Part shown: positions 1 to 64,000 of the stretch, piece after piece | Layout: each line of letters begins with the position of its first letter | Position numbering within the stretch: position 1 is the stretch's first letter | NCBI GenBank assembly: GCA_037144045.1 | Contig: JBAWXN010000001.1 | Coordinates: 134,744-198,743 of the forward strand | DNA from: a bacterium | GTDB taxonomy: Bacteria > Patescibacteriota > Minisyncoccia > Phycocordibacterales > UBA1006 | Reading direction: 5' to 3' | DNA length: 64,000 nt | The notes under the pieces: model-generated | What the model saw: only the letters and a program-made list of their open reading frames with translations | Database searches by the model: none | Told to the model about the DNA's origin: nothing | Made by a program: the position numbers and the translations under genes

Positions 1-1
1 A

Positions 2-544
2 CCAGAAATTATAGATGATGTTGAATTTGAAGAACTTGACTGGGTAGGGGACGAGAAAAAAGACAAAGAAAAGCTTAAAAAATTACGAGATGATTTAAAG
101 AAGAGTCAATTTGAATCACGAGACCATTTGACTGCGCTGCAACGAGCACGAGCCGACTATGTGAACTTGAAACGGGAGCTTGATGAAACGCGAGAAGTTA
201 CCAAGAAAAAAACCACTGAAAAGTTGCTTGCAGATTTTCTCCCAACACTTGATAGTTTCGATATGGCAATGGGAAATACGGCGGCTTGGGAAGCAGTAGA
301 TAAAAATTGGCGTATCGGGGTAGAGTTTATCTATGGTCAATTAAAAACAGCGCTTGAAAATAATGGAGTTGCTCCTATTGATCAAGTTGGGGTAGAATTT
401 GATCCTAATAAGCATGAACCTATTGAAACGAAAGAAACCGATGATGTAGACTTTGATCATAAAATCGAACGCATTATTCAGAAAGGATATCAAATGGGTG
501 ATCGAGTGATTCGTCCTGCACGAGTAGTAGTATGGAAAAAATAA
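2..544 (+). CDS. grpE: Nucleotide exchange factor GrpE (5' end outside window)
   Basis: The frame is open from position 2 with no upstream stop in the window. The C-terminal region is GrpE-like (LADFLPTLDSFDMAM ... KGYQMGDRVIRPARVVV). Confidence 0.85.
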   Translation, partial: PEIIDDVEFEELDWVGDEKKDKEKLKKLRDDLKKSQFESRDHLTALQRARADYVNLKRELDETREVTKKKTTEKLLADFLPTLDSFDMAMGNTAAWEAVDKNWRIGVEFIYGQLKTALENNGVAPIDQVGVEFDPNKHEPIETKETDDVDFDHKIERIIQKGYQMGDRVIRPARVVVWKK

Positions 545-566
545 AAACCGCATATGCGGTTTTTAT
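545..566. terminator. Bidirectional rho-independent terminator shared by grpE (+) and the phosphoesterase gene (-)
   Basis: AAAACCGCATATGCGGTTTTTATT forms a perfect 8-bp stem with T-tracts on both sides. Confidence 0.7.
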
Positions 567-1654
567 TGTGCGATAAATGTTACGAGAACAATTTCTGGAG
601 TATTAAATAGTCGTGAGGGAAATGCGGCAAGTCCAAGTCCTGACGAGGTAATGATTGGAGTTGATTCAACTATGTTGAGTCCATACCAGAATCGTCCATA
701 TACTTGTTGAACAATATATTTAAGTGGCCAGAATTGTCCACCGTGCGTATGTCCATGTACCACGAGATCTGCTTGATACTTTGCAAAAAGATCCATATAG
801 CGCGGTTCATGATTTATTATGAACAGAGGTAGTTCAGAATTAATAGGAGCGAGTACCCGATTAATTACTTCAGTTCCTATGGCTTCTTTTTCACGTCCAT
901 AATATTTAAAACCAGCAATCGTGATTCCATTCCAGGTGATAGTTTCATCTTCGAGGGTAGTAATACCGTTATTTCGCATAAGGTTTAAGAACGTAGTGTA
1001 ATCACCATATTCCTCATGGTTTCCTGGAGCCATGAATGTAGGGGCAATTTGTGACCATTTTCTAAATTCTTCTTCGAGTACGTTCCATTTAAGGGTTGCT
1101 CCATCAAATATATCACCTGGCATGAGAATTGCGTCTGGCTTGATTACGTTTAATTGTTTGGTGATGCGGCGTGCTAGGTTGTTATTGTTGGCGATATTAA
1201 ATTGTGGATCAGCAAGTACTGCAATACGTTTTCCGATAAGTGCTGGTTCACTTGTTGCGAGTGTGTAAGGCGTGATCTTGATCCAAGTTCGCTGATAGAT
1301 ACCAAATAATGATGCGATACATGCGACGGTAATCAAAATCCAAGTTCCGGTAATGCGCACTTGAGGATTCTTAAGTTTTCTTGCTACTAGTGCCAGTATT
1401 CCTAAAAGAGGTACTAATACAATGCTGTACAAAATAGTTCCTCCTACAATCCAGGCAAAGAAGTAAACAACCGCTAGTAAAAAGTTTGGGTTTTCTGTTC
1501 GTGACAACATGAGTACTCCCATAAAACCAAGGGCGGTGCCCACACCAATAATAATTCGTTGCCACGGAGTAAATAATTTAAGTGATGCCGAATACGCATA
1601 AATCGCCCCGGTTGCAATAATAAGTGAAAAAATACTAATGAATATGAAAAACAT
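563..1654 (-). CDS. Membrane-anchored metallophosphoesterase (calcineurin-like, YkuE-type)
   Basis: There are about four N-terminal transmembrane helices. The C-terminal domain carries the metallophosphatase motifs GDIFDG, GNHE and GHTHGG. Confidence 0.7.
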   Translation of the reverse strand: MFFIFISIFSLIIATGAIYAYSASLKLFTPWQRIIIGVGTALGFMGVLMLSRTENPNFLLAVVYFFAWIVGGTILYSIVLVPLLGILALVARKLKNPQVRITGTWILITVACIASLFGIYQRTWIKITPYTLATSEPALIGKRIAVLADPQFNIANNNNLARRITKQLNVIKPDAILMPGDIFDGATLKWNVLEEEFRKWSQIAPTFMAPGNHEEYGDYTTFLNLMRNNGITTLEDETITWNGITIAGFKYYGREKEAIGTEVINRVLAPINSELPLFIINHEPRYMDLFAKYQADLVVHGHTHGGQFWPLKYIVQQVYGRFWYGLNIVESTPIITSSGLGLAAFPSRLFNTPEIVLVTFIAQ

Positions 1655-1694
1655 AATCTTATAATAGCAGAAAACGTGAAATAAAAATAAACAG

Positions 1695-2168
1695 GTGTAT
1701 AATACCTATATGCAAACAAAAAACATTATTATTTCACTCATAGTAGGGTGTGTCGTTATAGGGGGAGCGTTTTATGCAGTATTTGGTTCATCACTTAAAA
1801 ATTTAAAACAGGAACCGATCACTGAAACTCCTGCCATTGTTAAAGCGACCGATCAGCGGCCGGTTAAAGCACTAGATGCAAATCCTGCAGCAAAACCTGT
1901 GGTAGCCCCAGTATCGACTTCTAATCCAGTAGTATCTGGGTATACCCTTGCTGATGTTCAAAAACATAACTCTACAACAACATGCTGGTCAGCAGTAAAT
2001 GGTACGGTATATGATTTAACATCATGGGTTAATGCACATCCCGGTGGAAAAGCGGCAATCCTTATGATTTGTGGTAAAGACGGATCTGCGCTTTTTAATG
2101 CGCAACATGGTGGTTCAGGAAAAGTAGCGACTATTTTAGCAAAGTTTAAAATTGGTTCACTTAACTAA
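1695..2168 (+). CDS. Cytochrome b5-like heme/steroid-binding domain protein with an N-terminal TM anchor
   Basis: N-terminal hydrophobic helix. The motif HNSTTTCWSAVNGTVYDLTSWVNAHPGG ... LFNAQHGG resembles a cytochrome b5 heme-binding domain. Confidence 0.5.
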   Translation: MYNTYMQTKNIIISLIVGCVVIGGAFYAVFGSSLKNLKQEPITETPAIVKATDQRPVKALDANPAAKPVVAPVSTSNPVVSGYTLADVQKHNSTTTCWSAVNGTVYDLTSWVNAHPGGKAAILMICGKDGSALFNAQHGGSGKVATILAKFKIGSLN

Positions 2169-2175
2169 TAATTCT

Positions 2176-2547
2176 ATGTCAAAAACACATTCATTTGGAA
2201 TTACATTACTACGACTATCACTCGCGTTCGTGTTCCTTTGGTTCGGGTTTTCACAAATCAGTGATGCAGCAATGTGGACTTCATTTGTTCCTGATTGGGC
2301 AACTACGATTGCGAGCGCAGGAACATTGGTATTACTCAATGGGCTTATTGAAATTATTGCAGGTGCAGCACTTGCATTTGGAATATTGAGTCGATGGGTA
2401 GGATTACTCCTTGGAATTCATTTATTTGTTATTGCTATTAGTATGGGACTTACGGCAATTGGAGTACGTGATATTGGACTTGCTTTGGCAACCCTTTCAC
2501 TCTTTTTCCTTGCAAAAGATGAAATTTCAGTCGGAAACTATTTTTAG
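2176..2547 (+). CDS. DoxX-family integral membrane protein
   Basis: About 120 aa with 3-4 hydrophobic helices and LLRLSLAFVFLWFG at the N-terminus. The start was moved to the second Met (2176) to remove an overlap; the ORF track begins at 2152. Confidence 0.45.
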   Translation: MSKTHSFGITLLRLSLAFVFLWFGFSQISDAAMWTSFVPDWATTIASAGTLVLLNGLIEIIAGAALAFGILSRWVGLLLGIHLFVIAISMGLTAIGVRDIGLALATLSLFFLAKDEISVGNYF

Positions 2548-2552
2548 AAATA

Positions 2553-2579
2553 AAAAACCATTCACGCGAATGGTTTTTT
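2553..2579. terminator. Bidirectional terminator hairpin
   Basis: AAAAACCATTCACGCGAATGGTTTTTT. Confidence 0.7.
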
Positions 2580-3114
2580 ATTTCCCAAATTGCTTAAGGA
2601 GCATTTGCTCAGTTTCTATATCAAGGTGTGCTGTGGTAATAATCATCATTTCGGTAGTAAGTCCGAGATCTTGCTTAATATTAGTAAATAGATGCTCTAA
2701 AGGAAACGGGGAGATCCACGCTGAGTTTTTTAAGCATACAAATCCAGCCTTTTTGAGGAGGTATCGTAACGATTCACGTTCACTTTTCCGTGATTCAGGG
2801 AGGTCGAGGAGAATGATGCGCCATTGACCGTCCCAATTAGGAAGGAGGCTCGTATCACTTTCTAGTTTCAGGGTCGTAACTTTTTTACGACCTTTGGTGG
2901 TAAGGCGTGCATAGTCGTTTTGACCTGAAAAATGGCTCTCTATGAGTCCTGACTCAGCAAGTCCTTTCAGGGTCCTGTTTACTGCATAGCGTGCCTTGGG
3001 GGCTAAATTTGAGCCTTCAGAAGCCACTTTCTCTGCGAGTTCTGGCACTGAAACAGCCTTGCTTTCCGCAAGTATTTTAAGGATTTTTTTAGAATAGTCA
3101 GGATGCTTCGCCAT
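2578..3114 (-). CDS. PaaX-like winged-helix transcriptional regulator (putative)
   Basis: The N-terminal region looks like a winged helix (ILKILAESKAVSVPELAEKV). The C-terminal WRIILLDLPESRKSERESLRYLLKKAGFVCLKNSAWISP resembles a PaaX C-terminal domain. Confidence 0.4.
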   Translation of the reverse strand: MAKHPDYSKKILKILAESKAVSVPELAEKVASEGSNLAPKARYAVNRTLKGLAESGLIESHFSGQNDYARLTTKGRKKVTTLKLESDTSLLPNWDGQWRIILLDLPESRKSERESLRYLLKKAGFVCLKNSAWISPFPLEHLFTNIKQDLGLTTEMMIITTAHLDIETEQMLLKQFGK

Positions 3115-3141
3115 ATCAATAGTATGCTATCATAAGTACCT

Positions 3142-3636
3142 ATGTATACCAAAGAACAAATCTGGAATTCGTTTACTAAGGAATTTCGTATTATTAAACA
3201 CTTATCAGAAAAAATTCCAGCAGGTGGCGAACATCACAAGCCAACAGAAAAACAAAGAACTACTCTTGAATTACTGCACTACCTTGCAACATTTGGTGGT
3301 GGGATGTTTACTGTGGTTGCAACGGGTGATGGTGCAGCATTTATGAATTATGCAAAAAATGTTACAGAAATTACTGTGGAAAATTTTGCACAAGCAATTG
3401 ATAATCAAGAAGCTGCCATGAAAGAAATCTATGACGCGTTTACTGATGAGTCACTTGCAGAAGAAGTTTCGATATGGGGACAAACGCAATCACGCGCAAT
3501 CTTTCTATTAGATTGTTTAAGAATGCTTACGGCATATAAAATGCAGTTATTCCTCTACATTAAGGCCTCTGGAAATTTTGCTGTGGGAACCAGTAATGTA
3601 TGGGCGGGAATGGACATGCCTGCTCCGAAAGAATAA
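3142..3636 (+). CDS. Hypothetical protein (possibly DinB/YfiT-like helical bundle)
   Basis: Clean 164-aa ORF with its own spacing and no recognisable motif. The DinB-like assignment is a weak impression only. Confidence 0.3.
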   Translation: MYTKEQIWNSFTKEFRIIKHLSEKIPAGGEHHKPTEKQRTTLELLHYLATFGGGMFTVVATGDGAAFMNYAKNVTEITVENFAQAIDNQEAAMKEIYDAFTDESLAEEVSIWGQTQSRAIFLLDCLRMLTAYKMQLFLYIKASGNFAVGTSNVWAGMDMPAPKE

Positions 3637-3641
3637 TTCGT

Positions 3642-5381
3642 ATGAAGATTTTTCTCTACTATCTCAAAAAGTATTGGGTCATGTGCCTGGGGATATTAGT
3701 GCTTGCATTAATAAATCAATTCTTCTCGCTCCTTGAGCCGTACATCACTCAGCGTTTGATTGATAAATACGCAATGAATTTTGCGAGTTTTACACAATCT
3801 GAATTTTTGAGTGGGGTAGGGTTACTCGTGCTCGCATTTGTAGGGACAGCATTTGTTTCGCGTGTAGCAAAAAACTTTCAGGATTACTATTTAAATACCG
3901 TAAGCAAGCGATCAGGGGCTGATATGTATCGTGAAGGGGTAAAACATTCTTTGGCACTACCGTACAGTATTTTCGAAGACGAACGATCAGGGGAAACCCT
4001 TGGGAAATTACAAAAAGCGCGCCAAGATACGGAAAACTTGATGCTTCAAATCGTAAATACCGTATTTGTTTCGATTATTATTTTTACGTTCGTTGCAATA
4101 TATTCTGCGACTATTTATTGGTTGGTGCCAATTGTATTTTTTTCAATGATTTTTATCATTGGCGGGGTAAGTATTTTAATGTCGAAACGCATTAAGGCGA
4201 TTCAAAAAACGATTGTTGCCGAAACAACGGCGCTTGCAGGTTCTACGACAGAATCATTGCGTAATATTGAACTTGTTAAATCACTTGGTCTTGCTGATCA
4301 AGAAGTAGCCCATTTAAATAGTACGACTGATAAAATCTTGCAGTTGGAATTGAAAAAGCTTCGTTATTTACGTAGTCTTGATTTTGTTCAGGGAACGATT
4401 ACCAATGCAGTGCGTGCCGGACTTGTCTTTTTCTTGTTCTACTTGATTTATACTAAAACGATTACGCTTGGGCAATATTTCTCGCTCAATATTTACAGCT
4501 TCTTCTTATTTTTCCCATTACAGCAGATCGCACCGTTTATTGCTGCGTATCGTGAGACTGAAGCATCACTTGCGAACTATCAAAAACTCATGGATACCTC
4601 TCCAGAACCGAGTCCAGAACATCCTCAAGAAATTGGAGATCTTAAAGAATTTTCTTTTAATGCGGTGTCATTTGGATATGGGACTGCTGAAACAAAAGCA
4701 CTTTCAGACATTTCCTATACCGTTAAACAGGGGCAAACGGTCGCATTCGTAGGTCCATCTGGATCTGGAAAAACATCGCTGGTAAAATTACTGGTTGGAT
4801 TGTATACGCCAAATAGTGGAGCGATTTCATATAATGGTATTCGCTACGATGAAATTAATAAAGACGAACTGCGCTCACAAATTGGTTTTGTAACTCAAGA
4901 CACACAATTGTTTGCTGGTACGATTCGTGAAAACATGTTGTTCGTAAATCCAAAAGCAACGGATGATGAATGTTTGGTAGCACTCAACAGTGCGCAATGT
5001 CAGAATCTGTTGGAACGAGGAGGAAAGGGATTGGATACCGTGATTGGTGAAGGTGGGGTAAAAGTGTCTGGTGGTGAAAAGCAACGGCTTTCTATTGCGC
5101 GCGCGTTACTTCGAAAACCAAGTATCTTGATTTTCGATGAAGCAACGTCTGCACTCGATTCAATTACGGAAGAAGAAATCACGAAGACAATTCGTGATGT
5201 GTCCCAAGGGGAATCGCGAATTACGGTGCTCATTGCGCACCGACTCTCTACAATTATGCACGCAGATAAAATCTACGTTTTGGAAAAAGGTAAGATGGCT
5301 GAAATGGGAACTCATGACGAATTACTCGCTGAAAAAGGCTTGTATTACGCCATGTGGCGTCAGCAGATTGGAGAACGATAG
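3642..5381 (+). CDS. ABC transporter, fused permease/ATP-binding exporter (MsbA/MdlB-like)
   Basis: Six TM helices in the N-terminal half. Walker A GPSGSGKTS, signature LSGGEKQRLSIARAL, Walker B ILIFDEATSALD. Start chosen at the internal Met (MKIFLYY); the ORF track starts at 3600, overlapping the upstream gene. Confidence 0.9.
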   Translation: MKIFLYYLKKYWVMCLGILVLALINQFFSLLEPYITQRLIDKYAMNFASFTQSEFLSGVGLLVLAFVGTAFVSRVAKNFQDYYLNTVSKRSGADMYREGVKHSLALPYSIFEDERSGETLGKLQKARQDTENLMLQIVNTVFVSIIIFTFVAIYSATIYWLVPIVFFSMIFIIGGVSILMSKRIKAIQKTIVAETTALAGSTTESLRNIELVKSLGLADQEVAHLNSTTDKILQLELKKLRYLRSLDFVQGTITNAVRAGLVFFLFYLIYTKTITLGQYFSLNIYSFFLFFPLQQIAPFIAAYRETEASLANYQKLMDTSPEPSPEHPQEIGDLKEFSFNAVSFGYGTAETKALSDISYTVKQGQTVAFVGPSGSGKTSLVKLLVGLYTPNSGAISYNGIRYDEINKDELRSQIGFVTQDTQLFAGTIRENMLFVNPKATDDECLVALNSAQCQNLLERGGKGLDTVIGEGGVKVSGGEKQRLSIARALLRKPSILIFDEATSALDSITEEEITKTIRDVSQGESRITVLIAHRLSTIMHADKIYVLEKGKMAEMGTHDELLAEKGLYYAMWRQQIGER

Positions 5382-5539
5382 AAATAATACTTATTTTTCT
5401 TATTAAAAAGCCTGAAAAGGTTTTTTAATTTTTATAAAGAAAAAATAAATTTATGTGCTATCCTTCGTTGACGTTACGGCATAATTTGTATATATTCTCA
5501 ATGTTGTGATCTTTTGCGGGAGCGAAATGCAGAAAGGCT

Positions 5540-6004
5540 CTACTGCGGGGTGAATTGCTCAATTCTGAGTAATTCATTACGATGAAGGTTGCCGTCCTTC
5601 CTCTCCCACAAAAGCTCATAATCTCTGATATATGTCCAATTTGAACGGAAGAACGTCACAACCTCTTTAGTTGAATGAGAAGTGTGAGAGATATTTTCCA
5701 ATAAACATAAATAGGGTTCATTATTTTTTATTTTTATTAAACAAAGGTTACCTCGCTTGCCGCTTTTATTCAGATAGACCTGATCGGGATTGGTTATGAT
5801 TTTTTGGAGATTTTTTATGAAAAAATCAAATTCCTGAGCAGGTCTTTTATCGTAGACATGTTTCAAGGCTCTTGTAGAAAGTATTACGGTCGGCGTAAGT
5901 TCAATTTTAAAGCTAGATACACGAGTATTTTTCTGTGTATTTCTAACATATTTATTGAAAAACTTCTGAATCGACCTCCTAGACATGGGGAATAGTATAA
6001 TCAA
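5540..6004 (-). CDS. Hypothetical protein
   Basis: 154-aa ORF with no signal peptide and no recognised motif. Alternative start at Met-8 (5983). Confidence 0.35.
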   Translation of the reverse strand: MIILFPMSRRSIQKFFNKYVRNTQKNTRVSSFKIELTPTVILSTRALKHVYDKRPAQEFDFFIKNLQKIITNPDQVYLNKSGKRGNLCLIKIKNNEPYLCLLENISHTSHSTKEVVTFFRSNWTYIRDYELLWERKDGNLHRNELLRIEQFTPQ

Positions 6005-6058
6005 ATCAATTCAAGGATTTGTGAAGAAAAAATAAAGAAAATAAAGGCTTTTAACCCC

Positions 6059-6092
6059 CTTGACGCCTTTTATGGAAAGAATATAATAAATT
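6059..6092 (+). promoter_or_regulatory. Putative sigma70 promoter of dnaK
   Basis: TTGACG, 16 nt, TATAAT, about 110 nt upstream of the dnaK ATG. Confidence 0.45.
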
Positions 6093-6202
6093 TGTACAAG
6101 TATTTCGCGGTCGCTGAAATAAAGTAGAAATGGTTGTTTTTCTGAATCTGCCGTGCTGTACATTAATAAATAGAATTATTAACTTTTTAAACACAGATAT
6201 AT

Positions 6203-8089
6203 ATGAGTAAAATAATCGGAATCGACTTAGGAACTACAAACAGTGCTGTCTCAATCATCGAAGGAGGACAGCCAAAAATTATTGAGAACGTAGAAGGTGC
6301 ACGAACGACACCGTCTATTGTTGCGCTTGCTAAAAATGGAGACCGAATGGTTGGAGCTTTGGCGAAACGACAAGCAGTTACGAATCCAGAAAATACTATT
6401 TTCGGAATCAAGCGCTACATGGGTCACAAATTCACCGATGAAGTAGTACAGAAAGACATGGCTCATTCGCCGTTCAAAATTACTAAAGGGGTAGAGGATG
6501 GGGTTTCTGTAAAATTGGGTGATAAAGAATATCGACCCGAAGAAATTTCATCAATGATCCTTGCAAAAATCAAGGCAGACGTTGAAGCGAAACTTGGTGA
6601 AAAAATCACTGAAGCCGTAATTACGGTGCCAGCATATTTCGACGATTCTCAGCGGCAGGCAACGGTAAACGCTGGTAAAATTGCGGGACTTGATGTAAAA
6701 CGAATTATTAATGAACCAACCGCAGCAGCGCTTGCATACGGATTTAATTCAAAGAAAGATCAGAAAATTGCGGTGTACGATTTCGGAGGAGGAACGTTCG
6801 ATATTTCAGTTCTTGAAGTAGGAGCAGATTTGGTAGAAGTGAAATCAACGGATGGAGACGCCCACATGGGTGGTGAAGACATCGATCGTGCGATTATTGA
6901 ATGGATTGCTGCAGAATTTAAAAAAGAATCAGGAATCGATGTAACGAAAGACGTGCTTGCATTACAGCGCCTCAAGGAAGCTGCTGAAAAAGCAAAGCAT
7001 GAATTGTCTACTGCTATTGAAAGTGAAATTAATATTCCATTTATCGCACAGAACGATGGAGTACCAGCTCACTTAGTAATGAAAATGACTCGAGCAAAAC
7101 TTGAGGAATTAGCTGCGCCATTCATTGATAAATCAATTGAAATTACGAAACGAGCTATTGCGGCATCACCATTTAAAATAAATGAAATTGATGAAGTGAT
7201 CATGGTAGGGGGGCAAACCCGTATGCCAAAAATCGTTGAAGAAGTTAAAAAGTTATTTGGTAAAGAACCAAATCGAACGATTAACCCCGACGAAGTGGTA
7301 GCGCTTGGTGCTGCGGTACAAGCTGGAGTTCTTCAGGGAGACGTTAAAGACGTACTGCTTTTGGACGTAATTCCACTTTCATTGGGAATTGAAACTATGG
7401 GATCTGTTGCCACAAAATTGATTGAGCGAAACACCACTATCCCAACCTCAAAATCGCAAGTGTTTTCAACTGCAGCTGATAATCAGACTTCGGTAGAAAT
7501 TCACATTGTGCAAGGAGAACGCCCTATGGCAGCTGATAACAAGTCACTGGGACGATTCGTGCTTGGTGATATTGCGCCAGCTCCACGAGGAATGCCACAA
7601 ATTGAAGTAACTTTTGATATTGACGCCAACGGAATTTTGAAGGTAAAGGCACTTGATAAAGCAACCAACAAAGAAGCATCTATTACGGTGCAATCAGGAG
7701 GTGGATTGTCAGATGCAGATATCAAGAAGATGCATGAAGATGTAGAAAAATACAAAGCGGAAGACGAGAAGAAAAAAGAACTCGTTGATAAGCGTAATAC
7801 TGCTGATACTACGATCTTTGCGGCAGAAAAGTCTTTGAAAGAATACGGAGATAAAATTCCAGCAGAAACAAAGACGGCTATCGAAGACAAAGTAAAGGCT
7901 TCGAAAGAGACTAAAGACAAAGACGATGCTGATGTGATTCACAAAGCAACCGAAGAACTTTCAACAGAAATGATGAAGATTTATGAAGTGATTCAGAAAG
8001 CTGAACAGGAAAAAGCCGCATCGGCGAATGCTACGCAGGCAGAACCTGCAGCTGATGCAGCGACAGACGGGGAAGCGAAAGCTGAATAA
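6203..8089 (+). CDS. dnaK: Molecular chaperone DnaK (Hsp70)
   Basis: [34 protein letters not shown], the substrate-binding domain and an acidic C-terminus. Full length, 628 aa. Confidence 0.97.
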
Positions 8090-8110
8090 TTCTGCGCAAT
8101 AAAAAAACAA

Positions 8111-8160
8111 CCCTGTTTCTCTTCCGAAATTCAAATTTGAATTCGGGGGAGTGTACAGGG
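8111..8160. terminator. Compound bidirectional terminator (CCCTGT ... ACAGGG outer stem, CCGAAATTCAAATTTGAATTCGG inner stem)
   Basis: Nested hairpins flanked by an A-tract on + and a T-tract on -. Homologous hairpins recur at about 8554-8598 and 9005-9040. Confidence 0.7.
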
Positions 8161-8171
8161 TTGTGTCATGT

Positions 8172-8438
8172 TTAAACATAAAAAATTATCTGACCCAAGT
8201 AAGCCTTAGGTTTCGACATGGCTTGTCCTCCAAATGTTCCTTCATCAGCAATGTTTGAGAAGAACCCAGCTGATAGTTTTGTATATCCAGAATAGATTCC
8301 GATTCCTGCATTATTCGTTCCTTGTTTAATGTAAACTTCAGTAGGAATTTTCCCGTGGAGCAAGATGAAGCAAATCAAGTGAATAAGTCGGTAGGCATAA
8401 ACCAAAAGAGAAATAAGTAGAAAAAGTATTTTCTTCAT
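8172..8438 (-). CDS. Small secreted/membrane-anchored protein, paralog 1 of a tandem family
   Basis: N-terminal hydrophobic signal/anchor (MKKILFLLISLLVYAY). Shares RxIHL ... GKxP ... IGIY ... GFFxN motifs with the 8613..8930 product. Confidence 0.55.
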   Translation of the reverse strand: MKKILFLLISLLVYAYRLIHLICFILLHGKIPTEVYIKQGTNNAGIGIYSGYTKLSAGFFSNIADEGTFGGQAMSKPKAYLGQIIFYV

Positions 8439-8475
8439 ATAGGTTGTATTTTAATTTTGTGAAAAGAATAATTCT

Positions 8476-8503
8476 ATTATACACTAAAAAATTATTTTGT
8501 CAA
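8476..8503 (-). promoter_or_regulatory. Consensus sigma70 promoter (minus strand) for the 8172..8438 gene
   Basis: Minus strand reads TTGACA (8498-8503), 16 nt, TATAAT (8476-8481). Near-identical copies lie at 8966-8993 and 9347-9374. Confidence 0.65.
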
Positions 8504-8612
8504 GTAAAAAACCTTGTTTCCAAAAGGTCGTTGAAAATTCAGGTAAACAAAAACCCTGTACCATCCCAAATAAAATCGGGGAGGGCACAGGAATTGTTGA
8601 GTGGTGAAATAC

Positions 8613-8930
8613 TTAAAAAAGAAAGCAAATTTCACCAGATTTTGAGGTAGGTTTTCTTTTTGGCATGCCACTAGCGTTCTCCCTAAAGTTTGCGAAGAAC
8701 CCATCTTTTAATGTTAGGTATTCATTATAAATACCTATAGTGGAGAGTTTTTGCTTCGGATCGATTATTGGCGCATAAAAATCATACGCAGGAGTATCTT
8801 TTTTAATCGCCCCTACTTTAAAGAAAACTTTATGAGGCACTTTTCCATTATATAATGTCCAAAGGCCTAAATGGATACCTCTTACGATGTAGATTAAAAA
8901 TCCTACAAGAGAAATTGCTATTTTTTTCAT
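8613..8930 (-). CDS. Small secreted/membrane-anchored protein, paralog 2
   Basis: MKKIAISLVGFLIYIVRGIHLG ... signal/anchor, homologous to the 8172..8438 product. Has its own promoter and terminator. Confidence 0.55.
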   Translation of the reverse strand: MKKIAISLVGFLIYIVRGIHLGLWTLYNGKVPHKVFFKVGAIKKDTPAYDFYAPIIDPKQKLSTIGIYNEYLTLKDGFFANFRENASGMPKRKPTSKSGEICFLF

Positions 8931-8965
8931 ATAAATAAAATTTGTTTTTTGAAAGAATAATATAT

Positions 8966-8993
8966 ATTATACACGAAAAATGTATTTTGTCAA
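8966..8993 (-). promoter_or_regulatory. Consensus sigma70 promoter (minus strand), copy 2
   Basis: TTGACA (8988-8993), 16 nt, TATAAT (8966-8971) on the minus strand. The flanking sequence GAAAGAATAATATATATTATACACGAAAAATGTATTTTGTCAAGTAAAAAACC is homologous to copy 1. Confidence 0.65.
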
Positions 8994-9047
8994 GTAAAAA
9001 ACCTGCACACGATCCGAATCAATTCGGGGTGTACAGGGTTGCGAGTT

Positions 9048-9314
9048 CTACCAGCCATGAAATCCAGCCTTCTGTTTCTCATCGCGAAAGCATTCAATGT
9101 ATCCCATAAAATGGAGTGAGTCCATCGCGTGAGGATTTTCTTTGAAGTTATAGCCAATGAAGAAAAGAGAATCATCAAATCGCTTGTTTTCTTTTTTAAG
9201 CGAATCGATAAGGATATCTTGTTGTTTAATTAGTCTATCTTGTTTGTGTAGACTTGTTAGTCCAAATCCTGCAACAACAAAAAGAGCAACTGAAAAAAGA
9301 AAAAAAGATTTCAT
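9048..9314 (-). CDS. Small secreted protein (third cassette, sequence diverged)
   Basis: Signal peptide MKSFFLFSVALFVVAGFG. It sits in the same promoter/terminator context as the two upstream paralogs. Confidence 0.5.
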   Translation of the reverse strand: MKSFFLFSVALFVVAGFGLTSLHKQDRLIKQQDILIDSLKKENKRFDDSLFFIGYNFKENPHAMDSLHFMGYIECFRDEKQKAGFHGW

Positions 9315-9346
9315 AGAGAGTATTTTATTGTTAAAAGAATATCACT

Positions 9347-9374
9347 ATTATACATAAAATAATATATTTGTCAA
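9347..9374 (-). promoter_or_regulatory. Consensus sigma70 promoter (minus strand), copy 3
   Basis: TTGACA (9369-9374), 16 nt, TATAAT (9347-9352) on the minus strand. Confidence 0.6.
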
Positions 9375-9391
9375 ATATATCTAGTTTCTCC

Positions 9392-9427
9392 TTGTTTCTC
9401 AACAAATTTCCTATATAATCTGTTGAG
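9392..9427 (+). promoter_or_regulatory. Putative dnaJ promoter with an overlapping inverted-repeat operator
   Basis: TTGTTT (9392-9397), 16 nt, TATAAT (9414-9419). The 7-bp inverted repeat CTCAACA (9398-9404) / TGTTGAG (9421-9427) brackets the -10. Confidence 0.4.
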
Positions 9428-9454
9428 TATACAGGGCTAAAAACCCGTTCTCTT

Positions 9455-10534
9455 ATGTCAAAAGATTTTTATAAAATTTTAGGAGTCGAGAAAAACGCCA
9501 GTGAGGCGGATATTAAGGTTGCCTTTAGAAAACTTGCTCATCAACATCATCCCGATAAAAACAAAGGTGATGATAAGAAGTTCAAGGAAATTAATGAGGC
9601 ATATCAAACTCTTTCTGATAAAACAAAACGTGCACAATATGATCAGTTTGGTAGCAGTGGTCCACAGTTTGGTGGTGGCGGAAACCCGTTCGGAGGTGCC
9701 GGAGGCAATCCTTTTGAAGGATTTGATTTTTCACAATTCCAGCAAGGTGCTGGTGGCTTTGAATTTGACCTCGGTGATTTGTTTGGTGGTGGCTTCGGTG
9801 GAGGTCGTGGACGACCTCGGAAAGGAAATGACTTAGAAACAAGTATTAAAATTACTTTTAAAGAATCAGTATTTGGTGTGGAGAAAAAAGTAGCTCTTAC
9901 AAAAAACAATACGTGTGCAACCTGTCATGGAAATGGTGCAAAGCCAGGTACTTCACTGCATACTTGTAAAACCTGTAATGGACAAGGACGTGTTACACGG
10001 GTACAGCGAACTATTTTAGGAAACATGCAAACTGCAATAGAATGTGACGTATGTTTCGGAACGGGCAAGGTTCCTGAAACTAAATGTGATACGTGTCGCG
10101 GTGCGGGAATCGTACGAGGCAAAGAAGAACTCACTATTCATATTCCAGAAGGAATTAATAATGGTGACACGTTACGTATGGACGGTGCAGGGGAGGCAAT
10201 GCCTGGAGTAAAATCAGGTGATTTATATATTCACATTCAGGTAGAATCACATGCGACATTCAAACGTATGGGAAATGATCTAATAATGCCTCTTGAAATT
10301 AAATTAGTAGATGCGCTCCTTGGGAAAAATATCGAAATTGAAACACTGGACGGCAAGGAAATCCTTGAAGTTCCCGAGGGGACTGCAACAGGGGATCAGT
10401 TAAAAATTCGCCACAAGGGAATTCCTCATGGGCGTTCTCGAGGTGATATTATTGTAGGTATTAAAGTGACAATTCCTAAGCGACTTTCTAAAAAAGCAAA
10501 AGAACTTATTGAAGTATTGAAACTGGAGCTGTAG
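9455..10534 (+). CDS. dnaJ: Chaperone DnaJ (Hsp40, type I)
   Basis: J domain with HPD (HQHHPDKNKG), a G/F-rich linker, four CxxCxGxG zinc-finger repeats and a C-terminal domain. Confidence 0.95.
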   Translation: MSKDFYKILGVEKNASEADIKVAFRKLAHQHHPDKNKGDDKKFKEINEAYQTLSDKTKRAQYDQFGSSGPQFGGGGNPFGGAGGNPFEGFDFSQFQQGAGGFEFDLGDLFGGGFGGGRGRPRKGNDLETSIKITFKESVFGVEKKVALTKNNTCATCHGNGAKPGTSLHTCKTCNGQGRVTRVQRTILGNMQTAIECDVCFGTGKVPETKCDTCRGAGIVRGKEELTIHIPEGINNGDTLRMDGAGEAMPGVKSGDLYIHIQVESHATFKRMGNDLIMPLEIKLVDALLGKNIEIETLDGKEILEVPEGTATGDQLKIRHKGIPHGRSRGDIIVGIKVTIPKRLSKKAKELIEVLKLEL

Positions 10535-10549
10535 TTTGACTAACTGTTT

Positions 10550-10816
10550 TTGTGTGTTATACTCATAAAAACAGGGCCAATGATTCCAGGATCGATTCTC
10601 GCAATTATATTTATCTTGTTTTGCTTGTTCCTCTTTGTGTCGTATTTCTTCTATTTATATTTTCGAGGCCATAAACACGCTTGGGGAATTACTCAGAAGC
10701 GATGGAGTATTTTTATTTTCTTGATTAAGAATATTCGGACCATGCTGAAAAAGTTTAGTAATGTACTCGTTCATGAATTCGAACAGCAAAACAAAAAAAG
10801 ACCGCCCGATGGGTAG
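10550..10816 (+). CDS. Hypothetical small membrane protein (doubtful)
   Basis: 88-aa ORF with one or two hydrophobic segments. Its 3' end runs into the terminator hairpin, so it may be spurious. Confidence 0.25.
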   Translation: MCVILIKTGPMIPGSILAIIFILFCLFLFVSYFFYLYFRGHKHAWGITQKRWSIFIFLIKNIRTMLKKFSNVLVHEFEQQNKKRPPDG

Positions 10817-10826
10817 GTCTTTTTTT
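10793..10826. terminator. Bidirectional terminator (dnaJ side + / cysS -)
   Basis: AAAAAAGACC gcccgatgggta GGTCTTTTTTT. Confidence 0.7.
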
Positions 10827-10831
10827 ATTGG

Positions 10832-12247
10832 TTATTTTTTCGTAACCTGTTGTTCAACACCGTTGTCTTTTACTATAAACCCGAGGGATTCAATTTCATT
10901 ACGGATCTCATCAGATCGGGTGAAATTTTTATCAGCACGAGCTTGTGATCGTTCTGCAAGAAGCCTCACAACCGTATCAGGAATTTCTATAGTTTCTGGT
11001 TGAGCAAGATCGAGTCCAAGAATACGATCAAAATCAAGAATAGTTGCTTTTTTATCCGCATCGGACACATCATTTTTTTTCAAAAGCTCCCAAACCGTTG
11101 CCAGTCCACTTGCGGTATTAAGGTCATCATTCATGATTTCTTTAAAAAGAGTTTGGTATGATTCTGAGACTGTCCCACCATTGGGAAACTGTTGAATAGT
11201 CGTTCGCAATTTACGGAGCGCAGTTTGCGAAGCAGTAAGCGCGTCCCACGTAAAGTTTTGCTTTGATCGATAATGTGCCTGAAGGAAGAAATAGCGCAAT
11301 GCGAGAGGTTCAAATCCATGGTCAATAATGTCGGACATGAGGTATGAGGTTCCTTCAGATTTCGCCATTTTTTTACCGTCCACCATTAAGTGTTCGTTGT
11401 GCAACCAATAGTTTACGAAGTGTTTATGGTTTGCACAGGTTGATTGTGCAATTTCATTCGTGTGATGAATAGGAATGTGTTCAATACCTCCAAGGTGAAT
11501 ATCGAATGTTTCACCAAGGAAGTGTTTACTCATCGCAGAACATTCAATATGCCATCCAGGAAATCCACGACCGTTTTCTACGAGTGGTGACATAAAAGGT
11601 GATTCCCAAGTCTGAAGCGCATTTGCGTGAGCTCCAACTTTGAAAAACCAAAGGGCAAAATCGTGAGGATTTTTTTTACTGGTATCTACAGCATCACCGT
11701 GACCTGTACCGGTTTCTTGTAGATCAAGCTTTTGACCTGAAAGTTTCGTATAGTCAGGATACTTTGAAACATCGAAATATACTGCTGAATCGGTAGTATA
11801 AGCAAATCCATCATCAAGGAGCTGAACGACCATTGCGATCATGTCGTTAATGTGTTCGGTTGCTTTAGGTGTGTTGGTAGGTGGTAACGTATTGAGTGAT
11901 GCGATATCGCGATTGTAGAGTTCGATGTATTTATTCGCAATTTCATCAGGTGATAATTGTTCGCGCTGTACGGCTTTTGTCATACGGTCAATTCCAGTGT
12001 CTGCATCCCCAATATTGTCACCGGTGAGGTGACCGACATCGGTGTAGTTACGCACCAAGGTAACTTTGTAATTATTGTATTCAAACGTGCGACGCAAAAA
12101 ATCCGCAATTACTACTGCGCGCATATTTCCAATATGTTGATTCCAGTACACGGTTGGTCCACAGTGATACATGCCTACAACACCTTCAGTGATAGGGGTA
12201 AAGAGTTCTTTTTCGTGGGAAAAGGTGTTGGTCAAGTAGATATTCAT
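10832..12247 (-). CDS. cysS: Cysteinyl-tRNA synthetase
   Basis: Class I HIGH motif (CGPTVYWNQHIGN) and KMSKS (KMAKSEG). The length fits CysRS and there is a CysRS-type anticodon-binding C-terminus. Confidence 0.93.
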   Translation of the reverse strand: MNIYLTNTFSHEKELFTPITEGVVGMYHCGPTVYWNQHIGNMRAVVIADFLRRTFEYNNYKVTLVRNYTDVGHLTGDNIGDADTGIDRMTKAVQREQLSPDEIANKYIELYNRDIASLNTLPPTNTPKATEHINDMIAMVVQLLDDGFAYTTDSAVYFDVSKYPDYTKLSGQKLDLQETGTGHGDAVDTSKKNPHDFALWFFKVGAHANALQTWESPFMSPLVENGRGFPGWHIECSAMSKHFLGETFDIHLGGIEHIPIHHTNEIAQSTCANHKHFVNYWLHNEHLMVDGKKMAKSEGTSYLMSDIIDHGFEPLALRYFFLQAHYRSKQNFTWDALTASQTALRKLRTTIQQFPNGGTVSESYQTLFKEIMNDDLNTASGLATVWELLKKNDVSDADKKATILDFDRILGLDLAQPETIEIPDTVVRLLAERSQARADKNFTRSDEIRNEIESLGFIVKDNGVEQQVTKK

Positions 12248-12274
12248 ACGAATGACTATACCAAAAAAGCGGAC

Positions 12275-13180
12275 CTAAATCCACTTTTTATAACGGAAGT
12301 ATACCTGCATGCCAATGAATAATACTATGAGTATTCCAATTGTTATCCAGAATCCATGATTACTTTTGAATAATTCCGGCGCGTTATGCGCAAATAATAC
12401 GGTTGCGACCAAGGTGAGCGGGAATGTAACGAATGCCATCAGGGTGAGTTTCTTGGTAACTTCGTTATTTTTTGCCGTAAGTAATGAATCGTTAGTTTCG
12501 CGAAGTTCTTTCAAGTGTTCGCGGATATTTTCCGAAGCGTTTTCTACGCGTATGTATTCGCGATAGAAATGTTCTTCATCTAACACAAGATGAGGGAATA
12601 GGTGTGGTGCTTGAGCATGAAGCGCTTTAAGGATTGTTTTATGAGAACGGAGCGCTTGGCGAAAATCAAGGAGCTTGCGGCCCAGGCGTGAAATTTCATG
12701 AACCATTTTAAACTCATTTCCTAAAAATATTTCAGATTCAATCTTTGTACCTTCTCGGCGTAATGGTTCAAGTTCTTCGCGTAATCCTCGGTAGAGTCTA
12801 TTGTTGAGCTCAAGAAATAATTCAATACCCGTAGTAATTTGCTCACGTCCTAGAGTAGTGTCTACCTCAAATTGTTTGAATAGTTCCAAGAAGGTATCTA
12901 TAGGGGTGTAGTGCGCAGTAATAATAAACTTATCGCCTACAATATAATCCACTTCTATGTCGCGGGTTTCGAGAGAAAGAGAAGGGTGATCAGGATAGTG
13001 AAGTACTGCGTAGAATGTATTGGTAGTAGTGTCGGTTTTAGCTCGTTCTGTAGGTGTCAACAGATCTTTTGCCCATGACGGGTCGATGTGGAAATCCTTA
13101 ATAATAGTTGTTATGTCTTCTGAAGTAGGGTCTTCGATATCGATCCAGGTGAGTTTTTTGTGATGAAATTGGGTGATCAT
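12275..13180 (-). CDS. CorA-like divalent cation transporter with a non-canonical pore motif
   Basis: About 240-aa soluble N-terminal domain plus two C-terminal TM helices. FPLTLVATVLFAHNAPEL aligns with the CorA FxPLTxxxGxYGMNFxxMPEL region, but with AHN in place of GMN. Confidence 0.55.
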   Translation of the reverse strand: MITQFHHKKLTWIDIEDPTSEDITTIIKDFHIDPSWAKDLLTPTERAKTDTTTNTFYAVLHYPDHPSLSLETRDIEVDYIVGDKFIITAHYTPIDTFLELFKQFEVDTTLGREQITTGIELFLELNNRLYRGLREELEPLRREGTKIESEIFLGNEFKMVHEISRLGRKLLDFRQALRSHKTILKALHAQAPHLFPHLVLDEEHFYREYIRVENASENIREHLKELRETNDSLLTAKNNEVTKKLTLMAFVTFPLTLVATVLFAHNAPELFKSNHGFWITIGILIVLFIGMQVYFRYKKWI

Positions 13181-13218
13181 GGTTCTAGTATACCGACCCT
13201 TGCGTTTTTCTGCAATTC

Positions 13219-13596
13219 ATGTATACTATCGCAACTATGGCAACAGCTAAAAAAACTACTAAAAAGGCAGCTTCAACAGGAACATTTGCAGTAATTGCAA
13301 CTGGTGGTAAGCAATACTTGGTAAAATCAGGAGACATTATTTCAGTTGAAAAGCTCGAAGGAACTTTTGCAGCAGGGGATACTATTTCTTTTGATCAAGT
13401 ACTCCTCAAGGATGACGGTTCAACAACCGTGCTTGGGACTCCAACCATTAAAGGCGCAACCGTAACTGCTGAATTTGTCGAAGCAGGACGAGGTAAAAAA
13501 ATTGACGTTATTCAATACAAGCAAAAGTCACGTTATTTCAAGAAGAATGGTCATCGCCAGCCTTTCATGAAGTTCAAGATTTCTGATATTAAATAG
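13219..13596 (+). CDS. rplU: 50S ribosomal protein L21
   Basis: FAVIATGGKQYLVKSGDIISVEKL and C-terminal KQKSRYFKKNGHRQPFMKFKI match the L21 family. The N-terminus is a basic extension, and an alternative start exists at 13237. Confidence 0.85.
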   Translation: MYTIATMATAKKTTKKAASTGTFAVIATGGKQYLVKSGDIISVEKLEGTFAAGDTISFDQVLLKDDGSTTVLGTPTIKGATVTAEFVEAGRGKKIDVIQYKQKSRYFKKNGHRQPFMKFKISDIK

Positions 13597-13604
13597 TCAC
13601 TAAA

Positions 13605-13630
13605 ACAACCGGGAAACCGGTTTTTTAGTA
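13605..13630 (+). terminator. Rho-independent terminator after rplU
   Basis: AAAACAACCGGGAAACCGGTTTTTTA. Confidence 0.7.
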
Positions 13631-13730
13631 CTTATGAATAGCAATAATAATTGATTGACATCGGTATGCATATGTAGTATTGTAGTAAAGGAATTTATTT
13701 CTTCACAACCACATATTAAATAGTTTTACC

Positions 13731-14690
13731 ATGAAAGAAAAAACGCACCAACCAGGAACTGGTGACTCAGAAAAACCTGCATTAATAACGGACTTAACCA
13801 ATCTCGCATTGGCCGGGCCTATGGGATTATCATTCCCAAAAGAAGTAGGAATTAAGCAGTTCGATGATCTGAAAGTCGTACTTCCATTATTTACTCAGCT
13901 CGCAGCAGCGGCTCAAAAGCGCAAGCTTTCATTAGATGATATTGCCGGAGCTCTTGGAGTTCAGGGATCAACTACTGTACAAGGTCGCACGTTCTATTCA
14001 CCCGAACAGTCTGATGTGGTAAAAAACATATCAATTGCTTTTGAGTTGGAACAGGATGAGGCAGAACGTAACCGATTATGGAAATTACTTGATTTTGCGT
14101 TAAAGTATGAAATTCTCATACCAGAAACTGAGTCAATTAATACTGTCATTTACGAATTGTTTTCTATCGAACCTGATGTGGTTCGTAAGGCATTCATGAA
14201 AAAATTTGGCTTTGCCAAACCAGCTGAAGACCCTGTAAATAAATCACAGGCGTACGGTATTTGGGATGAAGAAGTTGCAGGACAACTTGCATCTATTTTG
14301 TCACAATTACCGAAAGAAGATGTTACTGATATTTTAAAAGCATTTAACCCGGCTGTGTTGTATTTACTTACTTCATTTGAGGTAAGTGCGTATGTGGGAA
14401 TTGAGGTAGAACGACGCACTGAAATCATGTGCGCACTTCATTACCATGACTTGATTCCAGCGGAATGTCCGTTGTTTCAATTCATTCAGGAAAATGCTCA
14501 TGAAGTATTTGAACATGTAAAGACAAATTTTCTTAATTCCGATTTTACAACGAGCCGACATCAAATACATGAAGAAGCTGATCGTTTGTATGGAGAAAAA
14601 ATGGTGCGATATACCGAGCAACCACCAACAGACGAAGAGGTCCTTGAAGACCTCGTTGATCAAATCGACAAAACCAACACTAATGGGTGA
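13731..14690 (+). CDS. Hypothetical acidic protein (319 aa), first gene of a coupled pair
   Basis: Clean ORF with no signal peptide, TM helix or known motif. A possible promoter (TTGACA, 17 nt, TATTGT) lies at about 13665-13700. Its stop overlaps the start of the next gene. Confidence 0.5.
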   Translation: MKEKTHQPGTGDSEKPALITDLTNLALAGPMGLSFPKEVGIKQFDDLKVVLPLFTQLAAAAQKRKLSLDDIAGALGVQGSTTVQGRTFYSPEQSDVVKNISIAFELEQDEAERNRLWKLLDFALKYEILIPETESINTVIYELFSIEPDVVRKAFMKKFGFAKPAEDPVNKSQAYGIWDEEVAGQLASILSQLPKEDVTDILKAFNPAVLYLLTSFEVSAYVGIEVERRTEIMCALHYHDLIPAECPLFQFIQENAHEVFEHVKTNFLNSDFTTSRHQIHEEADRLYGEKMVRYTEQPPTDEEVLEDLVDQIDKTNTNG

Positions 14691-16557
14691 AAAGAAACGC
14701 AAGGCAAAACCCGCCAACGAAGGAGATCTTCCGTTGGCGGTTAAACGCCAGTCGAAACGGCCAAGTATTTTAAAGAAAACCCACTACAGAAGAAAGACTT
14801 TTGATGAAGGGACTAGCTTGGCTCAACTCGAAGAAAACAGTAAGCGATATGCGATACCTGAGAAAATTATTCGCCTGTGTAGTGAAATTGCTAAACGACA
14901 ATACGTTAATCACAATTTCAAACGGGAAAACCTGGAATGGATCCAGGAACAGGTGTTACGTATTGCAATACTGCTTACGGGTTGTCTTGAACGACAACTT
15001 ATTACTGATGCTGATATCGACAAAGCAGCGACCCCTGATAATGTGTTTCAGCTGCTTAAAAAAGCACTCGGAATTGAACAGTATCAGGTCATGATTGATA
15101 ACAGTACCCTTAAACAGAGAGTGCTTAAGCTGGCACAAGAAAGTACTAATTGGGCTGCAATTTCAGAATTTCGTTATCGAGTATTTATCCCGGCAACAAC
15201 ACCGCAACCTTGTTTGGCGTATCTTGATAAATATCAGGCTGCGATCAAAAGTTTAAAATATCGAGTGCGTTTGTTCGAAATCGTTGAAGATAATGTTCCA
15301 AAAAAAGATCGAGAACATTTCATCGGAATAAAAAATGGTTTTGGAGATAATAAAAAAACACTTTATTATTCTTTACAGGCAATCATTGGTAATTTAGTGT
15401 TGCTTACGTATTTTCAAGCTCGTACCGAGAAAAAAACAGTTGATGACTTTATTGAATTAAAGGATTACTGCAGAAGTAACTTTGAAGAGTTTAAAGCGCG
15501 CTTTCGCGAAACGCTTCATAGCATTATAAAGCCAGAAGCATTCGCTGATGGTATCCTTGCACTCCCTGAGGTGGTTACTAGTTTAAAAAAACTTGAAGAC
15601 CGTGCCAAAAATGGTACTGTCAACAATTTCTTATCTTTCTTCGGTGCTGATCCTGAAATTAGAAAGCTTAACTATAAGCTCAGTAAGGTGGTCATTGAAG
15701 TAGGAAGATGGTGCTATCTACGTAAAGTGCAAGAACTGTCGAGTAATCCTGTTGATTTTGTTTCCCCGTCACTTGCTAAAGCAGCAAACGACGAGTACTT
15801 AGAATTCTTGGATGAATATCCTTGGTTTGCAAAGTTCTTGTCCAAGCTAGAAATAGTAAGGTATTTGATTGCAGAAACCGATGATCAGCGAAAAGCAACT
15901 ATCCGTGGCTTTGTAAATCAGGAACGATTGGGTGAAGCACAGCAGTTGCTTGAAAAACAGGTAACCATTGGTGTCATGTTGAAACACTTTTTAGCGAGTA
16001 ATAGTGACCAACAGGAATCGATCGAAATCAGCGAGCTTATTGCAGAACTGTCACGCAAGAATTTGGGTCGATTAGCGAAAGACCGCCATGTCCGTAGAGC
16101 GCAATTATACATTGATCGACTGCTTACCAAATGGAGTGACACGACTATCATTGATGCAATTCTCGACTTTGAATTACCTGACTATGTGGTGCAGTTGTTT
16201 CCTGTAAGTTACCAGCATTACTTATGGTATTTATATCAATTTAATCTGCTGGGGCGTACTGATTGGAAGCCACCGTTTCCGTATCCTCAAGGAGTACTCG
16301 AACATGTTACTCCTACGGATGTTGACCGCTATGTTAAGAGTCGGGACGACCATAAAAAAATGCGTGAAATGAAAAAAGAAGCAGAGAACAACATTTCAGG
16401 TAGTTCGAAAAAAGATACCGTAACAATTACTGAAGAATCGGATAATGGCGAAGAGTTTAATGATTTTGAAACCATTGAAACGGAAGTTGTAGACGATATG
16501 AGAACTCCAGGTTCAGACGATGCTGATGAGGAGGAAATCCTTAATGGTAAAATATAA
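14683..16557 (+). CDS. Hypothetical large protein (624 aa) with a basic N-terminus and a strongly acidic C-terminal tail
   Basis: Start ATG at 14683 lies inside ATGGGTGA, overlapping the upstream stop by 8 nt. The ORF track starts earlier at 14569, in overlap. No recognisable domain. The C-terminus reads EESDNGEEFNDFETIETEVVDDMRTPGSDDADEEE. Confidence 0.5.
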   Translation: MGEKKRKAKPANEGDLPLAVKRQSKRPSILKKTHYRRKTFDEGTSLAQLEENSKRYAIPEKIIRLCSEIAKRQYVNHNFKRENLEWIQEQVLRIAILLTGCLERQLITDADIDKAATPDNVFQLLKKALGIEQYQVMIDNSTLKQRVLKLAQESTNWAAISEFRYRVFIPATTPQPCLAYLDKYQAAIKSLKYRVRLFEIVEDNVPKKDREHFIGIKNGFGDNKKTLYYSLQAIIGNLVLLTYFQARTEKKTVDDFIELKDYCRSNFEEFKARFRETLHSIIKPEAFADGILALPEVVTSLKKLEDRAKNGTVNNFLSFFGADPEIRKLNYKLSKVVIEVGRWCYLRKVQELSSNPVDFVSPSLAKAANDEYLEFLDEYPWFAKFLSKLEIVRYLIAETDDQRKATIRGFVNQERLGEAQQLLEKQVTIGVMLKHFLASNSDQQESIEISELIAELSRKNLGRLAKDRHVRRAQLYIDRLLTKWSDTTIIDAILDFELPDYVVQLFPVSYQHYLWYLYQFNLLGRTDWKPPFPYPQGVLEHVTPTDVDRYVKSRDDHKKMREMKKEAENNISGSSKKDTVTITEESDNGEEFNDFETIETEVVDDMRTPGSDDADEEEILNGKI

Positions 16558-16580
16558 TAATTATACGCAATAGTATTGCG

Positions 16581-16610
16581 AAACCCTTTGGTATCACCAA
16601 AGGGTTTTTT
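16581..16610 (+). terminator. Rho-independent terminator
   Basis: AAACCCTTTGGTATCACCAAAGGGTTTTTT (9-bp stem). Confidence 0.8.
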
Positions 16611-16658
16611 ATTTACAAAATATATTTTTAATGGTATGGTAATCAAAAATCACGACAA

Positions 16659-17144
16659 ATGAAGAAAGTATTTATTATGGTAACATTCTTGGCACTCTGT
16701 GTCGGATGTGGAAAAGAAAATATTTTATGGCTCGAACCGGGTCATGAGTATGAAATTACTAATATTCTAAACAGGAATCAAAACGGTACCTGGGATGAAC
16801 CCTACAAAAGTGTTGGGCAAAACGGAGTACGGTACACCTTTACCAAATTTCATCCATTAGGATTAAGTGGTGATGGTGAGGTAACAATTGTACGAGGTAA
16901 TGCATTTGGTTCACAAACCGAGACGTATCATTTTACCTGGGACAAGGAAAGTCAAAGGAAAATTTCGTTGAAGTTTTCGCGCTACGATCCGATTATTCAG
17001 GGGCAAAATCCAAATCAAGTCTCATTTTTCGAAACTTTAAATGGTGACTATATTGTCGCGAAAGATTCCCGTTTGAAAGGACAGTTGGTTGCACATACTA
17101 TCGTGCTCCGTAACGATTACCATGAAATAATTTTGCGGCAGTAA
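16659..17144 (+). CDS. Putative lipoprotein
   Basis: Signal peptide with lipobox (FLALCVGCG). 161 aa, no other motif. Confidence 0.5.
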   Translation: MKKVFIMVTFLALCVGCGKENILWLEPGHEYEITNILNRNQNGTWDEPYKSVGQNGVRYTFTKFHPLGLSGDGEVTIVRGNAFGSQTETYHFTWDKESQRKISLKFSRYDPIIQGQNPNQVSFFETLNGDYIVAKDSRLKGQLVAHTIVLRNDYHEIILRQ

Positions 17145-17167
17145 TTGAAACGAGTATTTATTGATAG

Positions 17168-17191
17168 AGCAAGCGAAAGCTTGCTTTTTTT
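17168..17191 (+). terminator. Rho-independent terminator
   Basis: AGCAAGCGAAAGCTTGCTTTTTTTG. Confidence 0.75.
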
Positions 17192-17258
17192 GTTATTCAT
17201 AAAGTTGTGAAACGGGGAATAGGCAACGTTACACGGTTATCCACAGAAATGGCAACGA

Positions 17259-17314
17259 TTGGGTTATTGTGTTACACAGTGGGATGATGTACAATACAAG
17301 TGGGATGAAGTGGG
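17259..17314 (+). promoter_or_regulatory. MraZ operator-like direct repeat array overlapping the mraZ promoter
   Basis: TTGGG (17259), GTGGG (17279), GTGGG (17300) and GTGGG (17310) at 20/21/10-bp spacing. A candidate -10 TACAAT at 17289-17294 lies inside the array. Confidence 0.5.
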
Positions 17315-17336
17315 AAACTGCTAAATCCTTACAATT

Positions 17337-17771
17337 ATGCTTATTGGTGAATATCGACATACGATGGACGATAAAAATCGTCTCTCACTTCCAGCGAAAT
17401 TTCGCAAAGAAATGGGAAAAAAAATAATCATCACGCGAGGTCTCGATCGGTGTCTATTTGTGTATCCAATAAGCGAATGGAAAAAGTTTTCACAACAATT
17501 AGCAAACCTTTCAATTGGTTCTGCAGAAGGTCGTGGGTTTTCTCGAGCGATGCTTGGGGGTGCTACCGAAATTGATGTAGATAGTAGTGGACGCGTGCTC
17601 GTCCCTGACCACTTGAAGAGTTACGCAAGTTTAGCTACGAAAGTAGTAGTTGCTGGAATTCATAATCGTATTGAATTATGGAATGAAGAAGCGTGGAATA
17701 ACTACACCAATGGTGTAGAGAAAGAAGCTAATGTCCTTGCTCAAAAATTAGCAGATATTGGAATGATTTAA
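17337..17771 (+). CDS. mraZ: Transcriptional regulator MraZ
   Basis: MLIGEYRHTMDDKNRLSLPAKFR and a duplicated MraZ/SpoVT-AbrB fold, 144 aa. Confidence 0.9.
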   Translation: MLIGEYRHTMDDKNRLSLPAKFRKEMGKKIIITRGLDRCLFVYPISEWKKFSQQLANLSIGSAEGRGFSRAMLGGATEIDVDSSGRVLVPDHLKSYASLATKVVVAGIHNRIELWNEEAWNNYTNGVEKEANVLAQKLADIGMI

Positions 17772-17774
17772 TAT

Positions 17775-18662
17775 ATGCACATTCCAGTTTTATTTAAGGA
17801 ATCAATAGACGCACTTCATATTAAACGAGATGGCATTTACGTAGACGGAACATTAGGGGGTGCGGGACACGCAGCGGCCATTACAGAGCATTTGGGCCCA
17901 GATGGAACATTGATTGGTTTCGATCTGGATTCACATGCTATTAAACGAGCAGCAGAAAAACTTGCAACAGCTACGTGCAAAATTATTCTCGTACAAGACA
18001 ACTTTCGCAATATTGCTCGAGTACTTGCAGAAAAAGGTATTGATCATGTTGATGGAATTTTCCTTGATCTCGGGTGGTCATCATTTCAAATAGCGGATGC
18101 TCAGCGCGGGTTGTCGTTTCAAGAAAACGGACCCTTGCAAATGACGCTCAATGATAAACCAACCAGTGAAGAAATCACGGCTTGGGATATCGTAAATACC
18201 TGGAACGAATCAACGATCGCTGACATGATTTATGCCTACGGTGATGAAGTTGCTTCACGCAAAATTGCACGGGCTATTGTGCAGGCACGTACACAAAAAA
18301 CAATCGAAACTACATTTGATTTAGTAGCAGTTATTCTATCGGTACTTCCTCGAAAGCCATGGATGCGTACTCATCCCGCAACAAAAACATTTCAAGCGCT
18401 GCGGATTGCAGTAAATGACGAATATGGGGCGGTTAAAGAAGTAATGGAAGCAGGATTTGAAGTACTTAAGCCGCAGGGATATTTTGCCATCATTACGTTC
18501 CATAGTGGTGAAGACCGTATTGTTAAAAATTATTTTCGTGACTTGTCACATGCAGCACAGGCACTCTTGATAACTAAAAAACCAATCACACCATCGGATC
18601 AGGAAATTGCTGATAATCCCAGGTCTCGTAGTGCACAGCTCCGCGTTATTCAAAAACATTAA
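17775..18662 (+). CDS. rsmH: 16S rRNA (cytosine1402-N4)-methyltransferase RsmH
   Basis: HIPVLFKESIDAL, the SAM-binding motif DGTLGGAGH, DLGWSSFQ and QALRIAVNDE. Confidence 0.93.
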   Translation: MHIPVLFKESIDALHIKRDGIYVDGTLGGAGHAAAITEHLGPDGTLIGFDLDSHAIKRAAEKLATATCKIILVQDNFRNIARVLAEKGIDHVDGIFLDLGWSSFQIADAQRGLSFQENGPLQMTLNDKPTSEEITAWDIVNTWNESTIADMIYAYGDEVASRKIARAIVQARTQKTIETTFDLVAVILSVLPRKPWMRTHPATKTFQALRIAVNDEYGAVKEVMEAGFEVLKPQGYFAIITFHSGEDRIVKNYFRDLSHAAQALLITKKPITPSDQEIADNPRSRSAQLRVIQKH

Positions 18663-18668
18663 TTAGCT

Positions 18669-18980
18669 ATGATTACTTTCATTAAAAAACTATATAGCGG
18701 ATCATACAATACTCACTTATTTGTGGGGGCTATTGCTATGTTCGGGCTCTATTCGTTTTTAGTGGTAAGTACTATTGTTTCAGTAAATCAACGTAAAGAC
18801 ATTCGTGCTGATATCCGAGCGACTCAAGCGAAAGTATCTGACCTTGAAATTAGTTATTTTAACCTTGCTTCCCAAGTTGATATTCATAAAGCAGAAGCTC
18901 TTGGATTTGTGAACGCTCCGGTTCCTAAGTTTGCATACACCGGTGGGGATCAAGAAGAAAAAGTTGCATTGCTTCGTTAA
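18669..18980 (+). CDS. FtsL-like cell division protein (small bitopic membrane protein)
   Basis: 103 aa with a single TM helix followed by a coiled-coil-like region, in the canonical position between rsmH and ftsI. Confidence 0.5.
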   Translation: MITFIKKLYSGSYNTHLFVGAIAMFGLYSFLVVSTIVSVNQRKDIRADIRATQAKVSDLEISYFNLASQVDIHKAEALGFVNAPVPKFAYTGGDQEEKVALLR

Positions 18981-19043
18981 GACAAAACACCCGAGCACGG
19001 TGTTTTCATTACGAAAAAAATCTATGTTACAATAGCACTCATA

Positions 19044-20753
19044 ATGGACTCAAAACTATTTCACAAAAGAATGTATGTGCCGATGGTGATCATGGTGTTG
19101 GTAGTGCTTGTTTTTATTGTGAAGTTATTTTATTTGCAAATCATTCATGGACGTTCTTATGAACAATTAGCTGATCGACAGTATGTAACTACAACGTCGC
19201 AAGTATTCGATCGTGGTACCATTTATTTTACTCAAAAAGACGGCACCCATGTTTCTGCAGCAACACTTAAAAGCGGATTCAAGCTTGCCGTAAATGGTAA
19301 GCTTATCGATGACCCAGAAAAACTATATAACGCAATTGGTGCAGACCTTAAAATTCCCAAAGATCAATTTATTGCCATGACAGGGAAGAAAAACGATCCA
19401 TACATTGAATTAGGTACTAATTTAGGTACTGATGTTGCTTCAAAGATTTCAGATTTAAAACTACCAGGGGTTACGTTATACCGTAATAATTGGCGGTTTT
19501 ATCCGGCTGATAACTTGGCATCACATGCTGTTGGTTTTATGGCGTATAAAGGTGATGATTTCGTAGGTCGGTATGGTATTGAGAGAACGTATAACGAAGT
19601 ACTTGCCAGAACTGATCAACGATTATATGTGAACTTTTTTGCAGAAGTATTTTCTGATATTTCAAAGTTTATTAGTGAACCAGAAGAAAAAGAAGGTGAC
19701 GTGATTACAACTATTGAGCCGACCGTTCAAAAAAATCTTGAAACGGTAGTTTTAGAAATCAAAGAGAAATGGAACTCAGATCGTGCAGGAGGAATTATTA
19801 TGGATCCTAAAACGGGTGCAATCCTCGCCATGGCGCTTGATAATGAATTTAATATTAATCAAACCAGAACGGTTACCGATATTACACAATTTAATAATCC
19901 ACTAGTAGAAAGTGTGTTCGAGATGGGATCGATCATGAAGCCAGTAATCATGGCCATAGCTCTTGATCAAGGAGTAGTTACTCCAACGACAACGTACTTT
20001 GATCAAGGATTTGTAAAAGTAGGGGATCGTACTATCTATAATTTTGATAAGCGAGGTCGAGGACTTGCGAATATGCAGACGGTGCTTAATCAGTCATTGA
20101 ACACGGGAATGGTGTATGTTATGCAGCGTATGGCAAAACCTGCATTTAAAAATCAATGGTTATCGTTTGGGTTTTCACAAAAAACAGGAGTAGATTTGCC
20201 TGCAGAAGGTGCAGGACTTACTTCAAACCTTAATACTAATCGTGATGTGGAATTTGCAAACGTATCATTTGGACAAGGAGTGGCTGTTACACCTCTTGAA
20301 ATGATTCGCGCCCATGCGGCACTTGCTAATGGAGGTCATCTGGTAACTCCTCATGTTGTTTCTACTATTGAATATCCGAGTGGGCTTACAAAACAATTGG
20401 ATTGGCCAGTAACAGGACAACTCATAAAACCAGAAACACAGGCTACTATTACCAAAATGCTGGTTACTGTTTTTGATAACTATAATAATGGTAAATTAAA
20501 ATTCGATCATTATTCGGTTGCTGCAAAAACAGGAACTGCTCAAATAGCTAAACCAGGGGGTGGATATTATGGGGATAGAAACCTCCATACCTTTATGGCA
20601 TATTTCCCAGCAAACAATCCTCGATTTATTGTATTCCTCTATAATCAGTACCCAAAAAATGGCGCACAGTTTTCATCAGAAACATTGCTGCCGCCATTTA
20701 GTGAGCTCGCTAAATTTTTATTTAGTTATTATGACGTACCTCCGGACCGCTAG
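19044..20753 (+). CDS. ftsI: Penicillin-binding protein, FtsI-type transpeptidase
   Basis: N-terminal TM anchor, PBP dimerisation domain, and the transpeptidase motifs SIMKP (SxxK), SLN (SxN) and KTGTA (KTG). Confidence 0.85.
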   Translation: MDSKLFHKRMYVPMVIMVLVVLVFIVKLFYLQIIHGRSYEQLADRQYVTTTSQVFDRGTIYFTQKDGTHVSAATLKSGFKLAVNGKLIDDPEKLYNAIGADLKIPKDQFIAMTGKKNDPYIELGTNLGTDVASKISDLKLPGVTLYRNNWRFYPADNLASHAVGFMAYKGDDFVGRYGIERTYNEVLARTDQRLYVNFFAEVFSDISKFISEPEEKEGDVITTIEPTVQKNLETVVLEIKEKWNSDRAGGIIMDPKTGAILAMALDNEFNINQTRTVTDITQFNNPLVESVFEMGSIMKPVIMAIALDQGVVTPTTTYFDQGFVKVGDRTIYNFDKRGRGLANMQTVLNQSLNTGMVYVMQRMAKPAFKNQWLSFGFSQKTGVDLPAEGAGLTSNLNTNRDVEFANVSFGQGVAVTPLEMIRAHAALANGGHLVTPHVVSTIEYPSGLTKQLDWPVTGQLIKPETQATITKMLVTVFDNYNNGKLKFDHYSVAAKTGTAQIAKPGGGYYGDRNLHTFMAYFPANNPRFIVFLYNQYPKNGAQFSSETLLPPFSELAKFLFSYYDVPPDR

Positions 20754-21363
20754 CAATAAGGAGTCCGTTATCCATTGGATGAATAGTCCATGTCCATCCT
20801 TCCTGGGTGAGTAAATCAAAAAATGGTTGCATACGTTTATGCATATTACCGGCATTATCTGCGATGATTAATGCGCCTGGCAACAGGTGTTTTTTGATGG
20901 CGTGAAAATATTCGTGGTAATGTCCTCGGTCAGCATCCATGAATACAAAATCGAACATGAGCGCGTCGGGAAATTCGTTAATAACATCACTAATAAACCC
21001 TTCGTGGAGCGTAATGGAGGTAGTAGTGTTTGATTGATTGAAATGGTCTCGCGCTACTGCGACCTTATTAATTGACCGTTCAATAGTGTGAATTGATCCA
21101 TTAACTGGTTCTATAGCATAGGCAAGCCATAGGGTCGAGTATCCAATTGAAGTTCCTAGTTCAAGGATATGTGAAAAACCTTGTTTTTGAACGAGCGAAT
21201 ATAAAAACGCCCCTGTTGTTTCTGGGATAATCCAAGGACGTTCGCCTTTAGTAGGATTGTTTTCAATATGTTCACCACGCGCTAGTTGTTCTGGTTTCCA
21301 CCACACAAGGAATGGTGCATGTCGGGCAATGGCTGCAAGTATTGTCTTTTGGTCTATATTCAT
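20722..21363 (-). CDS. Class I SAM-dependent O-methyltransferase (family 3, TrmR/YrrM-like)
   Basis: ILELGTSIGYSTLWLA (motif I) and FDFVFMDADRGHY. Convergent with ftsI, overlapping it by about 30 nt. Confidence 0.75.
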   Translation of the reverse strand: MNIDQKTILAAIARHAPFLVWWKPEQLARGEHIENNPTKGERPWIIPETTGAFLYSLVQKQGFSHILELGTSIGYSTLWLAYAIEPVNGSIHTIERSINKVAVARDHFNQSNTTTSITLHEGFISDVINEFPDALMFDFVFMDADRGHYHEYFHAIKKHLLPGALIIADNAGNMHKRMQPFFDLLTQEGWTWTIHPMDNGLLIASGPEVRHNN

Positions 21364-21388
21364 GTAAATTAGTTCGAAATGGATCGTT

Positions 21389-21856
21389 ATGAATATACCA
21401 CAGATGTTTACTCGGACAAGCTTTTGTGAACATTGCGCGAATAATGGATTACCCTATGTCAGCGGTGAACAAATAAAGCATCACAAGTTACGATTTTTCG
21501 TTAAAAAAAATGGAGGGCATGATCCTCATCAATTCGAGCCACGTAAGCAAAGTAAAGCAGGAAAACTAGGATATACACCACACCTATTTGTTATTGAAAA
21601 TACCGAGACAGGAGTAGGAGGGAAAAAGATGTTTCGTGGATTTAAAGTGTGTTGCATTGAAAACTGTGGCTTGACTGTTGTAGCAGAAACAATTAATAGT
21701 ATGTCGTTCAATTTCGAGCGGATTACTAAATGTATATGGTACGAAGAAGAATTAGCTCAGATATTTAATTATCGTGACGAGACATTTATGCTCGATACTA
21801 AAGAAATGCAGCCGTATATAGAACCTGGTATCATTGCTGAACTTGATCCTAATTAA
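21389..21856 (+). CDS. Hypothetical Cys-containing protein
   Basis: 155 aa with CEHC and CCIENCG cysteine clusters and no other motif. Confidence 0.35.
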   Translation: MNIPQMFTRTSFCEHCANNGLPYVSGEQIKHHKLRFFVKKNGGHDPHQFEPRKQSKAGKLGYTPHLFVIENTETGVGGKKMFRGFKVCCIENCGLTVVAETINSMSFNFERITKCIWYEEELAQIFNYRDETFMLDTKEMQPYIEPGIIAELDPN

Positions 21857-21861
21857 TAACC

Positions 21862-21886
21862 AAAACCCCACGAAAGTGGGGTTTTT
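21862..21886. terminator. Bidirectional terminator
   Basis: AAAACCCCACGAAAGTGGGGTTTTT. Confidence 0.8.
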
Positions 21887-22304
21887 ATTGATGGTGATAT
21901 TTTCCACCTCCGATCAAGTTGGTAACACGATAGAGCTGTTCTACGAGCACCAGGCGTGCAAGTTCATGGGGTAGAGTAAATTTACCAAGGCAGAGGGTCA
22001 TGTTTGCCCGGTCTCGTACTGATTGATCAAGTCCGTGTGATTCTCCGATTACAAATACGATACGTTTATGTGATGCTTGGAGCAGTTTATCAAGGGTTTG
22101 AGAAAAACTTACGGTTGTAAATTCTTTACCATGTTCGTCTAGTGCAATAACATAGTCTCCTGGTTTGATTTTCTCTATAGCAGTGTTGGTTTGAATAATT
22201 TCAAGTGACAAGTCGAAAGGGGTAGTAATCCGTTTTTTGTATTCGGCAATCATTGTGTCGTGTTCAGATTTTTTCTTGCCAATGGCAATAATATGGAGGT
22301 TCAT
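21885..22304 (-). CDS. rlmH: 23S rRNA (pseudouridine1915-N3)-methyltransferase RlmH
   Basis: SPOUT fold, about 140 aa. The C-terminal LPHELARLVLVEQLYRVTNLIGGGKYHH is RlmH-like. Start taken at MNLHIIAIGKK. Confidence 0.8.
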   Translation of the reverse strand: MNLHIIAIGKKKSEHDTMIAEYKKRITTPFDLSLEIIQTNTAIEKIKPGDYVIALDEHGKEFTTVSFSQTLDKLLQASHKRIVFVIGESHGLDQSVRDRANMTLCLGKFTLPHELARLVLVEQLYRVTNLIGGGKYHHQ

Positions 22305-22422
22305 AAGAATAATAGGTATTATACACAAAAATACACTAGGTGTAACGACTTAATTGACAATGTATTTAATTGTGTTATTCTCGAAAAGAGACAGTATTTG
22401 TTTACCCCCTTATTCCTTTATC

Positions 22423-23070
22423 ATGAATGAATCGTACGTAATTCTCCCTAAATCCGCAGCGACACCGCAACTAGACCCTGGGCAGCATCTTTATTTTTTA
22501 GGTGGTCCTGTACGAGGTGGTGGTGACTGGCAAGCTATTGCAATACAACAACTTTTCGAAAAAGATCCGGGCTGTATTGTAGTGTGCCCGTGTCGTTATG
22601 AACCTAGTCATCCACTATGGTTGAGGCAGGCAATTCCATTTGAGTCTAAATTGGTTTTTGAAAACCAGACGATATGGGAACGGTATTATCTGGAACATGC
22701 GGCATATTTCGGCTCAGTTATTTTCTGGCTTCCTACTGAGGATAGTGAGAATCCCCGTGCTGATGCAGATGGTCCTTATGGTCAGGATACTTATGGTGAA
22801 CTGGGTCGTTGGAGCATAAAAAGTGCGCACAATATTTGCGGGTTCCACAAAGCAGGTAAGGGGACACCACCAATTACTAATGTAGTGGTAGGCGCTGAAA
22901 AAGATTACTATGGACTAAAAGTAATCCAACGTAATTTCGATGCTGATCACGGTCATCCGTATCATATTCATGAAACGCTGGAAGTCACTCTTGATCGTGC
23001 TGTTGAACTTGCAAAATCAACTGACGCACTGCGCGACTATTCTCTTCCCTTTAAAACTGAATTTGTATAA
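22423..23070 (+). CDS. Hypothetical protein, possibly nucleoside 2-deoxyribosyltransferase-like
   Basis: LYFLGGPVRGGGDWQ resembles the glycine-rich N-terminal loop of Rossmann-like deoxyribosyltransferase/LOG-like proteins. This is weak. Start at the internal Met; the ORF track starts at 22354. Confidence 0.3.
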   Translation: MNESYVILPKSAATPQLDPGQHLYFLGGPVRGGGDWQAIAIQQLFEKDPGCIVVCPCRYEPSHPLWLRQAIPFESKLVFENQTIWERYYLEHAAYFGSVIFWLPTEDSENPRADADGPYGQDTYGELGRWSIKSAHNICGFHKAGKGTPPITNVVVGAEKDYYGLKVIQRNFDADHGHPYHIHETLEVTLDRAVELAKSTDALRDYSLPFKTEFV

Positions 23071-23080
23071 TTTCTTAACA

Positions 23081-23110
23081 AAAATGCGACTTATTAGGTC
23101 GCATTTTTTA
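23081..23110. terminator. Bidirectional terminator
   Basis: AAAATGCGACTTATTAGGTCGCATTTTTTA. Confidence 0.75.
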
Positions 23111-23647
23111 TTTACCAAAATGATGAGTAATAGTTGAAATGATAACCGTTACAATTTCATCAGGTGATTGAATTGATGAGTCAAACGTGAGTGGAGAATC
23201 AATCTTGGTTGCATGGTAGGTATCAAAAATTTCTTTGAATTTAGTATGGTCGGTATTTATCTTAACTCCAGGAATGGGGGATGCGATACGCTGGTCAAAT
23301 CGCTCAAGGAGTATTTCCCAAGGTGCAGAAATATTTGCAATAAATAGAGGAATTTGGTGCGTTTGTGACAATGCTACCATTTCATCCAATCCGTAGAGTC
23401 CTCCTTCCTTCATAACTGATAACCCGTGCTCAAGGGCGACACGCATGGTTTCAATAGTCATAATACCTACAAGGTCGTGATGGATGGTGTTGTCATAGTC
23501 AGAAATAAGGCGTTTAATGGTGTCACTTTTTCCTTTGAATATTCCTCCGTATTTTTTGAAGATAATATCAGAAACCGTTGATTTACCACCGCATGATGGT
23601 CCGTGGAGTACGAGGATAAATTGGTTATTAGTAAGTTTTTCTTTCAT
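23108..23647 (-). CDS. P-loop kinase (AAA_33 / zeta-toxin / CPT-like nucleotide kinase fold)
   Basis: Walker A at the N-terminus (LVLHGPSCGGKST), 179 aa, with no other signature. Confidence 0.5.
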   Translation of the reverse strand: MKEKLTNNQFILVLHGPSCGGKSTVSDIIFKKYGGIFKGKSDTIKRLISDYDNTIHHDLVGIMTIETMRVALEHGLSVMKEGGLYGLDEMVALSQTHQIPLFIANISAPWEILLERFDQRIASPIPGVKINTDHTKFKEIFDTYHATKIDSPLTFDSSIQSPDEIVTVIISTITHHFGK

Positions 23648-23758
23648 ATAAGTATTATAACATATGGGATTTTAATCAAATAAGTTTGAATAGGGATATA
23701 TTGACAATTATAAATAATTATGATACAATATTATTATAATTAAATAAAAAAATATCGC

Positions 23759-24145
23759 ATGAAACCATTTGATCCTGAGTTACAGAAATTACTAGTAACA
23801 CCTATTACTCAATCGCGTATATCACCAAGTAGAGAAGTGGTTGGTTTTTCATTTAATATCAAACTTCGTAAAAGCAAAATTGGCTGTATTTATTCAGAAG
23901 AGTCGCTTGAAGATGAGAGTGACATGGAAGATTTTATGGCTTGGGAAAAAATTCTGGCTAAAAAATTGTTTGATATAAACGGAGTAGTAGGATTAACTTT
24001 TGAACCATACGAAATTAGTGTTCAGTTACACTCATCATTTAATCCTGAAAAGATTGAGATTGAAGCAAAGAGGGTTATTGAAAGTTATTTCGTTAATATA
24101 GAAAAAACTAAAAAACCTAATTTTGTGCCTTTTTCACCAAATTAG
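23759..24145 (+). CDS. Hypothetical protein
   Basis: 128-aa ORF preceded by a near-consensus promoter (TTGACA, N17, TACAAT at about 23702-23730) and followed by a terminator. Confidence 0.45.
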   Translation: MKPFDPELQKLLVTPITQSRISPSREVVGFSFNIKLRKSKIGCIYSEESLEDESDMEDFMAWEKILAKKLFDINGVVGLTFEPYEISVQLHSSFNPEKIEIEAKRVIESYFVNIEKTKKPNFVPFSPN

Positions 24146-24166
24146 TATTTTCTACAAAGTAATATT

Positions 24167-24190
24167 AGCCGAGGAAACTCGGCTTTTTTG
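24167..24190 (+). terminator. Rho-independent terminator
   Basis: AGCCGAGGAAACTCGGCTTTTTTG. Confidence 0.75.
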
Positions 24191-24222
24191 TTACTTAAAT
24201 TATGGTTTAGTGATGTTATACT

Positions 24223-24582
24223 GTGTTAATTATGAAAACTACTAAAAAAGCATTGCCGGCAAAAGATTCAAAAAAATTAATTGAAGTATTAAGGGGGCGA
24301 TTTGAAAAAAACATGCATCGCCACAAAGGGTTCAAATGGGAACGTGTTCAAGAAAAACTTGAATCGCAATCAGGTAAGTTATGGTCAGTTTATCAAATGG
24401 AACAAACCGGTGGGGAACCTGATGTAATTGGATATGATAAGAAGGTGGGTGAATTCGACACGAAAACTTCAAGCTGGATTGTGACCCCTCCTGAAATCCG
24501 TAAACTCGGCGGTGCCATCTTTGCAGATCGTCGGTATGATACTTTTTTTGCCTGTGCAATTGGTTTGAGAACTTTCGTGTAG
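24223..24582 (+). CDS. Hypothetical protein (possibly a truncated member of a conserved DUF)
   Basis: 119 aa. The motif MEQTGGEPDVIGYD looks conserved-family-like, but I cannot place it with confidence. Confidence 0.35.
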   Translation: MLIMKTTKKALPAKDSKKLIEVLRGRFEKNMHRHKGFKWERVQEKLESQSGKLWSVYQMEQTGGEPDVIGYDKKVGEFDTKTSSWIVTPPEIRKLGGAIFADRRYDTFFACAIGLRTFV

Positions 24583-24683
24583 TTAGGGTGGGAATTCAAG
24601 AATACGTATTTGACAGACTCCCATATAAATGCTATATATTTGATTAGAAAATAAAAAAAATTAATAACCAAAACAAATTCATT

Positions 24684-25151
24684 ATGAAAAGAATTCAGGT
24701 CGTTTACGCAGTAATGTCAATCATGCTGTCATTCTCTTTTTCCTTGGTATCACATGCTCAGCAGACTGCGTTGCTCCCTGCTCTTGACTTGGGTGAAGCT
24801 CGTGTAATCATTGCTGCAACTCCTCATGTGGATAGTACAAAGGTAAAAACAGACGTATCTGCCGCCTATGTTCACCGTTTAGATTCCCTGCATGTAGGTT
24901 ATCAAGAAAATGTTGGGGGCTGGGTATCATTCAACGATCAAGTAAAAATGTATAAATTCGCAGATTACACCCCATCTCTATCTGAAGACCAGAAACTCAG
25001 TTACCTTGTTTTTAAACCCAAAAACGAACTCCAGTCATCGGTAGTAATTACCGCAGGAAAAGGTAAGACAGGTGAACTGCAGAATCTGTACAGTGAAATG
25101 CGGCAGAAAGCTGTTAAGTCCCTTTTGCAATCTACTGGAGGAAAAAAATAG
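24684..25151 (+). CDS. Secreted hypothetical protein
   Basis: Signal peptide MKRIQVVYAVMSIMLSFSFSLVSHAQQ, 155 aa. Confidence 0.5.
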   Translation: MKRIQVVYAVMSIMLSFSFSLVSHAQQTALLPALDLGEARVIIAATPHVDSTKVKTDVSAAYVHRLDSLHVGYQENVGGWVSFNDQVKMYKFADYTPSLSEDQKLSYLVFKPKNELQSSVVITAGKGKTGELQNLYSEMRQKAVKSLLQSTGGKK

Positions 25152-25211
25152 AAAATAATGCAATTAAGCTTAATCAAGAAGTGGCGCCCATAGAGGCGAC
25201 CACTTTTTTTG

Positions 25212-25283
25212 TGACTCTACTGGGAATCGAACCCAGCTTCCATCCTTGAGAAGGATGTGTCCTAACCGATAGACGATAGAGCC
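25212..25283 (-). tRNA. tRNA-Glu (anticodon CUC)
   Basis: Minus-strand cloverleaf GGCTCTATCGTCTATCGGTTAGGACACATCCTTCTCAAGGATGGAAGCTGGGTTCGATTCCCAGTAGAGTCA. T-loop TTCGATTCC, anticodon loop TTCTCAA. CCA is not encoded. Confidence 0.85.
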
Positions 25284-25427
25284 AAGCTGTTTAACAATAC
25301 TGTAAAAAGGTTTATTTTTCAAGCAGTGTGTGGACCTTCTTCACGAAGTGGAGAGGGTGGATTCCGTAAGGAATCCGGGTGAGGATTTAATGGTTGTTTT
25401 TTCAAGAGACGTGATATAATGGTTTTC

Positions 25428-26111
25428 ATGATTCGATTTGAACACGTTACGAAATATTTTAGTGACCGAGATTTATCCGTAGAAGACATTAGTCTTTCTA
25501 TTGCTGCAGGAGAATTTGTTTCAATAGTTGGACATTCAGGAGCAGGGAAAACGACTATGATTCGATTACTCCTTGGGGAAGTAAAACCAACTTCAGGAAA
25601 TATCTGGTTTGACGACTTTGACGTAGATGGACTTACCCAATCACAATTACCAGGATATCGACGCCGTATCGGAGTAGTATTCCAAGACTTCCGATTATTG
25701 CCAAATAAAACTGCATTTGAAAACGTAGCGTTTGCTATGGAAGCCGCAGGAAAAACTGATGAAGAAATTGTTTCCGATGTACCGCACGCGCTTGAACTCG
25801 TAGGATTGTCGCACAAAGCACGCGCGTTCCCGAGTGAAATGTCAGGTGGGGAACGACAACGTCTTGCGATTGCTCGAGCTATTATTAATCAACCAGAAGT
25901 AATCCTTGCTGATGAACCTACCGGAAACCTTGATCCTCAATCAACCTATGAAATTGTTGAAATTTTGAAGAAGATTAACGATTTGGGTACCACGGTAATT
26001 ATTACTACTCACAACAAAGGAATTATTGATGCTCTTGGTAAGCGAGTAGTTACTATAGAAAAAGGTCGTATTGTAAAAGACGATAAACACGGGCGCCATT
26101 CAATGCAATAA
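25428..26111 (+). CDS. ftsE: Cell division ATP-binding protein FtsE
   Basis: MIRFEHVTKYF, Walker A GHSGAGKTT, signature MSGGERQRLAIARAI, Walker B VILADEPTGNLD. A TATAAT at 25415-25420 sits immediately upstream. Confidence 0.9.
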   Translation: MIRFEHVTKYFSDRDLSVEDISLSIAAGEFVSIVGHSGAGKTTMIRLLLGEVKPTSGNIWFDDFDVDGLTQSQLPGYRRRIGVVFQDFRLLPNKTAFENVAFAMEAAGKTDEEIVSDVPHALELVGLSHKARAFPSEMSGGERQRLAIARAIINQPEVILADEPTGNLDPQSTYEIVEILKKINDLGTTVIITTHNKGIIDALGKRVVTIEKGRIVKDDKHGRHSMQ

Positions 26112-26112
26112 T

Positions 26113-27042
26113 ATGTCATTTCAAACAGACGCAAAACGAATATTACGATGGGGACTTATTAGTTTCTATCGAAACACGGTGGTATCAATTACCTCGATTT
26201 TAATGATGACGGTAACGCTTACCGTTATTGGGATGACGATTTTCCTTAATGCTATTTTAGGATTTTCGCTTGCACAAATTGAAAGTAAAGTAGACGTGAA
26301 TGTGTATTTTTATCCGAACGTTGCAGAATCACAGATTGGTGACGTGAAAAGTATGATTCAACAGTTGCCAGAAGTTGCAAGTGTTGAATATGTAAGTCAG
26401 GATCAGGCGCTTGCTGATTTCAAGGCGCGACACAGTGCTGATGCGCTTACATTGCAGGCATTAGACGAATTAGGAACTAATCCATTGGGTGCCGTACTTA
26501 ATATTCGGGCTAAGGAAGCAGGGCAATATGAATCTATTGCAAAAACATTGGATGATAATTCAAGTCTTGCAAAAGGATCAAATGCAATTATTGAAAAAGT
26601 GAACTATGCACAAAACAAGGAAATCATTGATCGCCTTACCGGAATCATGCGTTCTGTACAGCGGTTAGGGGTAGCAATCACGTTATTCTTCGTAATTATT
26701 TCTATTTTGATTACGTTTAACACGATTCGCCTTGCTATTTACATGGCACGCGATGAAATTACGAACATGCGCCTTGTAGGTGCCGAGAATAAATATATTC
26801 AAGGACCATTCATGATTGAAGGAGTGGTATATGGAGGAATTGCTTCCGTCATCACCTTGATTCTGTTCTATCCGATTACACTATGGCTTACTAATAATAC
26901 CCAAGCATTCTTTGGGGGTATGAGTATTCTGCAGTATTACGGAGACAACTTTATCCAATTATTTGCCATCTTACTTGTTTCAGGGGTGCTCATTGGAATG
27001 ATCTCCGCCTGGTTTGCAATTCGCAAGTATTTGAAGAAATAA
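26113..27042 (+). CDS. ftsX: Cell division permease FtsX
   Basis: Four-TM topology with a large periplasmic loop, immediately downstream of ftsE. Confidence 0.85.
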   Translation: MSFQTDAKRILRWGLISFYRNTVVSITSILMMTVTLTVIGMTIFLNAILGFSLAQIESKVDVNVYFYPNVAESQIGDVKSMIQQLPEVASVEYVSQDQALADFKARHSADALTLQALDELGTNPLGAVLNIRAKEAGQYESIAKTLDDNSSLAKGSNAIIEKVNYAQNKEIIDRLTGIMRSVQRLGVAITLFFVIISILITFNTIRLAIYMARDEITNMRLVGAENKYIQGPFMIEGVVYGGIASVITLILFYPITLWLTNNTQAFFGGMSILQYYGDNFIQLFAILLVSGVLIGMISAWFAIRKYLKK

Positions 27043-27045
27043 TAT

Positions 27046-27069
27046 AAAAACTCCCAATGGGAGTTTTTA
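27046..27069. terminator. Bidirectional terminator
   Basis: AAAAACTCCCAATGGGAGTTTTTA. Confidence 0.8.
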
Positions 27070-27399
27070 TATTTTACGAATTTCAATTCCGACGACTCCG
27101 TGCTGCGCTTCTTCGTGGGGTGGATAGTACTTATGCATTTCAGTGGGATCATCATTTCCAACACCTCCAAAAGCGATTGGATCGAATGCCTTATATAAAT
27201 CTTTAAAAGTAGGGAAGTAGTGCAATGCGATAATTGTAGAATCTATACTTAGATGGGCGTCTTGAGCATGCACAAAAACAATAGTGTCACCTACAGTTAG
27301 TTGCTTTCTTTTTTCATCATTCAGGCGAATTTCAATAACCTTAGTTCCTTCTTGAATTTTCTGAAAAGGGGCAGGTTGTAAATGCATGGTATGGATCAT
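27067..27399 (-). CDS. ASCH (PUA-like) domain protein
   Basis: 110 aa. PFQKIQEGTKVIEIRLNDEKRKQLTVGDTIVFV fits the ASCH beta-barrel signature. Confidence 0.5.
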   Translation of the reverse strand: MIHTMHLQPAPFQKIQEGTKVIEIRLNDEKRKQLTVGDTIVFVHAQDAHLSIDSTIIALHYFPTFKDLYKAFDPIAFGGVGNDDPTEMHKYYPPHEEAQHGVVGIEIRKI

Positions 27400-27556
27400 A
27401 ATTGCTGCGATGTCTGGTCTTGAAACTAATCACACCAGATGTCATAAGGGTATTCTAGCACTTTCCCGTTTTCCAAACTAACGGCTTTGGGTCTATATAT
27501 AATAAAAGCCCTTTGTAGCATAAACATATAATCAAATATTTGATACAATGTGATAC

Positions 27557-28084
27557 ATGAAATTAGGAAGTGATACAAAGGAACGGCTCAAGCAGATCGT
27601 CAGGAACGCGGTAGCGCTCGACCCCATGATTTCCCTGCGAGACCTCCAAGCGGTGCTTCTCCAGAAAGGCATCAAGATCGGCAACCTCAATTCACTGGCA
27701 AGGATCAGGAAAGAACTGACCGAAGATGCCATAGAAGAAATGGATCGGCCGCAAGTGCTTAAGCGGTATGCAGATATGGAGGAACGGATGCGAGTGCTCC
27801 GAACGGAGCTCTTCAAGATTATCTACCCTGACGGCAAGAGCGGTGTCTATCCGAGCTACAGCGAACAGATATCTGCGATGAAGATATTGATGGAAAGCGA
27901 TATCAAGCTCTTCCGTGCGGGTCTTGAGATGGGTATCTATCGGAAGGACATGGCGAAAGGAAAGAAGTATACGAAAGAGGAAGAGTTGGCGATGCGGAAT
28001 AGGCCGTTGAACGCTGAGCATAGGAAAGCTATGCTAAAGGCATTCAAGAACTTTGGATTGATTCCGAAGGATGCGGAGATATAA
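27557..28084 (+). CDS. Hypothetical protein in a GC-rich islet (about 50% GC versus about 38% background)
   Basis: 175-aa charged helical protein. Its GC content is clearly higher than the flanks. No known motif. Confidence 0.5.
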   Translation: MKLGSDTKERLKQIVRNAVALDPMISLRDLQAVLLQKGIKIGNLNSLARIRKELTEDAIEEMDRPQVLKRYADMEERMRVLRTELFKIIYPDGKSGVYPSYSEQISAMKILMESDIKLFRAGLEMGIYRKDMAKGKKYTKEEELAMRNRPLNAEHRKAMLKAFKNFGLIPKDAEI

Positions 28085-28085
28085 A

Positions 28086-28115
28086 AAAGGCGATCATTGC
28101 TGACCGCCTTTATAA
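28086..28115. terminator. Bidirectional terminator between convergent genes
   Basis: AAAAAAGGCG atcattgctgac CGCCTTTATAAAA. Confidence 0.65.
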
Positions 28116-28127
28116 AATAGTGAACAT

Positions 28128-30248
28128 TTAAATTGTTCGCGTGTACTCTGTAAGTTCCTCAAAATTTTTAAAGTGAACATTTATACCAAGTTCTTCCTGG
28201 ATAATTGTATTCGCTTTAGTGATTGCCCTATCCAAATGCGGAACAGGTTCACTTTTCGGAATTTCATGAGACATCGCTTTTAGTTCCTCCCACGTATATC
28301 GTCCGCGGTTTGTCCACCACGGAAGACTCGAAGTGACTCCATACGCCCAATGTTCTCTGCATGATTGCTCAAGCAGATCACGAAGTGCATCAACCTTCTT
28401 GTTGCTTGCTGACAAATAACGAAAATCACGATTCAAGTGCAGCAGATGATCGTCTGGGAGAAGTTCAATATATTTGAAATTCCCATTTTTCTCATCAGGA
28501 GCATTTTTTGCAATCCGATAGCGGCTGCTTTTAATTGTCAGAATCGAGTCTCCGTACTTTTCAATAAATGAAAGCCACTTGAGCGTTTGATGCAAGGGTT
28601 CACCAGGCAATCCCACAATAATGAATATGTGAGTATGAATTCCTGCATTTTTTAAATTAGCAAGAATCTTTCCATAGTGATCTGGCTTGTTCCAACGCTT
28701 ATTCTCATTACCAAGCGTTTGAGTGTCCAGACTTTCCAATCCAATTTGCAAACCACGACAACCGGCATCATATAATTGATGACAGACATCAGGATCAAGT
28801 AAGTGGTGATCAGCTGTACTGTAGCAATACCATTCGGCTTTGTATCTATGAACTTTCAATTCTTCCCCAATTTTAAGCTGGGTTTGTATCGGAAGAATTT
28901 CATCGTAGAAATCAAAGCGGTGTCCGTTTGAAGCGATCATTTGCGAAACAATGTGTTTTGCAGATGAGGTTCTTGGCTTCCCAAGAAAAGTATCACTTCC
29001 TCCAGAAATCGAACAGAACTCGCATTGCATAAAGCAATTTGAAGCAGTGTAGAGTGGATAGACAGGCTCGGGAGACCATTGCGTTGCTCCCCCATCGTAT
29101 GAGGGCGTAGGCAGTAACTCAAATGGCATCGGAGTTTTGGCAGGCTTGTTCATCACAAGCTTTTTTCCGTCGCTCCAGACAGTACCAGAAGTAAGATTAG
29201 GTGAAAGATTTTCCGCCAGTTCAAGAATAGGTAGAAAGCCTTCCCTGTATACAATTGCGTCACAACAACGATTGAACAACTCAAAGAATTGCGGTTCGTT
29301 ATATGCTGTCAGTATGCGTGACCAGAAATTGCCCCCAAGGACAATCTTAGTCTCCGGTAAAGCCTCCTTGACCATAGAGGCAAGAATGAGTCCGGGAAAC
29401 AATTGCCGCTCGTCACCAATACTGATTCCATACAAATCGGGTCTGAATGAAAGGAGGTGCGGAATCTCGAGTGCGGTGAAATAGGGATACCAAATATTTG
29501 ATTCTCTATTATTTAGCGCGTTGAGAGCACCCTCAATCGTTCCGTCCTGATAGCTTGCCACATACACTACATTATTCCTTTCAACAGCAAACTTGTCTTG
29601 GGTGGGTACGCTTTTTGAAATTTCTTCAAAAAGTTTTCGAGCCCTATACCAATCATTAATCGTACTGTTCGGGTTTCTGACAATCCTTAATGCTTCAGCG
29701 GTTTTGCTTTTATCGTGAAGAGAAAGTAAGTACTCCAATCCAATAATATGGCCGTATCGTTGCGATACTTCATAATCGCCTTGCCGTAAAAGCGAGGTCA
29801 GATAAGAAATTCCGCTTGGGAAATGCCAAGGCGAAGATACTGGTGGATTGTTGAGAATAATTCTCCGCGATCTTCCAGCAGGAATGATAACAGCTAAAGA
29901 AAACTTTTCCGGTTTAAGGTACTCAATTTTCTTCAAATCAATTTTGATCTTCTTAATGGGAGTCACAGGATGACTAGGTAGGTTTGCGCCATACTCTGGC
30001 TGACCTCCAATAATCACTTCTTGTACTCCAGTGAAGATAATCTTGCCGTTACTAATCGAACCTTGTTCGCCAGTCTCCGGAACATAGTAGGTGTAAAAGC
30101 CGTGAAGCTTTCCATGGGTGTCTATGGTGAATGATGTCTCGGTTGAAAAACCGAAGCTACTCGCCAAAAACAACAACATAAGTGCAAATATTCCGACACC
30201 TTGTATCGTACTCTTTGCTTTTCGGTAAAGTTGAGATTTCGGTTTCAT
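28128..30248 (-). CDS. B12-binding radical SAM protein with an N-terminal membrane anchor and a long C-terminal extension
   Basis: N-terminal TM/signal segment (GIFALMLLFLASSFGFS). B12-binding-like segment (ILNNPPVSSPWHFPSGISYLTSLLRQGDYEV ... KIVLGGNFWS). Radical SAM CxxxCxxC (SNCFMQCEFCS). About 230-aa extension after the core. Total 706 aa. Confidence 0.7.
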   Translation of the reverse strand: MKPKSQLYRKAKSTIQGVGIFALMLLFLASSFGFSTETSFTIDTHGKLHGFYTYYVPETGEQGSISNGKIIFTGVQEVIIGGQPEYGANLPSHPVTPIKKIKIDLKKIEYLKPEKFSLAVIIPAGRSRRIILNNPPVSSPWHFPSGISYLTSLLRQGDYEVSQRYGHIIGLEYLLSLHDKSKTAEALRIVRNPNSTINDWYRARKLFEEISKSVPTQDKFAVERNNVVYVASYQDGTIEGALNALNNRESNIWYPYFTALEIPHLLSFRPDLYGISIGDERQLFPGLILASMVKEALPETKIVLGGNFWSRILTAYNEPQFFELFNRCCDAIVYREGFLPILELAENLSPNLTSGTVWSDGKKLVMNKPAKTPMPFELLPTPSYDGGATQWSPEPVYPLYTASNCFMQCEFCSISGGSDTFLGKPRTSSAKHIVSQMIASNGHRFDFYDEILPIQTQLKIGEELKVHRYKAEWYCYSTADHHLLDPDVCHQLYDAGCRGLQIGLESLDTQTLGNENKRWNKPDHYGKILANLKNAGIHTHIFIIVGLPGEPLHQTLKWLSFIEKYGDSILTIKSSRYRIAKNAPDEKNGNFKYIELLPDDHLLHLNRDFRYLSASNKKVDALRDLLEQSCREHWAYGVTSSLPWWTNRGRYTWEELKAMSHEIPKSEPVPHLDRAITKANTIIQEELGINVHFKNFEELTEYTRTI

Positions 30249-30405
30249 TATTTGAAGATTTTTTGTTAGTGAACATTTTTCGCATTATAACATAAATCAC
30301 TATCTGTTTCAAGGCTTCTGCGACCTCTGGTAGATTAACTTCCTTCTTAAAATTTGTGTAGTTGACTCTTCGACTCTTCTGCTCCGTATCTCTCTTCTCG
30401 CTAGA

Positions 30406-30461
30406 CTTCGTACATCGTTCCGGTATGTTCGTGTGTATGGACCAAACAACGATGTACGGAG
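30406..30461 (+). promoter_or_regulatory. 14-bp inverted repeat (1 mismatch) upstream of the recombinase gene; candidate recombination or regulatory site
   Basis: CTTCGTACATCGTT (30406-30419) ... AACGATGTACGGAG (30448-30461) with a 28-nt spacer. The 10-bp core GTACATCGTT / AACGATGTAC is perfect. Confidence 0.4.
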
Positions 30462-30472
30462 CCCAAATAGGC

Positions 30473-31759
30473 ATGACACCGGTACTACAGGCGGAACCAA
30501 TCCGATACTGCCTCTACGCCCGTAAATCAAGCGAGGCCGAAGAGAAGCAGGCACTCTCGATTGATTCTCAAATAAAGGAAATGCTTGCAATTGCCCAGCG
30601 CGATAACTTGAACATCATAGAGATGTATCGCGAATCTCACTCCGCGAAAGACTGCGGGCAACGGCCTGTGTTCAACAAACTGCTCATCGACATTCGCGAG
30701 GGAAAGTTTGACGGCATACTTGTCTGGCACCCCGACCGACTTTCACGAAATGCCGGAGATCTCGGAGCAATTGTTGATCTACTCGATCAGAAGAAATTGA
30801 TTGAGATCAGGACTTATAGCCAACGGTTCACCAATAATCCAAATGAAAAGTTTCTACTCATGATTCTCGGCTCACAAGCTAAGCTCGAGAATGATAATAA
30901 GAGCATCAATGTGAAGCGAGGATTGAAAACAAAATGCGAGATGGGACTGTGGCCGAGTGTCGCACCAACCGGATATTTAAACTCAAAGAATAGAGATCAG
31001 AAAGGCGTCATTTTTGTAGACCCGGATCGTGGATCAACAATCAAAGAAATCTTTACTCGAGTCGCCTATCAAGGAGCAAGCGGTAGAAAAATCTTCAAAT
31101 GGTTACGGGAAATCAAATTTGTAACGCGAACCGGAAAACCTCTGACCTTGAGCAATATCTACGTTATTTTGAATAATCACTTTTACCACGGCACATTTGA
31201 GTACCCTAAAGCGAGCGGTCGATGGTTTAGGGGTAAGCATGTACCACTAATTACTAAAGAGCTATTTGATGAGGCGCAAAAACAACTTCAATTACAAAGA
31301 AAAGTTAGAGGCAAGAATAAGGAGTTCGCTTTTACCAAACTCATGTCTTGCGGCCTTTGCGGATCTGGTATCACCGCTGAAGAGAAGTATAAAAATCTTA
31401 AAGATGGATCAGTGAACAAATATATTTATTATGGTTGTACACGTGCGCGAGATTCAAACTGCAAGGGTGGGTATGTTGAAGAAAAAGTATTGATTGCTCA
31501 ACTACTTGAGTTGATGGATAAGATTGATCTTGATAAGTCGGGTATCAAGAAAAAGCTTGAGGTGGAAATTGAGCGGCACAAGAAATTTCATTCAGGGATC
31601 ATGGGCAAACCAAACGCTGAATACTATGTCAAAGATGTAGACATACGAAATTATGCGAAATATCTTTTATCCGATGGTTCAATGTTTGAGAAGCGAGACT
31701 TACTTACTTGCCTGAAGAGCAGACTCTCTTTAGAGAATAAAATACTCACTTTAAATTAG
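30473..31759 (+). CDS. Large serine recombinase (resolvase/invertase catalytic domain + recombinase domain + zinc ribbon)
   Basis: YCLYARKSS (catalytic Ser), HPDRLSRNAGD, a central recombinase domain, and Cys pairs (CGLCGS ... CTRARDSNC) for the zinc ribbon. About 48% GC. Start at Met 30473; the ORF track starts at 30362. Confidence 0.88.
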   Translation: MTPVLQAEPIRYCLYARKSSEAEEKQALSIDSQIKEMLAIAQRDNLNIIEMYRESHSAKDCGQRPVFNKLLIDIREGKFDGILVWHPDRLSRNAGDLGAIVDLLDQKKLIEIRTYSQRFTNNPNEKFLLMILGSQAKLENDNKSINVKRGLKTKCEMGLWPSVAPTGYLNSKNRDQKGVIFVDPDRGSTIKEIFTRVAYQGASGRKIFKWLREIKFVTRTGKPLTLSNIYVILNNHFYHGTFEYPKASGRWFRGKHVPLITKELFDEAQKQLQLQRKVRGKNKEFAFTKLMSCGLCGSGITAEEKYKNLKDGSVNKYIYYGCTRARDSNCKGGYVEEKVLIAQLLELMDKIDLDKSGIKKKLEVEIERHKKFHSGIMGKPNAEYYVKDVDIRNYAKYLLSDGSMFEKRDLLTCLKSRLSLENKILTLN

Positions 31760-32664
31760 TGACCTGCGAGAAGTTTGGCAAGCTCAAATATTATTCCTTG
31801 AGCAATAACATTCCCAGCAACTCCTTCAAAGATAGTCTTTAAAGAAGTCAGTGCTATCTTGATTTTTGACTGCTCAGGGAGGTCTTTAGACATTTCTTCC
31901 TTTAGTTCCCTTGCTAGGGTTTGAACATTCTCTGTTTCTTCTACTTGTAGTTTTATCTCAGGAAGAAATTTTTGTATCTGATTCACTAAATCAATCACTT
32001 TTTCTTGAGAAAATCCGTTTGCTTGCTGGATGGAAACATTCGCCTGGTCACTAATACTTCCAATCGTTCCGGCAAAATTTTCTATATGACCAATACTATA
32101 ATTTGTATTAGCAATTTGAGCTTTCTCCTTATCTGTCTGGGAAAAAGAAATACCTTCTCCAACAACCCCTGCTTTTTCAAGTTTTAGAGCCGTATCTAGG
32201 ATGCGATTACGCACAGCATCTAATATCCCCGTAACAGCACTCCTGCCGATCATAAATCCTACATTCGTTTCGTGACCAATTGATTCCATAATGCTTTTCT
32301 TTACTGCATTACTGTAGCTGATTTCAAAAGTGCTAGAATCTGTTTTTACAAGATCATCAAGTTGTCCTACAGGTGAAGTGAGACCTCTTTTCGACATAAG
32401 CTCTCCAGCTTCAGAGTTACCAAATATAATAGGTTGCCAACCGTGATATGGATTCCACGCTTTCGGTTCTCCAGTAATGATCCGATACTCAGGGAGATCT
32501 GCATTGGAAGGAGCATCATAACCATTTAGCTCTTTTTCTATCCAATCACCAAATTCAGTTAAATCAAGTTTAACAGCAACAATTTTTGCTTTTCTTAGCA
32601 AGTCTGAAACCGAGTTGGTGGTATTTGCAGCTTCACTTTGTAATTCTTGGATTATTGATGACAT
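31756..32664 (-). CDS. AbiTii-like abortive-infection protein (putative)
   Basis: N-terminal MSSIIQELQSEAANTTNSVSDLLRKAKIVAVKLDLTEFGDWIEKELNGY matches my recollection of the AbiTii N-terminal signature. The C-terminal half is helical/coiled-coil. Start moved to the internal Met (32664), because the ORF track extension overlaps a tRNA. Confidence 0.35.
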   Translation of the reverse strand: MSSIIQELQSEAANTTNSVSDLLRKAKIVAVKLDLTEFGDWIEKELNGYDAPSNADLPEYRIITGEPKAWNPYHGWQPIIFGNSEAGELMSKRGLTSPVGQLDDLVKTDSSTFEISYSNAVKKSIMESIGHETNVGFMIGRSAVTGILDAVRNRILDTALKLEKAGVVGEGISFSQTDKEKAQIANTNYSIGHIENFAGTIGSISDQANVSIQQANGFSQEKVIDLVNQIQKFLPEIKLQVEETENVQTLARELKEEMSKDLPEQSKIKIALTSLKTIFEGVAGNVIAQGIIFELAKLLAGH

Positions 32665-32709
32665 GTTATTTTTTGACCCCTCTAGGTCCTTCGATACTAA
32701 ACTAAACTG

Positions 32710-32780
32710 CTGCCAGACTTGGACTCGAACCAAGATAAACGGTACCAGAAACCGTTGTCCTACCATTAGACGATCTGGCA
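32710..32780 (-). tRNA. tRNA-Gln (anticodon CUG)
   Basis: Minus-strand cloverleaf TGCCAGATCGTCTAATGGTAGGACAACGGTTTCTGGTACCGTTTATCTTGGTTCGAGTCCAAGTCTGGCA plus discriminator G. Anticodon loop TTCTGGT. Its 3' end faces the recombinase islet. Confidence 0.85.
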
Positions 32781-32907
32781 ATGGTTCCAAAATAACCCAG
32801 AAGGGAATATATCAGAATTGCTCGGACAGTATAGTACCTTTTGATAAAAAATCAAATGTGTGCTATAGTATAATCCAATTTGTTCATAAAAATCCCTTTG
32901 AGTACGC

Positions 32908-33276
32908 ATGAAAAAATCCCTTTTATTGGCGATAGTAACTATCGTATCTGTGGCTACCTATGCCCAAACATTTTACAGCGGTAAGTATCGCAATTTATTT
33001 TATGACTTGCCAGCCATGGATTGTAGTAAGCACCTTTGCAGAGCAACTGCCGCAGTTGATAGTTTTAAGTATGTAATACAAGGATTCCGTGATGGCGATG
33101 ATTTTTTGGTAATGAAGCTTTGTAATAAGAAACTTATTGTGATGCAATCATTTTACATGAATGGCGAAAAAAAGCTGGATGATGCTACGGTAGGTGATTT
33201 ATTTAAAGACGATTTTACATTAGATTATTTTTTGGAAACCGTGTTCAATTATTCAATTCCCAAGCGGAAAAAATAG
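32908..33276 (+). CDS. Secreted hypothetical protein
   Basis: Signal peptide MKKSLLLAIVTIVSVATYAQ, 122 aa. Confidence 0.5.
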   Translation: MKKSLLLAIVTIVSVATYAQTFYSGKYRNLFYDLPAMDCSKHLCRATAAVDSFKYVIQGFRDGDDFLVMKLCNKKLIVMQSFYMNGEKKLDDATVGDLFKDDFTLDYFLETVFNYSIPKRKK

Positions 33277-33345
33277 CATAGTAATGGTCCTGGAAACAGG
33301 ACTTTTTTTATTGGATAAATTGACAAACTGTGGTATGGTGTTCTC

Positions 33346-34101
33346 ATGAAAGATTTCTATATTTACGGCCGAAACGCCATTGTGGAGCAATTGCTGCACC
33401 ATCCAAAAAACCTTAAACGCATTTACATCAAAGACGGGGTAAAAACCTCTGGTTTTGAGCAAATTCGAGAACTAGCCCATGCAAACCATATTCCTGTGGT
33501 GGCTATTGAAGAAAAGGAAATTACTAAATTATTAAAAGACGAAGTATTGCATCAAGGGGTTTTAGCACTTTCTAAGCCTTTCGAATACACTAATTTCGAA
33601 GAATGGATGCACCAAGTAGACCTCAAGGTGATGCCAACCGTTCTTATCCTTGATCATATTATGGACGTTTCAAACCTTGGAGCGATTATTCGAAGTGCGA
33701 CTGCATCAGGAGTTGCTGCTATTATTGTGGCTGAACTTAACCAGGCTCCAGTAACCAGTGCTGTGTATAAAACATCTGCAGGAACCGTAGGTCGCGTTCC
33801 CTTGATTCAAGTAGGGAACCTTAACCAGATCGTAGAGCGATTTAAGAAGGCGGGATTTTGGATTGTGGGACTTGCTATGGATGAGTCTAAAGGTGGTTCT
33901 ACAGACCTCTGGCAATATAATTTTGATACCCCAACCGTAGTAGTTATCGGAGGTGAAGGTGATGGAATCCGACAAAAAACTCGTGAACACTGCGATACAT
34001 TACTTTCTATTCCTATGGAAAATAATGTTGAATCATTGAATGCATCAGTTACTGCAGCGTTGGTATGTTACGAAATTAAACGACAGCGACTCAATAAATA
34101 A
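33346..34101 (+). CDS. SpoU/TrmH-family RNA 2'-O-methyltransferase (RlmB-like)
   Basis: N-terminal substrate-binding domain (GRNAIVEQL) and SPOUT motifs (LILDHIMDVSNLGAIIRSA, VVIGGEGDGI, ESLNASVTAAL). Confidence 0.8.
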   Translation: MKDFYIYGRNAIVEQLLHHPKNLKRIYIKDGVKTSGFEQIRELAHANHIPVVAIEEKEITKLLKDEVLHQGVLALSKPFEYTNFEEWMHQVDLKVMPTVLILDHIMDVSNLGAIIRSATASGVAAIIVAELNQAPVTSAVYKTSAGTVGRVPLIQVGNLNQIVERFKKAGFWIVGLAMDESKGGSTDLWQYNFDTPTVVVIGGEGDGIRQKTREHCDTLLSIPMENNVESLNASVTAALVCYEIKRQRLNK

Positions 34102-34183
34102 TTAATTTCCTAGCGATAAAGTTTTAATAAAGAAGCAGATTCAGCTGTGTTGTGAGTCCTACATCTTTTGTTATACTGGACTC

Positions 34184-34393
34184 ATGATTACGAACGAGGA
34201 CTACAAAAAATTACAAGAAATGCTTAAAGCAACTATTAAGGAGGAGCTTAAAACGTCTTGGGAACTCCATTCGAAAGACTTTCAAGAATTTGTAGTTGAT
34301 CACTTACAGAAATTGTACGAAGGACAAGAAAAACTTATAGTCCAAGTAGAAAATATTCATTTACGATTAAAAATGCGAAAAAAATATGACTAA
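34184..34393 (+). CDS. Small hypothetical protein (69 aa), overlapping the trpS start by 8 nt
   Basis: ORF only; charged and helical. Possibly translationally coupled to trpS. Confidence 0.3.
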   Translation: MITNEDYKKLQEMLKATIKEELKTSWELHSKDFQEFVVDHLQKLYEGQEKLIVQVENIHLRLKMRKKYD

Positions 34394-35327
34394 AAAAATT
34401 CTCCTATCAGGAGTAAAACCAACAGGACGACCCCATATTGGAAATTATTTTGGAGCCATGAAGCAATTTGTTGATCTTCAAGAAGAATACGAATCATATG
34501 TAATGCTAGCAAACTATCATGCAGTGACTTCTATTCATAATGGCGATGAATTGCGTAAACTTACTCATGATCTTATTTTAGATTACTTAGCAATTGGACT
34601 TGATCCAAAAAAAGTAGTTCTCTTTAAACAATCAGATGTCGTTGAACATACAGAACTCGCGTGGATTTTTGATTGTGTTACTACGATGCCGTATTTGATG
34701 CGAGCACATGCTTTTAAGGATGCCGAAGCAAAAGATCATGAAATCAATGTAGGCGTATTTAACTATCCTATGCTCATGGCTGCAGACATTCTTATGTATG
34801 ATGCTGATGTGGTACCAGTAGGGCGCGATCAAAAACAACATATTGAATATACGCGCGATACGGCTCAGAAATTTAACAATACGTTCGGTGAAGTATTTAA
34901 GCTTCCTAAGGATTTAATCCTTGAATCGGTTGAAACAGTACCAGGAATCGATGGGCAAAAAATGTCTAAATCTTATGGTAATGTTATTCCATTATTCGGA
35001 ACTGATGAAGAAATCACTAAGGCAGTAATGAGTATTGTCACTGATTCAGGTTCTGATATTCCTACGAATGTATACGCTATTCATAAATTGTTTAAATCAG
35101 AGGCAGAATTGGCTCCATTGTACGAAGCACACAAAGGGAAGTATAAAGCGCTTAAAGACGCATTATTGGCCGATATTTTGGCCCTAGTAACCCCAATGCG
35201 TGAACGACGACAATATTATGCAGATCGACCTGACGAGGTCGCTGCGATCCTTGCTGAAGGTGCACAGCGTGCTCAAGCAAAAGCACAAGCCAAAATGAAA
35301 ATTGTCCGTGAAAAAGTAGGACTCTAA
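34386..35327 (+). CDS. trpS: Tryptophanyl-tRNA synthetase
   Basis: HIGH-type motif (TGRPHIGNY), KMSKS and a TrpRS-size class I Rossmann fold. Confidence 0.93.
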   Translation: MTKKILLSGVKPTGRPHIGNYFGAMKQFVDLQEEYESYVMLANYHAVTSIHNGDELRKLTHDLILDYLAIGLDPKKVVLFKQSDVVEHTELAWIFDCVTTMPYLMRAHAFKDAEAKDHEINVGVFNYPMLMAADILMYDADVVPVGRDQKQHIEYTRDTAQKFNNTFGEVFKLPKDLILESVETVPGIDGQKMSKSYGNVIPLFGTDEEITKAVMSIVTDSGSDIPTNVYAIHKLFKSEAELAPLYEAHKGKYKALKDALLADILALVTPMRERRQYYADRPDEVAAILAEGAQRAQAKAQAKMKIVREKVGL

Positions 35328-35414
35328 TCCCAAAAGTCAGGCAGAAATGCTTGACTTTTTATTACGAAGTGTTATTGTAATACTCATTGTTCACTTGTTA
35401 TTTAACAAAAAAAT

Positions 35415-36674
35415 ATGAAAGATAGGCTCGCCTTTGTAACTACTATTCTTAGTAATGGAATGAAAGTATATTCGCAATATGATAGCAGTGTAGCATTCGC
35501 TCACGTATCATTAATTGCTCCTGTGGGAAGTGCCCATAATCATGGAAAAATTATTCCAGGTAGTTTTCACTATTTGGAACACTTGCTCATGAAAAGATCT
35601 GAGCTCTATCCTCAAAAGGGATCACTTAAAGAGAAAGTTTCTCTACTTGGCGGAAGGTTTGGTGCAGGTACTTGGTTTGGTAAGACTTCATATGATTTGA
35701 CTGCTACAACTGAAAACCTACCTGATCTATTTAAAGGTCTCGTATCTCACTTTTTTAACCCTATTATCTTACAAGAAGATGTAATAGCAGAAAGGGGTGT
35801 AATAGCTAACGAGAGAAATCGTAAGTCACCATTTTATCCAGGAACCAATGAGCGTACTCAGTATCTGGGTAGTCAGTGGGTCAATGATGAATTATACTCG
35901 GTTAATCAAATATTTGGTTCTGATGAAGACTTTGAAGGAATGACAGTGGAGTATTTTACTAAGTTGCACAGTGATTACTACAAAACTAATAAAAGTTATT
36001 GTGTGATTATTGGTAATTTTGACCTTGATAGTATCTGCAAGGAGTTGTCGCAGTATGAACTTAAAAGTAATGCGGTGTTTCCAGTTGAGCAGTTTATTCC
36101 AAGGGTTTGGAACAAACGCAATTACCACGAAGTCGTAACCAAGGAAACTAATCGCTTTGAATATTATACTACTTCGCTTTTTCCCATTAACATGCAGGAG
36201 GCCATGAATTATTTAAGACTATTTAGTCTTTCCAGTGCAATCCTTACTGATTATTCTTATGGAGTACTTATGCAGTGGTTACGTCATGAAAAAAATTGGT
36301 GTTATGAAATTAGCGTCAATCATGCAGTGGTGCGCGGAAGTGCGGGTGGTGGATTTATGATCCCGCTCAATTCCGCAACTCAGGTTGCTGAAGTACGTAA
36401 AGAACTATTGGAAAGAATATTTAATGGACTAAGCCAGGAAGATTTACTTACTAAGGCAAGGCAACACAAGAAGAACCTTGCTGTATTCTGGTACCAAACA
36501 ATGGAGTCACGCATGAGTAGTGCACTTAAGGATCTTCACATTTATGGTTCTATAGAAAACGAACAAGAATATTTTGACTCGTTGGATGCGATTACGACTG
36601 ATAACTTGTTGAATTTTTTTCATGAAAGACTCAAGTCTAATTTCGGGGAATTACTATTTGTTCCAGGGAAGTAA
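35415..36674 (+). CDS. M16-family (pitrilysin/insulinase-like) zinc peptidase
   Basis: Inverted zinc motif HxxEH (HYLEHLLMKRSE) near the N-terminus. The length is consistent with an M16 two-domain half. Confidence 0.6.
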   Translation: MKDRLAFVTTILSNGMKVYSQYDSSVAFAHVSLIAPVGSAHNHGKIIPGSFHYLEHLLMKRSELYPQKGSLKEKVSLLGGRFGAGTWFGKTSYDLTATTENLPDLFKGLVSHFFNPIILQEDVIAERGVIANERNRKSPFYPGTNERTQYLGSQWVNDELYSVNQIFGSDEDFEGMTVEYFTKLHSDYYKTNKSYCVIIGNFDLDSICKELSQYELKSNAVFPVEQFIPRVWNKRNYHEVVTKETNRFEYYTTSLFPINMQEAMNYLRLFSLSSAILTDYSYGVLMQWLRHEKNWCYEISVNHAVVRGSAGGGFMIPLNSATQVAEVRKELLERIFNGLSQEDLLTKARQHKKNLAVFWYQTMESRMSSALKDLHIYGSIENEQEYFDSLDAITTDNLLNFFHERLKSNFGELLFVPGK

Positions 36675-36683
36675 TTATTTTAA

Positions 36684-36712
36684 ATACAATTACCTTTGCG
36701 CCATTCGCGCAA
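36684..36712 (+). terminator. Rho-independent terminator
   Basis: CCTTTGCGCCATTCGCGCAAAGGTTTTTTTTA. Confidence 0.8.
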
Positions 36713-36742
36713 AGGTTTTTTTTATTGTAAAATAATGTAACT

Positions 36743-38551
36743 ATGGCAAAACTACCCAACATTATCGAGAAAGAGCGTTCAACGTGGAAAATTATTTCGT
36801 TTGCGTTTATGGCATCAATTCGTGGTTCAAAAATACCTTCAATCATGCGCTATGTTTCTGACGGGCTCATGAGTGTATTTATGTTCCTTGAATTCGGAGC
36901 ATTAGGGTTAATCGTAAATGAATTCGTTCAGTATGGAACCGCAGGTGCACGTTATAGCACTATTTCTTGGGCATTTTTCTTGATAATTATTTCAACATTA
37001 GTACCTTCTATTATTTCTTCACTGCGGGGGTATTTTCAAGATGTTCAAATGAACGACATGCAGCGCTATTTGCAGTCGCTCATTTTTAATCAAATGAAAC
37101 GATTAGATATTGGAACTATTGAACAGCCAGAATTTCAAAACATCCTCGATGTAACGAATTCACGCGGGTGGAGTGCAGTATTCAATATTATTTCAATTAT
37201 TACAGGATCAATTAGAAATATTGTGGCGCTGGTGATTGCGGCGGTATCATTGGTGGTGCTTTCACCGTTATTATTATTGATTATTGTAGTCAGTGTAATT
37301 CCAACCTATATCCTTGAACGAAAAAATGCCGAACGTTCAGCAGAGCTTTGGAAAAAAACTTCAGAAATGCGCCGTATGTGGCAATCAAAATCTGGTCCAG
37401 TATATGGAAAAAGTAGTTTGGTTGAATTAAAGAACTTTGGGCTCGTTTCAGTATTCCTTAAGAAATGGTTAAGTCTTATTGGTTCGTTTCATAATGATTC
37501 TCAAAAATTAGGGATAAAAAATGTACGCAATGAGCTGCTCGCAGTAATCCTCATTACGGCTGGATATGGTATTGGATTCTTCATGATTATTCACAAGGTG
37601 TACATTGGAGCATTACTAGTTGGATCGCTCGTATATACCTTTGCCGTAATCTCACGATTCCAATCAGCACTTCAAGCACTCTTTGAAAACTTTGGGCGAC
37701 TATCAGAACATAAAAAGAACCTTGATACATTTATTGATCTTCTCGAAATGGAACCCATGATTGTATCGGGAACACAGGTAATACATCCTGATGATTTCGA
37801 AACATTGGAGGTGCGTGATGTGTCGTTTACTTATCCTGGGTCGGATAAACATGTGACGGAGCATTTATCGCTTAAGGTTTCCCGTGGTGATAATATTGCA
37901 ATTGTCGGACTTAATGGTGCAGGTAAAACAACGCTCATTAAATTATTGACGCGTGTATACGATCCAACAGAAGGCGAGATCCTGGTGAATGGTGTTAATC
38001 TCAAGGAGTATGACCTTGAATCATGGAAACGATGTTTAGGTATTTTATTCCAAGATTATGCAACGTATAGCGAAGAATCAGTTGCTGAAAATATCATGCT
38101 CGGCGACATTTCTAAACATGATCAGGCATTGGTTGAGAAAAGTGCCAAGGATTCAACGGCACATGATTACATTATGGAACTCGCTGATAAATACGATCAA
38201 CGAGTTGGAACTGAATTTAGAGGTGGGGTAGAGCTATCAAAAGGACAGAAGCAAAAGTTGGTATTAGCTCGGGTGTTTTACCGGGATGCGCCAATTGTTA
38301 TCCTTGATGAACCAACAGCTGCGATTGACGCATTGTCAGAAGACACAATTTTCAAGGCGTTACGTACCAATCATACCAATCAAACCCGTATTATTATTTC
38401 TCATAAATTCTCAAACGTGCGTGAGGCAGATAGTATTATCCTGATTGAGCATGGAAAAATTATTGAACAGGGAAATCATGATGCGTTGATGCAACTCAAA
38501 AATGGTCGGTATAAGACACTCTTCGAATTGCAAGCAGAAGGTTATAAATAG
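36743..38551 (+). CDS. ABC transporter, fused permease/ATPase exporter
   Basis: Six N-terminal TM helices. Walker A GLNGAGKTT, signature LSKGQKQKLVLARV, Walker B ILDEPTAAIDA. Confidence 0.85.
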   Translation: MAKLPNIIEKERSTWKIISFAFMASIRGSKIPSIMRYVSDGLMSVFMFLEFGALGLIVNEFVQYGTAGARYSTISWAFFLIIISTLVPSIISSLRGYFQDVQMNDMQRYLQSLIFNQMKRLDIGTIEQPEFQNILDVTNSRGWSAVFNIISIITGSIRNIVALVIAAVSLVVLSPLLLLIIVVSVIPTYILERKNAERSAELWKKTSEMRRMWQSKSGPVYGKSSLVELKNFGLVSVFLKKWLSLIGSFHNDSQKLGIKNVRNELLAVILITAGYGIGFFMIIHKVYIGALLVGSLVYTFAVISRFQSALQALFENFGRLSEHKKNLDTFIDLLEMEPMIVSGTQVIHPDDFETLEVRDVSFTYPGSDKHVTEHLSLKVSRGDNIAIVGLNGAGKTTLIKLLTRVYDPTEGEILVNGVNLKEYDLESWKRCLGILFQDYATYSEESVAENIMLGDISKHDQALVEKSAKDSTAHDYIMELADKYDQRVGTEFRGGVELSKGQKQKLVLARVFYRDAPIVILDEPTAAIDALSEDTIFKALRTNHTNQTRIIISHKFSNVREADSIILIEHGKIIEQGNHDALMQLKNGRYKTLFELQAEGYK

Positions 38552-38555
38552 TAAT

Positions 38556-38586
38556 TAAAAACTTACACCTGCGTGTAAGTTTTTTG
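38556..38586 (+). terminator. Rho-independent terminator
   Basis: AAAAACTTACACCTGCGTGTAAGTTTTTTG. Confidence 0.8.
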
Positions 38587-38597
38587 TATAAAAAAAT

Positions 38598-38616
38598 AGG
38601 GACCGGATTGGTCCCT
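38598..38616 (-). terminator. Terminator for the minus-strand gene
   Basis: AGGGACCAATCCGGTCCCT followed by T7 on the minus strand. Confidence 0.65.
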
Positions 38617-38640
38617 ATCTCATCCGCGGAATGCAGATGG

Positions 38641-40032
38641 TTATTTAGTTGGTTGTTGTTTTTTGGTTGCTGCTTGAACCGCTTTGCAATGACTCAGGCA
38701 AGAGCTATACAATGGGCATGATGTACCATTTGCAACCTTAACGCAGATGCCGGCTTGGCACTGTTTCTGATTGCGGGTATCGAATTGCTTCTTTACCACG
38801 ATTTGAATAGCGTTCACCACATCCTGAGTGCCCAATTCTTTTCCTATTAGGCCAGGAGCATCAGGATCAGCCTTAGAACCGTTCATGATGATATTCATAT
38901 TATCATCGAAGTAAAGTTCTGGTACCTCATAATGAGTACCGTACTGGCCAATAGTGTCGAAACGTAATCCTTTACCAGTGCGCTTAAACGAAATCTTTTG
39001 TTGCAAAATACGTAACACGTCCGGCATAAACTGCTCGAATCCTGCTTGTGGCATGATTACGAATTGTTTGCCCGCGCCCGGCATAGCTGTTTTCTTCACC
39101 AAAAGCAGTATCCCTAGGGTGCGATTAGCACTTTTTGGGTTTTTGCTTTGGATAGCTTTAGCTGCGAGCCGGTTGTCACTTACCATGGTCATAAGTACAG
39201 GATAATTTTCACCAGGTAGTGAAATAGCGCTCGCTTGAACCGTGTCTTTTTGTAAATCGTACTCAGCACATGCCTTAAGGAATAATTCACGTTGTTCAAC
39301 GTGGAACGCAATAAAATTTTGCGCTGTGTTGAAGACGTTTAGAAATCCTTGCTCATCAGCAGGTTCAATGGTTTCATAACCTTTTTTAATAGCACCCGCT
39401 ATCGTGCTTGTTTGCATAAATCCAAGCATTTCGGATTCCTCTTTACTGATACGCAAAGCGTCTTCGGTAACCGGCTCGCCTTGCTTTTCAATAGCAGATT
39501 TTTTTGCGCGCTGTAGGTTTTTCTTTAAATTATCACCGTGGTTATCCTCATAATTGATATACTCAATTACAGGGCCTAACAAGTCACGGTTCCTTTTTTC
39601 TGCATACAGGTCAAGATGGCGTTTAACTAATTCTGTGCATGAAATCTTGCTTTTACGATCTCCGTGCTCATCAAGTGGACCCTTGCCTAAACCAATAAGT
39701 AGGTAACCTTGCTTTAAAGCCTTTAAAAAGCCTTTAAAGTTGAGGTAATTCGCGTTACGCAGTTTCGTTTCCGAAATTACTGCTGGCAGTGCCTGTTCTA
39801 CGCCTGGGAATAACTTGCGCCCTTCTACTGTATTTCTCAGTATGTAAAATGCAGCATGTGCATCCATTGAAGGGGAATGTCTGAAACCGATAATTTTGAT
39901 TCCTGTGATAGGAATGCGGAAGTTCCAAGCTTCCATCAATTCTTCATCGGTTGCAGTTGAGCAGTCGGTGATGGTGAAAGTAAACTTTCTTGTTGGTTTG
40001 CTTTTTTGGTTTGTTGTCGCTGTTACGCTCAT
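38641..40032 (-). CDS. Hypothetical protein with a C-terminal Cys cluster (463 aa)
   Basis: No TM helix or signal peptide. The C-terminal CQAGICVKVANGTSCPLYSSCLSHC is a possible metal-binding knuckle. The gene is monocistronic, with its own terminator. Confidence 0.45.
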   Translation of the reverse strand: MSVTATTNQKSKPTRKFTFTITDCSTATDEELMEAWNFRIPITGIKIIGFRHSPSMDAHAAFYILRNTVEGRKLFPGVEQALPAVISETKLRNANYLNFKGFLKALKQGYLLIGLGKGPLDEHGDRKSKISCTELVKRHLDLYAEKRNRDLLGPVIEYINYEDNHGDNLKKNLQRAKKSAIEKQGEPVTEDALRISKEESEMLGFMQTSTIAGAIKKGYETIEPADEQGFLNVFNTAQNFIAFHVEQRELFLKACAEYDLQKDTVQASAISLPGENYPVLMTMVSDNRLAAKAIQSKNPKSANRTLGILLLVKKTAMPGAGKQFVIMPQAGFEQFMPDVLRILQQKISFKRTGKGLRFDTIGQYGTHYEVPELYFDDNMNIIMNGSKADPDAPGLIGKELGTQDVVNAIQIVVKKQFDTRNQKQCQAGICVKVANGTSCPLYSSCLSHCKAVQAATKKQQPTK

Positions 40033-40099
40033 GTTGTTAAGTTTTTAATGTTATCTTGTGGCTACCTGCACAAGTTCAGGTTATTTTTACAATTATAGC

Positions 40100-40309
40100 A
40101 TAATATGACTCATAAGTCAAGTATTCTCAAGGGTTTTTGACTGTGCTATAGTAGCCTTGTATTTAAAGACCCAATTGACACTTGGCGAGAATACAAATCC
40201 CAAAAGAAGTCCAAAGTAGGGTGGCACCGCGTTTCCTTCGAAGAATCGCCCCTGCAAATGTATTTATACGTTTGAAGAGGCGATTTTTCGTTTCTTCATA
40301 AAAGACTTT
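40100..40309 (+). promoter_or_regulatory. T-box riboswitch leader of aspS
   Basis: T-box core AAGTAGGGTGGCACCGCG (40214-40231) matches the consensus AAUUAGGGUGGNACCGCG. Downstream terminator stem GAAGAATCGCC (40240-40250) / GGCGATTTTTC (40279-40289) plus a U-tract. Candidate GAC specifier at about 40170-40180. Confidence 0.55.
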
Positions 40310-41725
40310 ATGAAAAACAGGGTATTAATTAATGATTTACAAAATCATGTAGACCAGGAGGTAGTTATTGGTGCGTGGGTAGATACTCGTCGTGACCAAG
40401 GTAAAATGATCTTTTTCGAATTTCGAGACCGAACCGGAAAAGTTCAGGGAGTAACCTTACCTAATAGCGCAGCTCTTGAAGTTGCAAAAACGTTACGAGG
40501 TGAGTGGGTCGTTGCCGTTACTGGAAAAGTAAATAAACGTCCAGAACGAAATGTTCAAGCAGACAAGCAAAATGGTGATATTGAACTTGAGGTGCTCGGT
40601 ATCGAAGTACTGAACGAATCAGAAACACCCGTGTTTGATATTTCAACAGACACCCGAGCAATCGGTGAAGAAGTGCGATTACGTCATAAATACCTCGACA
40701 TGCGCAGTGATCGTGTACAGAAAAATATTCGTATGCGTGCCCATGTTGCAAAATTTGTGAGAGACTTCTTAGCTAATGAAGGATTTATTGAAGTAGAAAC
40801 ACCACTCCTTACTAAATCAACCCCAGAAGGAGCCCGTGACTTTATTGTTCCAGCACGGCTATATCCAGGAAACTTTTATGCGCTTCCGCAATCACCGCAA
40901 CAATATAAACAATTGTTAATGACGGGTGGAATTGAACGGTATTTCCAGGTTGCAAAATGTTTACGTGATGAAGACTCACGTGGAGACCGTCAGCCAGAAT
41001 TTACCCAAATCGATATGGAATTGTCATTTGTGCAACAAGAAGACGTAATGGATGTAAATGAACGCTTGTTGATTAAGGTAGTTCAAGAACTCTATCCTGA
41101 TAAAAAAATTCAACAAATTCCATTTCCTCGTATTACCTATAAAGATGCCATGGAAAAATATGGAAACGATCGTCCAGATTTACGTGAAGACAAGACCGAT
41201 CCTAATTTACTCGCATTTTGTTGGGTAGTAGATTTTCCATTTTTTGAACGAACTGATAAATCAGACAATCCTGATACTCACGGTGAATGGACATTTACCC
41301 ATAATCCATTCTCAGCGCCTAAACCAGAACATATGGACTGGTTAATGAATAAAGAAAACATCGGTGATATTCTTACGACTCAGTATGATATCGCCCTCAA
41401 TGGATACGAAATTGGAGGTGGTTCAATTCGTAACCATAAACCAGATCGATTGCGTAAAGTATTTGAAATCATGGGACATGACCCGGCTGATATTGAATCA
41501 AACTTCGGGCACATGCTTAAGGCATTTTCGTTCGGTACACCACCACACGGGGGTATTGCGTGGGGATTTGATCGTTTGATGATGTTGCTTCAAAACGAAC
41601 CAAATATTCGTGAAGTAATTCCGTTCCCAAAAACAGGGGAAGGAAAAGACTTGATGATGGATTCACCAGCTCCTGTTTCTGATAAACAGTTGAACGAACT
41701 CCAAATTATTGTGAAAAAAGTGTAA
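40310..41725 (+). CDS. aspS: Aspartyl-tRNA synthetase, archaeal/eukaryotic-type short form (no GAD insertion)
   Basis: N-terminal OB anticodon-binding domain. Class II motifs (FYALPQSPQQYKQLLM, FRDEDSRGDRQPEFTQIDMEL, GGSIR). 471 aa, versus about 590 aa for bacterial-type AspRS. Confidence 0.88.
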   Translation: MKNRVLINDLQNHVDQEVVIGAWVDTRRDQGKMIFFEFRDRTGKVQGVTLPNSAALEVAKTLRGEWVVAVTGKVNKRPERNVQADKQNGDIELEVLGIEVLNESETPVFDISTDTRAIGEEVRLRHKYLDMRSDRVQKNIRMRAHVAKFVRDFLANEGFIEVETPLLTKSTPEGARDFIVPARLYPGNFYALPQSPQQYKQLLMTGGIERYFQVAKCLRDEDSRGDRQPEFTQIDMELSFVQQEDVMDVNERLLIKVVQELYPDKKIQQIPFPRITYKDAMEKYGNDRPDLREDKTDPNLLAFCWVVDFPFFERTDKSDNPDTHGEWTFTHNPFSAPKPEHMDWLMNKENIGDILTTQYDIALNGYEIGGGSIRNHKPDRLRKVFEIMGHDPADIESNFGHMLKAFSFGTPPHGGIAWGFDRLMMLLQNEPNIREVIPFPKTGEGKDLMMDSPAPVSDKQLNELQIIVKKV

Positions 41726-41729
41726 CAAT

Positions 41730-41757
41730 AAAACCCTGCTTTCAAGCAGGGTTTTTG
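41730..41757. terminator. Bidirectional terminator
   Basis: AAAACCCTGCTTTCAAGCAGGGTTTTT. Confidence 0.8.
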
Positions 41758-41761
41758 ATAA

Positions 41762-41995
41762 TTAATTAAATAGGTCTCTAAAAATCTTGAATATTTTTTT
41801 GTAGCAAGGAGTGAGGCGCCAGAGGAGTTCGTCTCGTAATAAAGGGAGGTTGGGATCAGTTCTTGAAACAGAATTCATGTGTGCTTGCGCAAATTCATTT
41901 ACAAGTTTTTCCTTAGAAAAACCTTTTACTACTTCTGAAGTGTAGATCATGATAATAGATTTGCTGAAGTATATATAATTTAAAGCTTTTGTCAA
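41762..41995 (-). CDS. Small hypothetical protein (77 aa)
   Basis: ORF only. Confidence 0.25.
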   Translation of the reverse strand: MTKALNYIYFSKSIIMIYTSEVVKGFSKEKLVNEFAQAHMNSVSRTDPNLPLLRDELLWRLTPCYKKIFKIFRDLFN

Positions 41996-42021
41996 AAGGC
42001 TTTTTCGTGTAAAATGGACCT

Positions 42022-42750
42022 ATGGAATATCTCGTAAAAACAGGGGAATTTGAGGGTCCAGTGCACATCCTCTTGCAATTGATTCAGGATCGTAAACTAC
42101 ACGTTTCCGAGGTGTCACTTGCTGTAGTAACCGAGGACTTTTTGAAATTTATTGCTGGGCATAATTTGAATTATTCTCAGGTATCATCGTTCATTGTTGT
42201 TTCTTCAACCTTGCTTTTGATTAAGTCTCGATCATTGTTGCCAAGTATTGAGCTCACTGAGGAAGAAGAAGAAAGTATTGTTGACCTTACGGAACGAGTT
42301 CGTCAGTATGAAGTGGTACGGAAGTACGCAGAATTACTTGCGCCATTGTATGGGAAAAATCCTTTGTTTGCTCGCACCTACCAGGATAAGACACCGGTAT
42401 TTGCTCCAGATGTTCAAATAACTACGACAACGCTGGGTAGCCTCCTTCATGATTTATTTGTTGCATTTCCTGTAGTTGAAAAACTTCCAGAAAAAGCAAT
42501 GAAGGTGGTGGTAAAACTCGAAGTAATGATTGATGACCTTAAGGAACGAATCCAAAGAGGTATGACATTACACAGTCGCGAAATAATGGATAAGTATCGT
42601 AATGCGACAGATCCTACAGAAAAGCGCCAAGCAAAAGTATTTGCGGTAGTGTCATTCCTTGCTATGCTTGAACTCGTTAAAAAGGGGTTTGCGGCAGTAG
42701 TACAAGAAGAAAGCTTTGGTGATATTGAACTTACGAATCCGAATAATTAA
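42022..42750 (+). CDS. scpA: Segregation and condensation protein A
   Basis: N-terminal FEGPVHILLQLIQDRKLHVSEVSLAVVTEDFLKFI and a C-terminal winged helix, about 240 aa, immediately upstream of scpB. Confidence 0.85.
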   Translation: MEYLVKTGEFEGPVHILLQLIQDRKLHVSEVSLAVVTEDFLKFIAGHNLNYSQVSSFIVVSSTLLLIKSRSLLPSIELTEEEEESIVDLTERVRQYEVVRKYAELLAPLYGKNPLFARTYQDKTPVFAPDVQITTTTLGSLLHDLFVAFPVVEKLPEKAMKVVVKLEVMIDDLKERIQRGMTLHSREIMDKYRNATDPTEKRQAKVFAVVSFLAMLELVKKGFAAVVQEESFGDIELTNPNN

Positions 42751-42753
42751 TAT

Positions 42754-43311
42754 ATGAATCTTACACAAAAAATTGAAGGATATTTATTTTACACTGGGGA
42801 ACCAGTGACTCTTAAACAACTTGCAAAAGTGTTTGAAGTGTCCGAAGGTCAAATTACTGATGCACTGCATGAACTTGAACAACACTTAGTAGGACATGGT
42901 ATGGTATTGGTTGTTAATGGTAATGAAGTTCTGCTTACGACTCATCCAGAAATGGCAGGTATTATTACTGCGATTAAAAAACAAGAACTTTCAGATCCAT
43001 TGTCCAAATCAGCTCTCGAAACGCTTACTATTATTCTGTATAAAGACGGCGCTACTAAACCAGAAATTGATTTCATTCGTGGAGTAAATTCTGGATTTAT
43101 GTTACGTAACTTGCTCGTTCGTGGACTCATTGAAAAAGTGTCTAATGATGAGGATAAACGTATTACTAAATACCGTGCAACATTTGATACGTTGCAACAC
43201 TTAGGTATTCGCTCATTGGATGAATTACCCAACTTTGAACTCTTTAAACAAGAAATTGAAAAACGCGAACAGGCAGAACCGGTTGTTGAATCAAATATTT
43301 TTACAGAATAA
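42754..43311 (+). CDS. scpB: Segregation and condensation protein B
   Basis: Tandem winged-helix domains (LFYTGEPVTLKQLAKVF ... LETLTIILYKDGATKPEIDFIRGV), 185 aa. Confidence 0.85.
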   Translation: MNLTQKIEGYLFYTGEPVTLKQLAKVFEVSEGQITDALHELEQHLVGHGMVLVVNGNEVLLTTHPEMAGIITAIKKQELSDPLSKSALETLTIILYKDGATKPEIDFIRGVNSGFMLRNLLVRGLIEKVSNDEDKRITKYRATFDTLQHLGIRSLDELPNFELFKQEIEKREQAEPVVESNIFTE

Positions 43312-43312
43312 A

Positions 43313-43338
43313 AAACCCTCGCAGGGTTTTTTATTCTT
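43313..43338. terminator. Bidirectional terminator
   Basis: AAAAACCCTCGCAGGGTTTTTTATT. Confidence 0.8.
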
Positions 43339-43349
43339 AGGAGAACTTA

Positions 43350-44387
43350 TTATTGTTTCGGAGCTGTCTTTACATTATAGGTCTTTTCAAGACTTTTGGT
43401 AAGGTTTGCTTCGTCAATAACTTGTTCTGCTTTTTGGAGGCTTACTAAAGCTTCACTGTATGATCCTTGGTTAATTTTTTCTTTTGCGCCTGCGACTAAT
43501 TCATTGAGCGTAGGTTTCTTGTCTTCAACAGGTTCGATCACCGCAGGGGTTGTAGTCGAATCAGTAGAAGATAGGGTACTCACGTCCATGGTTTTCATAA
43601 GTGCCATAGTGGCAACTGGTACTGGTTCTACAGGTGCGACGGCAGCAACGGTGGTTATTTCAGGAACGGTCTTTAATTTCTCGGTAATTGCAGTAAATTT
43701 TTCTTCGGTAGTAGTTTTAGTGTTGCTGTTGGGTTTGAGAGCAATTACTTGTTCAAATTTTACTTTTTCAAGAGCAAGTCGTTCCACGGTATGTTCAGCA
43801 GCAAGGACAATAGTACCAATGTTTTGATTAGTGTTTTGTTCTATAGTTGCAAGAACTCGTCCATTACTTGAAAAGGTTGTTTCAAGGTTATTGATAGCTT
43901 GCAGTGCAAGTTCTGGGTTAGTTTCTTGAATACTATCCGCAACGGTGCGAACTGATTCGCGTGAATGTTCAAGTCCTGATTGAATCATTTGCGATGTGGT
44001 GTCATTGAGTTCACGACGTACGGCAAGAGTTGCTGCTTCGTCAAAACGAGTAGTGATACGACGTGTTTCGAATGCTATTTTCGCTTCGGCAGTTTTTTGG
44101 TTATTTGCCTGGAATTCCTCGATCCAAAGTTTTACGCCGTATAATGACTGATTGGGAAGTGCAGTCGTAGACGCACTCGTAATACCTACCGATGTTCCAA
44201 GTACGAGCACAAGACTTGCAAGAGCTACAGTCATGTATTTAAAGGAATAAGGGGAAAGGAGTCCTGACTTGACTGGATGAGTCGTTGCATACTCAAGAAG
44301 CACATGACGCATATCACGTTTTTCGGTAGGGCTCATCTTTTGATTGCCGAGCCAGTATGCGATTGTATCAAATGGGTTATGCTTCAT
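43350..44387 (-). CDS. Putative anti-sigma factor (single-pass membrane protein cotranscribed with the ECF sigma)
   Basis: Start ATG 44385-44387 overlaps the sigma-factor stop by 11 nt (ATGAAGCATAA). Cytoplasmic N-terminus, one TM helix (MTVALASLVLVLGTSVGI), and a Thr/Ala/Pro-rich extracytoplasmic domain. The ORF track extension to 44693 is an artefact. Confidence 0.45.
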   Translation of the reverse strand: MKHNPFDTIAYWLGNQKMSPTEKRDMRHVLLEYATTHPVKSGLLSPYSFKYMTVALASLVLVLGTSVGITSASTTALPNQSLYGVKLWIEEFQANNQKTAEAKIAFETRRITTRFDEAATLAVRRELNDTTSQMIQSGLEHSRESVRTVADSIQETNPELALQAINNLETTFSSNGRVLATIEQNTNQNIGTIVLAAEHTVERLALEKVKFEQVIALKPNSNTKTTTEEKFTAITEKLKTVPEITTVAAVAPVEPVPVATMALMKTMDVSTLSSTDSTTTPAVIEPVEDKKPTLNELVAGAKEKINQGSYSEALVSLQKAEQVIDEANLTKSLEKTYNVKTAPKQ

Positions 44388-44913
44388 AAAATTCTTGATT
44401 AATAGTTTCAAACATTTTTTTCGCTTGTTTGACAGCGCGATGGATGCGAACAGAAACAGTGTTTTCCGATTCTTTGTAAATAGCTGCAATTTCGGAAAGG
44501 GTGAGTTCTTGAATAAACCTGAGTTGGAGTATTTCGAAATGATGTTCATCGAGCTGCTTGAGTTGGTCCATGAACAACTGGTTTTCGATCGCTGATCCAG
44601 TAGGGGTATTTTCAAGGTCAGCAGGTTCATGAGTAAAGACGTCTTCCAATAACGCATCAAGCGACGCGAACTTTTTCTTGCGACTATGGTCAATAATGAG
44701 GTTTCTGCAGATGCGGTAGAGGAATCCTCTGGTTTGATCTATGGTTTTTCCTGACCGGAGATAATCCCAGGTCTTAATAAAGGTTTCCTGGGTAACATCG
44801 AGAGCAAGGTCTCGATTTCTGGTTTTAGTCAGTGAAAACCTGAATATTTCGTCATTAAATGCCTCATAGAGTTCCATGAACTGTTTTTGTGTTTCTTGAT
44901 GTTCGGTCTTCAT
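44377..44913 (-). CDS. ECF-type sigma-70 family RNA polymerase sigma factor
   Basis: Region 2 (LALDVTQETFIKTWDYL ... LYRICRNLIIDHSRKKK) and region 4 HTH (LTLSEIAAIYKESENTVSVRIHRAVKQAKK). Start at MKTEHQE; the ORF track starts at 44991. Confidence 0.8.
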   Translation of the reverse strand: MKTEHQETQKQFMELYEAFNDEIFRFSLTKTRNRDLALDVTQETFIKTWDYLRSGKTIDQTRGFLYRICRNLIIDHSRKKKFASLDALLEDVFTHEPADLENTPTGSAIENQLFMDQLKQLDEHHFEILQLRFIQELTLSEIAAIYKESENTVSVRIHRAVKQAKKMFETINQEFYEA

Positions 44914-44993
44914 ACTTAGATGACGAAAAAGATGGTAATTTCTTACCAAGTCGTATCTTCCCAAGTATAGCATAAATGGTATAATAATCACCT

Positions 44994-46169
44994 ATGCAAC
45001 AACAAAAAGTCGTTATTATTGGAGGAGGATTTGCCGGGATCCGTACAGCGCTCGATTTAGTAAAAACAGGAACCTGTGAAGTCGTGCTTATTTCACAAAA
45101 TCCAAATTTTGAATACTATCCAGGACTCCATAAAATGATCGGTATTCACGATAGTGTAGTAGTTCAAGTACCCCTCGCAACGATTTTTGAAGGTAAATCA
45201 ATTTCTTTGGTATATGAAAAAGTAATAGGAGTTGATATTCATACTAAAACGGTTACTACAGAACATGCTCCTTATCAGGCTGACTATGTAATTCTTGCTA
45301 TGGGAAGTCAGACTGAATATTTTGGAATTGCTGGATTACCGGAAATGGCATTTGGATTTAAGTCGGTAGCTGAAGCTCGAAAACTGCGTAATCATATTGA
45401 AGACATGTTTGCTAAACACGTGAAGACTGACAAGGCAGAATCAGTGGTGGGGCTCCATATGGTTATTGTAGGTGCAGGTCCCAACGGGGTAGACCTGGCT
45501 GGTGAAATTGCTGCTTTGAACAAATCACTTGCAAAAAAATACGGAGTTATTGAATCACTGATCACAGTCGATCTTATTGAAGCTGCGAGTCGAGTCCTTG
45601 CCATGCTTCCTGAGCCAGTAAGTCATCGGGTGGAAAAACGACTCCGTGACCTTGGGGTAACCGTACTCTGTAATCGTGATCTTAAAAGGCAAGAATCATG
45701 GACTGTTGAACTTGCTGATATGACTATGGGTGCTAAAACGGTAGTATGGACTGCAGGAATTATTACCAATGAGTTAGTGAAGAAAATCGAAGGACTTACG
45801 TTAATGAAAAAAAATCGTGTAGCGGTAGACGAATTTCTTCAGGTGAAAGGAGCTCAAAATATATTTTGTGTGGGCGATGTAGCTGATACTCCTTATGCAG
45901 GACTTGCGCAAACAGCGTTGTATGATGGGGAATATGTAGCATCTGTCATCATGAATAAAATTTCGGGACAAAAATTCCACGCATATACTCCCAAACCTAA
46001 TGCATTTAACATTGGTGTTGGTCCAATGTGGTCAGTCATGCAAGTAGGCTCGTTTGTGTCATATGGATTTTTTCCTTATGTATTTAGATCATTAATTGAT
46101 ATTAAATTTTTCCTTTCTATCCTTCCTGTGAAGCAGGTATGGAAATTGTTTTTCAAAAAAGCATCCTAG
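44994..46169 (+). CDS. NAD(P)/FAD-dependent oxidoreductase, type II NADH dehydrogenase (NDH-2)-like
   Basis: First dinucleotide-binding motif VVIIGGGFAGI and second VIVGAGPNGVDLAGE, in an NDH-2-like two-Rossmann layout. Confidence 0.7.
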   Translation: MQQQKVVIIGGGFAGIRTALDLVKTGTCEVVLISQNPNFEYYPGLHKMIGIHDSVVVQVPLATIFEGKSISLVYEKVIGVDIHTKTVTTEHAPYQADYVILAMGSQTEYFGIAGLPEMAFGFKSVAEARKLRNHIEDMFAKHVKTDKAESVVGLHMVIVGAGPNGVDLAGEIAALNKSLAKKYGVIESLITVDLIEAASRVLAMLPEPVSHRVEKRLRDLGVTVLCNRDLKRQESWTVELADMTMGAKTVVWTAGIITNELVKKIEGLTLMKKNRVAVDEFLQVKGAQNIFCVGDVADTPYAGLAQTALYDGEYVASVIMNKISGQKFHAYTPKPNAFNIGVGPMWSVMQVGSFVSYGFFPYVFRSLIDIKFFLSILPVKQVWKLFFKKAS

Positions 46170-46180
46170 GATGCTTTTTT
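46155..46180. terminator. 26-nt perfect palindrome / bidirectional terminator containing the ndh stop codon
   Basis: AAAAAAGCATCCTAGGATGCTTTTTT. Confidence 0.75.
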
Positions 46181-46182
46181 GA

Positions 46183-46584
46183 TTAAAACGTTTGAGAAAG
46201 TGGTCTTGCTCCCTCTCCCTTTGGGAGAGGGTTGGGGTGAGGGGTTGATAATACGTGTCTGATCTTCTGAATAACGCTTTCTGGATGAGCTCGAAGTTCT
46301 TGGTTCGAAAATCTGAGACAGGTAATACCATATCCAGCAAGGTGTCGGCTTTTAGCAGTATCATAGGCTTGAGTATATTCGTGGTAGGGTCCATCTAGCT
46401 CCACGACAAGCATTTTCTCGTGACAATAAAAATCTACAACATAGTAATCAATTGAATGTTGACGTCTGAATTTATATCCAAGTTTCCTATTTCTGAGTAT
46501 TTCCCAGAGTAATGTTTCTTCAGGGGTGGTGTGACGCCGCAAAGATCTTCTCTTGATTAGTTCTCGTTCAAAGTTCCAGTACAT
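46183..46584 (-). CDS. DUF559 endonuclease-domain protein (Vsr/restriction-endonuclease-like fold), copy 1
   Basis: TPEETLLWEILRNRKLGYKFRRQHSIDYYVVDFYCHEKMLVVELDGPYHE is a typical DUF559 core. The last roughly 20 codons read through the left inverted repeat, so the real C-terminus is uncertain. Confidence 0.7.
   Translation of the reverse strand: MYWNFERELIKRRSLRRHTTPEETLLWEILRNRKLGYKFRRQHSIDYYVVDFYCHEKMLVVELDGPYHEYTQAYDTAKSRHLAGYGITCLRFSNQELRAHPESVIQKIRHVLSTPHPNPLPKGEGARPLSQTF
46211..46246. repeat. Left terminal inverted repeat of DUF559 element 1
   Basis: CCCTCTCCCTTTGGGAGAGGG (itself a palindrome) + TTGGGGTGAGGGGTT. Its reverse complement matches 46660-46694. Confidence 0.8.
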
Positions 46585-46659
46585 GCTACAAGTATAGGAA
46601 CATAATGCTCAAGTTTTGATTACTAAAGTGTAAAGAGGTTGTGGCTTTACTATTTTATT

Positions 46660-46694
46660 ACCCCTCACCCCAGCCCTCTCCCAAAGGGAGAGGG
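46660..46694. repeat. Right terminal inverted repeat of DUF559 element 1
   Basis: ACCCCTCACCCCAG + CCCTCTCCCAAAGGGAGAGGG. GC-rich in an AT-rich genome. Confidence 0.8.
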
Positions 46695-46699
46695 AGTAG

Positions 46700-47290
46700 T
46701 TACCTTTGTTTCTTAGCTTTAATAATTTTCAAAATGGCAGGGATTTTTTGAAAGTCTTCCATGAGGGTTGCGCGCATACCGCCATTGTAGAGTGCTGCAG
46801 CGGGGTGATAGAGTGGGAAAAAATATTCTGTGATAATATTAGGAATTTTTCGGTGTACCAATTTACCATGCGCTTCTGATATTTTAAGTTCAGGAAGGAA
46901 GTGATTCATCGAATGGCGACCAAGGAATATAATGACGTCAGGTTTAATGAAATTAAGTTCTGCATGGAGCCATGGTGCACAGTCTATTTTTTCTTGATGT
47001 TCGGGGTCTCGGTTTTGTGGTGGGCGATATTTTACAATGTTAGTAATATAAATATCTTCACGTTTCAAACCAATGCTTGCAAGCATTTCAGCGAGGAATT
47101 TTCCTGCACGACCAATAAAAGGTTTTCCTTGCTCGTCTTCGCTTTTGCCTGGCGCTTCGCCGATAAAAACTATTTTCGCATCAGGGTTGCCGTCACCAAA
47201 TACTGCCTGGATGGCGGTTTTTTTAAGTACACAAACACACTGTTCATGGTGAAGTTTTTGCAGATTGTCGAGTTCGGCTGCTCTGTTCAT
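46700..47290 (-). CDS. Uracil-DNA glycosylase, family 4
   Basis: GEAPG motif (FIGEAPGKSEDEQGKPFIGRAGKFL) and C-terminal HPAAALY. 196 aa. Confidence 0.85.
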   Translation of the reverse strand: MNRAAELDNLQKLHHEQCVCVLKKTAIQAVFGDGNPDAKIVFIGEAPGKSEDEQGKPFIGRAGKFLAEMLASIGLKREDIYITNIVKYRPPQNRDPEHQEKIDCAPWLHAELNFIKPDVIIFLGRHSMNHFLPELKISEAHGKLVHRKIPNIITEYFFPLYHPAAALYNGGMRATLMEDFQKIPAILKIIKAKKQR

Positions 47291-47354
47291 ATAAACAAGT
47301 ATATCAAAAAAATCCCTGACCAGTGTCAGGGAAAGTGTGTTCGCGTAAAAGTTG

Positions 47355-47801
47355 TTAAGCCTCGGTTTCTACAAGAAATTTTTCTTGTTTATAGCGAGTG
47401 CCGCCTGGATTCAGTGATCCTTCAGTGAGCAGGTCTTTATCAATAGCTACCACAGGTTTTTTCCTTTCAGGGGCTACTAATGAAACCGGTTGAGGTTTTT
47501 CTACAAGTGCCTGTTCGTAAGAATCTGCAGGTACTGAGGAATTTGTTTCCGCAACATATATCACTCGTAAAGCAACCGTTACCATGTTAGCAATGATTGC
47601 AATTACTGCCATTTGTATAAAAGGTGTTTCAAAGTCGAACCATTGAAAACCGAGTGCTGCAATCAGTCCAATACACAGCACAGAGGCGGCAAAAGGAATG
47701 AAGCGAGCTTTCTCGAATTCAGGGGTTCTAATAGTGGTTCCCAGTGTTAGTACGATACTGGCGAAAAAGGCGAAAATAAAAATAAATGGACTCATAAGCA
47801 A
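47355..47801 (-). CDS. Hypothetical membrane protein
   Basis: Three or four TM helices in the N-terminal 100 aa. No motif. Confidence 0.4.
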   Translation of the reverse strand: MLMSPFIFIFAFFASIVLTLGTTIRTPEFEKARFIPFAASVLCIGLIAALGFQWFDFETPFIQMAVIAIIANMVTVALRVIYVAETNSSVPADSYEQALVEKPQPVSLVAPERKKPVVAIDKDLLTEGSLNPGGTRYKQEKFLVETEA

Positions 47802-47825
47802 AACGTTTTTTTTGTATTAAATTGT

Positions 47826-48197
47826 TTGAAAGAACTTCCTTGTTTTATCAGGGCGCGAACACGGTCAAAAACATGGCATATGAGTATACCACATCTATTT
47901 AAAACAAGCAACTACCTTGATACTCACCCTATGAATATGCTACATTTCCCGTATATGTTTCAAAAATTTATTCTCAAAAAACTCATTGGCTCAAAATTAA
48001 AAGCAGCGGGAATGAACGATGCTCAAGTAGAACAATTATTAGATGTGGTTGCTAGTAATCCAGAATTTTTCAAGAAGATTCAAGACCAAGTAGAAGCCAA
48101 GAAAAAACAAGGTATTCCTGAACAAGCAGCCATGATGACGGTGATGCGTGAAAATCAAGCTGAATTACAGAAAATTTTAGCGGGAATTAATAAATAA
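47826..48197 (+). CDS. Hypothetical protein (start uncertain; possibly MFQKF at 47957)
   Basis: ORF with a helical, charged C-terminal half. No motif. Confidence 0.3.
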   Translation: MKELPCFIRARTRSKTWHMSIPHLFKTSNYLDTHPMNMLHFPYMFQKFILKKLIGSKLKAAGMNDAQVEQLLDVVASNPEFFKKIQDQVEAKKKQGIPEQAAMMTVMRENQAELQKILAGINK

Positions 48198-48201
48198 GAG
48201 T

Positions 48202-49311
48202 ATGTCACTCTCAATCGGAATTGTAGGACTCCCAAATGTGGGTAAGTCTACCTTGTTCAATGCGCTTACTAAAAAAGGCGTATTAATTGCTAATTATCCA
48301 TTCGCAACTATCGATCCATCAGTTGGGGTTGTTGCGGTACCTGATGAACGTCTTTATAAACTGGCGGATTTTTCGCAGACCCAAAAAACAATTCCTGCAG
48401 CTATTGAATTCGTAGATATTGCCGGGTTGGTTGCAGGGGCTTCACAAGGTGAAGGGTTGGGAAATAAATTCCTTGCGAATATTCGAGAAACTGATGCCAT
48501 TCTTGAAATGGTGCGTATCTTTGCGCTTGATGATGGTAAGGAAGCAATTAATCATGTATACGGTGAAATTGACCCATTACGCGATATAAAAGTGATTAAT
48601 ATGGAATTGATCCTTGCGGATATGGAAACCGTTGAGAAGCGCATTTCAAACCTTCAGAAGGATGTAAAACGTGGCGATAAAACTGCAGTACTTGAAGAAT
48701 CAATTGCAAAACGTATTCAAGAAGCACTCCTTGCAGAAAAGATGGCAAACACCGTAATCCTTACCGACGAAGAAGAAAAAATAGCAAAGCAGTTAAACTT
48801 GCTTACTCGCAAGAAATTCATTTATGGATTAAATAAACGATCAGGTGGAAAAAACCTTGATGAAACTGATCCTGAATTATTTACTAAAATCTGTAAAGAA
48901 ATTGAAAGTTATGGTTCTGAATGGGTGGTAATTGATGCAAAGACTGAACATGAATTATCTGATTTCGAAGGTGAAGAACGCGCCATGATGCGATCAGAAA
49001 TGGGAAGTGGTGATGATGGTATTGATACCCTTATCAAGAAATCTTATAAGCTTCTCGGACTTGCAACTTATTTTACAACCGGTGAAAAGGAAACACGTGC
49101 GTGGACTATCAAAGCAGGTTCAACAGCTCCCGTTGCCGCTGCCGCTATTCACACCGATTTCGAGAAGAAGTTCATTCGTGCAGAAGTAGTATTCTGGAGC
49201 GACCTCCTTGAATCGGGATCTATGGTGAATGCAAAATCTAAAGGATTAGTGCGCACTGAAGGGAAGGAGTATCTGGTAAAAGATGGTGATGTTATTGAGT
49301 TTAGAATCTAG
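48202..49311 (+). CDS. ychF: Ribosome-binding ATPase YchF (Obg-family GTPase)
   Basis: G1 IGIVGLPNVGKSTLFNALT, G-domain with a coiled-coil insertion, and a C-terminal TGS domain (AAAIHTDFEKKFIRAEV). Confidence 0.93.
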   Translation: MSLSIGIVGLPNVGKSTLFNALTKKGVLIANYPFATIDPSVGVVAVPDERLYKLADFSQTQKTIPAAIEFVDIAGLVAGASQGEGLGNKFLANIRETDAILEMVRIFALDDGKEAINHVYGEIDPLRDIKVINMELILADMETVEKRISNLQKDVKRGDKTAVLEESIAKRIQEALLAEKMANTVILTDEEEKIAKQLNLLTRKKFIYGLNKRSGGKNLDETDPELFTKICKEIESYGSEWVVIDAKTEHELSDFEGEERAMMRSEMGSGDDGIDTLIKKSYKLLGLATYFTTGEKETRAWTIKAGSTAPVAAAAIHTDFEKKFIRAEVVFWSDLLESGSMVNAKSKGLVRTEGKEYLVKDGDVIEFRI

Positions 49312-49312
49312 T

Positions 49313-49338
49313 AAAACCCCTCGAAATGAGGGGTTTTA
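49313..49338 (+). terminator. Rho-independent terminator
   Basis: AAAACCCCTCGAAATGAGGGGTTTTA. Confidence 0.8.
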
Positions 49339-49411
49339 GAGTACTTGACTTATATATTATATTGTGCTATAATAGTATCATTCTTTAACAAATCGCATAA
49401 ATATATAAACA

Positions 49412-49795
49412 ATGGGAAAAAATTCTAAAGGCGGAAACAAGGGTAGGCGCGATAGTAAGGGGCCTCATACCATAAGAAATACTACGCGCAAAATTAGGGC
49501 TACGCCTAAGTCAGGAGCAGTTACTCTGGTTATGTTTCAATCGCCAGAGCCAATCAATCTACTTGATACCTTGAAAGAAAAATTTCCTTTAGCTATTGAA
49601 GCTATCATTGGAAAATTTATTAATTTTCAGGCTATGAAGTTCGAAGAGGTGATTTCACGTATTCAGGTCTTTTTCAAGACTATGAACATTACTTGCGAAT
49701 TTCCCAAGGGAGTCAAAGATGTTGTAGTGATTCACGAGCTGATCACTGGTCCACTTGAAAGAGCGGAAACAGATTTAGCTAACCTTTCTTGGTAA
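49412..49795 (+). CDS. Hypothetical protein with a basic N-terminal tail
   Basis: 127-aa ORF, N-terminal GKNSKGGNKGRRDSKG. No motif. Confidence 0.35.
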   Translation: MGKNSKGGNKGRRDSKGPHTIRNTTRKIRATPKSGAVTLVMFQSPEPINLLDTLKEKFPLAIEAIIGKFINFQAMKFEEVISRIQVFFKTMNITCEFPKGVKDVVVIHELITGPLERAETDLANLSW

Positions 49796-49816
49796 TACCA
49801 TTAAAAAATTAAATAG

Positions 49817-49842
49817 AAAACCCTCACAGCAATGTGAGGGTT
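49817..49842. terminator. Bidirectional terminator
   Basis: AAAACCCTCACAGCAATGTGAGGGTT. Confidence 0.75.
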
Positions 49843-49859
49843 AACTAATGGAAAAAATA

Positions 49860-52304
49860 TTATTTCCTTTTTTTATCAGCGCTTGCCATAGCAATAAGTG
49901 CAACAACTTCATCGAGTGAAATTTCCATAGGATCAGTACGATCGGGAATGTAAATCCGTTTCATACCTTGCCGAATAAAGTTTCCTGATTTTGATTTCAA
50001 GATCTGGATTTCTTTTTTTGTTTTTGGATGAATACCTACAGTTCGTAGTAATTCAACACCCTTAGGAAGTGATTTAGGACTGTTTAATAATGTAACTGCC
50101 TGATCCAGGGTAATCGTATACGGATCAAACGGTTTTTTAATTGAACGGAAATCACGATTACGTCCTACGTAAGGCCCAAATCGTCCAATGTTGGCGATCA
50201 CAGGTTCGTGGGTTGTGGGATCGTTACCGAGTTCTCGAGGAAGTTCAAGAAGTTTTACTGCAAGTTCCAAAGTCATGTCTTCAGGTTTCATACGTGGTGG
50301 CAAACTTGCACGTCGTGGTCCCGGAAGCGTCTTTGCGGCTGCAATAATTTCTTTTTCTTGTTTTACTTTTTCCTTGTCGGCAGGTGTTTTTTTGTACCCC
50401 TTAGGCCAGGTGCTGAGCTTTGGTATAGGGATTGATTTACCGAGTTGTACATATGGGCCAAATCGTCCTGTAAGGAGGAAAATAGGTAAACCAGATTTTG
50501 GATGAATACCGAACGGTTTTTCATCGCCAACTTCTTGACCATCAATCGTTAAGGCTCCGTCACATTCTGGATAGCGAGTACACGACAAAAACTTTCCAGA
50601 ACGTCCGAGTTTAATTTCCATAGGGGCACCACACTTTGGACAAACGAATTTTGCATCAGCCATTCCAAGGTTGGTAATCTTAGGGATAGATTCTTTTGCA
50701 GTGACGTCAGCAATAAACGGAGTATAAAATTCACTTAAGGTTTTTTTATAGGTTCGTTTTCCTGCAGCAATATCGTCGAGTTTGTCTTCCATATCGGCCG
50801 TAAACGAATCAGAAATATAGTCCATGAAGTTCTGTTCAAGGAATGTTGATACGACATCACCAGTGTCGGTGGGATAGAGGGTACGTCCTTCTTTTTTCAC
50901 ATATTCACGTTCTTCGAGGGTACGCATAATAGATGCATAGGTCGAAGGTCGTCCAATGCCACGTAATTCAAGTTCCTTGATAAGTCCGGCTTCGGTATAG
51001 CGTCCCGGTGGTTGGGTTTGTTTACCGATGGCATCAAGTGATTCAAGTTTCAAAGTGTCACCAATAGTAAGTTTTGGAAGTTCAACGTCTTCACCTCGAG
51101 CAGCTCGATCAACCGTGAGCCATCCAGGAAATAGAAGTCGTGAACCGTTTGCGGTAAAATCAGGAATTTTTCCTGATGCGATATTTGCAACTAATCGTGT
51201 TTTAAGAAGCTTTGCGTCACTCATTTGTGACGAAACGGTCCGTTCCCAAACGAGTCGATAGAGTTCCTTTTGTTCGTCGGTTGCGCCAGCGTGATCAAGG
51301 TTGAAATGTGTAGGACGGATTGCTTCATGAGCTTCTTGAGCATTTTTAGATTTCGTAGCATAGGTTTTAGGTTGTACGTAGTCCTTACCGTATTTTTTCT
51401 CGATCAATCCAAGGATTTGTCCCTGAGCTTGTTTGGAAAGAGTGGTACTATCCGTACGCATATACGTAATATGTCCTGCTTCGTACAAGCGTTGTGCAAC
51501 TTGCATAGTTCTTGATGGTGAAAATCCGAGACGGGTACTGGCAGTTTGCTGCAAGGTTGAAGTTGTAAACGGAGCACGTGCTGCGCGTTTTTGTTCTGAT
51601 TCTTTAATGTCGGTTACTGACCAAGATTCCTTGTTTCCCAGTTCAAGAATGTGATCAACTATTTTTTTATCACGCGGTTCTTCAACACAGGTGAGTTTAA
51701 GGTCTTTATTAAATAGCCCCTCAATAACCCAAAAGTCTTCAGGAACAAATGCGCGAATTTCTCGTTCGCGTTCCATAATGATACGGAGTGCAGGGGATTG
51801 AACGCGCCCTGCTGATAATCCATACCGTACTTTTTTCCAAATGAGTCCTGATAGATCATACCCTACCAGTCGATCGAGTACGCGCCGTGCTTCTTGAGCA
51901 TGTACAAGTTGTTCATCGATTGCTCGTGGGTGTTGTAATGCTTCGGTTACGGCTTCCTTGGTGATTTCATGAAAGGTTGCACGTTTAATAGGAGCCTTGA
52001 TAGTTGAGTCTTTCAGTAGTTCTTGGAGATGCCAAGAAATGGCCTCTCCTTCGCGGTCGGGGTCAGTCGCAAGAATGATTTCATCAGCTTTGCGTGCGAG
52101 AGTTTGCAGTTCCGAAATAACACGACCTTTACCTGCAGAAATTTCATAGCGAGGAATAAATCCGCCGGGAATATCTATGGCGTCTTTGTTTGATTTTGGT
52201 AAATCACGTACATGACCAATAGATGCTCGCACGGTATATTTTCCGTCGAGGTATTTCTCAATCGTTTTTGCTTTTGAAGGGGACTCTACAATCAATAGTT
52301 TCAT
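49860..52304 (-). CDS. topA: DNA topoisomerase I
   Basis: Toprim (MKLLIVESPSKAKTIEKYL ... ATDPDREGE), catalytic Tyr region (ITYMRTDS), a C-terminal zinc ribbon (CPKCGAPM ... CTRYPECDG) and a basic tail. Start at MKLLIV; the ORF track starts at 52358. Confidence 0.95.
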   Translation of the reverse strand: MKLLIVESPSKAKTIEKYLDGKYTVRASIGHVRDLPKSNKDAIDIPGGFIPRYEISAGKGRVISELQTLARKADEIILATDPDREGEAISWHLQELLKDSTIKAPIKRATFHEITKEAVTEALQHPRAIDEQLVHAQEARRVLDRLVGYDLSGLIWKKVRYGLSAGRVQSPALRIIMEREREIRAFVPEDFWVIEGLFNKDLKLTCVEEPRDKKIVDHILELGNKESWSVTDIKESEQKRAARAPFTTSTLQQTASTRLGFSPSRTMQVAQRLYEAGHITYMRTDSTTLSKQAQGQILGLIEKKYGKDYVQPKTYATKSKNAQEAHEAIRPTHFNLDHAGATDEQKELYRLVWERTVSSQMSDAKLLKTRLVANIASGKIPDFTANGSRLLFPGWLTVDRAARGEDVELPKLTIGDTLKLESLDAIGKQTQPPGRYTEAGLIKELELRGIGRPSTYASIMRTLEEREYVKKEGRTLYPTDTGDVVSTFLEQNFMDYISDSFTADMEDKLDDIAAGKRTYKKTLSEFYTPFIADVTAKESIPKITNLGMADAKFVCPKCGAPMEIKLGRSGKFLSCTRYPECDGALTIDGQEVGDEKPFGIHPKSGLPIFLLTGRFGPYVQLGKSIPIPKLSTWPKGYKKTPADKEKVKQEKEIIAAAKTLPGPRRASLPPRMKPEDMTLELAVKLLELPRELGNDPTTHEPVIANIGRFGPYVGRNRDFRSIKKPFDPYTITLDQAVTLLNSPKSLPKGVELLRTVGIHPKTKKEIQILKSKSGNFIRQGMKRIYIPDRTDPMEISLDEVVALIAMASADKKRK

Positions 52305-52350
52305 AAATGTTCTATTGATAACATATAAGTAGGAGTGTTTGCAAATTACT

Positions 52351-52722
52351 TCACCCAATCCTAACCCGGTTCACGCAGTGAACCACCCTCTCCACTAGCG
52401 TGGAGAGGGTTTCCGAATTCTGTATTTCGCTGTTCAAAATTCTAATAGTCTTAATTCCTCGAGTGCTAAAGAATTTACTCCGAACGGAATCATATTCAAC
52501 TCCTTTCTCGGTGGTGTGATGTAGTCCGTCTATTTCTAGAGCTACTTTTTTTGAGTGGCAGTAGAAATCTACAATATAGTAACCAATACTTACTTGTCTA
52601 CGCCATTTAAGGCCAGATTTATTTTTTCTCAGTAGTTGCCACATAGTCTCTTCCTCGGGTGTTTGTTTTTTTCTGAGCTGTCTACGTTTTTTTAAATTTG
52701 TACCATCATTAATAAGTTTCAT
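52351..52722 (-). CDS. DUF559 endonuclease-domain protein, copy 2 (paralog of 46183..46584)
   Basis: TPEEETMWQLLRKNKSGLKWRRQVSIGYYIVDFYCHSKKVALEIDGLHH aligns with copy 1 at about 45% identity. Start taken at MKLINDG; the ORF track extends to 52779 through the right IR. The C-terminus reads through the left IR. Confidence 0.7.
   Translation of the reverse strand: MKLINDGTNLKKRRQLRKKQTPEEETMWQLLRKNKSGLKWRRQVSIGYYIVDFYCHSKKVALEIDGLHHTTEKGVEYDSVRSKFFSTRGIKTIRILNSEIQNSETLSTLVERVVHCVNRVRIG
52352..52410. repeat. Left terminal inverted repeat of DUF559 element 2
   Basis: CACCCAATCCTAACCCGG + GGTTCACGCAGTGAACC (palindrome) + ACCCTCTCCACTAGCGTGGAGAGGGT (palindrome). Inverted copy at 52748-52806. Confidence 0.8.
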
Positions 52723-52747
52723 AGTAGTTATAGAGCTAATTATTTGG

Positions 52748-52806
52748 ACCCTCTCCACGCTAGTGGAGAGGGTGGTCACCGCAGGTGACCGGGTGAGGAT
52801 TGGGTG
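52748..52806. repeat. Right terminal inverted repeat of DUF559 element 2
   Basis: ACCCTCTCCACGCTAGTGGAGAGGGT + GGTCACCGCAGGTGACC + GGGTGAGGATTGGGTG. Confidence 0.8.
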
Positions 52807-52811
52807 AAGTA

Positions 52812-53678
52812 CTACCTCCTCCTAACCACTCCTTCAGACTCACAAATAAACCCCTTCACCTCCATTTGAGTAATAAGTACCGTTGCTTTATGAATAGGGA
52901 GGTTTAGTTTTCGTATAAGGTCACCACGTGATTGGGGGTGCGTAAGGAGTTCAATAATGCGTTGTTCATCGGGATTGCATTGTGAAAACAGATCAAGCAT
53001 CGGCTGTTCAGTAACCTGAAACCCAAGTGCTTCGAGGATGTGCTCCGATGTTGTCACGGGTGTTGCGCCCATGCGAATAAGTTCGTTGGGTCCCTCGGAT
53101 TGTTGACTGAACATACTTCCGGGAACTGCAAGTACTTCGCGATTGTACTCTGTGGCAAGGCGCGCAGTAATACGAGTACCTGATTTATGGGTTGCTTCTA
53201 TGACCAGGGTTGCATGAGATAATCCTGCCAAGAGGCGATTACGTGCAGGGAATAACCAGTCGTTGGTTTTTTGATGTTCAGTAAATTCACTTACGAGGCA
53301 ACCACCAGATTTGAGAATTTTTTCAGCGAGGAACCTATTTGCACGCGGATAAATTATTTTTTCATCAAGTCCGGATCCTGGAAATGCAATAGTAGTTATT
53401 CCAATTTCAAGAGCTGCCTCATGGGCGATCGTATCAATACCGAGTGCGAGCCCTGAAACAATTACGATAGGGTATCCTCGCAATCCTTGAATCAGTTGTT
53501 TGCATGCTGCAAGTCCATATGATGAGTGGTTACGTGAACCAACAATAGTGAGAAATACTAATTTCTCATGATTAGGAAAAGTGCCACGAATCGTGAGTCT
53601 TCGAGGTGGTTGTGGGATATGTGCAAATAAGTCATTAATCGTACTCTCGGGTAGATAGTGGCAAGGGTAATCTTCCAT
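52812..53678 (-). CDS. dprA: DNA processing protein DprA (Smf)
   Basis: Rossmann-like DprA core (VIVSGLALGIDTIAHEAAL ... ATLVIEA ... SGTRITARLATEYNREVLAVPG) plus a C-terminal winged-helix-like domain. Confidence 0.85.
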   Translation of the reverse strand: MEDYPCHYLPESTINDLFAHIPQPPRRLTIRGTFPNHEKLVFLTIVGSRNHSSYGLAACKQLIQGLRGYPIVIVSGLALGIDTIAHEAALEIGITTIAFPGSGLDEKIIYPRANRFLAEKILKSGGCLVSEFTEHQKTNDWLFPARNRLLAGLSHATLVIEATHKSGTRITARLATEYNREVLAVPGSMFSQQSEGPNELIRMGATPVTTSEHILEALGFQVTEQPMLDLFSQCNPDEQRIIELLTHPQSRGDLIRKLNLPIHKATVLITQMEVKGFICESEGVVRRR

Positions 53679-53755
53679 ACTCCTTAGTATGATTCATGGT
53701 CATCAATAAACGATAAATTGCGAAATAGTGTTATTTTTGTTAGACTGTGCGCATT

Positions 53756-55021
53756 ATGTTAGACATTAAATTCATCCGAGAAAATCCGGAGCTTATTCGG
53801 GAGGCTGCTCGCAAAAAGCATATCAACTTTAATGTAGATGAATTAATATCCTCGGATCAAAAGCGTGTTGAAAAATTATCAGTAGTAGAATCGTTACGCG
53901 CAGAGCAAAACCTGGTTTCAGATAAAATCCCAAGTGCAAGTCCAGAAGAACGTCAGGCACTTATTGCTCAAATGAGTCTCTTAAAAGAAGATTTAAAAAA
54001 GCATGAGGAAGAATTAAAAGTTATTATGACGGACTGGCAAAAGCTGATGCTTGCGGTGCCCAACGTGCCAGATATCTCTGTTCCAGAAGGTGATTCAGAT
54101 GCCGGGAATATGGAAGAACGAGTGTGGGGTGATAAGCCTGCATTTAATTTCCCAGTGAAAGACCATATTGCATTATGCGAAGACCTTGATTTAGCTGATT
54201 TTGAACGTGGTGCAAAAGTTGCTGGGTTTCGAGGATATTTCCTTAAAAATGAAGCAGTGCTCATTGAAATGGCGTTGTGGCAAATGTTCAATGAAAAATT
54301 AGTGAATAAAGGATTTACGCCAATGATTGTTCCATCGCTTGTTAATAAAAAAACTCTCGTAGGAACCGGATATTTACCAGGAGGTGAAGACGACTTATAT
54401 CGCACTCAAGACGATGAATACTTAGCGGGAACCGGTGAAGTGGCAACAATGTCTTATTACAGTGATGAAATAATTGACGGTTCACAATTACCGATTAAAC
54501 TTGCTGCATTTAGTCCTTGTTTCCGTCGTGAAGCAGGATCACACAGTAAGGACACAAAAGGACTTATTCGTGTTCATGAATTCTTCAAACTGGAACAAGT
54601 AGTATTATGTGAAGCATCACATACAGCGTCAGTTGCGCTCCACGAGGAAATTACCACGAACGTTGAGGAACTCTTGCAAGAGCTCGAATTGCCGTATCAT
54701 GTAGTAGTGAATTGTGGAGGCGACCTCGGTCAGGGACAAGTGAAAAAATATGATATTGAAGTATGGATGCCGTCTCAAAATACGTATCGAGAAACCCATT
54801 CAGCGTCTTATTTCCATGATTATCAAACACGACGTTTAAATATTCGTTATCGTGATTCTGAAGGTAAATTACGGTTTGTGCATTCATTGAATAATACCGC
54901 CGTGGCAACCCCTCGTATTGTTGCGTGTATTCTTGAAAATTATCAGCAAGCTGACGGAACCATTAAAATTCCTACGGTTTTGCAAAAATATATTAATAAA
55001 GAACTCATTGTAAAAAAATAA
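53756..55021 (+). CDS. serS: Seryl-tRNA synthetase
   Basis: N-terminal coiled-coil arm (MLDIKFIRENPELIREAA) and class II motifs (FRREAGSHSKDTKGLIRVHEFFKLE, GDLG ... YDIEVWMPS, TAVATPR). Confidence 0.93.
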   Translation: MLDIKFIRENPELIREAARKKHINFNVDELISSDQKRVEKLSVVESLRAEQNLVSDKIPSASPEERQALIAQMSLLKEDLKKHEEELKVIMTDWQKLMLAVPNVPDISVPEGDSDAGNMEERVWGDKPAFNFPVKDHIALCEDLDLADFERGAKVAGFRGYFLKNEAVLIEMALWQMFNEKLVNKGFTPMIVPSLVNKKTLVGTGYLPGGEDDLYRTQDDEYLAGTGEVATMSYYSDEIIDGSQLPIKLAAFSPCFRREAGSHSKDTKGLIRVHEFFKLEQVVLCEASHTASVALHEEITTNVEELLQELELPYHVVVNCGGDLGQGQVKKYDIEVWMPSQNTYRETHSASYFHDYQTRRLNIRYRDSEGKLRFVHSLNNTAVATPRIVACILENYQQADGTIKIPTVLQKYINKELIVKK

Positions 55022-55031
55022 TTACTTCCTT

Positions 55032-55919
55032 ATGGAATCACCAAAAGTGCAATTTAATAAAAACAGTGAAGAACGGCGAAAGCGCCGTACCAAGTTTTTA
55101 TTTGTTGCACTTTTGTTGTTGGTAATAATGATTGTGGGAATTATTGGATTCCTTCGCAAGGAATCGTTTCAGGTGACAGGGGTTGAAGTTTCTGGTGCAC
55201 GTGCATTGAGCACGCGTGATATTATTCAAAAAGCAAAAGAAGACTTTTCAGGTAACTACGCATGGGTTATTCCTCGGAGTAATATTTTGTTGTTTTCAAA
55301 ACGTTCAGTTAAATCACAACTCTTAGAACAATTTCCTGGTATTGAATCACTAGATATTTCATTTAAAGATAAAAATACCGTGAGTATTGTGGTTCATGAA
55401 AAAGAACCTACTGATATTTGGTGTAAAACGACCGATGATTGTTATTTTATTGATGATACGGGACTTATTTATAAACCGTCACCGGCTTTTTCAAGCGGAG
55501 TGTATGTTACCTTTACTGGTAATACACTAGAACTTCCAACGGATGTTATTCGTGCACGATTTATTTCGGTTACTTTATTTTCTAAGCTCCGTACCATTAT
55601 TCAACAACTTCAGCAATACCCAGTATCGGTTACTGGAGTACATCTCGATAGTGAAGGTGATATTGCATTGCGTATTGACCGTATTAAAACCTATACCCTT
55701 GGAGCTATGACTGAATTATTGATTACTGATCAGGTAGATATGCAAACCATTATTGATAACCTTACTATCCTTACCAACGATAAAACCTTTACCAATGGAC
55801 TTATTGCAAAAGGTTCAGACCTTGAAACAATAGATTTCAGATTCCCAGCTAAAATTTATTATAAATTTAAAAATGGTGCTGCAATTCCGAGTGAAAGTAG
55901 TACAACAACTCAACCCTAA
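55032..55919 (+). CDS. FtsQ/DivIB-like cell division protein (putative)
   Basis: N-terminal TM anchor followed by a POTRA-like region (FQVTGVEVSGARALSTRDII). It lies away from the mraZ cluster. Confidence 0.4.
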   Translation: MESPKVQFNKNSEERRKRRTKFLFVALLLLVIMIVGIIGFLRKESFQVTGVEVSGARALSTRDIIQKAKEDFSGNYAWVIPRSNILLFSKRSVKSQLLEQFPGIESLDISFKDKNTVSIVVHEKEPTDIWCKTTDDCYFIDDTGLIYKPSPAFSSGVYVTFTGNTLELPTDVIRARFISVTLFSKLRTIIQQLQQYPVSVTGVHLDSEGDIALRIDRIKTYTLGAMTELLITDQVDMQTIIDNLTILTNDKTFTNGLIAKGSDLETIDFRFPAKIYYKFKNGAAIPSESSTTTQP

Positions 55920-57001
55920 TGGCTAATTTCTGGAAACAATTGAATACTCCTTTCTTTGCGCTTGCGCCTATGGCCGATGTCACTGATCCGGCCTTTCGTC
56001 GTATTATTACGAAATATGGTAAACCAGATGTTACTTGGACTGAATTCGTTTCAGCGGATGGATTATGTCATCCTGCAGGCCGAGATAATTTAATAAAAGA
56101 CCTTGCGTATACCGAAGCAGAACGTCCCATCGTTGCACAGTTGTTTTCAAGTAATCCGGAAAATATGCGCAAAGCGGCGCAGTTATGTGCCGAACTTGGA
56201 TTTGATGGTGTTGATATCAATATGGGTTGTCCAGATCGTACTATAGAAAAACAAGGATGTGGTTCTGCGATGATTAAGACCCCTGATAAAGCTGTCGAAA
56301 TTATCCGTGCGGCTAAACAAGGAATTAGTGATGCAGGAAAAGAAATTCCGGTATCAGTGAAAACGCGCGTAGGATATAATACAGAAATTATTAATGAATG
56401 GATACCAGTACTCCTTAATGAATCTATTGCAGCGCTTACTATTCATGCGCGTACTCGTAAGGATTTATCGCAAGTTCCTGCGAACTGGAACTATGTAATG
56501 CGAGTTGTTGCGTTGCGTAATAAGCTTGCACCTGAAACGGTCATCCTTGGAAATGGGGATGTGGTTGATCGTGCAGATGGACTTGAAAAAGCTGCTACAA
56601 CAGGATGTGATGGAATCATGATCGGGCGGGCCGTATTTGGAAATCCATGGATTTTCAATACGTCCATTGCCGTTGCAAAACGGGGTAATTGGCGTCAAGG
56701 ATTTTTGTTGCGGTTATTGCCACATCGTTGGTCTAAAAGAATCCAAGGTGATAGTCGGTATACCGTTGCACAAATTCCTCTTGCAGAAAAACTGCGGGTA
56801 ATGGTAGAGCATTCACAACTGTTTTGTGAATTACTACCTCATAAAAACTTTGCAGTTATGAAAAAACATTACAAGGCATATGCGCATGGATTTCCCGGCG
56901 CAAAAGATTTACGAGTAGCCCTTATGGAAGCGGTTGATGTCGAATCAGTTAAGGGAATTGTTGAGCAGTTTTTAAAAAACAATACTCACGAATTACTATA
57001 A
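55919..57001 (+). CDS. dus: tRNA-dihydrouridine synthase
   Basis: FALAPMADVTDPAFRRI, the FMN-binding TIM barrel, the DINMGCP catalytic Cys, and a C-terminal helical domain. Confidence 0.88.
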   Translation: MANFWKQLNTPFFALAPMADVTDPAFRRIITKYGKPDVTWTEFVSADGLCHPAGRDNLIKDLAYTEAERPIVAQLFSSNPENMRKAAQLCAELGFDGVDINMGCPDRTIEKQGCGSAMIKTPDKAVEIIRAAKQGISDAGKEIPVSVKTRVGYNTEIINEWIPVLLNESIAALTIHARTRKDLSQVPANWNYVMRVVALRNKLAPETVILGNGDVVDRADGLEKAATTGCDGIMIGRAVFGNPWIFNTSIAVAKRGNWRQGFLLRLLPHRWSKRIQGDSRYTVAQIPLAEKLRVMVEHSQLFCELLPHKNFAVMKKHYKAYAHGFPGAKDLRVALMEAVDVESVKGIVEQFLKNNTHELL

Positions 57002-57028
57002 AAATCCTGTTTTTACAGGCTTTTTTAT
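57002..57028 (+). terminator. Rho-independent terminator
   Basis: AAATCCTGTTTTTACAGGCTTTTTTATT. Confidence 0.6.
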
Positions 57029-57054
57029 TAGATAAACTGTGGTAAAATAGTCGC

Positions 57055-58092
57055 ATGTCACATATCGCACTCTACCGAAAATATCGTCCTCAATCATTTG
57101 ATCACGTACTTGGCCAAGAATCTATAGTGCAAGCGCTTACTGCAGCACTCGCCAAAAAAGAAGTATCACACGCGTATTTGTTTGCAGGGTCGCGCGGAAC
57201 AGGAAAAACTTCCATTGCGCGTATCTTTGCAAAAGAACTTGGAGTTTCTGCAAATGATATTTATGAAATAGATGCTGCATCTAATCGAGGTATTAACGAA
57301 ATGAAAGAGCTCCTTACTGGGGTTGCAACGCTTCCTTTTGATTCCCAGTACAAGGTGTATATTTTAGATGAGGTACATATGTTTACGAAAGAAGCATGGA
57401 ACGCGCTTTTGAAAACATTAGAAGAACCACCAAAACACGTCATCTTCATCCTTGCAACTACCGAGCTCCATAAAGTACTTGATACGATTCGGTCACGTTG
57501 TCAGGTGTTTGAATTTAAAAAACCGAGTATTGAAATTCTTAAACAAATGCTCGTACAGGGTGCGACTGCTGAAGGAGTTTCAGTAGACGATGCAGCACTT
57601 GAAGCTATAGCACAGCATGGCAACGGCGCATTTCGTGATACTTGGGGAATATTTGAACGCGTGGTGCAATCGTCGGGAAAAAGAATAACCCTCGATGATG
57701 TTTCTAAGATCCTTGCTAAGCCGCATCATGTAATCATTACTGATTTTATGAAAGCACTCGTAGGAAATGACTTAGAAACAGCGCTCGATGCAGTACATCA
57801 AGTATATGATCAAGGGTTGGCCATGGATGATTTTCTTGAACATGTTATTGAACAAGTACGCCTCGTGCTATTATTGCGATTCGCGCCAAAATTTGCTGAG
57901 ACCGTTGCAGATTCAGTAAGTGCAGATGTGCTTCCCTTACTCAAAGAATGGTCAGGCCAAAAGAATGTTGTCAATGCTGGATTGCTTGTTGAGCTCCTCA
58001 AAGTACTTGATGAGATTAAAAAGACTCACATGGTGGTAATACCGATAGAGCTTGCATTAATTCGTGTTTTAGGGCAAAATACATCGGTCTAA
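57055..58092 (+). CDS. dnaX: DNA polymerase III subunit gamma/tau, short form (domains I-III only)
   Basis: YRKYRPQSFDHVLGQE, Walker A GSRGTGKTS, Walker B/DEAH-like ILDEVHM, and the SRC/sensor 2 region. Only 345 aa. Confidence 0.8.
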   Translation: MSHIALYRKYRPQSFDHVLGQESIVQALTAALAKKEVSHAYLFAGSRGTGKTSIARIFAKELGVSANDIYEIDAASNRGINEMKELLTGVATLPFDSQYKVYILDEVHMFTKEAWNALLKTLEEPPKHVIFILATTELHKVLDTIRSRCQVFEFKKPSIEILKQMLVQGATAEGVSVDDAALEAIAQHGNGAFRDTWGIFERVVQSSGKRITLDDVSKILAKPHHVIITDFMKALVGNDLETALDAVHQVYDQGLAMDDFLEHVIEQVRLVLLLRFAPKFAETVADSVSADVLPLLKEWSGQKNVVNAGLLVELLKVLDEIKKTHMVVIPIELALIRVLGQNTSV

Positions 58093-58113
58093 AAGGCTTT
58101 CGGGCTTTTTTAT

Positions 58114-58184
58114 TGGGAGATCGTCTAAAGGTAGGACAGAGGCCTTTGAAGCCTTTAATCTAGGTTCGATTCCTAGTCTCCCAG
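58114..58184 (+). tRNA. tRNA-Gln (anticodon UUG)
   Basis: TGGGAGATCGTCTAAAGGTAGGACAGAGGCCTTTGAAGCCTTTAATCTAGGTTCGATTCCTAGTCTCCCAG. Anticodon loop CTTTGAA, T-loop TTCGATTCC, discriminator G. Confidence 0.85.
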
Positions 58185-58186
58185 CA

Positions 58187-58223
58187 CCAAAGAAAAACAC
58201 CTCAGCGAGGTGTTTTTCTTTGG
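58187..58223 (+). terminator. Long perfect hairpin after the tRNA (17-bp stem)
   Basis: CCAAAGAAAAACACCTC agc GAGGTGTTTTTCTTTGG. Confidence 0.7.
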
Positions 58224-58280
58224 TTACGATAAGTATCTAAGGTGGTTTTTGCTTGGAAGGTGTGTTACATTTATAAAAGT

Positions 58281-58775
58281 ATGACTGATGCAACACGGGT
58301 ACATTTTTATCCGCCAGATGAATTGTTTGAAAGATCAGCAAAGATATTTGCTCAAGAAAAACAGTTTCTCCATTCATTGCTGGGTGATCTAGAGATTCAG
58401 CATGTAGGAAGTTCTGCGGTGCCGGGAGCTTGGGGAAAATATGATGTTGATATTCAAATTAGAGTTCCTCAAGAAAAATTTAATGAGGTAATGAAAAAAC
58501 TTATCCCTGTATTGTCGCCAAAACATGTCGCAATCTGGGACGATCGCTTTGGGTTATTTTCTGAACAATCAGGAACACTTATAGATATTGATTATATGGT
58601 AACGGTTATTGGTGATTATAGGGATGACTACTATAAAATGAGAGATTATTTCATTAATAGCCCAGTGGCTCTAGATGAATATAATAAACTAAAACTGAAA
58701 TTCGGAGGAAAGCCATATGATGAATACAGAATTGCAAAAAAAGAATTCATGAAAAATCATGGTGGTCAGTGGTAA
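58281..58775 (+). CDS. GrpB-family (UPF0157) nucleotidyltransferase-fold protein
   Basis: LLGDLEIQHVGSSAVPGAWGKYDVDIQIRV is the GrpB signature. Start at MTDATR; the ORF track starts at 58242. Confidence 0.6.
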   Translation: MTDATRVHFYPPDELFERSAKIFAQEKQFLHSLLGDLEIQHVGSSAVPGAWGKYDVDIQIRVPQEKFNEVMKKLIPVLSPKHVAIWDDRFGLFSEQSGTLIDIDYMVTVIGDYRDDYYKMRDYFINSPVALDEYNKLKLKFGGKPYDEYRIAKKEFMKNHGGQW

Positions 58776-58797
58776 TTACTAATTTAAATAATACGAC

Positions 58798-59244
58798 ATG
58801 AGAACATTTTTTGGAACCGCAGAGCTAATTTTTATAGTCAACCTTGCACTGTCTATTGGATTGGGAGCTTTTATTGGATTAGAACGAGAACTACGCAACA
58901 AGGACGCGGGTATTAGTACTAGTGTTTTTATTGTGGCAGGGGCCATGTTATTTACCTATATTTCTACAATAATTGGAGTGAATGATTCTGCACGCGTTGC
59001 TGCACAGATTGTTTCAGGGATTGGGTTTATTGGGGCCGGGCTTATTATTCGAGATGGTTCCAATATTAAAAACCTTACCACTGCAGCCGGTGTTTGGTTT
59101 ATGGCTGCGGTGGGAATGGCAATTGGATTTCAGTTGTACTTCATTGCCATTGTGGGTGCTGCAGCAGCTGCTTTTATTCCTCGTATTCCATATTATCGCA
59201 CGGTACACGCAGTTGATGGTGAAGAAGAACACGAAAAAAAATAA
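58798..59244 (+). CDS. MgtC/SapB-family membrane protein
   Basis: Four TM helices with GAFIGLERE ... and the IVSGIGFIGAGLIIRDG MgtC motif. Confidence 0.7.
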   Translation: MRTFFGTAELIFIVNLALSIGLGAFIGLERELRNKDAGISTSVFIVAGAMLFTYISTIIGVNDSARVAAQIVSGIGFIGAGLIIRDGSNIKNLTTAAGVWFMAAVGMAIGFQLYFIAIVGAAAAAFIPRIPYYRTVHAVDGEEEHEKK

Positions 59245-59266
59245 ACTCGCCGAAGCGAGTTTTTTT
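59243..59266. terminator. Bidirectional terminator
   Basis: AAACTCGCCGAAGCGAGTTTTTTT. Confidence 0.8.
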
Positions 59267-59268
59267 AA

Positions 59269-59793
59269 TTATTTTTTTATGAGTTGTCGTAATGCAACCA
59301 CAAGTGCGGTAACAAGGGTTTGATGCCTTGATACCGTTCCGTTAGTTATTGTAGAATGAGGGTCTGACGTGCTTCCTCCGAGCTCCTCTGCAATAATTGA
59401 TCCTACGGTAGTAGTTTCAAAACCTGCTTGCTGTGCCTTCTCAACATAATAAGCAGGGAATCTAATTCCTGGTGATGTTGTTACAAAATCTTCACCTTGT
59501 TCATTGATGATAACTATTACTGCGGTGTCAAAGTATTCAATACTTGCACCTGGGCGCTGTAGTGCAACAATACCATTTTCAATACCAATTCCAATGACTC
59601 CAGAACTGTTACTACGTGCACCGAGTGCACGATTAAATGCTCCCGTATAGATTTCATTAAATCCAACAGGTTGACTGTTCACTTCAGACGAAACATCGAT
59701 ACCAAAAGGTATTGTTGGTATATCTAAAATTGTACAAGCTTCTTGCACGGCTCTAATCTTATCAGAATTACCTGAACCTACTCTTATTTTCAT
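59269..59793 (-). CDS. Non-canonical purine NTP phosphatase (YjjX/DUF84-like), putative
   Basis: MKIRVGSGNSDKIRAV ... topology and size fit inosine/xanthosine triphosphatase-like proteins. This is a weak call. Confidence 0.4.
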   Translation of the reverse strand: MKIRVGSGNSDKIRAVQEACTILDIPTIPFGIDVSSEVNSQPVGFNEIYTGAFNRALGARSNSSGVIGIGIENGIVALQRPGASIEYFDTAVIVIINEQGEDFVTTSPGIRFPAYYVEKAQQAGFETTTVGSIIAEELGGSTSDPHSTITNGTVSRHQTLVTALVVALRQLIKK

Positions 59794-59932
59794 AATAACA
59801 CTTTTAAACAAAGTACTATACATATTTTTATTTGTCAATTAATAAGAGTATTTGACCACTATAGTTATTCGTGATATTGTGCGTTGAACAGAATAAAAGA
59901 TTATTTTATTCCTTAAAAGTAAATTGTATACA

Positions 59933-60538
59933 ATGAGTAAGAAAATTCTTGTTTTTGATTTTGATGGTCCTATTGTGGACAGTCTTGACGCGGCTTATGC
60001 TGTCGCAAGAAAAATTTCACCAGCACTCAGTCTTGAAAATTACAAGGCACGTTTTCTGCAAAATATATTTGTCGCAACAGATGCGGCACCTGAACCAAAA
60101 GATGAAACAATTTCATTTGATGCTGAATACGCAATTCAGATAAAAGCACTTGATTTACATCCTGGAAAAAAAGACGCACTAGCACTACTTGCTGAGCAGT
60201 ATGATTTTCATATTATTTCAGGTGCTAAAAGTGACACTATTTGTGAATATCTGCAACGTCACCAAGTAGATCATTTTTTCTTCGATGTACTTGGAGGTGA
60301 TGTTGAAAAAAGCAAGGTAAAGCGTTTTAAAATGCTCTGTGATAAATATTCAATCGAGCCGAAAGATATTGTATTTGTAACTGATACGGTAGGCGACCTT
60401 CATGAGGCGTTCGAAGTAGGCGTTGGAACTACTATTGCGGTATGTGACGGCTTTCAAGCAAGAGAGCTTCTCGAGGCACAAAATCCTACTTTTGTTGTAG
60501 ATTCTATTATGGATATTCCACAATTGCTCCTTAATTAA
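59933..60538 (+). CDS. HAD-superfamily hydrolase (phosphatase)
   Basis: Motif I ILVFDFDGPIVDS. Motifs II/III and IV (VFVTDTVGD) present. Confidence 0.7.
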   Translation: MSKKILVFDFDGPIVDSLDAAYAVARKISPALSLENYKARFLQNIFVATDAAPEPKDETISFDAEYAIQIKALDLHPGKKDALALLAEQYDFHIISGAKSDTICEYLQRHQVDHFFFDVLGGDVEKSKVKRFKMLCDKYSIEPKDIVFVTDTVGDLHEAFEVGVGTTIAVCDGFQARELLEAQNPTFVVDSIMDIPQLLLN

Positions 60539-60612
60539 ATAATTAACCCTGAACATATAGATGATTCGGGGTTTTTAATGAAATAAAATTAATTTTTTGG
60601 TATACTGCCGCA

Positions 60613-60870
60613 ATGCTTATTAAGCGGATTGTGTTTAGTGTAATCGCAGTAATACTTGCCTTTTTTGCACCGTGGTGGGTCGTTTTAATGTACGCTATTA
60701 TTGGAATTATCTTGTTTCCTTGGTATCTCGAAGCATTATTCCTTGGTCTTTATTTTGATACTATGTACGGTATTCCTACATTACAGTGGTATATCAGGAT
60801 AATGCATACGGTACTTTTCGTTACTCCTCTTGGTATTGCAGAATTTATTAAGCGTCGCATCAATCTATGA
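60613..60870 (+). CDS. Small hypothetical membrane protein (two TM helices)
   Basis: 85-aa ORF that overlaps the start of the downstream PBP gene by 4 nt. Confidence 0.35.
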   Translation: MLIKRIVFSVIAVILAFFAPWWVVLMYAIIGIILFPWYLEALFLGLYFDTMYGIPTLQWYIRIMHTVLFVTPLGIAEFIKRRINL

Positions 60871-62573
60871 TTTTTGGAAAACACAACAAAAAAATTAATA
60901 CACACTCTATTGATCCTGATGAAATATTCATGGACACTCTTAATGTGTCTGGGCTCGACACTCAGCAATTTGAAGGAGTTATTGAGCGCTCCATCACAAA
61001 AAAAACAATTTGGGTCGCAGGTATTTGTTTTTTACTTGTTGGAGTAATTTTTACTGTAAAACTGTTTCAGCTGCAAATTATAAACGGGGGAAGCTACCTT
61101 ACCCGCAGTGAAAACAACAGATTACATCATACTCCTATTTTTGCAGATCGAGGAGTTATCTACGATCGCAACAATAATGAGCTTGCATGGAATGTGGCCG
61201 GAGCCAGTGATGAACCCTTTTCAGTTCGTTCATATATTAACCATGGTGGGTTTGCTCATTTAATTGGATATGTTGGATACCCCTCAAAAGACACTTCAGG
61301 ATTTTTTTGGCAAAATGAAATTATTGGTAAATCAGGAGTAGAGAAAAAACTGAATGATTATTTGTCGGGTGAAAACGGTCAAAAAATCGTTGAGCTTGAT
61401 GCGTATCAAAAAGTACTTACTGAAAATATGGTTACCCTTCCTCAGCCAGGATCAAATGTGATTCTTACTATTGATTCAGGAATACAGGGTGCTATGTACG
61501 ATGCAATCAAGGAGCTTGCGATTAATAAAGGGTTCGAAGGAGGTGCTGGAGTAATGATGGATGTCCGCACCGGTGAAGTATTGGCCCTTACTAGTTATCC
61601 TGAATACGATCTTAATATTTTGTCACATGGTGACGACTATCAAACTATTAGTCAGTATGCAATCGATGAACGTCATGTGTACTTGAACCGAGTACTTGCT
61701 GGACTCTATACTCCTGGATCGATTGTAAAGCCCTATTTAGCCATGGGAGCACTTAACGAAGGTATTATTACTCCAAGCACTACCGTTTACTCAGTAGGAC
61801 AAGTAGAAATTCCTAATCGGTATGATCCTACAAAACCACAAATTTTCCGTGACTGGAAGAAAGGTGGACACGGCGTGACAGATGTATACAAAGCAATCGC
61901 CGAATCAGTAAACACCTTTTTCTATAGTATTGGAGGTGGTTATAAGGGACAGCAGGGTCTAGGTATTGCTCGCATTGATGACTACATTTCACGATTCTTA
62001 ATTGGTCAAAAAACAGGAATTGATATCGATGGGGAAGTTGCCGGGAATGTTCCAAGCCCAGAATGGAAGAAAAAAGTATTTCCCGCAGATGGAACCTGGT
62101 ATCAAGGAGATACTTATAACTCGTCAATTGGTCAGTTTGGGTTCCAAGTGACTGCAGTACAAATGGTGCGTGCGGTTGCTGCAATTGCCAATGGAGGAAC
62201 ACTCCTTCAGCCTTATGTAACTATGAGTCCTAAGCCGGTTATTGCACCCCCGCAACAAGTCCAGGGCATTGATCAAAAGTGGTTTACTGTAATTAGGGAT
62301 GCTATGCGCAAAACTGTTACTGACGGAACGGCAAAAATTGTAAACGTTCCGTATGTGCACGCAGCGATAAAAACAGGTACGGCACAAGTAGGTGCTAAAA
62401 ATGCATTTATGAATTCATGGTCAACAGGTTTTTTTCCTTATGAAAACCCAAGGTATGCATTCGTAATTGTTATGGAAAAAGCTCGTTCAACGAATGAAAC
62501 AGGGGCTACTTTTGTCATGAGTAAGGTATTTGACTGGATGAATTTAAATACGCCTAATTATTTTAAACCGTAG
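60867..62573 (+). CDS. Penicillin-binding protein 2-type transpeptidase (MrdA-like)
   Basis: TM anchor, dimerisation domain, and SIVKP (SxxK), SVN (SxN), KTGTA (KTG). This is a second PBP, distinct from ftsI. Confidence 0.85.
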   Translation: MIFGKHNKKINTHSIDPDEIFMDTLNVSGLDTQQFEGVIERSITKKTIWVAGICFLLVGVIFTVKLFQLQIINGGSYLTRSENNRLHHTPIFADRGVIYDRNNNELAWNVAGASDEPFSVRSYINHGGFAHLIGYVGYPSKDTSGFFWQNEIIGKSGVEKKLNDYLSGENGQKIVELDAYQKVLTENMVTLPQPGSNVILTIDSGIQGAMYDAIKELAINKGFEGGAGVMMDVRTGEVLALTSYPEYDLNILSHGDDYQTISQYAIDERHVYLNRVLAGLYTPGSIVKPYLAMGALNEGIITPSTTVYSVGQVEIPNRYDPTKPQIFRDWKKGGHGVTDVYKAIAESVNTFFYSIGGGYKGQQGLGIARIDDYISRFLIGQKTGIDIDGEVAGNVPSPEWKKKVFPADGTWYQGDTYNSSIGQFGFQVTAVQMVRAVAAIANGGTLLQPYVTMSPKPVIAPPQQVQGIDQKWFTVIRDAMRKTVTDGTAKIVNVPYVHAAIKTGTAQVGAKNAFMNSWSTGFFPYENPRYAFVIVMEKARSTNETGATFVMSKVFDWMNLNTPNYFKP

Positions 62574-62642
62574 CTATTCTTGTTTTAATCTTGGTAATTG
62601 GTAAAATAATTACGTGGGTGGTTGTGCCGCATCGGCATGACC

Positions 62643-62690
62643 AACCCACACCCAACCTTCTCACTTGTGTGGGTTGGTTATTTTTTTTAC
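62643..62690 (+). terminator. Rho-independent terminator (11-bp perfect stem)
   Basis: CCAACCCACAC ... GTGTGGGTTGG followed by TTATTTTTTTT. A second, imperfect hairpin sits just upstream at about 62614-62650. Confidence 0.8.
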
Positions 62691-62710
62691 CTGGAAAATA
62701 CTGAATAATT

Positions 62711-63193
62711 ATGGTACACTCGATTTCTATGGAACGAGTAACTATGATTACCGCTCAGAAGAAAACTGAGCTTGAAACAGAATTAGTACACCTTAAAACC
62801 GTCGTACGCCCTGCAATTGGTGAACGGCTTATGGCTGCACGAGCATTAGGTGATCTTTCTGAAAATGCAGAATATCAAACTTCTCGTGAAGAACAAGGAA
62901 AGAACGAAACCAGAATTCAGCAAATTGAAGGTATTTTGAAGTACGCAAAAGTAATTGAACGGTCAGGAACTGATAAAGTAGAATTAGGTGCAACAGTAGT
63001 CGTTAAAAAACTTTCTGATAATACAGAAAAAACTTATGTAATTGTTTCTGATGCAGAAGCTGATATTATGGCAAATAAGGTTTCAACTAATTCTCCAATT
63101 GGATCAGTCATGGTAGGAAAACAATCAGGTCAAACCTTTACTCTTGAAACACCTCGCGGTGCTGTTGAATACAGCATTGTGAGTGTGTCATAA
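62711..63193 (+). CDS. greA: Transcription elongation factor GreA
   Basis: Coiled-coil N-terminal domain (MITAQKKTELETELVHLKTVVRPAIGERLMAARALGDLSENAEY) and a C-terminal FKBP-like domain. The start may be the internal Met at 62744. Confidence 0.9.
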   Translation: MVHSISMERVTMITAQKKTELETELVHLKTVVRPAIGERLMAARALGDLSENAEYQTSREEQGKNETRIQQIEGILKYAKVIERSGTDKVELGATVVVKKLSDNTEKTYVIVSDAEADIMANKVSTNSPIGSVMVGKQSGQTFTLETPRGAVEYSIVSVS

Positions 63194-63200
63194 TACCTCT

Positions 63201-64000
63201 ATGGCAACATTATCTGAACTACGCGAAGTACGTATTGAAAAACTTAATAAGCTAAGAATGTTTGGTATGGATGCCTATCCAGCTGAAGTTCCTAAAACAC
63301 ACACCCTTAAAGAACTTATGGGTTCCTTCCCACAATTAGAATCTGATCAAACAATTATTTCTGTGGTAGGACGCATTACATCGCTGCGTGGTCAAGGTGC
63401 GATTATGTTCGTGACGTTATTTGATGGAACTGAAAAATTTCAAGCAGTGTTCAAAAAAGACGCTATTGAGGAATCATTGTTTACATTATTTACTGACGCA
63501 GTTGATTTAGGTGATTTTATTTCAGTTACCGGAACTGCGTTTACTACCCAACGAGGGGCACCAAGTATTTTGGTTACGTCGTGGGTGATGGCAACTAAGG
63601 CACTCCTTCCAATTCCTTCAGAACATTACGGACTTGAGGATGTTGAGGAAAAAATGCGTAAGCGCTATTTAGATGCTGTAGTAGATCACGATGTATTTAC
63701 TCGTTTTGAAACACGAGCAAAAATCATTAAATATATTCGTAACTTTTTTGATGAAAAAAACTTTCTTGAAATTGAGACGCCTATTTTGCAAAATCAAGCT
63801 GGAGGAGCTATGGCTCGAACGTTTAATACTCACCATAACGATTATGATATAGATATGGTGTTGCGTATCTCATTAGAACTTGAACATAAAATGATGATGG
63901 TTGCCGGATATAACCGTATTTATGAAATTGGTAAAAATTTTCGTAATGAAGGTTCTGATCCGACTCATATTCAAGAATTCACTATGATTGAATGGTATGC
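63201..64000 (+). CDS. lysS: Lysyl-tRNA synthetase, class II (3' end outside window)
   Basis: N-terminal OB domain, then FLEIETPILQNQAGGAMARTF and FRNEGSDPTHIQEFTMIEWY (motifs 1/2). The frame is open to the end of the window. Confidence 0.9.
   Translation, partial: MATLSELREVRIEKLNKLRMFGMDAYPAEVPKTHTLKELMGSFPQLESDQTIISVVGRITSLRGQGAIMFVTLFDGTEKFQAVFKKDAIEESLFTLFTDAVDLGDFISVTGTAFTTQRGAPSILVTSWVMATKALLPIPSEHYGLEDVEEKMRKRYLDAVVDHDVFTRFETRAKIIKYIRNFFDEKNFLEIETPILQNQAGGAMARTFNTHHNDYDIDMVLRISLELEHKMMMVAGYNRIYEIGKNFRNEGSDPTHIQEFTMIEWY

Follow-up and report, generated by a model that had tools for sequence, protein, structure and literature searches.

The closest described counterparts of the locus analysed here are the morons of phage genomes, as defined by Hendrix and colleagues and summarised in PMC2920897. 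A moron is extra DNA lying between two genes that are adjacent in relatives. It is autonomous, having a promoter and a factor-independent terminator of its own, it often carries a small membrane or fitness protein as cargo, and one unit can occur in different genomic backgrounds. The spacer between dnaK and dnaJ in the 64-kb window (by which we mean the whole stretch of DNA that was analysed) is like a moron in each of these respects, with the promoters and terminators here being predicted from sequence. Our results suggest that this spacer is probably a clade-specific slot of moron-like autonomous units, which in this genome would carry small envelope-anchored accessory cargo.

The conserved left flank of the slot is dnaK (6203-8089, plus strand, a 628-aa ORF), which has its own promoter at 6060-6087 (TTGACG-16-TATAAT, an 11/12 match), and the conserved right flank is dnaJ (9455-10534, plus strand, 359 aa, of the zinc-finger type). 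The 1,365 nt (~1.36 kb) between them hold three minus-strand ORFs. DnaK of the window is 87-89% identical to the DnaK of the nearest GTDB genomes (L005 and L006), and its closest relatives are proteins labelled as Saccharibacteria or Paceibacteria (CPR/Patescibacteria). The gene for GrpE lies at roughly 95-538, some 5.7 kb ahead of dnaK; the chaperone genes are thus dispersed, as the earlier note on this DNA had stated. A weakly PBECR3 nuclease-like ORF immediately precedes dnaK. In CPR genomes that are more distant (L008, L026, L028 and L040) dnaK and dnaJ are 99-191 nt apart, and in most other genomes with both genes they are close together on the same strand; the site would originally have been a simple operon junction, and the window appears to show the splitting of this ancestral dnaK-dnaJ operon by antisense units. 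An independent Logan contig (L096) is 100% identical to positions 8561-10164 of the window, which include ORF2, ORF3 and dnaJ. That contig ends at 8561, so that no independent assembly backs the junction of units 1 and 2 (~8440-8612), nor is there a record of the exact ORF1 protein.

The three units run antisense to the chaperone genes and would be monocistronic, each consisting of a consensus sigma-70 promoter, a leader, a small ORF and an intrinsic terminator. Upstream of each ORF stands a TTGACA-16 nt-TATAAT site that matches at 12/12 positions (8476-8503, 8966-8993 and 9347-9374). No other perfect site occurs in the window, where 0.10 would be expected in all, and three were reached in 0 of 100 shuffles; the nine sites that match at 11/12 or better each lie 17-115 nt upstream of some ORF. 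The homology spans 60 nt including the leader. P1 (8455-8514, minus strand; -35 at 8498-8503, -10 at 8476-8481, 16-nt spacer) is the reference copy of this repeat family, D1, to which P2 (8945-9004, minus strand; -35 at 8988-8993, -10 at 8966-8971) is 82% identical and P3 (9326-9385, minus strand; -35 at 9369-9374, -10 at 9347-9352) 70% identical. The near-perfect sigma-70 promoter with flanking homology that the earlier note described for every cassette is therefore confirmed, and its strong, independently maintained promoters agree with our own view that the units look like autonomous genes and are probably, by prediction, strongly transcribed. P2 directly adjoins the U-tract of T3, and its -35, spacer and -10 are nearly identical to those of the promoter of an L005 cassette whose cargo is unrelated. 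The leaders are ~30 nt long and AT-rich (that of P1 contains TATTCTTTTCACAA), and none has a Shine-Dalgarno sequence. We dropped this last feature as an argument against translation, since only 1 of the 35 long ORFs of this genome has such a sequence.

All three ORFs are followed by a G+C-rich nested hairpin and then a U-tract, which are predicted to act as terminators. T1 (8100-8164, minus strand) ends unit 1 tail-to-tail with dnaK and would be common to both; its nested hairpin (CAACCCTGTACACTCCCCCGAA...TTCGGAAGAGAAACAGGGTTG) precedes seven U on the minus strand and folds with -27.2 kcal/mol (z = -6.4) on that strand and -33.5 kcal/mol (z = -7.6) on the plus strand. T2 of unit 2 (8545-8594, minus strand; -24.1 kcal/mol, z = -3.5) is a diverged member of the T1 hairpin family that is followed by UUUUUGUUU and stands in an inverted-repeat relation to an arm of T1 (repeat I6). 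T3 of unit 3 (8996-9038, minus strand; -19.7 kcal/mol, z = -4.7) consists of CCTGTACACCCCGAATTGATTCGGATCGTGTGCAGG followed by UUUUUU, and the arm GTGTACAGGGTTG is common to it and T1 (repeat D4). A nested-hairpin terminator had been ascribed to each cassette; the hairpin and U-tract are indeed present after every ORF, but T2 has diverged from the CCTGTACAC...ACAGG form. A fourth hairpin, H4 (9390-9436, unstranded; -15.4 kcal/mol, z = -3.9), lies between P3 and dnaJ and reads CCTTGTTT-CTCAACA...TGTTGAG-TATACAGGG. Its arms resemble those of T1 (homology judged by eye), its loop contains a TATAAT facing dnaJ that is a putative dnaJ -10, and its structure is kept with changed bases in L003, the inner stem also in L001. 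On the plus strand GTRYACAGGG occurs three times within the slot against 0.16 expected for the entire window. The possibility that the hairpin family is a genome-wide repeat was rejected, because the sole other GTRYACAGGG site falls inside a 706-aa gene and is thus a chance match. A heat-shock operator common to dnaJ and dnaK was rejected too, as the CAACA..TGTTG repeat does not occur ahead of dnaK and shows no enrichment in the window. Rfam gave no match across the slot, and its one hit, DUF2815 RNA, stayed below threshold (24 bits, with the cutoff at 41 bits) and was taken as chance.

The cargo of the three units would be two anciently diverged paralogs of one orphan family together with an unrelated orphan gene. 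ORF1 (8172-8438, minus strand, 88 aa) is an orphan and a predicted single-pass membrane protein in which an N-terminal helix with conserved R17 and H20 is followed by a small beta-rich domain. ORF2 (8613-8930, minus strand, 105 aa; NCBI hypothetical protein WCG20_00755) is an old paralog of ORF1, at 32% identity (E = 3e-14), so that the clear paralogy seen earlier between the two holds; relative to ORF1 it carries a 19-residue insertion after the first strand, and it is 36% identical to the ORF1 ortholog of L002/L003. ORF3 (9048-9314, minus strand, 88 aa; NCBI locus tag WCG20_00760) has a hydrophobic helix at its N-terminus, and its C-terminal half is conserved (DDSLFFIGYNFKEN..MDSLHFMGYI). 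It had been described as a diverged copy, but it has no BLASTP similarity to ORF1 or ORF2, the hhalign profile-profile probability is 0.4%, and in one relative (L001) its homolog is the sole gene between dnaK and dnaJ, so it is better regarded as an unrelated gene. Since ORF3 is unrelated to the other two, only the promoter, leader and terminator are triplicated, and the claim of a tandem triplication of a complete transcription unit does not hold. Duplication of the promoter and hairpin modules would account for the three units of this genome.

The ORF families appear to be extremely lineage-restricted. The ORF1/2 family forms only three 50%-identity clusters among 1.84 billion representatives, the only match to ORF2 among 5.8 billion clusters is ORF2 itself, and one homolog of ORF3 was found (P0003 on L001, 63% identity), with a second search using the ORF3 alignment adding no further members. 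A profile search of the small proteins, as the earlier note had advised, led to no known family: Pfam, NCBIfam, PADLOC and PHROGs gave nothing at or near threshold for the three ORFs, and PDB sequence profiles gave nothing. A 996-aa PKD-repeat protein and a 425-aa repeat protein that came up in an exhaustive search with the combined ORF1 and ORF2 profile were rejected as score inflation by motif plus repeat (GKVPL, KDGFFGN). The best AlphaFold model of ORF1 (pLDDT 89.5) has a helix at residues 2-28 and three strands; it is the only confident one of five models (the others range from 73 to 56) and was built on an alignment of four sequences. The ORF3 model is helical and of low confidence (pLDDT 72). 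Foldseek searches of the ORF1 model against PDB and BFVD returned only noise (best E-values 3.3 and 1.7).

The number of units in relatives had been proposed as a check, and eight contigs from six close relatives were found to carry one or two units at the dnaK-dnaJ site, with differing cargo. There are seven mutually unrelated cargo types across the window and these relatives, plus a PemK toxin and a DUF559 nuclease. Besides the lone ORF3 homolog of L001, the slot holds a 58% ORF1 ortholog and an unrelated 60-aa ORF in L002/L003, a 92% ORF1 ortholog and pemK in L004, a 62-aa two-TM ORF and the DUF559 gene in L005, and a 66-aa two-TM ORF in L006. Between L086 and L088 the flanks are 94% and 91% identical and the cargo is unrelated (613 nt vs 278 nt). 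The L086 cargo is a 204-aa ORF, judged from its sequence to have no membrane segment, with a 34% homolog at a different locus in L006; the 100-aa ORF of L088 and the 60-aa ORF of L002 also have no membrane segment. Pfam, PADLOC and PHROGs gave nothing at or near threshold for six cargo or neighbouring ORFs of the relatives and the window. The platform, by contrast with this cargo, is conserved. The promoters of ten cassettes, representing the seven cargo types, can be aligned, with TTGAC of the -35 invariant, the -10 nearly so and a TTCTTT leader motif in common, and the dnaK-side terminator T1 is almost identical in seven genomes (including L001, L003, L004, L005, L086 and L088) whatever the cargo. 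Because promoter and terminator are kept while the genes differ between relatives, the site looks like a swappable accessory-gene slot and not a plain triplication, in which the promoter-leader and the hairpin terminator would belong to the site and the ORF between them would be replaced.

The unit of ORF1 provides evidence on how such replacement might occur. When the window is compared with L004, ORF1 has 2 synonymous differences over ~60 synonymous sites, as against 19.5 over 36.7 sites (pS = 0.53) in the J-domain of dnaJ (Fisher p = 8e-9); identity is highest from leader to terminator (34/36 in the leader, 258/267 in ORF1 and 59/64 in the terminator) and drops to 24/28 in the promoter spacer and 25/33 in the dnaK tail. 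An ORF1 unit that is ~97% identical despite a dnaJ saturated at synonymous sites would imply a recent exchange of the unit between lineages, in a comparison that rests on one 2.4-kb Logan contig, which is possibly a chimera across the conserved promoter/terminator. Composition gives no independent sign of foreign origin, since the GC3 of the cargo (0.28-0.33) is that of the genome (0.32); the GC of the ORFs (0.336-0.356 vs 0.405 +/- 0.017 for 35 long ORFs) is explicable by amino-acid content. No link of the slot to a phage or plasmid was observed: IMG/VR held no match to the terminator, ORF1/2 or ORF3, GenBank phages none to ORF1, and the PLSDB plasmids none to the whole slot. Seven IMG/VR hits to the promoter pattern were rejected as generic strong promoters of low-GC phages, with Shine-Dalgarno sites and unrelated genes, and two of four metagenome hits to the terminator pattern (L085 and L087) as chance matches inside high-GC coding DNA. 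Cargo may be exchanged by homologous recombination through the conserved flanks. A further-reaching proposal, which we put forward tentatively and consider rather unlikely, is that the slot is a fixed expression site with recombinase-free cassette exchange, where promoter/leader and terminator serve as portable homology arms and duplication of these arms makes the arrays grow. Populations could then shuffle small envelope and conflict genes through one constitutively strong slot.

It seems to us improbable that the locus is instead a static, vertically inherited array of paralogs, formed by duplication in place, with ORF3 diverged beyond recognition, differential loss in relatives and no movement. 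Such a history would explain why promoter, leader and terminator are homologous in all three units and why ORF2 is a paralog of ORF1. At the upstream edge of P1, remnants of a hairpin arm (GAAACAAGG and a T-tract) are preserved, as unequal crossing-over predicts, and ORF3 has weak collinear similarity to the 60-aa ORF of L002 (E = 0.013). However, seven unrelated cargo types, among them the 204-aa and 100-aa ORFs between 91-94% identical flanks, are hard to obtain through divergence and loss, and neither the near-identity of the ORF1 unit in two genomes whose dnaJ genes are so far apart nor the homolog of the L086 cargo elsewhere in L006 fits with an absence of movement.

The earlier note viewed the locus as one unit in triplicate, encoding highly expressed secreted or surface effectors, bacteriocin- or adhesin-like, of an episymbiont toward its host, and this we judge to be quite unlikely. 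The perfect promoters, the extreme lineage restriction and the place of the organism within CPR/Patescibacteria speak for such effectors, as does the N-terminal hydrophobic segment of all three ORFs (maximum 19-residue Kyte-Doolittle mean 1.9-2.2). As to the N-terminal signal or anchor that had been proposed, these segments and the AlphaFold helix of ORF1 uphold an anchor, but secretion finds no support, because the ORF1/2 family alignment has no conserved signal-peptidase site by rule-based judgement (VYAY/VYVY/VYLS/IYIV precede the conserved R17, and position -3 relative to G29 is L/F/Y). An uncleaved anchor is thus more likely, and the products are most likely, on this modelling, uncleaved N-terminally anchored single-pass membrane proteins, each of which would have a small domain of ~55-75 residues exposed at the cell exterior. 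There is also no double-glycine leader in the alignments and no partner for processing, export or immunity; in the nearest ABC exporter (3600-5381) only ABC_membrane and ABC_tran domains occur, without a C39 peptidase domain. With no adjacent immunity or modification gene and no database match, the bacteriocin or adhesin idea has nothing specific in its favour, and class II bacteriocin loci differ from these monocistronic units, which have no linked immunity gene and no C39 exporter. A pilin or pseudopilin signal was also looked for, and no G/FxxxE motif is present in the N-termini (MKKILFLL..., MKKIAISL..., MKSFFLFS...) and Foldseek found no pilin. The products had further been called fast-evolving, but dN/dS is ~0.17 for ORF1 (against the 58% ortholog in L002/L003) and ~0.10 for ORF3 (against its 63% ortholog), so that both ORFs are under purifying selection (dN/dS ~0.1-0.2), and variability at the site appears to consist in whole-gene replacement and not in rapid substitution. 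That ORF3 is unrelated to ORF1 and ORF2 also disagrees with a triplicated effector. Finally, since the slot of relatives carries non-membrane cargo, as well as the PemK toxin and DUF559 nuclease, the platform is not dedicated to secreted peptides. In the accessory-slot reading that we prefer, the products would be made constitutively at a high level for a strain-specific envelope role; no family, fold or neighbourhood clue links them to any process.

A small membrane protein encoded with a promoter and terminator of its own is a typical feature of prophage exclusion genes, which the units of the window resemble. The units could accordingly be small membrane toxins or phage-exclusion or abortive-infection genes and the slot a miniature defence or conflict island, which we find very doubtful. 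Conflict-type genes do occur in or beside the slot (PemK in L004, DUF559 in L005 and the PBECR3-like ORF of the window), and the content varies between close relatives as it does in defence hotspots. However, no cargo has a PADLOC or PHROG match, no antitoxin partner is present, and an unpartnered toxin expressed constitutively from a consensus promoter would kill the cell. Type I toxin-antitoxin systems pair a hydrophobic toxin of less than ~60 aa with an antisense RNA that overlaps it and has a promoter of its own. In contrast, the products here are larger, at 88-105 aa with a folded C-terminal domain predicted to lie outside the cell, the best plus-strand promoter-like sites within the units reach only 9/12, and there is no Rfam match.

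Least credible of all is the idea that the ORFs are incidental and that transcription itself is the product, whether as antisense insulation of dnaJ from dnaK read-through or as regulatory RNAs: relatives keep the antisense orientation and the promoter/terminator platform but not the cargo, and H4 overlaps the putative dnaJ -10, but dN/dS well below 1 for ORF1 and ORF3, conservation of ORF1/ORF2 as protein at saturated DNA divergence, the lack of an Rfam match and the confident AlphaFold model for ORF1 all contradict it.

The genomes of CPR/Patescibacteria are tiny, and the differences between strains are thought to be concentrated in envelope and host-interaction functions. To our knowledge, very few concrete variable loci have been described in these bacteria. 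The dnaK-dnaJ slot is compact and easily recognised, as universal marker genes flank it, the promoter and hairpin stay and a small gene is replaced, so that it could be recovered, by amplification or by mining, from every metagenome in which the clade is present. It lets the turnover of accessory genes be followed directly and provides candidates for highly expressed surface proteins, as well as apparently very strong natural promoter and terminator parts, as predicted, for an uncultured lineage.

The comparison with known systems also has limits to the likeness on each side. Unlike a moron, the slot is located in a cellular chromosome between core chaperone genes (flanks dnaK, dnaJ and cysS), has no phage genes nearby and no PHROG or IMG/VR match, and carries cargo with the same GC3 as the host genome; a classical moron brings its own promoter and terminator, whereas here these stay and the ORF changes. 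An ordinary tandem paralog array would account for ORF1 and ORF2 as tandem paralogs with duplicated regulatory flanks, but not for the unrelated ORFs in the third unit and in the units of relatives, nor for a unit whose divergence is discordant with its flanks. Chromosomal integration hotspots and variable islands share with the slot a fixed core pair flanking content that differs between close relatives, including toxin and nuclease genes in some of them. The slot differs from these in being tiny (0.3-1.4 kb, one to three genes), in that no integrase, tRNA or mobile-element hallmarks were seen in it, and in that its cargo is always antisense and monocistronic and reuses a conserved promoter and hairpin. 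Integron arrays likewise consist of tandem single-ORF cassettes with cargo unrelated between cassettes and many small orphan ORFs, and their units are bounded by one family of imperfect palindromes in which the outer arms are conserved and the centre varies. Transcription of integron cassettes, which lack promoters, starts at Pc, whereas each unit here has a promoter of its own; the palindromes here look like U-tract terminators without attC R'/R'' boxes, and no IntI gene or attI site adjoins the array among the adjacent ORFs inspected. If the promoter and terminator are not recombination arms, the locus would be an ordinary small variable region with three orphan membrane proteins; if they truly are, it would represent cassette exchange reduced to its minimum, built from no more than a promoter and a terminator, and a functional parallel to integrons and phage moron sites.

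The DNA between dnaK and dnaJ is read here, from comparison of sequences, as an expression slot that is specific to the clade, variable between strains and filled in this genome by three minus-strand units; it splits the ancestral dnaK-dnaJ junction. The earlier note was right that the chaperone genes are dispersed, with grpE at about 95-538, dnaK at 6203-8089 (+) and dnaJ at 9455-10534 (+). The slot between the last two encodes ORF1 (88 aa, 8172-8438), ORF2 (105 aa, 8613-8930) and ORF3 (88 aa, 9048-9314), all on the minus strand. Upstream of each ORF lies a perfect TTGACA-16 nt-TATAAT promoter (P1, 8476-8503; P2, 8966-8993; P3, 9347-9374), and these are the only three matches to TTGACA-N15-18-TATAAT in the entire 64-kb window, where 0.10 would be expected and where three sites were reached in 0 of 100 shuffles. 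The consensus is informative in this genome, since all nine sites in the window that match it at 11 or more of 12 positions lie 17-115 nt 5′ of an ORF, one of which is dnaK. Homology beyond the hexamers, which the earlier note had claimed, is borne out by alignment of the three units; it gives a 60-nt repeat family that runs from upstream of the -35 through the spacer and the -10 into the leader, the other copies being 82% and 70% identical to copy 1. A G+C-rich nested hairpin followed by a U-tract stands 3′ of each ORF (terminators T1-T3), with free energies for units 1, 2 and 3 of -27.2, -24.1 and -19.7 kcal/mol (z = -6.4, -3.5 and -4.7 against shuffles), and T1 is common to unit 1 and dnaK, which meet tail-to-tail. 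The features first noticed by reading are thus real and statistically exceptional.

An independent Logan contig (L096) is 100% identical to 8561-10164 and covers ORF2, ORF3 and dnaJ. It ends short of unit 1, and protein lookup found no record of the exact ORF1 product, so that support for the junction of units 1 and 2 comes from the MAG. The contig, from the SRR12676975 assembly, breaks at window position 8561, within the hairpin of T2 and immediately short of unit 1, which could reflect repeat-induced fragmentation or strain heterogeneity, with alleles that carry and lack the ORF1 unit.

Triplication of a complete unit, as originally proposed, holds for the regulatory flanks but not for all of the cargo. 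ORF2 is a homolog of ORF1 (32% identity, E = 3e-14), but BLASTP gave no alignment of ORF3 with ORF1, and a profile-profile comparison of the ORF1/2 and ORF3 families gave a probability of 0.4%, which argues that only the flanks were triplicated and that the cargo comprises two old paralogs and one unrelated gene. ORF1 compared with its 58%-identical ortholog P0005 (in relatives L002 and L003) has dN 0.31 and dS 1.8, and ORF3 compared with its 63% homolog P0003 (in L001) has dN 0.26 and dS 2.5. With dS saturated in both comparisons, dN/dS has an upper bound of about 0.1-0.2, indicating that ORF1 and ORF3 are under purifying selection. The missing Shine-Dalgarno sequences before ORF1-3 are uninformative because such sequences are nearly unused in this genome (1 of 35 ORFs of at least 200 aa has GGAG, GAGG, AGGA or AAGG within 20 nt of the first ATG). 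No Rfam family matched across the slot region.

ORF1-3 had no match in Pfam, NCBIfam, PADLOC, PHROGs or among PDB sequences. When 1.84 billion representatives were searched exhaustively with an ORF1+ORF2 HMM profile, the matches were ORF2 itself, P0004 (92% identical to ORF1) and P0005 (58%); two additional matches, to repeat proteins, were regarded as spurious. For ORF3, one homolog is known. All three ORFs have an N-terminal hydrophobic stretch (maximum 19-residue Kyte-Doolittle mean 1.9-2.2). From a four-sequence ORF1/2 alignment AlphaFold produced one confident model (pLDDT 89.5; the remaining four 73-56), in which residues 2-28 of ORF1 form a helix, with three strands and then a short helix after it; Foldseek found nothing similar to it in PDB or BFVD. 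For ORF3, helices were predicted with low confidence. R17 and H20 are kept within the hydrophobic helix of the ORF1/2 alignment, and no conserved small residues at -3/-1 occur on either side of it, so that by a rule-based judgement these proteins would be uncleaved signal-anchor proteins. Membrane anchoring and high expression of the units are plausible predictions. The secreted bacteriocin or adhesin suggested in the earlier note finds no specific support.

Searching GTDB genomes for the DnaK C-terminus placed the nearest relatives among CPR/Patescibacteria MAGs, with DnaK identities of 87-89% for L005 and L006, followed by Saccharibacteria, Paceibacteria and Nomurabacteria at 65-72%. In several more distant CPR genomes dnaK and dnaJ lie on the same strand 99-191 nt apart, and in most remaining genomes with both genes they are likewise close and on the same strand. 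The antisense insert occurs in the close clade only. The earlier note had allowed for one, two or three copies of the unit in relatives; the same platform is indeed kept at the site, but its cargo differs from genome to genome. L001 holds the ORF3 homolog alone; L002 and L003 hold an ORF1 ortholog adjoining dnaJ and an unrelated 60-aa non-membrane ORF adjoining dnaK; L004 holds, next to dnaK, a 92% ORF1 ortholog, together with the remnant of a hairpin and, 5′ of dnaJ, a gene for a PemK toxin; L005 holds a 62-aa two-TM ORF and a DUF559 nuclease gene, and L006 a 66-aa two-TM ORF. Between L086 and L088 the two sides of the slot are collinear, at 94% and 91% identity, yet the cargo is unrelated (in L086 a 204-aa ORF in a 613-nt cargo region, in L088 a 100-aa ORF in one of 278 nt). 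Comparison of cargo with cargo across families found no two related. The promoters nevertheless align in all ten cassettes, with an invariant -35 TTGAC, a nearly invariant -10 and a common TTCTTT leader motif; 5 of 7 cassettes of relatives have 12/12 promoters, and seven genomes have a nearly identical dnaK-side terminator. Retention of these elements around unrelated cargo shows that the promoter/leader and hairpin terminator belong to the site and that the intervening ORF is replaceable.

The 60-aa cargo of L002 and L003 (L002 431-613) has a weak collinear similarity to ORF3 residues 1-41 (34% identity, E = 0.013 in a single comparison, L[IL]DSLKK in common), which may be a remnant relationship or chance. 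The 204-aa cargo of L086 (868-1479) has a 34%-identical homolog (E = 4e-24) elsewhere in L006 (702-1304), some 3.4 kb 5′ of dnaK, so not all cargo families are confined to the slot.

The three units are separated and flanked by four related hairpins. Within the slot the plus strand has three copies of GTRYACAGGG (in T1, T3 and the fourth hairpin, H4), where 0.16 would be expected over the whole window; its sole other site in the window is within a 706-aa gene. The nested hairpin H4 (9390-9436) lies between P3 and dnaJ, and by eye its arms (CCTTGTTTCTC... and ...GAGTATACAGGG) are like those of T1 (CCCTGTTTCTC... and ...GAGTGTACAGGG). The structure is kept in L003 (about 757-815), and L001 (about 185-230) keeps the inner stem. 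The upstream edge of P1 keeps GGAAACAAGG and a T-tract, which looks like a hairpin-arm fragment, and P2 directly adjoins the T3 U-tract, a junction (GTGCAGGTTTTTTACTTGACA) that also precedes the promoter of the L004 ORF1 unit. The platform would have been duplicated when its hairpin and promoter modules recombined unequally, and a one-unit site could in this way have grown to three. ORF2 is about equally distant from ORF1 (32% identity) and from the L002/L003 ortholog (36%), which argues that the ORF1/ORF2 split is old or that ORF2 was imported, and not for a recent duplication in place.

H4 has CTCAACA-N16-TGTTGAG as its inner inverted repeat, with stem base changes in L003 (..TGTTGGG) and L001 (CCCAACA..TGTTGGG), and its loop contains a dnaJ-facing TATAAT preceded at 16-nt spacing by TTGTTT. 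The inverted repeat does not occur upstream of dnaK. H4 could be a dnaJ operator or attenuator, or no more than a fourth member of the terminator family.

Comparison with L004 suggests that cassettes have also been exchanged between lineages. Of the 267 nt of ORF1, 9 are changed between the window and L004, with 2 synonymous differences at about 60 synonymous sites, whereas codons 1-66 of the adjacent dnaJ show 19.5 such differences at 36.7 sites (pS = 0.53; Fisher p = 8e-9 for the contrast). The L004 dnaJ is of another type (305 aa, without zinc finger), and its dnaK tail is also different. Counted section by section, 24/28 positions of the promoter core are identical, 34/36 of the leader, 258/267 of the ORF, 59/64 of the terminator and 25/33 of the dnaK tail, so the recently shared tract would run roughly from the -10 to the hairpin. 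Most simply, the ORF1 cassette would have been replaced by homologous recombination via its conserved flanks, although L004, a 2.4-kb Logan contig, may be a chimera that was joined across those conserved elements. dnaJ itself is dimorphic in the close clade, with a form of 359-362 aa that has the CxxCxGxG zinc-finger region (window, 9455-10534; L005; probably L003) and one of 305-308 aa without it (L004 447-1364, L006 6962-7888, L086 1634-2554, L088 1345-2265); the J-domains of the two forms have about 84% DNA identity.

Several neighbouring features were also observed. Close to the dnaK promoter, on its upstream side, a 154-aa ORF (5540-6004, -) has a sub-threshold match (E = 3e-5, 24 bits against a 30-bit cutoff) to PBECR3, a Barnase/EndoU/colicin/RelE-like nuclease, and may be a further conflict-type gene beside dnaK. 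Two window homologs of DUF559 (Vsr-like endonuclease), at 46261-46554 (-) and 52423-52722 (-), are 41-48% identical to the in-slot L005 gene (7070-7456). On both sides of the L005 gene stands a G+C-rich palindrome, CCCTCTTT(T)AGAGGG and then GGCGGTGGGAGTAC; the palindrome has a solo copy in the L003 dnaJ leader and was not found in the window. Together these observations suggest a small mobile DUF559 element. Between dnaJ and cysS a hydrophobic ORF of up to 88 aa (10536-10816, +; maximum 19-residue Kyte-Doolittle mean 2.97), with no family match, is preceded by a 10/12 TTGACT-16-TATACT site with an upstream TG, and has a 66-aa positional counterpart in L005 (8642-8842). The window's dnaK promoter region (6059-6119, 143 nt upstream of dnaK) matches L005 3683-3743 and L006 3765-3810, about 0.9 kb upstream of dnaK, which points to extra DNA between this segment and dnaK in both.

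Our best guess for the cargo is strain-specific envelope or conflict functions, given its membrane proteins and the toxin and nuclease genes at the same site in relatives. The closest concept appears to be the phage moron, extra DNA between otherwise adjacent genes with its own promoter and terminator, which often differs in GC content and recurs in more than one background (PMC2920897). The slot is like a moron in its insertion between adjacent genes and in the predicted autonomous regulation of each unit; the GC of its ORFs is low, yet their GC3 equals the genome's. Unlike a moron it does not reside in a phage, and searches of PHROG, IMG/VR (terminator and proteins), GenBank phages and plasmids gave no matches. 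As in an integron array, single-ORF units stand in a row bounded by one palindrome family, but here every unit carries a promoter of its own, the palindromes resemble terminators and there is no integrase next to the array. Judged by the characteristic features of such systems, the locus is neither a type I toxin-antitoxin nor a pilin locus, and appears not to be a bacteriocin operon. Along with two new orphan protein families, the locus would offer a version of the moron or hotspot theme, in CPR bacteria, that sits in the chromosome and retains its platform.

What the first reader, a model, noticed from the sequence alone, without database searches (positions are those of the whole stretch)
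13600..16620. Operon of two large, unannotatable acidic proteins with an ATGGGTGA start/stop overlap (candidate novel system)
The two ORFs (319 aa and 624 aa) sit downstream of rplU, after a terminator and with their own promoter (TTGACA, 17 nt, TATTGT). The second gene's ATG (14683) is embedded in the first gene's last codons (…AATGGGTGA), which is classic translational coupling and implies a stoichiometric complex. Neither has a signal peptide, a TM helix or any motif I can recognise. The second has a basic N-terminus (KKRKAKPANEGD…KRQSKRPSILKK) and an extremely acidic tail. rplU is normally followed by rpmA (L27); here it is not.
Basis: seen in the sequence. Interest (0 to 1): 0.55.

Follow-up and report, generated by a model that had tools for sequence, protein, structure and literature searches.

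The report
Phage-related orphan gene pair cassette
Two tightly linked genes of unknown function, with no detectable relatives among known protein families or structures, form a removable cassette next to a ribosomal protein gene in an uncultured bacterium and also occur as a pair in a phage, which suggests a new phage-related module rather than a core cell function.

Summary
ORF1 (13731-14690, 319 aa) and ORF2 (14683-16557, 624 aa) overlap in ATGGGTGA. They lie between the rplU terminator and their own terminator, behind a TTGACA-17-TATTGT promoter. Both are real genes (dN/dS about 0.11) and NCBI annotates them as hypothetical. Pfam, NCBIfam, PHROGs, PADLOC, PDB sequences and Foldseek gave no hit. 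Only about nine sequence clusters exist among roughly 15 billion proteins. The two genes are always adjacent, in 8 independent versions, with a junction of -3 to +20 nt, and they diverge in step.

This is not a core operon. The stretch after rplU is a variable slot. One relative has it empty, one carries an unrelated 745-aa ORF there, and a more distant lineage has rplU directly followed by mraZ. A homologous pair sits in a phage contig. ORF1 is acidic (pI 4.7) and probably carries a cro/C1-type helix-turn-helix. ORF2 is near neutral, all-helical, with a basic N-tail, an acidic C-tail and no structural neighbour. A stable hairpin lies 28 nt into ORF2 in the chromosomal copies.

Best reading: an accessory, phage-related two-protein DNA-binding module, probably acting in phage-host conflict. 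The function is inferred, not shown. Interest is moderate.

The parts
13607..13628 (+). Intrinsic terminator of rplU (stem AACCGG/CCGGTT plus T-run); upstream boundary of the cassette
   Evidence: The stem is kept with different sequences in L011 and L002.
13655..13683 (+). Sigma-70-type promoter of the pair (TTGACA, 17 nt, TATTGT)
   Evidence: The -35 TTGACA is invariant in 5 lineages. L002 has a perfect TTGACA-16-TATAAT at the same place.
13688..13703 (+). Imperfect dyad AAGGAAT-tt-ATTTCTT just downstream of the -10; candidate operator (weak)
   Evidence: Kept at this position in L001, L013 and L011, and perfect in L011 (AGAAATT/AATTTCT). On its own it is not beyond chance: 176-256 of 300 shuffles reach it.
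13731..14690 (+). ORF1, 319 aa, acidic (pI 4.7), new family; NCBI MEI8223639.1 'hypothetical protein'
   Evidence: dN/dS is 0.11 against L001.
13905..14057 (+). ORF1 residues 59-109: probable cro/C1 (Xre)-type helix-turn-helix (LSLDDIAGALGVQGST...SPEQ)
   Evidence: hhalign against a 6-sequence cro/C1 alignment gives P 2e-4 to 6e-4, probability 29-47%. None of 200 column shuffles reaches the score. Control profiles score 9-13. Pfam HTH models do not hit.
14629..14675 (+). Conserved acidic C-terminal motif of ORF1 ([ED]x[LI][IV]Dx[IM]D; here EDLVDQID)
   Evidence: E306, D310 and D313 are invariant across all clades, including the phage copy.
14683..14690 (+). ATGGGTGA start/stop overlap (ORF2 ATG inside the last ORF1 codons)
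   Evidence: In relatives the junction is -3, -3, -2, -1, +1, +8 and +20 nt.
14683..16557 (+). ORF2, 624 aa, all-helical, new family; disordered basic N-tail (1-45) and acidic C-tail (572-624); NCBI MEI8223640.1 'hypothetical protein'
   Evidence: dN/dS is 0.11. No structural neighbour was found.
14711..14740 (+). Stable stem-loop (12-14 bp stem) 28 nt inside ORF2
   Evidence: It is unique in the window. It is kept in L001, L013 and L011 with 95.7% of cells paired and 2 compensatory pairs, which is not significant with 4 sequences. A hairpin of different sequence sits at the same offset in L002.
16580..16608 (+). Intrinsic terminator of the pair; downstream boundary of the cassette
   Evidence: The equivalent terminator in L002 is at 10008-10037. 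The cassette-level indel against L021 ends here.
16659..17144 (+). Neighbouring variable lipoprotein gene ('type a', lipobox LCVGC); part of the variable rplU-mraZ island, not of the pair

Best explanation
The locus is a self-contained accessory cassette: promoter, ORF1, ORF2, terminator. It occupies a variable slot directly downstream of rplU, in the gap between rplU and the mraZ cell-division cluster, in an uncultured, unclassified bacterial lineage. It encodes two co-inherited proteins of new families.

ORF1 is an acidic protein with a probable cro/C1-type helix-turn-helix and a conserved acidic C-terminal motif. ORF2 is a large all-helical protein with a basic disordered N-tail and an acidic C-tail.

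Inferred mechanism: the two are made in fixed proportion by translational coupling. This matters in an organism without Shine-Dalgarno sites. The conserved hairpin just inside ORF2 possibly tunes re-initiation. The proteins then assemble into a DNA-associated complex in which ORF1 supplies sequence recognition, probably including autoregulation.

The same pair is carried by a phage. In the host it comes and goes between close relatives, alternates with unrelated cargo, and evolves about three times faster than its neighbours. Its most likely role is therefore in phage-host conflict: an immunity, exclusion, addiction or abortive-infection type module of phage affinity.

Shown: gene reality, cassette structure, co-inheritance, accessory status, the phage homologue, and the absence of known relatives. 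Inferred: the complex, DNA binding, and the conflict role.
For: Real genes under purifying selection:
- dN/dS is 0.111 (ORF1) and 0.110 (ORF2) against L001. Neighbouring genes give 0.031-0.045.
- GC and GC3 match the host genes.

Cassette:
- The promoter -35 and the flanking terminators are conserved.
- L002 differs from its 91%-identical relative L021 by a clean indel of promoter-ORF1-ORF2-terminator, placed in front of a shared lipoprotein promoter.

Accessory status:
- The slot is empty in L021.
- It holds an unrelated 745-aa ORF in L023, which is 79% identical in core genes.
- rplU abuts mraZ in L015-L018.

Co-inheritance:
- An ORF1 homologue immediately precedes an ORF2 homologue in all 8 independent versions.
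- Paired identities to the window are 81/79, 81/77, 74/68, 39/31, 35/27 and 34/26 %.

Phage link:
- Contig L008 (ENA ERZ4224321 NODE_2066, 30 kb) has about 38 small same-strand ORFs.
- These hit phrog_3757 (1e-46), phrog_3163 (2e-25), an HNH endonuclease phrog_2118 (1e-16), phrog_3424 and phrog_10066, and give tblastn hits to diverse phages.
- The contig is also Shine-Dalgarno-poor and 39.8% GC, like the window.

Helix-turn-helix in ORF1.

Charge complementarity: ORF1 net -17 to -23 in all versions; ORF2 core +5 to +13 in the chromosomal copies, with N-terminal 50 residues at +8 to +12 in clade A.

Hairpin.

Uneven divergence: against L002 the pair has dN 0.62-0.77 while core genes have 0.18-0.25. 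L011 is equally distant in core genes yet keeps 73/68% identity in the pair.
Against: - No defence, toxin or antitoxin model matches. PADLOC gave only a 0.041 non-hit, and Pfam and NCBIfam gave none.
- The proteins are far larger than typical two-gene addiction modules.
- No catalytic motif and no invariant histidine are present in ORF2.
- The cassette has kept the same position in lineages whose synonymous sites are saturated. That is more stable than most defence cargo.
- The helix-turn-helix is below Pfam detection. As a single sequence ORF1 ranks only third of 63 window proteins against the HTH profile.
- The candidate operator dyad is not beyond chance.
- Hairpin covariation is not significant with 4 sequences.
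- The complex was never modelled.
- Only one of the three divergent 'clade C' contigs can be shown to be phage. L006 and L007 are about 2 kb.
- No homologue occurs in GenBank phages, IMG/VR or PLSDB plasmids.
Confidence: 0.4

Rival explanations
1. Captured phage replication module. ORF1 would be an origin-binding initiator (lambda O-like: about 300 aa, N-terminal DNA-binding domain). ORF2 would be an all-helical helicase loader or replisome organiser (lambda P or SPP1 G38P/G39P-like). The palindrome inside ORF2 would be a DNA site.
For: - In phage contig L008 the pair lies among early or nucleotide-metabolism-type genes. A nucleoside deoxyribosyltransferase-like gene lies immediately upstream and an AAA ATPase with clamp-loader-like PHROG hits lies downstream.
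- ORF1 has a probable HTH.
- ORF2 is helical, with an acidic tail of the kind common in replisome proteins.
- There is a conserved palindrome within the coding sequence.
Against: - There is no match to Pfam or PHROG replication-initiator or loader families. The only trace is a sub-threshold RepB_C hit in one member, E 0.007.
- No iteron-like direct repeats occur in or near the genes.
- A lone phage replication module would not be expected to stay under purifying selection with its own strong promoter in a chromosome that has no other prophage genes nearby.
- The palindrome is absent from the phage-like copies.
Confidence: 0.15
2. Ordinary lineage-specific transcription regulator plus partner. 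It would control neighbouring envelope genes (the variable lipoproteins) or the mraZ cell-division cluster. The phage copy would be a host gene picked up by the phage.
For: - ORF1 has a probable HTH.
- The position is stable next to the lipoprotein genes and mraZ in 6 loci.
- Selection is purifying.
- Composition is fully host-like.
Against: - Lipoprotein genes and the mraZ cluster occur with or without the pair: L021 and L023 have the lipoproteins but no pair, and L011 has the pair but no lipoprotein.
- The phage-like branch is the more diverse one. Its three versions are only 37-50% identical to each other, which argues against a recent host-to-phage pick-up.
- A 624-aa partner with no sensor or enzyme domain is unusual for a regulator.
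Confidence: 0.15
3. Lineage-specific housekeeping factor linked to the ribosome or to cell division, suggested by its place between rplU and mraZ and by the ribosomal-protein-like basic tail of ORF2.
For: - It lies between rplU and the dcw cluster.
- ORF2 has a K/R/P-rich N-tail in the chromosomal copies.
- Selection is purifying.
Against: - The pair is absent from close relatives that keep identical flanking genes (L021, L023, L015-L018).
- It has its own promoter and is insulated from rplU by a conserved terminator.
- It evolves about 3 times faster than its neighbours.
- A phage homologue exists.
Confidence: 0.07
4. Not functional: chance ORFs, decaying pseudogenes or a gene-calling artefact.
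For: The only support is the lack of any annotation.
Against: - dN/dS is about 0.1 with saturated synonymous change.
- The full-length reading frames are intact in all complete versions recovered, across three clades.
- The promoter and terminators are conserved.
- AlphaFold is confident for the ORF2 core: 408 residues with pLDDT of at least 70.
Confidence: 0.02

Closest known systems
Type II toxin-antitoxin or abortive-infection pairs led by an HTH protein (for example HipB-HipA, Xre-RES, AbiEi-AbiEii)
   Same: - Two adjacent co-transcribed, translationally coupled genes.
- The first protein is acidic with a probable cro/C1-type HTH, and the second has a basic core.
- They are found on phages and in chromosomes.
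- They show presence/absence between close relatives and evolve faster than core genes.
   Different: - No toxin or antitoxin domain is detectable.
- Both proteins are much larger.
- The HTH is internal (residues 59-109), not at the extreme N-terminus.
- The cassette position is stable over deep divergence.
- Toxicity and neutralisation are untested.
Phage 'morons' and hotspot cargo (independent promoter-gene-terminator units inserted between conserved genes)
   Same: - The unit is bounded by its own promoter and terminator.
- It is inserted as a block between conserved genes.
- Alternative unrelated cargo occupies the same slot in relatives.
   Different: - Here the slot lies between core chromosomal genes, not in a prophage.
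- In the phage contig the pair has no promoter of its own and is embedded in a gene array.
Phage lambda O/P-type replication initiator plus loader
   Same: A DNA-binding protein of about 300 aa is followed directly by an all-helical partner without NTPase motifs, in an early-gene neighbourhood in the phage contig.
   Different: There is no sequence or profile match, no iterons, and the partner is three times larger than lambda P. The chromosomal copies stand alone without other phage genes.
cro/C1 (Xre, Pfam HTH_3) DNA-binding domain superfamily (for ORF1 residues 59-109 only)
   Same: The in-register pattern is hydrophobic-S-x-x-[DE]-hydrophobic-A-x-x-hydrophobic-G-hydrophobic-x-x-S-T, followed by a helix. 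Profile-profile P is 2e-4.
   Different: It is below the detection limit of the Pfam models. It is embedded in a 319-aa acidic helical protein whose remaining 200-plus residues match nothing.

Membership tests
Type II toxin-antitoxin module | Two adjacent, co-transcribed, usually overlapping genes | tested here: met
   One promoter, one terminator, and a junction of -3 to +20 nt in 8 versions.
Type II toxin-antitoxin module | Toxin belongs to a recognised toxin superfamily | tested here: not met
   Pfam, NCBIfam and PADLOC gave no hit for ORF2 or any family member. Foldseek gave no hit.
Type II toxin-antitoxin module | Antitoxin has a DNA-binding domain and autoregulates at an operator in the promoter | tested here: inconclusive
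   The HTH is supported only by profile-profile comparison. A dyad sits next to the -10 but is not above chance.
Type II toxin-antitoxin module | Toxin arrests growth and the antitoxin neutralises it | not testable with these tools
   This needs expression experiments.
Known anti-phage defence systems (PADLOC-DB 2.0) | Match to a defence-protein model | tested here: not met
   The best result was PDC-M49B at E 0.041 for ORF1, and none for ORF2.
cro/C1 (Xre) helix-turn-helix superfamily (ORF1 59-109) | Match to Pfam HTH models at the gathering threshold | tested here: not met
   No HTH model appeared, even at E up to 1, for any of 8 members.
cro/C1 (Xre) helix-turn-helix superfamily (ORF1 59-109) | In-register profile similarity to helices 2-5 of bona fide cro/C1 domains | tested here: inconclusive
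   hhalign P is 2e-4 and 6e-4, probability 47% and 29%. None of 200 column shuffles reaches it. ORF2 control profiles give P 0.1-0.48. The single sequence is not distinct from the background.
Lambda O/P-like replication initiator and loader | Match to initiator or loader families, and iterons within or next to the initiator gene | tested here: not met
   No Pfam or PHROG match and no iteron-like direct repeats.
rplU-rpmA ribosomal protein operon | An L27 gene follows rplU in one transcript | tested here: not met
   No L27 signature occurs in the window. A conserved terminator follows rplU.
Phage moron or hotspot cargo | Own promoter and terminator; block presence/absence between conserved flanks; alternative cargo in the same slot | tested here: met
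Phage moron or hotspot cargo | Located in a phage or prophage genome | tested here: not met
   The window flanks are core genes (cysS, corA, rplU, mraZ, rsmH, ftsI). The phage copy in L008 lacks a promoter gap of its own.

The most novel reading that the evidence does not exclude
The pair is a new two-protein phage-host conflict (immunity or defence) system built on a new helical fold. It would be shared between an uncultured, possibly ultra-small bacterial lineage and its phages, carried in a chromosomal hotspot next to rplU. Expression of its second subunit would be set by a structured RNA at a Shine-Dalgarno-independent re-initiation junction.
Probability: 0.25. Interest if true: 0.65.

Novelty: categorically new. 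Interest (0 to 1): 0.42.

Why it matters
If the conflict reading is right, this would be a defence or immunity type module that no current catalogue (PADLOC, Pfam, PHROGs) can see. It would come from a part of the bacterial tree, and from its phages, where almost nothing is known about immunity. ORF2 would add a new fold of roughly 500 residues.

The locus is also a clean natural example of a cargo hotspot between two highly conserved core genes (rplU and mraZ). In addition it shows translational coupling in an organism without Shine-Dalgarno sites, with a conserved hairpin just after the restart codon, which could be tested as a re-initiation signal.

The limits are plain. The family is extremely rare (about nine clusters among roughly 15 billion proteins), the hosts are uncultured, and no function has been shown. 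'New' here means that no relationship could be detected, not that a new mechanism has been demonstrated.

Tried and rejected
Searches that found nothing:
- Pfam, NCBIfam, PADLOC and PHROGs gave nothing above noise on the window proteins and on all family members. Sub-threshold MgtE_N, DabA, DUF5667, RepB_C and HTH_62 hits were not consistent across clades and were rejected.
- PDB sequence searches with single proteins and with profiles found nothing. This includes the weak 4hfv_A hit at E 0.043.
- Foldseek of the ORF2 model (pLDDT 71) against PDB and BFVD gave a best E of 0.7-1.3 and TM at most 0.12.
- Foldseek of the ORF1 model is meaningless because the model is poor (pLDDT 43).
- tblastn against GenBank phages and PLSDB plasmids found nothing.
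- Pattern scans of IMG/VR, JGI metagenome contigs and GTDB genomes found nothing. Because of this the phylum could not be named. NCBI calls the genome just 'bacterium'.

Ideas tested and rejected:
- ORF1 and ORF2 are not paralogues.
- ORF2 has no internal repeats.
- No target-site duplication or flanking repeat marks the cassette. The only candidate is a 12-nt repeat that may be chance.
- A tyrosine-recombinase or telomere-resolvase reading of ORF2 (helical, with a beta-hairpin and many invariant K/R/Y) was rejected. ORF2 has no invariant His and no HxxR motif, and Foldseek gave no hit.
- A caspase-like reading of the unrelated 745-aa ORF in L023, made by eye, was not supported by Pfam or PDB.

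Other dead ends:
- The rest of the phage contig could not be fetched.
- Literature searches by accession found nothing relevant.
Full report
**1. The observation**

ORF1 runs 13731-14690 (319 aa). ORF2 runs from the ATG at 14683 to 16557 (624 aa). The ORF2 start lies inside the last ORF1 codons (ACT AAT GGG TGA against ATG GGT GA), an 8-nt overlap.

rplU (13219-13596) is a clear L21 gene. It is followed by a hairpin plus T-run at 13607-13622. The site TTGACA-17-TATTGT lies at 13655-13683, and a 13-bp-stem terminator follows ORF2 at 16580-16608.

The scan finds about as many promoter-like sites as shuffles do, so the consensus match alone means little. Conservation is the real evidence. The -35 TTGACA is invariant in five lineages, and L002 has a perfect TTGACA-16-TATAAT at the same place. 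The rplU terminator stem is kept with different sequences.

Neither protein has a hydrophobic stretch of membrane-helix strength.
- Only ORF1 is acidic (pI 4.7). ORF2 is near neutral (pI 6.8), with a basic N-tail and an acidic C-tail.
- The ATGGGTGA overlap is specific to this genome. Relatives have junctions from a 3-nt gap to a 20-nt overlap, always tight.

**2. Are these real genes?**

Yes. Against the closest full locus (L001), dN/dS is 0.111 for ORF1 and 0.110 for ORF2, with dS above 1. Eight neighbouring core genes give 0.031-0.045.

GC and third-position GC equal those of the host genes. The window is part of an NCBI metagenome-assembled genome labelled only 'bacterium'. The two products are MEI8223639.1 and MEI8223640.1, both 'hypothetical protein'.

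**3. Are they unannotatable?**

Sequence libraries:
- Pfam, NCBIfam, PADLOC and PHROGs gave nothing above noise for the window proteins or for any family member.
- PDB sequences matched nothing, even with family profiles.

Family size:
- A word-indexed search of 5.8 billion clusters found only 4-5 close relatives of each protein.
- An exhaustive HMMER search of 1.84 billion representatives with the ORF2 profile found only three further clusters, P0010, P0011 and P0012.
- A profile search for ORF1 added P0013 and P0014.

Structure:
- AlphaFold2 gave a usable ORF2 model from the 8-sequence alignment (mean pLDDT 71). Residues 46-350 are mostly above 80, the fold is all-helical, and residues 1-45 and 572-624 are disordered.
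- Foldseek found no neighbour for it in PDB or BFVD (best E 0.7-1.3, TM at most 0.12).
- The ORF1 model was poor (pLDDT 43), so its search is uninformative.
- ORF1 and ORF2 are not paralogues, and ORF2 has no internal repeats.

**4. Co-conservation**

Every ORF2 homologue whose contig could be read is immediately preceded by an ORF1 homologue. This holds for:
- the window;
- L001, L013, L011/L012 and L002/L003;
- the phage-like L008/L005;
- L006, where only the ORF1 tail is on the contig;
- L007, where only the ORF2 head is on the contig.

The two proteins diverge in step. Identities to the window are 81/79, 81/77, 74/68, 39/31, 35/27 and 34/26 %. Three clades appear:
- Clade A: the window, L001, L013 and L011.
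- Clade B: L002/L003.
- Clade C: L008, L006 and L007. Its members are only 37-50% identical to each other.

**5. The pair is an accessory cassette**

In clades A and B the pair always lies between rplU and mraZ, within the same block dnaK-dnaJ-cysS-corA-rplU-[pair]-mraZ-rsmH-ftsL-ftsI. Relatives found through the conserved MraZ protein show that the slot is variable:

| Locus | Core-gene identity | Content of the slot after rplU |
|---|---|---|
| L015-L018 | 71-73% to the window | Nothing: rplU directly followed by mraZ |
| L021 | 91% to L002 | No pair; only a lipoprotein gene |
| L023 | 79% to the window | Unrelated 745-aa ORF, then two lipoprotein genes |

The 745-aa ORF of L023 shows no similarity to either family and no Pfam or PDB hit.

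Comparing L002 with L021 shows a clean block difference. The unit promoter-ORF1-ORF2-terminator sits between the rplU terminator and a lipoprotein promoter that both loci share. The lipoprotein genes themselves (types a and b) also come and go.

Divergence is uneven. L011 and L002 are about equally distant from the window in core genes (79% and 78%). Yet the pair is 73/68% identical in L011 and 39/31% in L002. Either the cassette was exchanged for a divergent version in one lineage, or its evolution was strongly episodic. The data cannot separate the two.

**6. Phage link**

P0011 and P0013 lie on a 30-kb ENA contig, of which 16.9 kb could be read (L008).
- About 38 mostly small ORFs lie almost all on one strand, with strong GC skew.
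- Of 20 proteins tested, five match phage orthologous groups: AAA ATPase phrog_3757 (1e-46), phrog_3163 (2e-25), an HNH endonuclease phrog_2118 (1e-16), phrog_3424 and phrog_10066.
- Two of the proteins give tblastn hits to diverse phages.

I take this to be a phage fragment, although no virion genes are in the part available. Like the window, it is 39.8% GC and almost free of Shine-Dalgarno motifs. That fits a phage of a related host but does not prove it. The family was not found in GenBank phages, IMG/VR or plasmids.

**7. Features bearing on mechanism**

ORF1:
- It is acidic in every version (pI 4.5-4.8, net -17 to -23).
- Residues 59-109 (AAAQKRKLSLDDIAGALGVQGSTTVQGRTFYSPEQ...) look like a cro/C1-type helix-turn-helix.
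hhalign aligns helices 2-5 in register, with P 2e-4 for the fragment and 6e-4 for the whole family, and probability 47% and 29%.
- None of 200 column shuffles reaches these scores. The reversed alignment, the ORF2 family and five ORF2 segments score 9-13 against 26-28.
- As a single sequence, ORF1 is not distinct from other window proteins, and Pfam HTH models do not hit. I therefore rate the helix-turn-helix as probable, not established.
- ORF1 also ends in an invariant acidic motif, [ED]x[LI][IV]Dx[IM]D.

ORF2:
- The invariant residues are mainly K, R, Y and W, with no invariant His and no NTP-binding loop.
- The chromosomal copies carry a K/R/P-rich disordered N-tail, much expanded in L002. 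Most copies carry an acidic C-tail.

Translation and the hairpin:
- The organism has no Shine-Dalgarno motifs, and many genes look leaderless. The tight ORF1/ORF2 junction is therefore the likely means of starting ORF2 translation.
- A stable hairpin lies 28 nt inside ORF2 (14711-14740). It is unique in the window.
- It is kept in L001, L013 and L011 with 96% of cells paired and two compensatory pairs, and folding z-scores are -2.4 to -4.0.
- A hairpin of unrelated sequence lies at the same offset in L002. It is absent from the phage-like copies.
- With four sequences the covariation is not significant.

Candidate operator: a dyad next to the -10 (13688-13703) is positionally conserved but not beyond chance.

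**8. Interpretation**

The shown facts are these: a self-contained cassette; two co-inherited new protein families; accessory status in a hotspot with alternative cargo; a phage-borne homologous pair; faster evolution than the core under purifying selection; and a probable DNA-binding domain in the first protein.

Together these fit best an accessory, phage-related module that forms a DNA-associated two-protein complex and acts in phage-host conflict, whether immunity, exclusion, addiction or abortive infection. I give this 0.4.

Arguments against it:
- There is no recognisable effector.
- The proteins are large.
- The position has been stable over long times.

Rival readings:
- A captured phage replication initiator and loader (0.15).
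- An ordinary regulator plus partner for neighbouring envelope genes (0.15).
- A lineage-specific housekeeping factor (0.07). This is disfavoured because the pair is absent in close relatives.
- Non-functional ORFs (0.02). This is refuted by the selection data.

**9. Comparison with what is known, and novelty**

By architecture the pair works most like HTH-led two-gene modules and moron or hotspot cargo. It fails the membership tests for toxin-antitoxin families, for catalogued defence systems and for lambda O/P. The HTH assignment is inconclusive.

No relationship to any known family or structure could be detected for ORF2 or for most of ORF1. I therefore rate it categorically new, in the sense of 'unplaced', not of a demonstrated new mechanism.

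Orphan gene pairs are common in uncultured bacteria, and this family is very rare and narrow. That keeps the interest moderate at 0.42. The phage link, the hotspot behaviour, the absence of any structural neighbour for ORF2 and the conserved junction hairpin lift it above an ordinary hypothetical protein.

Noticed in passing
window 28128-32790: A B12-type radical SAM gene (28128-30248, minus strand), a large serine recombinase (CcrB/XisF-like, 30362-31759) and tRNA-Gln(ctg) (32709-32780, minus strand) lie together. GC skew drops to about 0 over 28-34 kb, while the rest of the window is steadily positive. This is a possible integrated element at a tRNA gene.
   Followed up: no
window, gene starts throughout (for example 12247-, 13180-, 19044+, 57055+): No Shine-Dalgarno motifs occur upstream of any of 23 starts inspected. 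Several genes have a -10-like hexamer (TATACT, TATAGT, TACAAT, TAAAAT) only 6-12 nt before the ATG, which suggests widespread leaderless mRNAs. The phage-like contig L008 is also nearly SD-free, 5 of 35 starts by a loose definition.
   Followed up: partly
window 14711-14740; L002 8025-8053: A strong hairpin lies about 25-30 nt inside ORF2 in all chromosomal copies. Its sequence differs between clades A and B, and it is absent in the phage-like copies. It could be a re-initiation or pausing signal, or a DNA site.
   Followed up: partly
window 13586-13597 and 13713-13724: An exact 12-nt direct repeat, ATATTAAATAGT, occurs once at the rplU stop codon and once immediately upstream of the ORF1 ATG. 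The two copies bracket the terminator-promoter spacer. It could be a scar of cassette insertion or chance in AT-rich DNA.
   Followed up: no
window 16659-17144; L013 4320-4790; L002 10088-10699 and 10814-11185; L021 774-1361; L023 5962-7004: Two unrelated small lipoprotein genes (types a and b) downstream of the slot are gained and lost independently between lineages. They diverge fast, 41-50% identity where core genes are 73-79%.
   Followed up: partly
L023 3637-5874: In a relative with 79% core-gene identity, the slot after rplU holds a single unrelated 745-aa ORF with no Pfam or PDB match. By eye its C-terminal part has an HG...C pattern reminiscent of caspase-like proteases, but this is unsupported.
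   Followed up: partly
window 40310-41725: The aspartyl-tRNA synthetase is only 471 aa. It matches the bacterial AspRS model in two stretches, so it lacks the usual insertion domain. NCBI calls it 'amino acid--tRNA ligase-related protein'.
   Followed up: no
window 13219-13596 and relatives: rplU is monocistronic with its own terminator in every relative examined, and no L27 gene is present in the 64-kb window. The rplU-rpmA linkage is simply absent in this lineage.
   Followed up: partly
L015-L018 (for example L015 5326-6105, minus strand): The pair-less, 51%-GC sister lineage has an extra 259-aa ORF with no Pfam hit between corA and rplU. This is another variable spot next to rplU.
   Followed up: no

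What the first reader, a model, noticed from the sequence alone, without database searches (positions are those of the whole stretch)
27400..32790. About 5.3 kb higher-GC islet: serine recombinase + Abi-like gene + B12-radical SAM, next to tRNA-Gln(CUG). Candidate integrative element with defence/modification cargo
The ORF at 27557..28084 is about 50% GC and the recombinase is about 48% GC, against a background of about 38%; the rSAM gene is about 42%. The islet contains a large serine recombinase with a 14-bp inverted repeat immediately upstream of it. It also contains a putative AbiTii-like abortive-infection protein, a 706-aa membrane-anchored B12-binding radical SAM enzyme, and a GC-rich unknown protein. 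The islet abuts the 3' end of tRNA-Gln(CUG) at 32710, a classic integration landmark. The flanking genes (ASCH at 27067..27399, secreted protein at 32908) return to background composition. Cargo of this kind on a small integrative element in a reduced genome is plausibly an undescribed defence or modification module.
Basis: partly seen in the sequence, partly recalled or inferred. Interest (0 to 1): 0.7.

Follow-up and report, generated by a model that had tools for sequence, protein, structure and literature searches.

The report
Serine-recombinase defence islet at tRNA-Gln
This is a 5.3-kb mobile DNA element, inserted by a large serine recombinase exactly at the end of a tRNA-Gln gene in a small-genome (Patescibacteria) bacterium; related copies keep the same ends and recombinase but carry different genes, several of them known anti-phage defence genes.

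Summary
The element runs from 27404 to 32712 (5,309 bp). A 4-bp GCTG core bounds it at both ends. The right-hand core overlaps the discriminator and last two acceptor bases of tRNA-Gln(CUG).

Evidence for insertion and mobility:
- Two related genomes have FtsX, its terminator and tRNA-Gln directly adjacent, so the site is unoccupied there.
- The same four-gene element, 85% identical in DNA, sits in different flanks in other metagenomes. There its recombinase carries a TGA nonsense mutation.
- Sibling elements share the recombinase (80-90% aa identity) and near-identical end sequences. Their cargo is unrelated: AbiEii, Shedu SduA, a PD-T7-1/5-like protein, Hsp70, kinase-like genes.

- There is no long tRNA duplication, only a short core, as expected for a serine recombinase.
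- The GC rise is modest (0.417 against 0.392). It reflects the backbone's own composition.
- The radical SAM gene belongs to a family that is widespread in ordinary chromosomal contexts in Patescibacteria. It looks like captured cargo, not part of a joint module with AbiT.

orf175 stays unassigned. I found no published description of this element family.

The parts
27404..27407 (.). Left junction core GCTG (attL crossover region)
   Evidence: Homology with the second copy (L026-L030) and with siblings starts here. The base before it varies (T/A/G) among independent insertions.
27408..27500 (+). Conserved non-coding left-end block. It holds a hairpin-capable imperfect palindrome at 27409-27443, the invariant motif TGTCATAAGGGTATTCTAGCA at 27440-27460, and ACGGCTTTGGGTC at 27481-27493.
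   Evidence: The block is nearly invariant in siblings whose orf175 proteins are only 45-56% identical. The motif occurs once in the window, against 0 expected. The hairpin is present in all 15 siblings with different arm sequences. Read on the - strand, the motif is TGCTAGAAT. Reading that as an outward-facing extended -10 promoter is inference.
27521..27549 (+). Promoter-like site for orf175 (TAAACA-17-TACAAT with TG). It predicts a leaderless transcript starting at the ATG at 27557.
   Evidence: The TTGATACAAT sequence is conserved in siblings.
27557..28084 (+). orf175, the conserved backbone gene at the left end. It is an all-helical protein of unknown function and a candidate DNA-binding or directionality factor.
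   Evidence: It has 11 close homologues, and a profile search finds 237 cluster representatives. In every long context it lies at the left end of a recombinase element. The AlphaFold model has pLDDT 88.7, but no significant fold or family match was found.
28085..30330 (-). Cargo slot 1. It holds the 706-aa radical SAM gene (28128-30248), its promoter-like site (30312-30284, TTGAAA-17-TATAAT) and a terminator-like hairpin (28086-28111).
   Evidence: Backbone homology with siblings stops at 28084 and resumes at about 30330.
30331..31759 (+). Recombinase module: a conserved upstream region plus the large serine recombinase (probable start 30437, 440 aa; the ORF is open from 30362).
   Evidence: Pfam finds Resolvase, Recombinase and Zn_ribbon_recom, and PHROG finds integrase at 1.5e-68. 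Identity to sibling recombinases is 80-90%. The closest solved structure is the SPbeta integrase SprA/YokA.
30406..30461 (.). 14-nt inverted repeat (30406-30419 / 30448-30461) around the recombinase start
   Evidence: It is not conserved in siblings, so its function is doubtful.
31760..32665 (-). Cargo slot 2. It holds a fused AbiTii + AbiTi-like gene (31756-32664).
   Evidence: The second copy has a different AbiT allele here, 37% identical over the N-terminal domain and with a different C-terminus, although the flanking DNA is 85-100% identical.
32666..32712 (+). Conserved right-end block (GACCCCTCTAGGTCCTTCGATAC at 32675-32697), ending in the core GCTG at 32709-32712 (attR crossover region)
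   Evidence: A 41-bp stretch is 100% identical in L026-L029. The 23-mer is exact in L039, L043 and L044, and sequence diverges right after TGCTG. It occurs once in the window, against 0 expected.
32710..32780 (-). tRNA-Gln(CUG), the integration target. The core overlaps its discriminator and last two acceptor-stem bases, and the gene is intact.
27067..27399 (-). ASCH-domain gene immediately outside the left junction (start codon 4 nt from the core). It is not part of the conserved element and is absent from relatives with the empty site.
58114..58185 (+). Second potential target: tRNA-Gln(UUG) next to dnaX, unoccupied in this genome. Sibling element L044 inserts directly at the tRNA next to a DnaX-like gene; L043 lies about 1.8 kb from it.

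Best explanation
Window 27404-32712 is a 5.3-kb site-specific integrative element of a Patescibacteria genome.

Shown by comparison:
- The backbone has three conserved modules. They are a left end with a ~100-nt non-coding block and orf175, a large serine recombinase with its upstream region, and a ~45-nt right end.
- Two variable cargo slots lie between these modules.
- The element sits exactly at the 3' end of tRNA-Gln(CUG).
- The 4-bp core GCTG is present at both junctions, and the tRNA is intact.
- Here slot 1 carries a membrane-anchored radical SAM enzyme whose relatives are ordinary chromosomal genes of Patescibacteria.
- Slot 2 carries a fused AbiTii/AbiTi abortive-infection gene.
- In sibling elements these slots carry other defence genes.

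Inferred:
- The recombinase recombines attP on a circular form with the tRNA-Gln end (attB). The 2-bp crossover lies within GCTG.
- Excision needs a directionality factor. orf175 is the only conserved candidate.
- Cargo turns over by homologous recombination between the conserved backbone modules.
- Slot 2 is transcribed by read-through from the tRNA-Gln promoter. An outward-facing extended -10 (TGCTAGAAT, - strand, 27452-27460) re-drives the displaced downstream gene (ASCH).
- Transfer between cells is by an unknown route, because the element has no conjugation, replication or capsid genes.
For: Unoccupied sites. In L002 and L005 (FtsX 83% and 77% identical), the FtsX stop, the terminator hairpin and the tRNA-Gln(CUG) 3' end lie within 35-53 bp. 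SpoU and TrpS follow as in the window. The window has 5.67 kb in that gap.

Second copy elsewhere. L026-L030 carry AbiTii, the recombinase, the rSAM gene and orf175. They are 85% identical over window 27403-31765 and have a 41-bp block 100% identical to 32672-32712. They sit between other genes (BacA, RsmE; a diversity-generating retroelement in L027) and have no tRNA.

Family.
- L039, L043 and L044 have orf175 homologues (56/47/45% identical) and recombinases 90/84/80% identical. They share the same left block and the exact right-end 23-mer, but their cargo is unrelated.
- L044 and L052 also abut tRNA-Gln genes.
- The flanks after TGCTG in L026 and L043 resemble a tRNA T-arm end (..AGAACC).

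Defence cargo in siblings: AbiEii and Shedu SduA in L043, and a PD-T7-1/5-like protein plus weak, sub-threshold HEPN matches in L039.

The recombinase is intact and has all three domains.

Backbone composition is independent of host GC. Composition is anomalous in this window.
Against: - No excised circle, attP junction or empty-site read from the same population was seen, and I could not search reads.
- The empty-site relatives also lack ASCH, so the 5.67-kb difference is not a single clean insertion. The junction between the FtsX terminator and ASCH has no GCTG core.
- Dyad symmetry of the reconstructed attP is weak, 16-19 of 43 positions.
- The conserved ends extend further from the core than I recall for typical serine-integrase attP sites, about 50 bp (my own knowledge, not tested here).
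- One lineage of the element (L026-L029) has an inactivated recombinase, so copies can become fixed.
- The role of orf175 is unsupported by any homology.
Confidence: 0.85

Rival explanations
1. It is a fixed relic. The element arrived by recombinase-mediated integration but no longer moves in this genome. The locus is now just a strain-variable island next to the tRNA.
For: The L026-L029 lineage carries the same element with a TGG-to-TGA nonsense codon in the recombinase, seen in several samples. L052, L014 and L039 show decayed ends or recombinase remnants. An identical left junction occurs in a contig from a public sequencing run (L001, SRR12676975; the window's own source is unknown).
Against: In this window the recombinase ORF is full length, with all domains and the conserved catalytic region. 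Both ends are intact and close to the family consensus.
Confidence: 0.25
2. It is a minimal phage satellite or a stripped-down prophage relative. orf175 acts like a small terminase or packaging specificity factor, the conserved left block serves as its packaging site, and a helper phage moves the element.
For: Siblings with the same left-end block have, in the position of orf175, proteins that match PHROG small terminase (L055 at 1.3e-18, L056 at 8e-7). L062, an IMG/VR contig, combines the same block and recombinase with a ParB-methyltransferase, a small terminase and a large-terminase-like gene. orf175 is all-helical, with weak and non-significant resemblance to small terminases.
Against: orf175 shows no detectable homology to those terminase-like proteins (hhalign probability below 1%) or to any PHROG. 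No replication, capsid or regulatory module is present. The end motifs are absent from the viral contig collection, apart from L062.
Confidence: 0.15
3. The radical SAM enzyme, AbiT and orf175 work together as one undescribed defence or modification system.
For: They are adjacent on one element and co-occur in the second copy. Slot 1 in siblings holds defence-type genes such as AbiEii and an Hsp70 gene next to an HTH gene.
Against: Homologues of the rSAM gene at 50-77% identity lie in ordinary chromosomal neighbourhoods without AbiT, orf175 or a recombinase. orf175 occurs with entirely different cargo. The AbiT slot changed allele independently of the rSAM gene. PADLOC has no match for the rSAM protein.
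Confidence: 0.07
4. It is an ordinary variable chromosomal region with no mobile element, and the composition differences are chance.
For: The gap between FtsX and tRNA-Gln holds various ordinary genes in other relatives, such as a GT2 glycosyltransferase and a membrane-protein ORF I took by eye for DedA-like (not scanned). The overall GC rise is small.
Against: The boundaries are precise and conserved. The same ends and recombinase recur in five or more unrelated contexts, and the strongest tetranucleotide deviation of the window is here.
Confidence: 0.02

Closest known systems
SCC / SCCmec-like cassettes of staphylococci (Ccr large serine recombinases), including cassettes that carry defence genes (PMC11470126)
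   Same: These are small cargo cassettes without transfer genes of their own. A large serine recombinase moves them into the extreme 3' end of a conserved RNA-related gene without destroying it. They carry anti-phage defences. The best NCBIfam match of the recombinase here is CcrB.
   Different: The target here is tRNA-Gln, not rlmH. There is one recombinase, not CcrAB. The size is 5-8 kb, not 20-60 kb. The host phylum differs. The CcrB score is 137 bits against a cut-off of 900, so this is not a Ccr orthologue. The conserved orf175 and left-end block have no SCC counterpart that I know of.
Tycheposons of Prochlorococcus (bioRxiv 10.1101/2020.12.28.424599)
   Same: Both are small cargo-carrying elements that integrate at tRNA genes of streamlined genomes. 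Both build variable islands, with the newest material next to the tRNA. Both have PICI-like and cargo-only relatives and leave decayed remnants.
   Different: Tycheposons use tyrosine recombinases (474 of 501) and are flanked by partial tRNA copies. Here a large serine recombinase leaves only a 4-bp core.
Temperate-phage serine integrases (SPbeta SprA, A118, TP901-1)
   Same: They share the same three-domain recombinase architecture. SPbeta SprA/YokA is the closest solved structure, at 1.8e-14. The best PHROG match is integrase. The short crossover core is the same kind of feature.
   Different: No phage genes accompany the recombinase here. The target is a tRNA 3' end, which is unusual for this class as far as I know (my own knowledge, not tested).
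Lactococcal AbiT (abiTi + abiTii)
   Same: The slot-2 protein matches Pfam and PADLOC AbiTii over its N-terminal 186 residues. It matches PADLOC AbiTi over residues 207-297.
   Different: Here the two parts are fused in one 302-aa ORF. The sibling copy has the AbiTii domain with an unrelated C-terminus.
Class B (cobalamin-dependent) radical SAM enzymes (PhpK, HpnR/HpnJ, AprD4-type)
   Same: The protein has a Radical_SAM core with CxxxCxxC. It gives weak matches to PhpK-family, RiPP C-methyltransferase, HpnJ, HpnR and AprD4 models. AprD4 is the only PDB match.
   Different: All scores are far below the family cut-offs. The protein has an N-terminal hydrophobic anchor and a ~100-aa extension. 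It belongs to a clade of 84 proteins; the ones a source names are mostly Patescibacteria, plus one named Woesearchaeota. The function of this clade is unknown.

Membership tests
Large serine recombinase (serine integrase) | N-terminal resolvase-type catalytic domain with the serine-containing motif | tested here: met
   Pfam Resolvase at 3.8e-25 over residues 51-195. The YCLYARKSSEAEEKQALSIDSQ motif is conserved in all siblings.
Large serine recombinase (serine integrase) | C-terminal recombinase domain plus zinc-ribbon domain | tested here: met
   Pfam Recombinase at 7.1e-15 and Zn_ribbon_recom at 2.4e-7, both above their gathering scores.
Large serine recombinase (serine integrase) | Catalyses attP x attB recombination with a 2-bp staggered crossover | not testable with these tools
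   Only the shared 4-bp core at both junctions is seen.
Site-specific integrative element (genomic islet) | Unoccupied target site in related genomes | tested here: met
   In L002 and L005 the FtsX terminator and tRNA-Gln(CUG) lie 35-53 bp apart. These relatives also lack ASCH.
Site-specific integrative element (genomic islet) | Same element with the same ends in a different genomic context | tested here: met
   L026-L030. Siblings L039, L043, L044 and L052.
Site-specific integrative element (genomic islet) | Excised circular form or attP junction | not testable with these tools
tRNA-targeting island of the tyrosine-integrase type (Islander / tycheposon type) | Tyrosine integrase, and a displaced partial tRNA copy of tens of bases at the far end | tested here: not met
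   The recombinase is of the serine type. No repeat of the tRNA end was found beyond TGCTGC.
SCC-type cassette | Ccr-family recombinase and insertion in rlmH | tested here: not met
   The CcrB model scores 137 bits against a cut-off of 900. The target is tRNA-Gln.
AbiT abortive-infection system | AbiTii domain | tested here: met
   Pfam PF18864 at 155.8 bits against a cut-off of 27.6. PADLOC AbiTii at 1e-47.
AbiT abortive-infection system | Separate abiTi partner gene, and an abortive-infection phenotype | tested here: inconclusive
   There is no separate gene. The C-terminal residues 207-297 match PADLOC AbiTi at 2.3e-9, so the protein appears to be a fusion. The phenotype cannot be tested here.
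Cobalamin-dependent (class B) radical SAM | Radical SAM core with CxxxCxxC | tested here: met
   Pfam Radical_SAM at 39.3 bits against a cut-off of 29.5. The CFMQCEFC motif is present.
Cobalamin-dependent (class B) radical SAM | N-terminal B12-binding domain | tested here: inconclusive
   There is no PF02310 hit in this protein. Class-B NCBIfam models match far below their cut-offs. A few homologues have PF02310 on record.
Phage satellite (PICI-like) | Packaging (small terminase) and replication modules in addition to an integrase | tested here: not met
   orf175 has no terminase match, and there is no replication gene in the 5.3 kb. Siblings L055, L056 and L062 do have small-terminase-like genes.

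The most novel reading that the evidence does not exclude
The family is a dedicated expression-and-exchange platform for defence cassettes in Patescibacteria.
- Insertion at the tRNA-Gln end places slot-2 cassettes under the tRNA promoter.
- The invariant left-end block provides an outward promoter and a strand-specific hairpin. These act in regulation, or in packaging by a helper phage, which would make the elements minimal phage satellites.
- The radical SAM enzyme in slot 1 is a new anti-phage effector recruited from a housekeeping family.
Probability: 0.15. Interest if true: 0.75.

Novelty: new variant of a known kind. Interest (0 to 1): 0.5.

Why it matters
Patescibacteria have tiny genomes and very few recognised mobile elements. 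How they acquire and exchange anti-phage genes is poorly known.

This locus defines a compact and precisely bounded element family:
- one serine recombinase;
- one small conserved gene;
- two cargo slots;
- a tRNA-Gln target.

Relatives of the element carry AbiT, AbiEii, Shedu and a PD-T7-1/5-like protein.

That has three practical uses.
1. The conserved ends and the recombinase can serve as bait for new defence genes in an uncultured phylum.
2. The data give a candidate attP/attB pair for a serine integrase with a tRNA target.
3. Metagenomic read data could test whether such elements are active.

The kind of element is known. What is new is the family and its host range.

Tried and rejected
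- **Direct repeat of the tRNA-Gln 3' end.** I found none beyond TGCTGC. The left end resembles the tRNA end at only 17 of 29 positions by my own hand alignment, which I treat as not significant.
- **Structured RNA in the left-end block.** Rfam finds nothing but the tRNA. RNAalifold gives no consensus structure on either strand. Single-sequence folds do show a hairpin in every sibling that is always more stable on the + strand. I did not make a structure-aware alignment, so this stays unexplained.
- **End motifs in viral contigs.** There were 0 hits for either long motif. The 16-mer gave 37 hits, roughly what I would expect by chance from a rough estimate of the collection's size; only L062 is a true sibling.
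- **Dyad symmetry of the reconstructed attP.** It is weak.
- **The 14-nt inverted repeat at the recombinase start.** It is not conserved in siblings.
- **ASCH as part of the element.** I rejected this. The flank of the second copy also encodes an ASCH-domain protein, but the two proteins are not alignable. Homology between the copies stops exactly at the core.
- **Conserved neighbours of the rSAM gene that might hint at its function.** There are none across five contexts.

Full report
**What is in the sequence**

The region holds, from left to right:

| Feature | Coordinates | Strand |
|---|---|---|
| ASCH-domain gene | 27067-27399 | - |
| orf175 | 27557-28084 | + |
| 706-aa radical SAM (rSAM) gene | 28128-30248 | - |
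| Large serine recombinase (LSR) ORF, probable start 30437 | 30362-31759 | + |
| AbiTii-family gene | 31756-32664 | - |
| tRNA-Gln(CUG), 3' end towards the islet | 32710-32780 | - |

The recombinase has all three domains, Resolvase, Recombinase and Zn_ribbon_recom. Its best PHROG match is integrase, and its closest solved relative is the SPbeta integrase. The AbiT protein matches AbiTii over residues 3-186, and its C-terminus matches PADLOC AbiTi, so it looks like a fusion. orf175 matches nothing in four profile libraries.

**Composition**

The window is 0.395 GC.

| Region | GC |
|---|---|
| orf175 (GC3 0.63; the highest 528-bp stretch of the window) | 0.491 |
| rSAM gene | 0.421 |
| Recombinase ORF (not 0.48; only its 5' part reaches 0.50) | 0.425 |
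| AbiT (background) | 0.381 |
| Whole islet (top 5% of 5.3-kb windows) | 0.417 |

The clearest signal is tetranucleotide usage. The 5-kb windows starting at 27001-27501 correlate 0.835-0.844 with the whole window, against about 0.93-0.97 away from the islet. GC skew also falls from about +0.1 to about 0 across 27-33 kb.

**Host and empty sites**

A scan for relatives of the flanking FtsX protein returned Patescibacteria genomes. In them the order FtsE-FtsX-[gap]-SpoU-TrpS is conserved, but the gap varies.
- In L002 and L005 the FtsX stop codon, a terminator hairpin and the 3' end of tRNA-Gln(CUG) lie within 53 and 35 bp.
- In the window the orthologous terminator (27041-27073) and the tRNA end (32709) are 5.67 kb apart.
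- Other relatives have different genes in that gap: a GT2 glycosyltransferase plus a membrane-protein ORF that looks DedA-like by eye (not scanned), or an unknown 436-aa protein.
- One relative (L014) has a C-terminal remnant of a related recombinase directly after FtsX.

**A second copy elsewhere**

The closest rSAM homologue (93% identical) led to contigs L026-L030. They carry AbiTii, the recombinase, the rSAM gene and orf175 in the same order.
- BLASTN gives 85% identity over window 27403-31765, plus a separate 41-bp block that is 100% identical to 32672-32712.
- The flanks are unrelated to the window (BacA and RsmE; a reverse transcriptase with bAvd in L027). No tRNA is present.
- Alignments of both junctions show that homology starts at (T)GCTG|CGATG on the left and ends at ..CTAAAC TGCTG| on the right.
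- The AbiT gene between the conserved recombinase end and the 41-bp block is a different allele. It is 37% identical in the AbiTii domain and has an unrelated C-terminus.
- The recombinase of these copies carries a TGG-to-TGA nonsense codon in the GILVWHPDRL motif in all four contigs that cover it.

**A family with exchangeable cargo**

orf175 has few close homologues. In every long context it lies at the left end of a unit with the same recombinase.

| Locus | Left-end gene | Slot 1 | Recombinase | Slot 2 |
|---|---|---|---|---|
| L039/L040 | orf175 homologue | two unknown genes and an HTH gene | LSR | two 321-aa genes |
| L043 | orf190 | AbiEii, an unknown gene, an Hsp70 gene, an HTH gene | LSR | 106-aa gene and Shedu SduA |
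| L044 | orf181 | two APH-type kinase-like genes | LSR | 447-aa gene, then tRNA-Gln(UUG) |

PADLOC confirms AbiEii and SduA, and finds a PD-T7-1/5-like protein in L039. Another L039 gene gives only weak HEPN matches, below Pfam's cut-offs.

The recombinases are 90, 84 and 80% identical to the one in the window. The orf175 homologues are only 56, 47 and 45% identical.

BLASTN against the siblings splits the window element into modules:
- three conserved modules at 27403-28084, about 30330-31759 and 32666-32712;
- two variable slots at 28085-30330 and 31760-32665.

**The ends**

*Right end.* The 23-mer GACCCCTCTAGGTCCTTCGATAC occurs once in the window against 0 expected. It is exact in L026-L029, L039, L043 and L044. 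In every case it is followed by ..ACTA(A/G)A(C/T)TGCTG, and then the sequence diverges.
- Two of the right flanks are tRNA-Gln ends, CUG in the window and UUG in L044.
- Two others (L026, L043) resemble a tRNA T-arm end (..AGAACC).
- L052, a decayed sibling, also abuts tRNA-Gln(CUG).

*Left end.* The base before GCTG varies among insertions, so the shared core is GCTG. This core overlaps the discriminator and the last two acceptor-stem bases of the tRNA. The tRNA is intact.

Core to core, the element measures 5,309 bp in the window, 5.5 kb in L026, 6.1 kb in L044 and 8.3 kb in L043. A short core without a long tRNA duplication is what a serine recombinase leaves.

**The left-end non-coding block**

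About 100 nt between the core and the orf175 promoter are far better conserved than orf175 itself. A metagenome scan with the invariant 21-mer found 11 more loci, and a viral-contig scan found one more, L062.

In these loci the first gene after the block varies:
- an orf175 homologue;
- a DUF5681-like protein;
- a protein matching PHROG small terminase (L055 at 1.3e-18, L056 at 8e-7).

L062 adds a ParB-methyltransferase, a small terminase, a large-terminase-like gene and a KAP-like NTPase to the same block and recombinase.

The block has these parts:
- A hairpin-capable palindrome (27409-27443). All 15 siblings have one, with different arm sequences. It is always more stable on the + strand because of G·U pairs.
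- The invariant motif.
- A GACC..GGTC-like motif that is also present at the right end.

RNAalifold found no consensus structure on either strand, and Rfam found nothing. On the - strand the invariant motif reads TGCTA(G/A)AAT, which fits an extended -10 promoter pointing out of the element. This is my inference and is not tested.

That reading would fit three observations:
- Genes start 0-25 nt outside the left core in the window (ASCH), L050, L048 and L026.
- In relatives without the element, a co-oriented ORF starts 15-25 nt after the tRNA-Gln end.
- In the window AbiT starts 45 nt after the tRNA with no terminator between them.

The orf175 promoter-like site (27521-27549) predicts a leaderless mRNA.

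**The cargo**

The rSAM protein has a Radical_SAM core and weak matches to class-B families (PhpK, HpnJ/HpnR, AprD4). All fall far below the family cut-offs. One search returned 84 homologues; the ones a source names are mostly Patescibacteria, plus one named Woesearchaeota.

Homologues at 50-77% identity lie in ordinary chromosomal neighbourhoods. They have no conserved neighbours and no recombinase. I therefore read the rSAM gene as a chromosomal-family gene that the element captured. It has its own strong promoter-like site at 30312-30284. Its presence in a slot that elsewhere holds defence genes is suggestive, but it is not evidence of a defence role. PADLOC has no match for it.

**orf175**

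**Composition across hosts**

The backbone genes keep the same GC in hosts of 0.335 to 0.443 GC. orf175 homologues are 0.44-0.49 and the recombinases 0.40-0.46. The element is a higher-GC islet only relative to this host.

**Other target in the window**

tRNA-Gln(UUG) at 58114-58185, next to dnaX, is followed directly by a terminator and GrpB, so it is unoccupied. L044 inserts directly at a tRNA-Gln(UUG) that sits next to a DnaX-like gene. L043 lies about 1.8 kb from its copy of that tRNA.

**Literature**

Three full-text searches found no description of serine-recombinase elements at tRNA-Gln in Patescibacteria. The nearest described kinds are:
- SCC-like cassettes that carry defences (PMC11470126);
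- tycheposons;
- serine-recombinase-marked defence loci.

Absence from this library is not proof that the family is undescribed.

**Verdict**

The kind of element is known. The family, its tRNA-Gln target, its two-slot layout and its conserved left-end block appear to be new. Current mobility, the role of orf175, the function of the rSAM enzyme and the function of the left-end block remain untested.

Noticed in passing
window 58114-58185: tRNA-Gln(UUG) next to dnaX is followed directly by a terminator and a GrpB gene. Sibling element L044 inserts directly at a tRNA-Gln(UUG) next to a DnaX-like gene, and L043 lies about 1.8 kb from one. So the window contains an unoccupied second target.
   Followed up: partly
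L026 3190-3200 (also L027, L028, L029): The recombinase of the second copy has a TGG-to-TGA nonsense codon in the conserved GILVWHPDRL motif. It is identical in contigs from several samples, so this is an inactivated and apparently fixed copy.
   Followed up: yes
L027 593-1973: A diversity-generating-retroelement pair (reverse transcriptase plus bAvd) lies next to the AbiT side of the second copy. L026 has other genes there. The two contigs diverge about 28 nt beyond the core, which suggests a further rearrangement hotspot.
   Followed up: no
window 27397-27407; L050 and L048 left junctions; L026 6603-7037: A start codon on the - strand lies 0-4 nt outside the left core in three independent insertions. 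In both the window and L026 the gene just outside the core is an ASCH-domain protein, yet the two proteins are not alignable.
   Followed up: partly
window 27409-27443 and the same position in 14 sibling loci: The hairpin next to the crossover core has different arm sequences in different subfamilies. It is always more stable on the + strand (1-6 G·U pairs against 0-1). No explanation has been tested.
   Followed up: partly
L014 10930-20930: In a more distant relative, FtsX is followed by a 138-aa C-terminal remnant of a related recombinase. After that come ORFs that, read by eye and not scanned, look like a P-type metal ATPase and a CsoR-like repressor, plus a ParB-methyltransferase and a small HTH ORF resembling those of L062. 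No tRNA-Gln is present. This looks like a larger decayed island at the same locus.
   Followed up: no
L062 (IMG/VR contig, 13.5 kb): This contig has the same left-end block and a related recombinase. It also has a ParB-methyltransferase, a small terminase, a large-terminase-like gene, a KAP-like NTPase and a helicase-like gene, but no capsid genes on the contig.
   Followed up: partly
L001 end = window 27726: An identical contig from SRR12676975 breaks inside orf175, in the GC-richest stretch. This may reflect strain heterogeneity or a drop in coverage at the element.
   Followed up: no
L006, L008, L009 between FtsX and tRNA-Gln: A co-oriented membrane-protein ORF that looks DedA-like by eye (not scanned) starts about 15-25 nt after the tRNA-Gln 3' end in L006 and L009. 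This suggests co-transcription of the tRNA with the downstream gene at this locus.
   Followed up: no
window 23400-24400: This is a low-GC stretch (0.285-0.32) upstream of the tRNA-Glu/FtsE region, and the lowest in the 20-40 kb profile.
   Followed up: no
rSAM family (P0001-P0084): This is a clade of 84 B12-rSAM-like proteins of 580-720 aa; the members a source names are mostly Patescibacteria. Many have an N-terminal hydrophobic anchor. They have no conserved neighbours and no assigned function. One member is labelled Woesearchaeota.
   Followed up: partly
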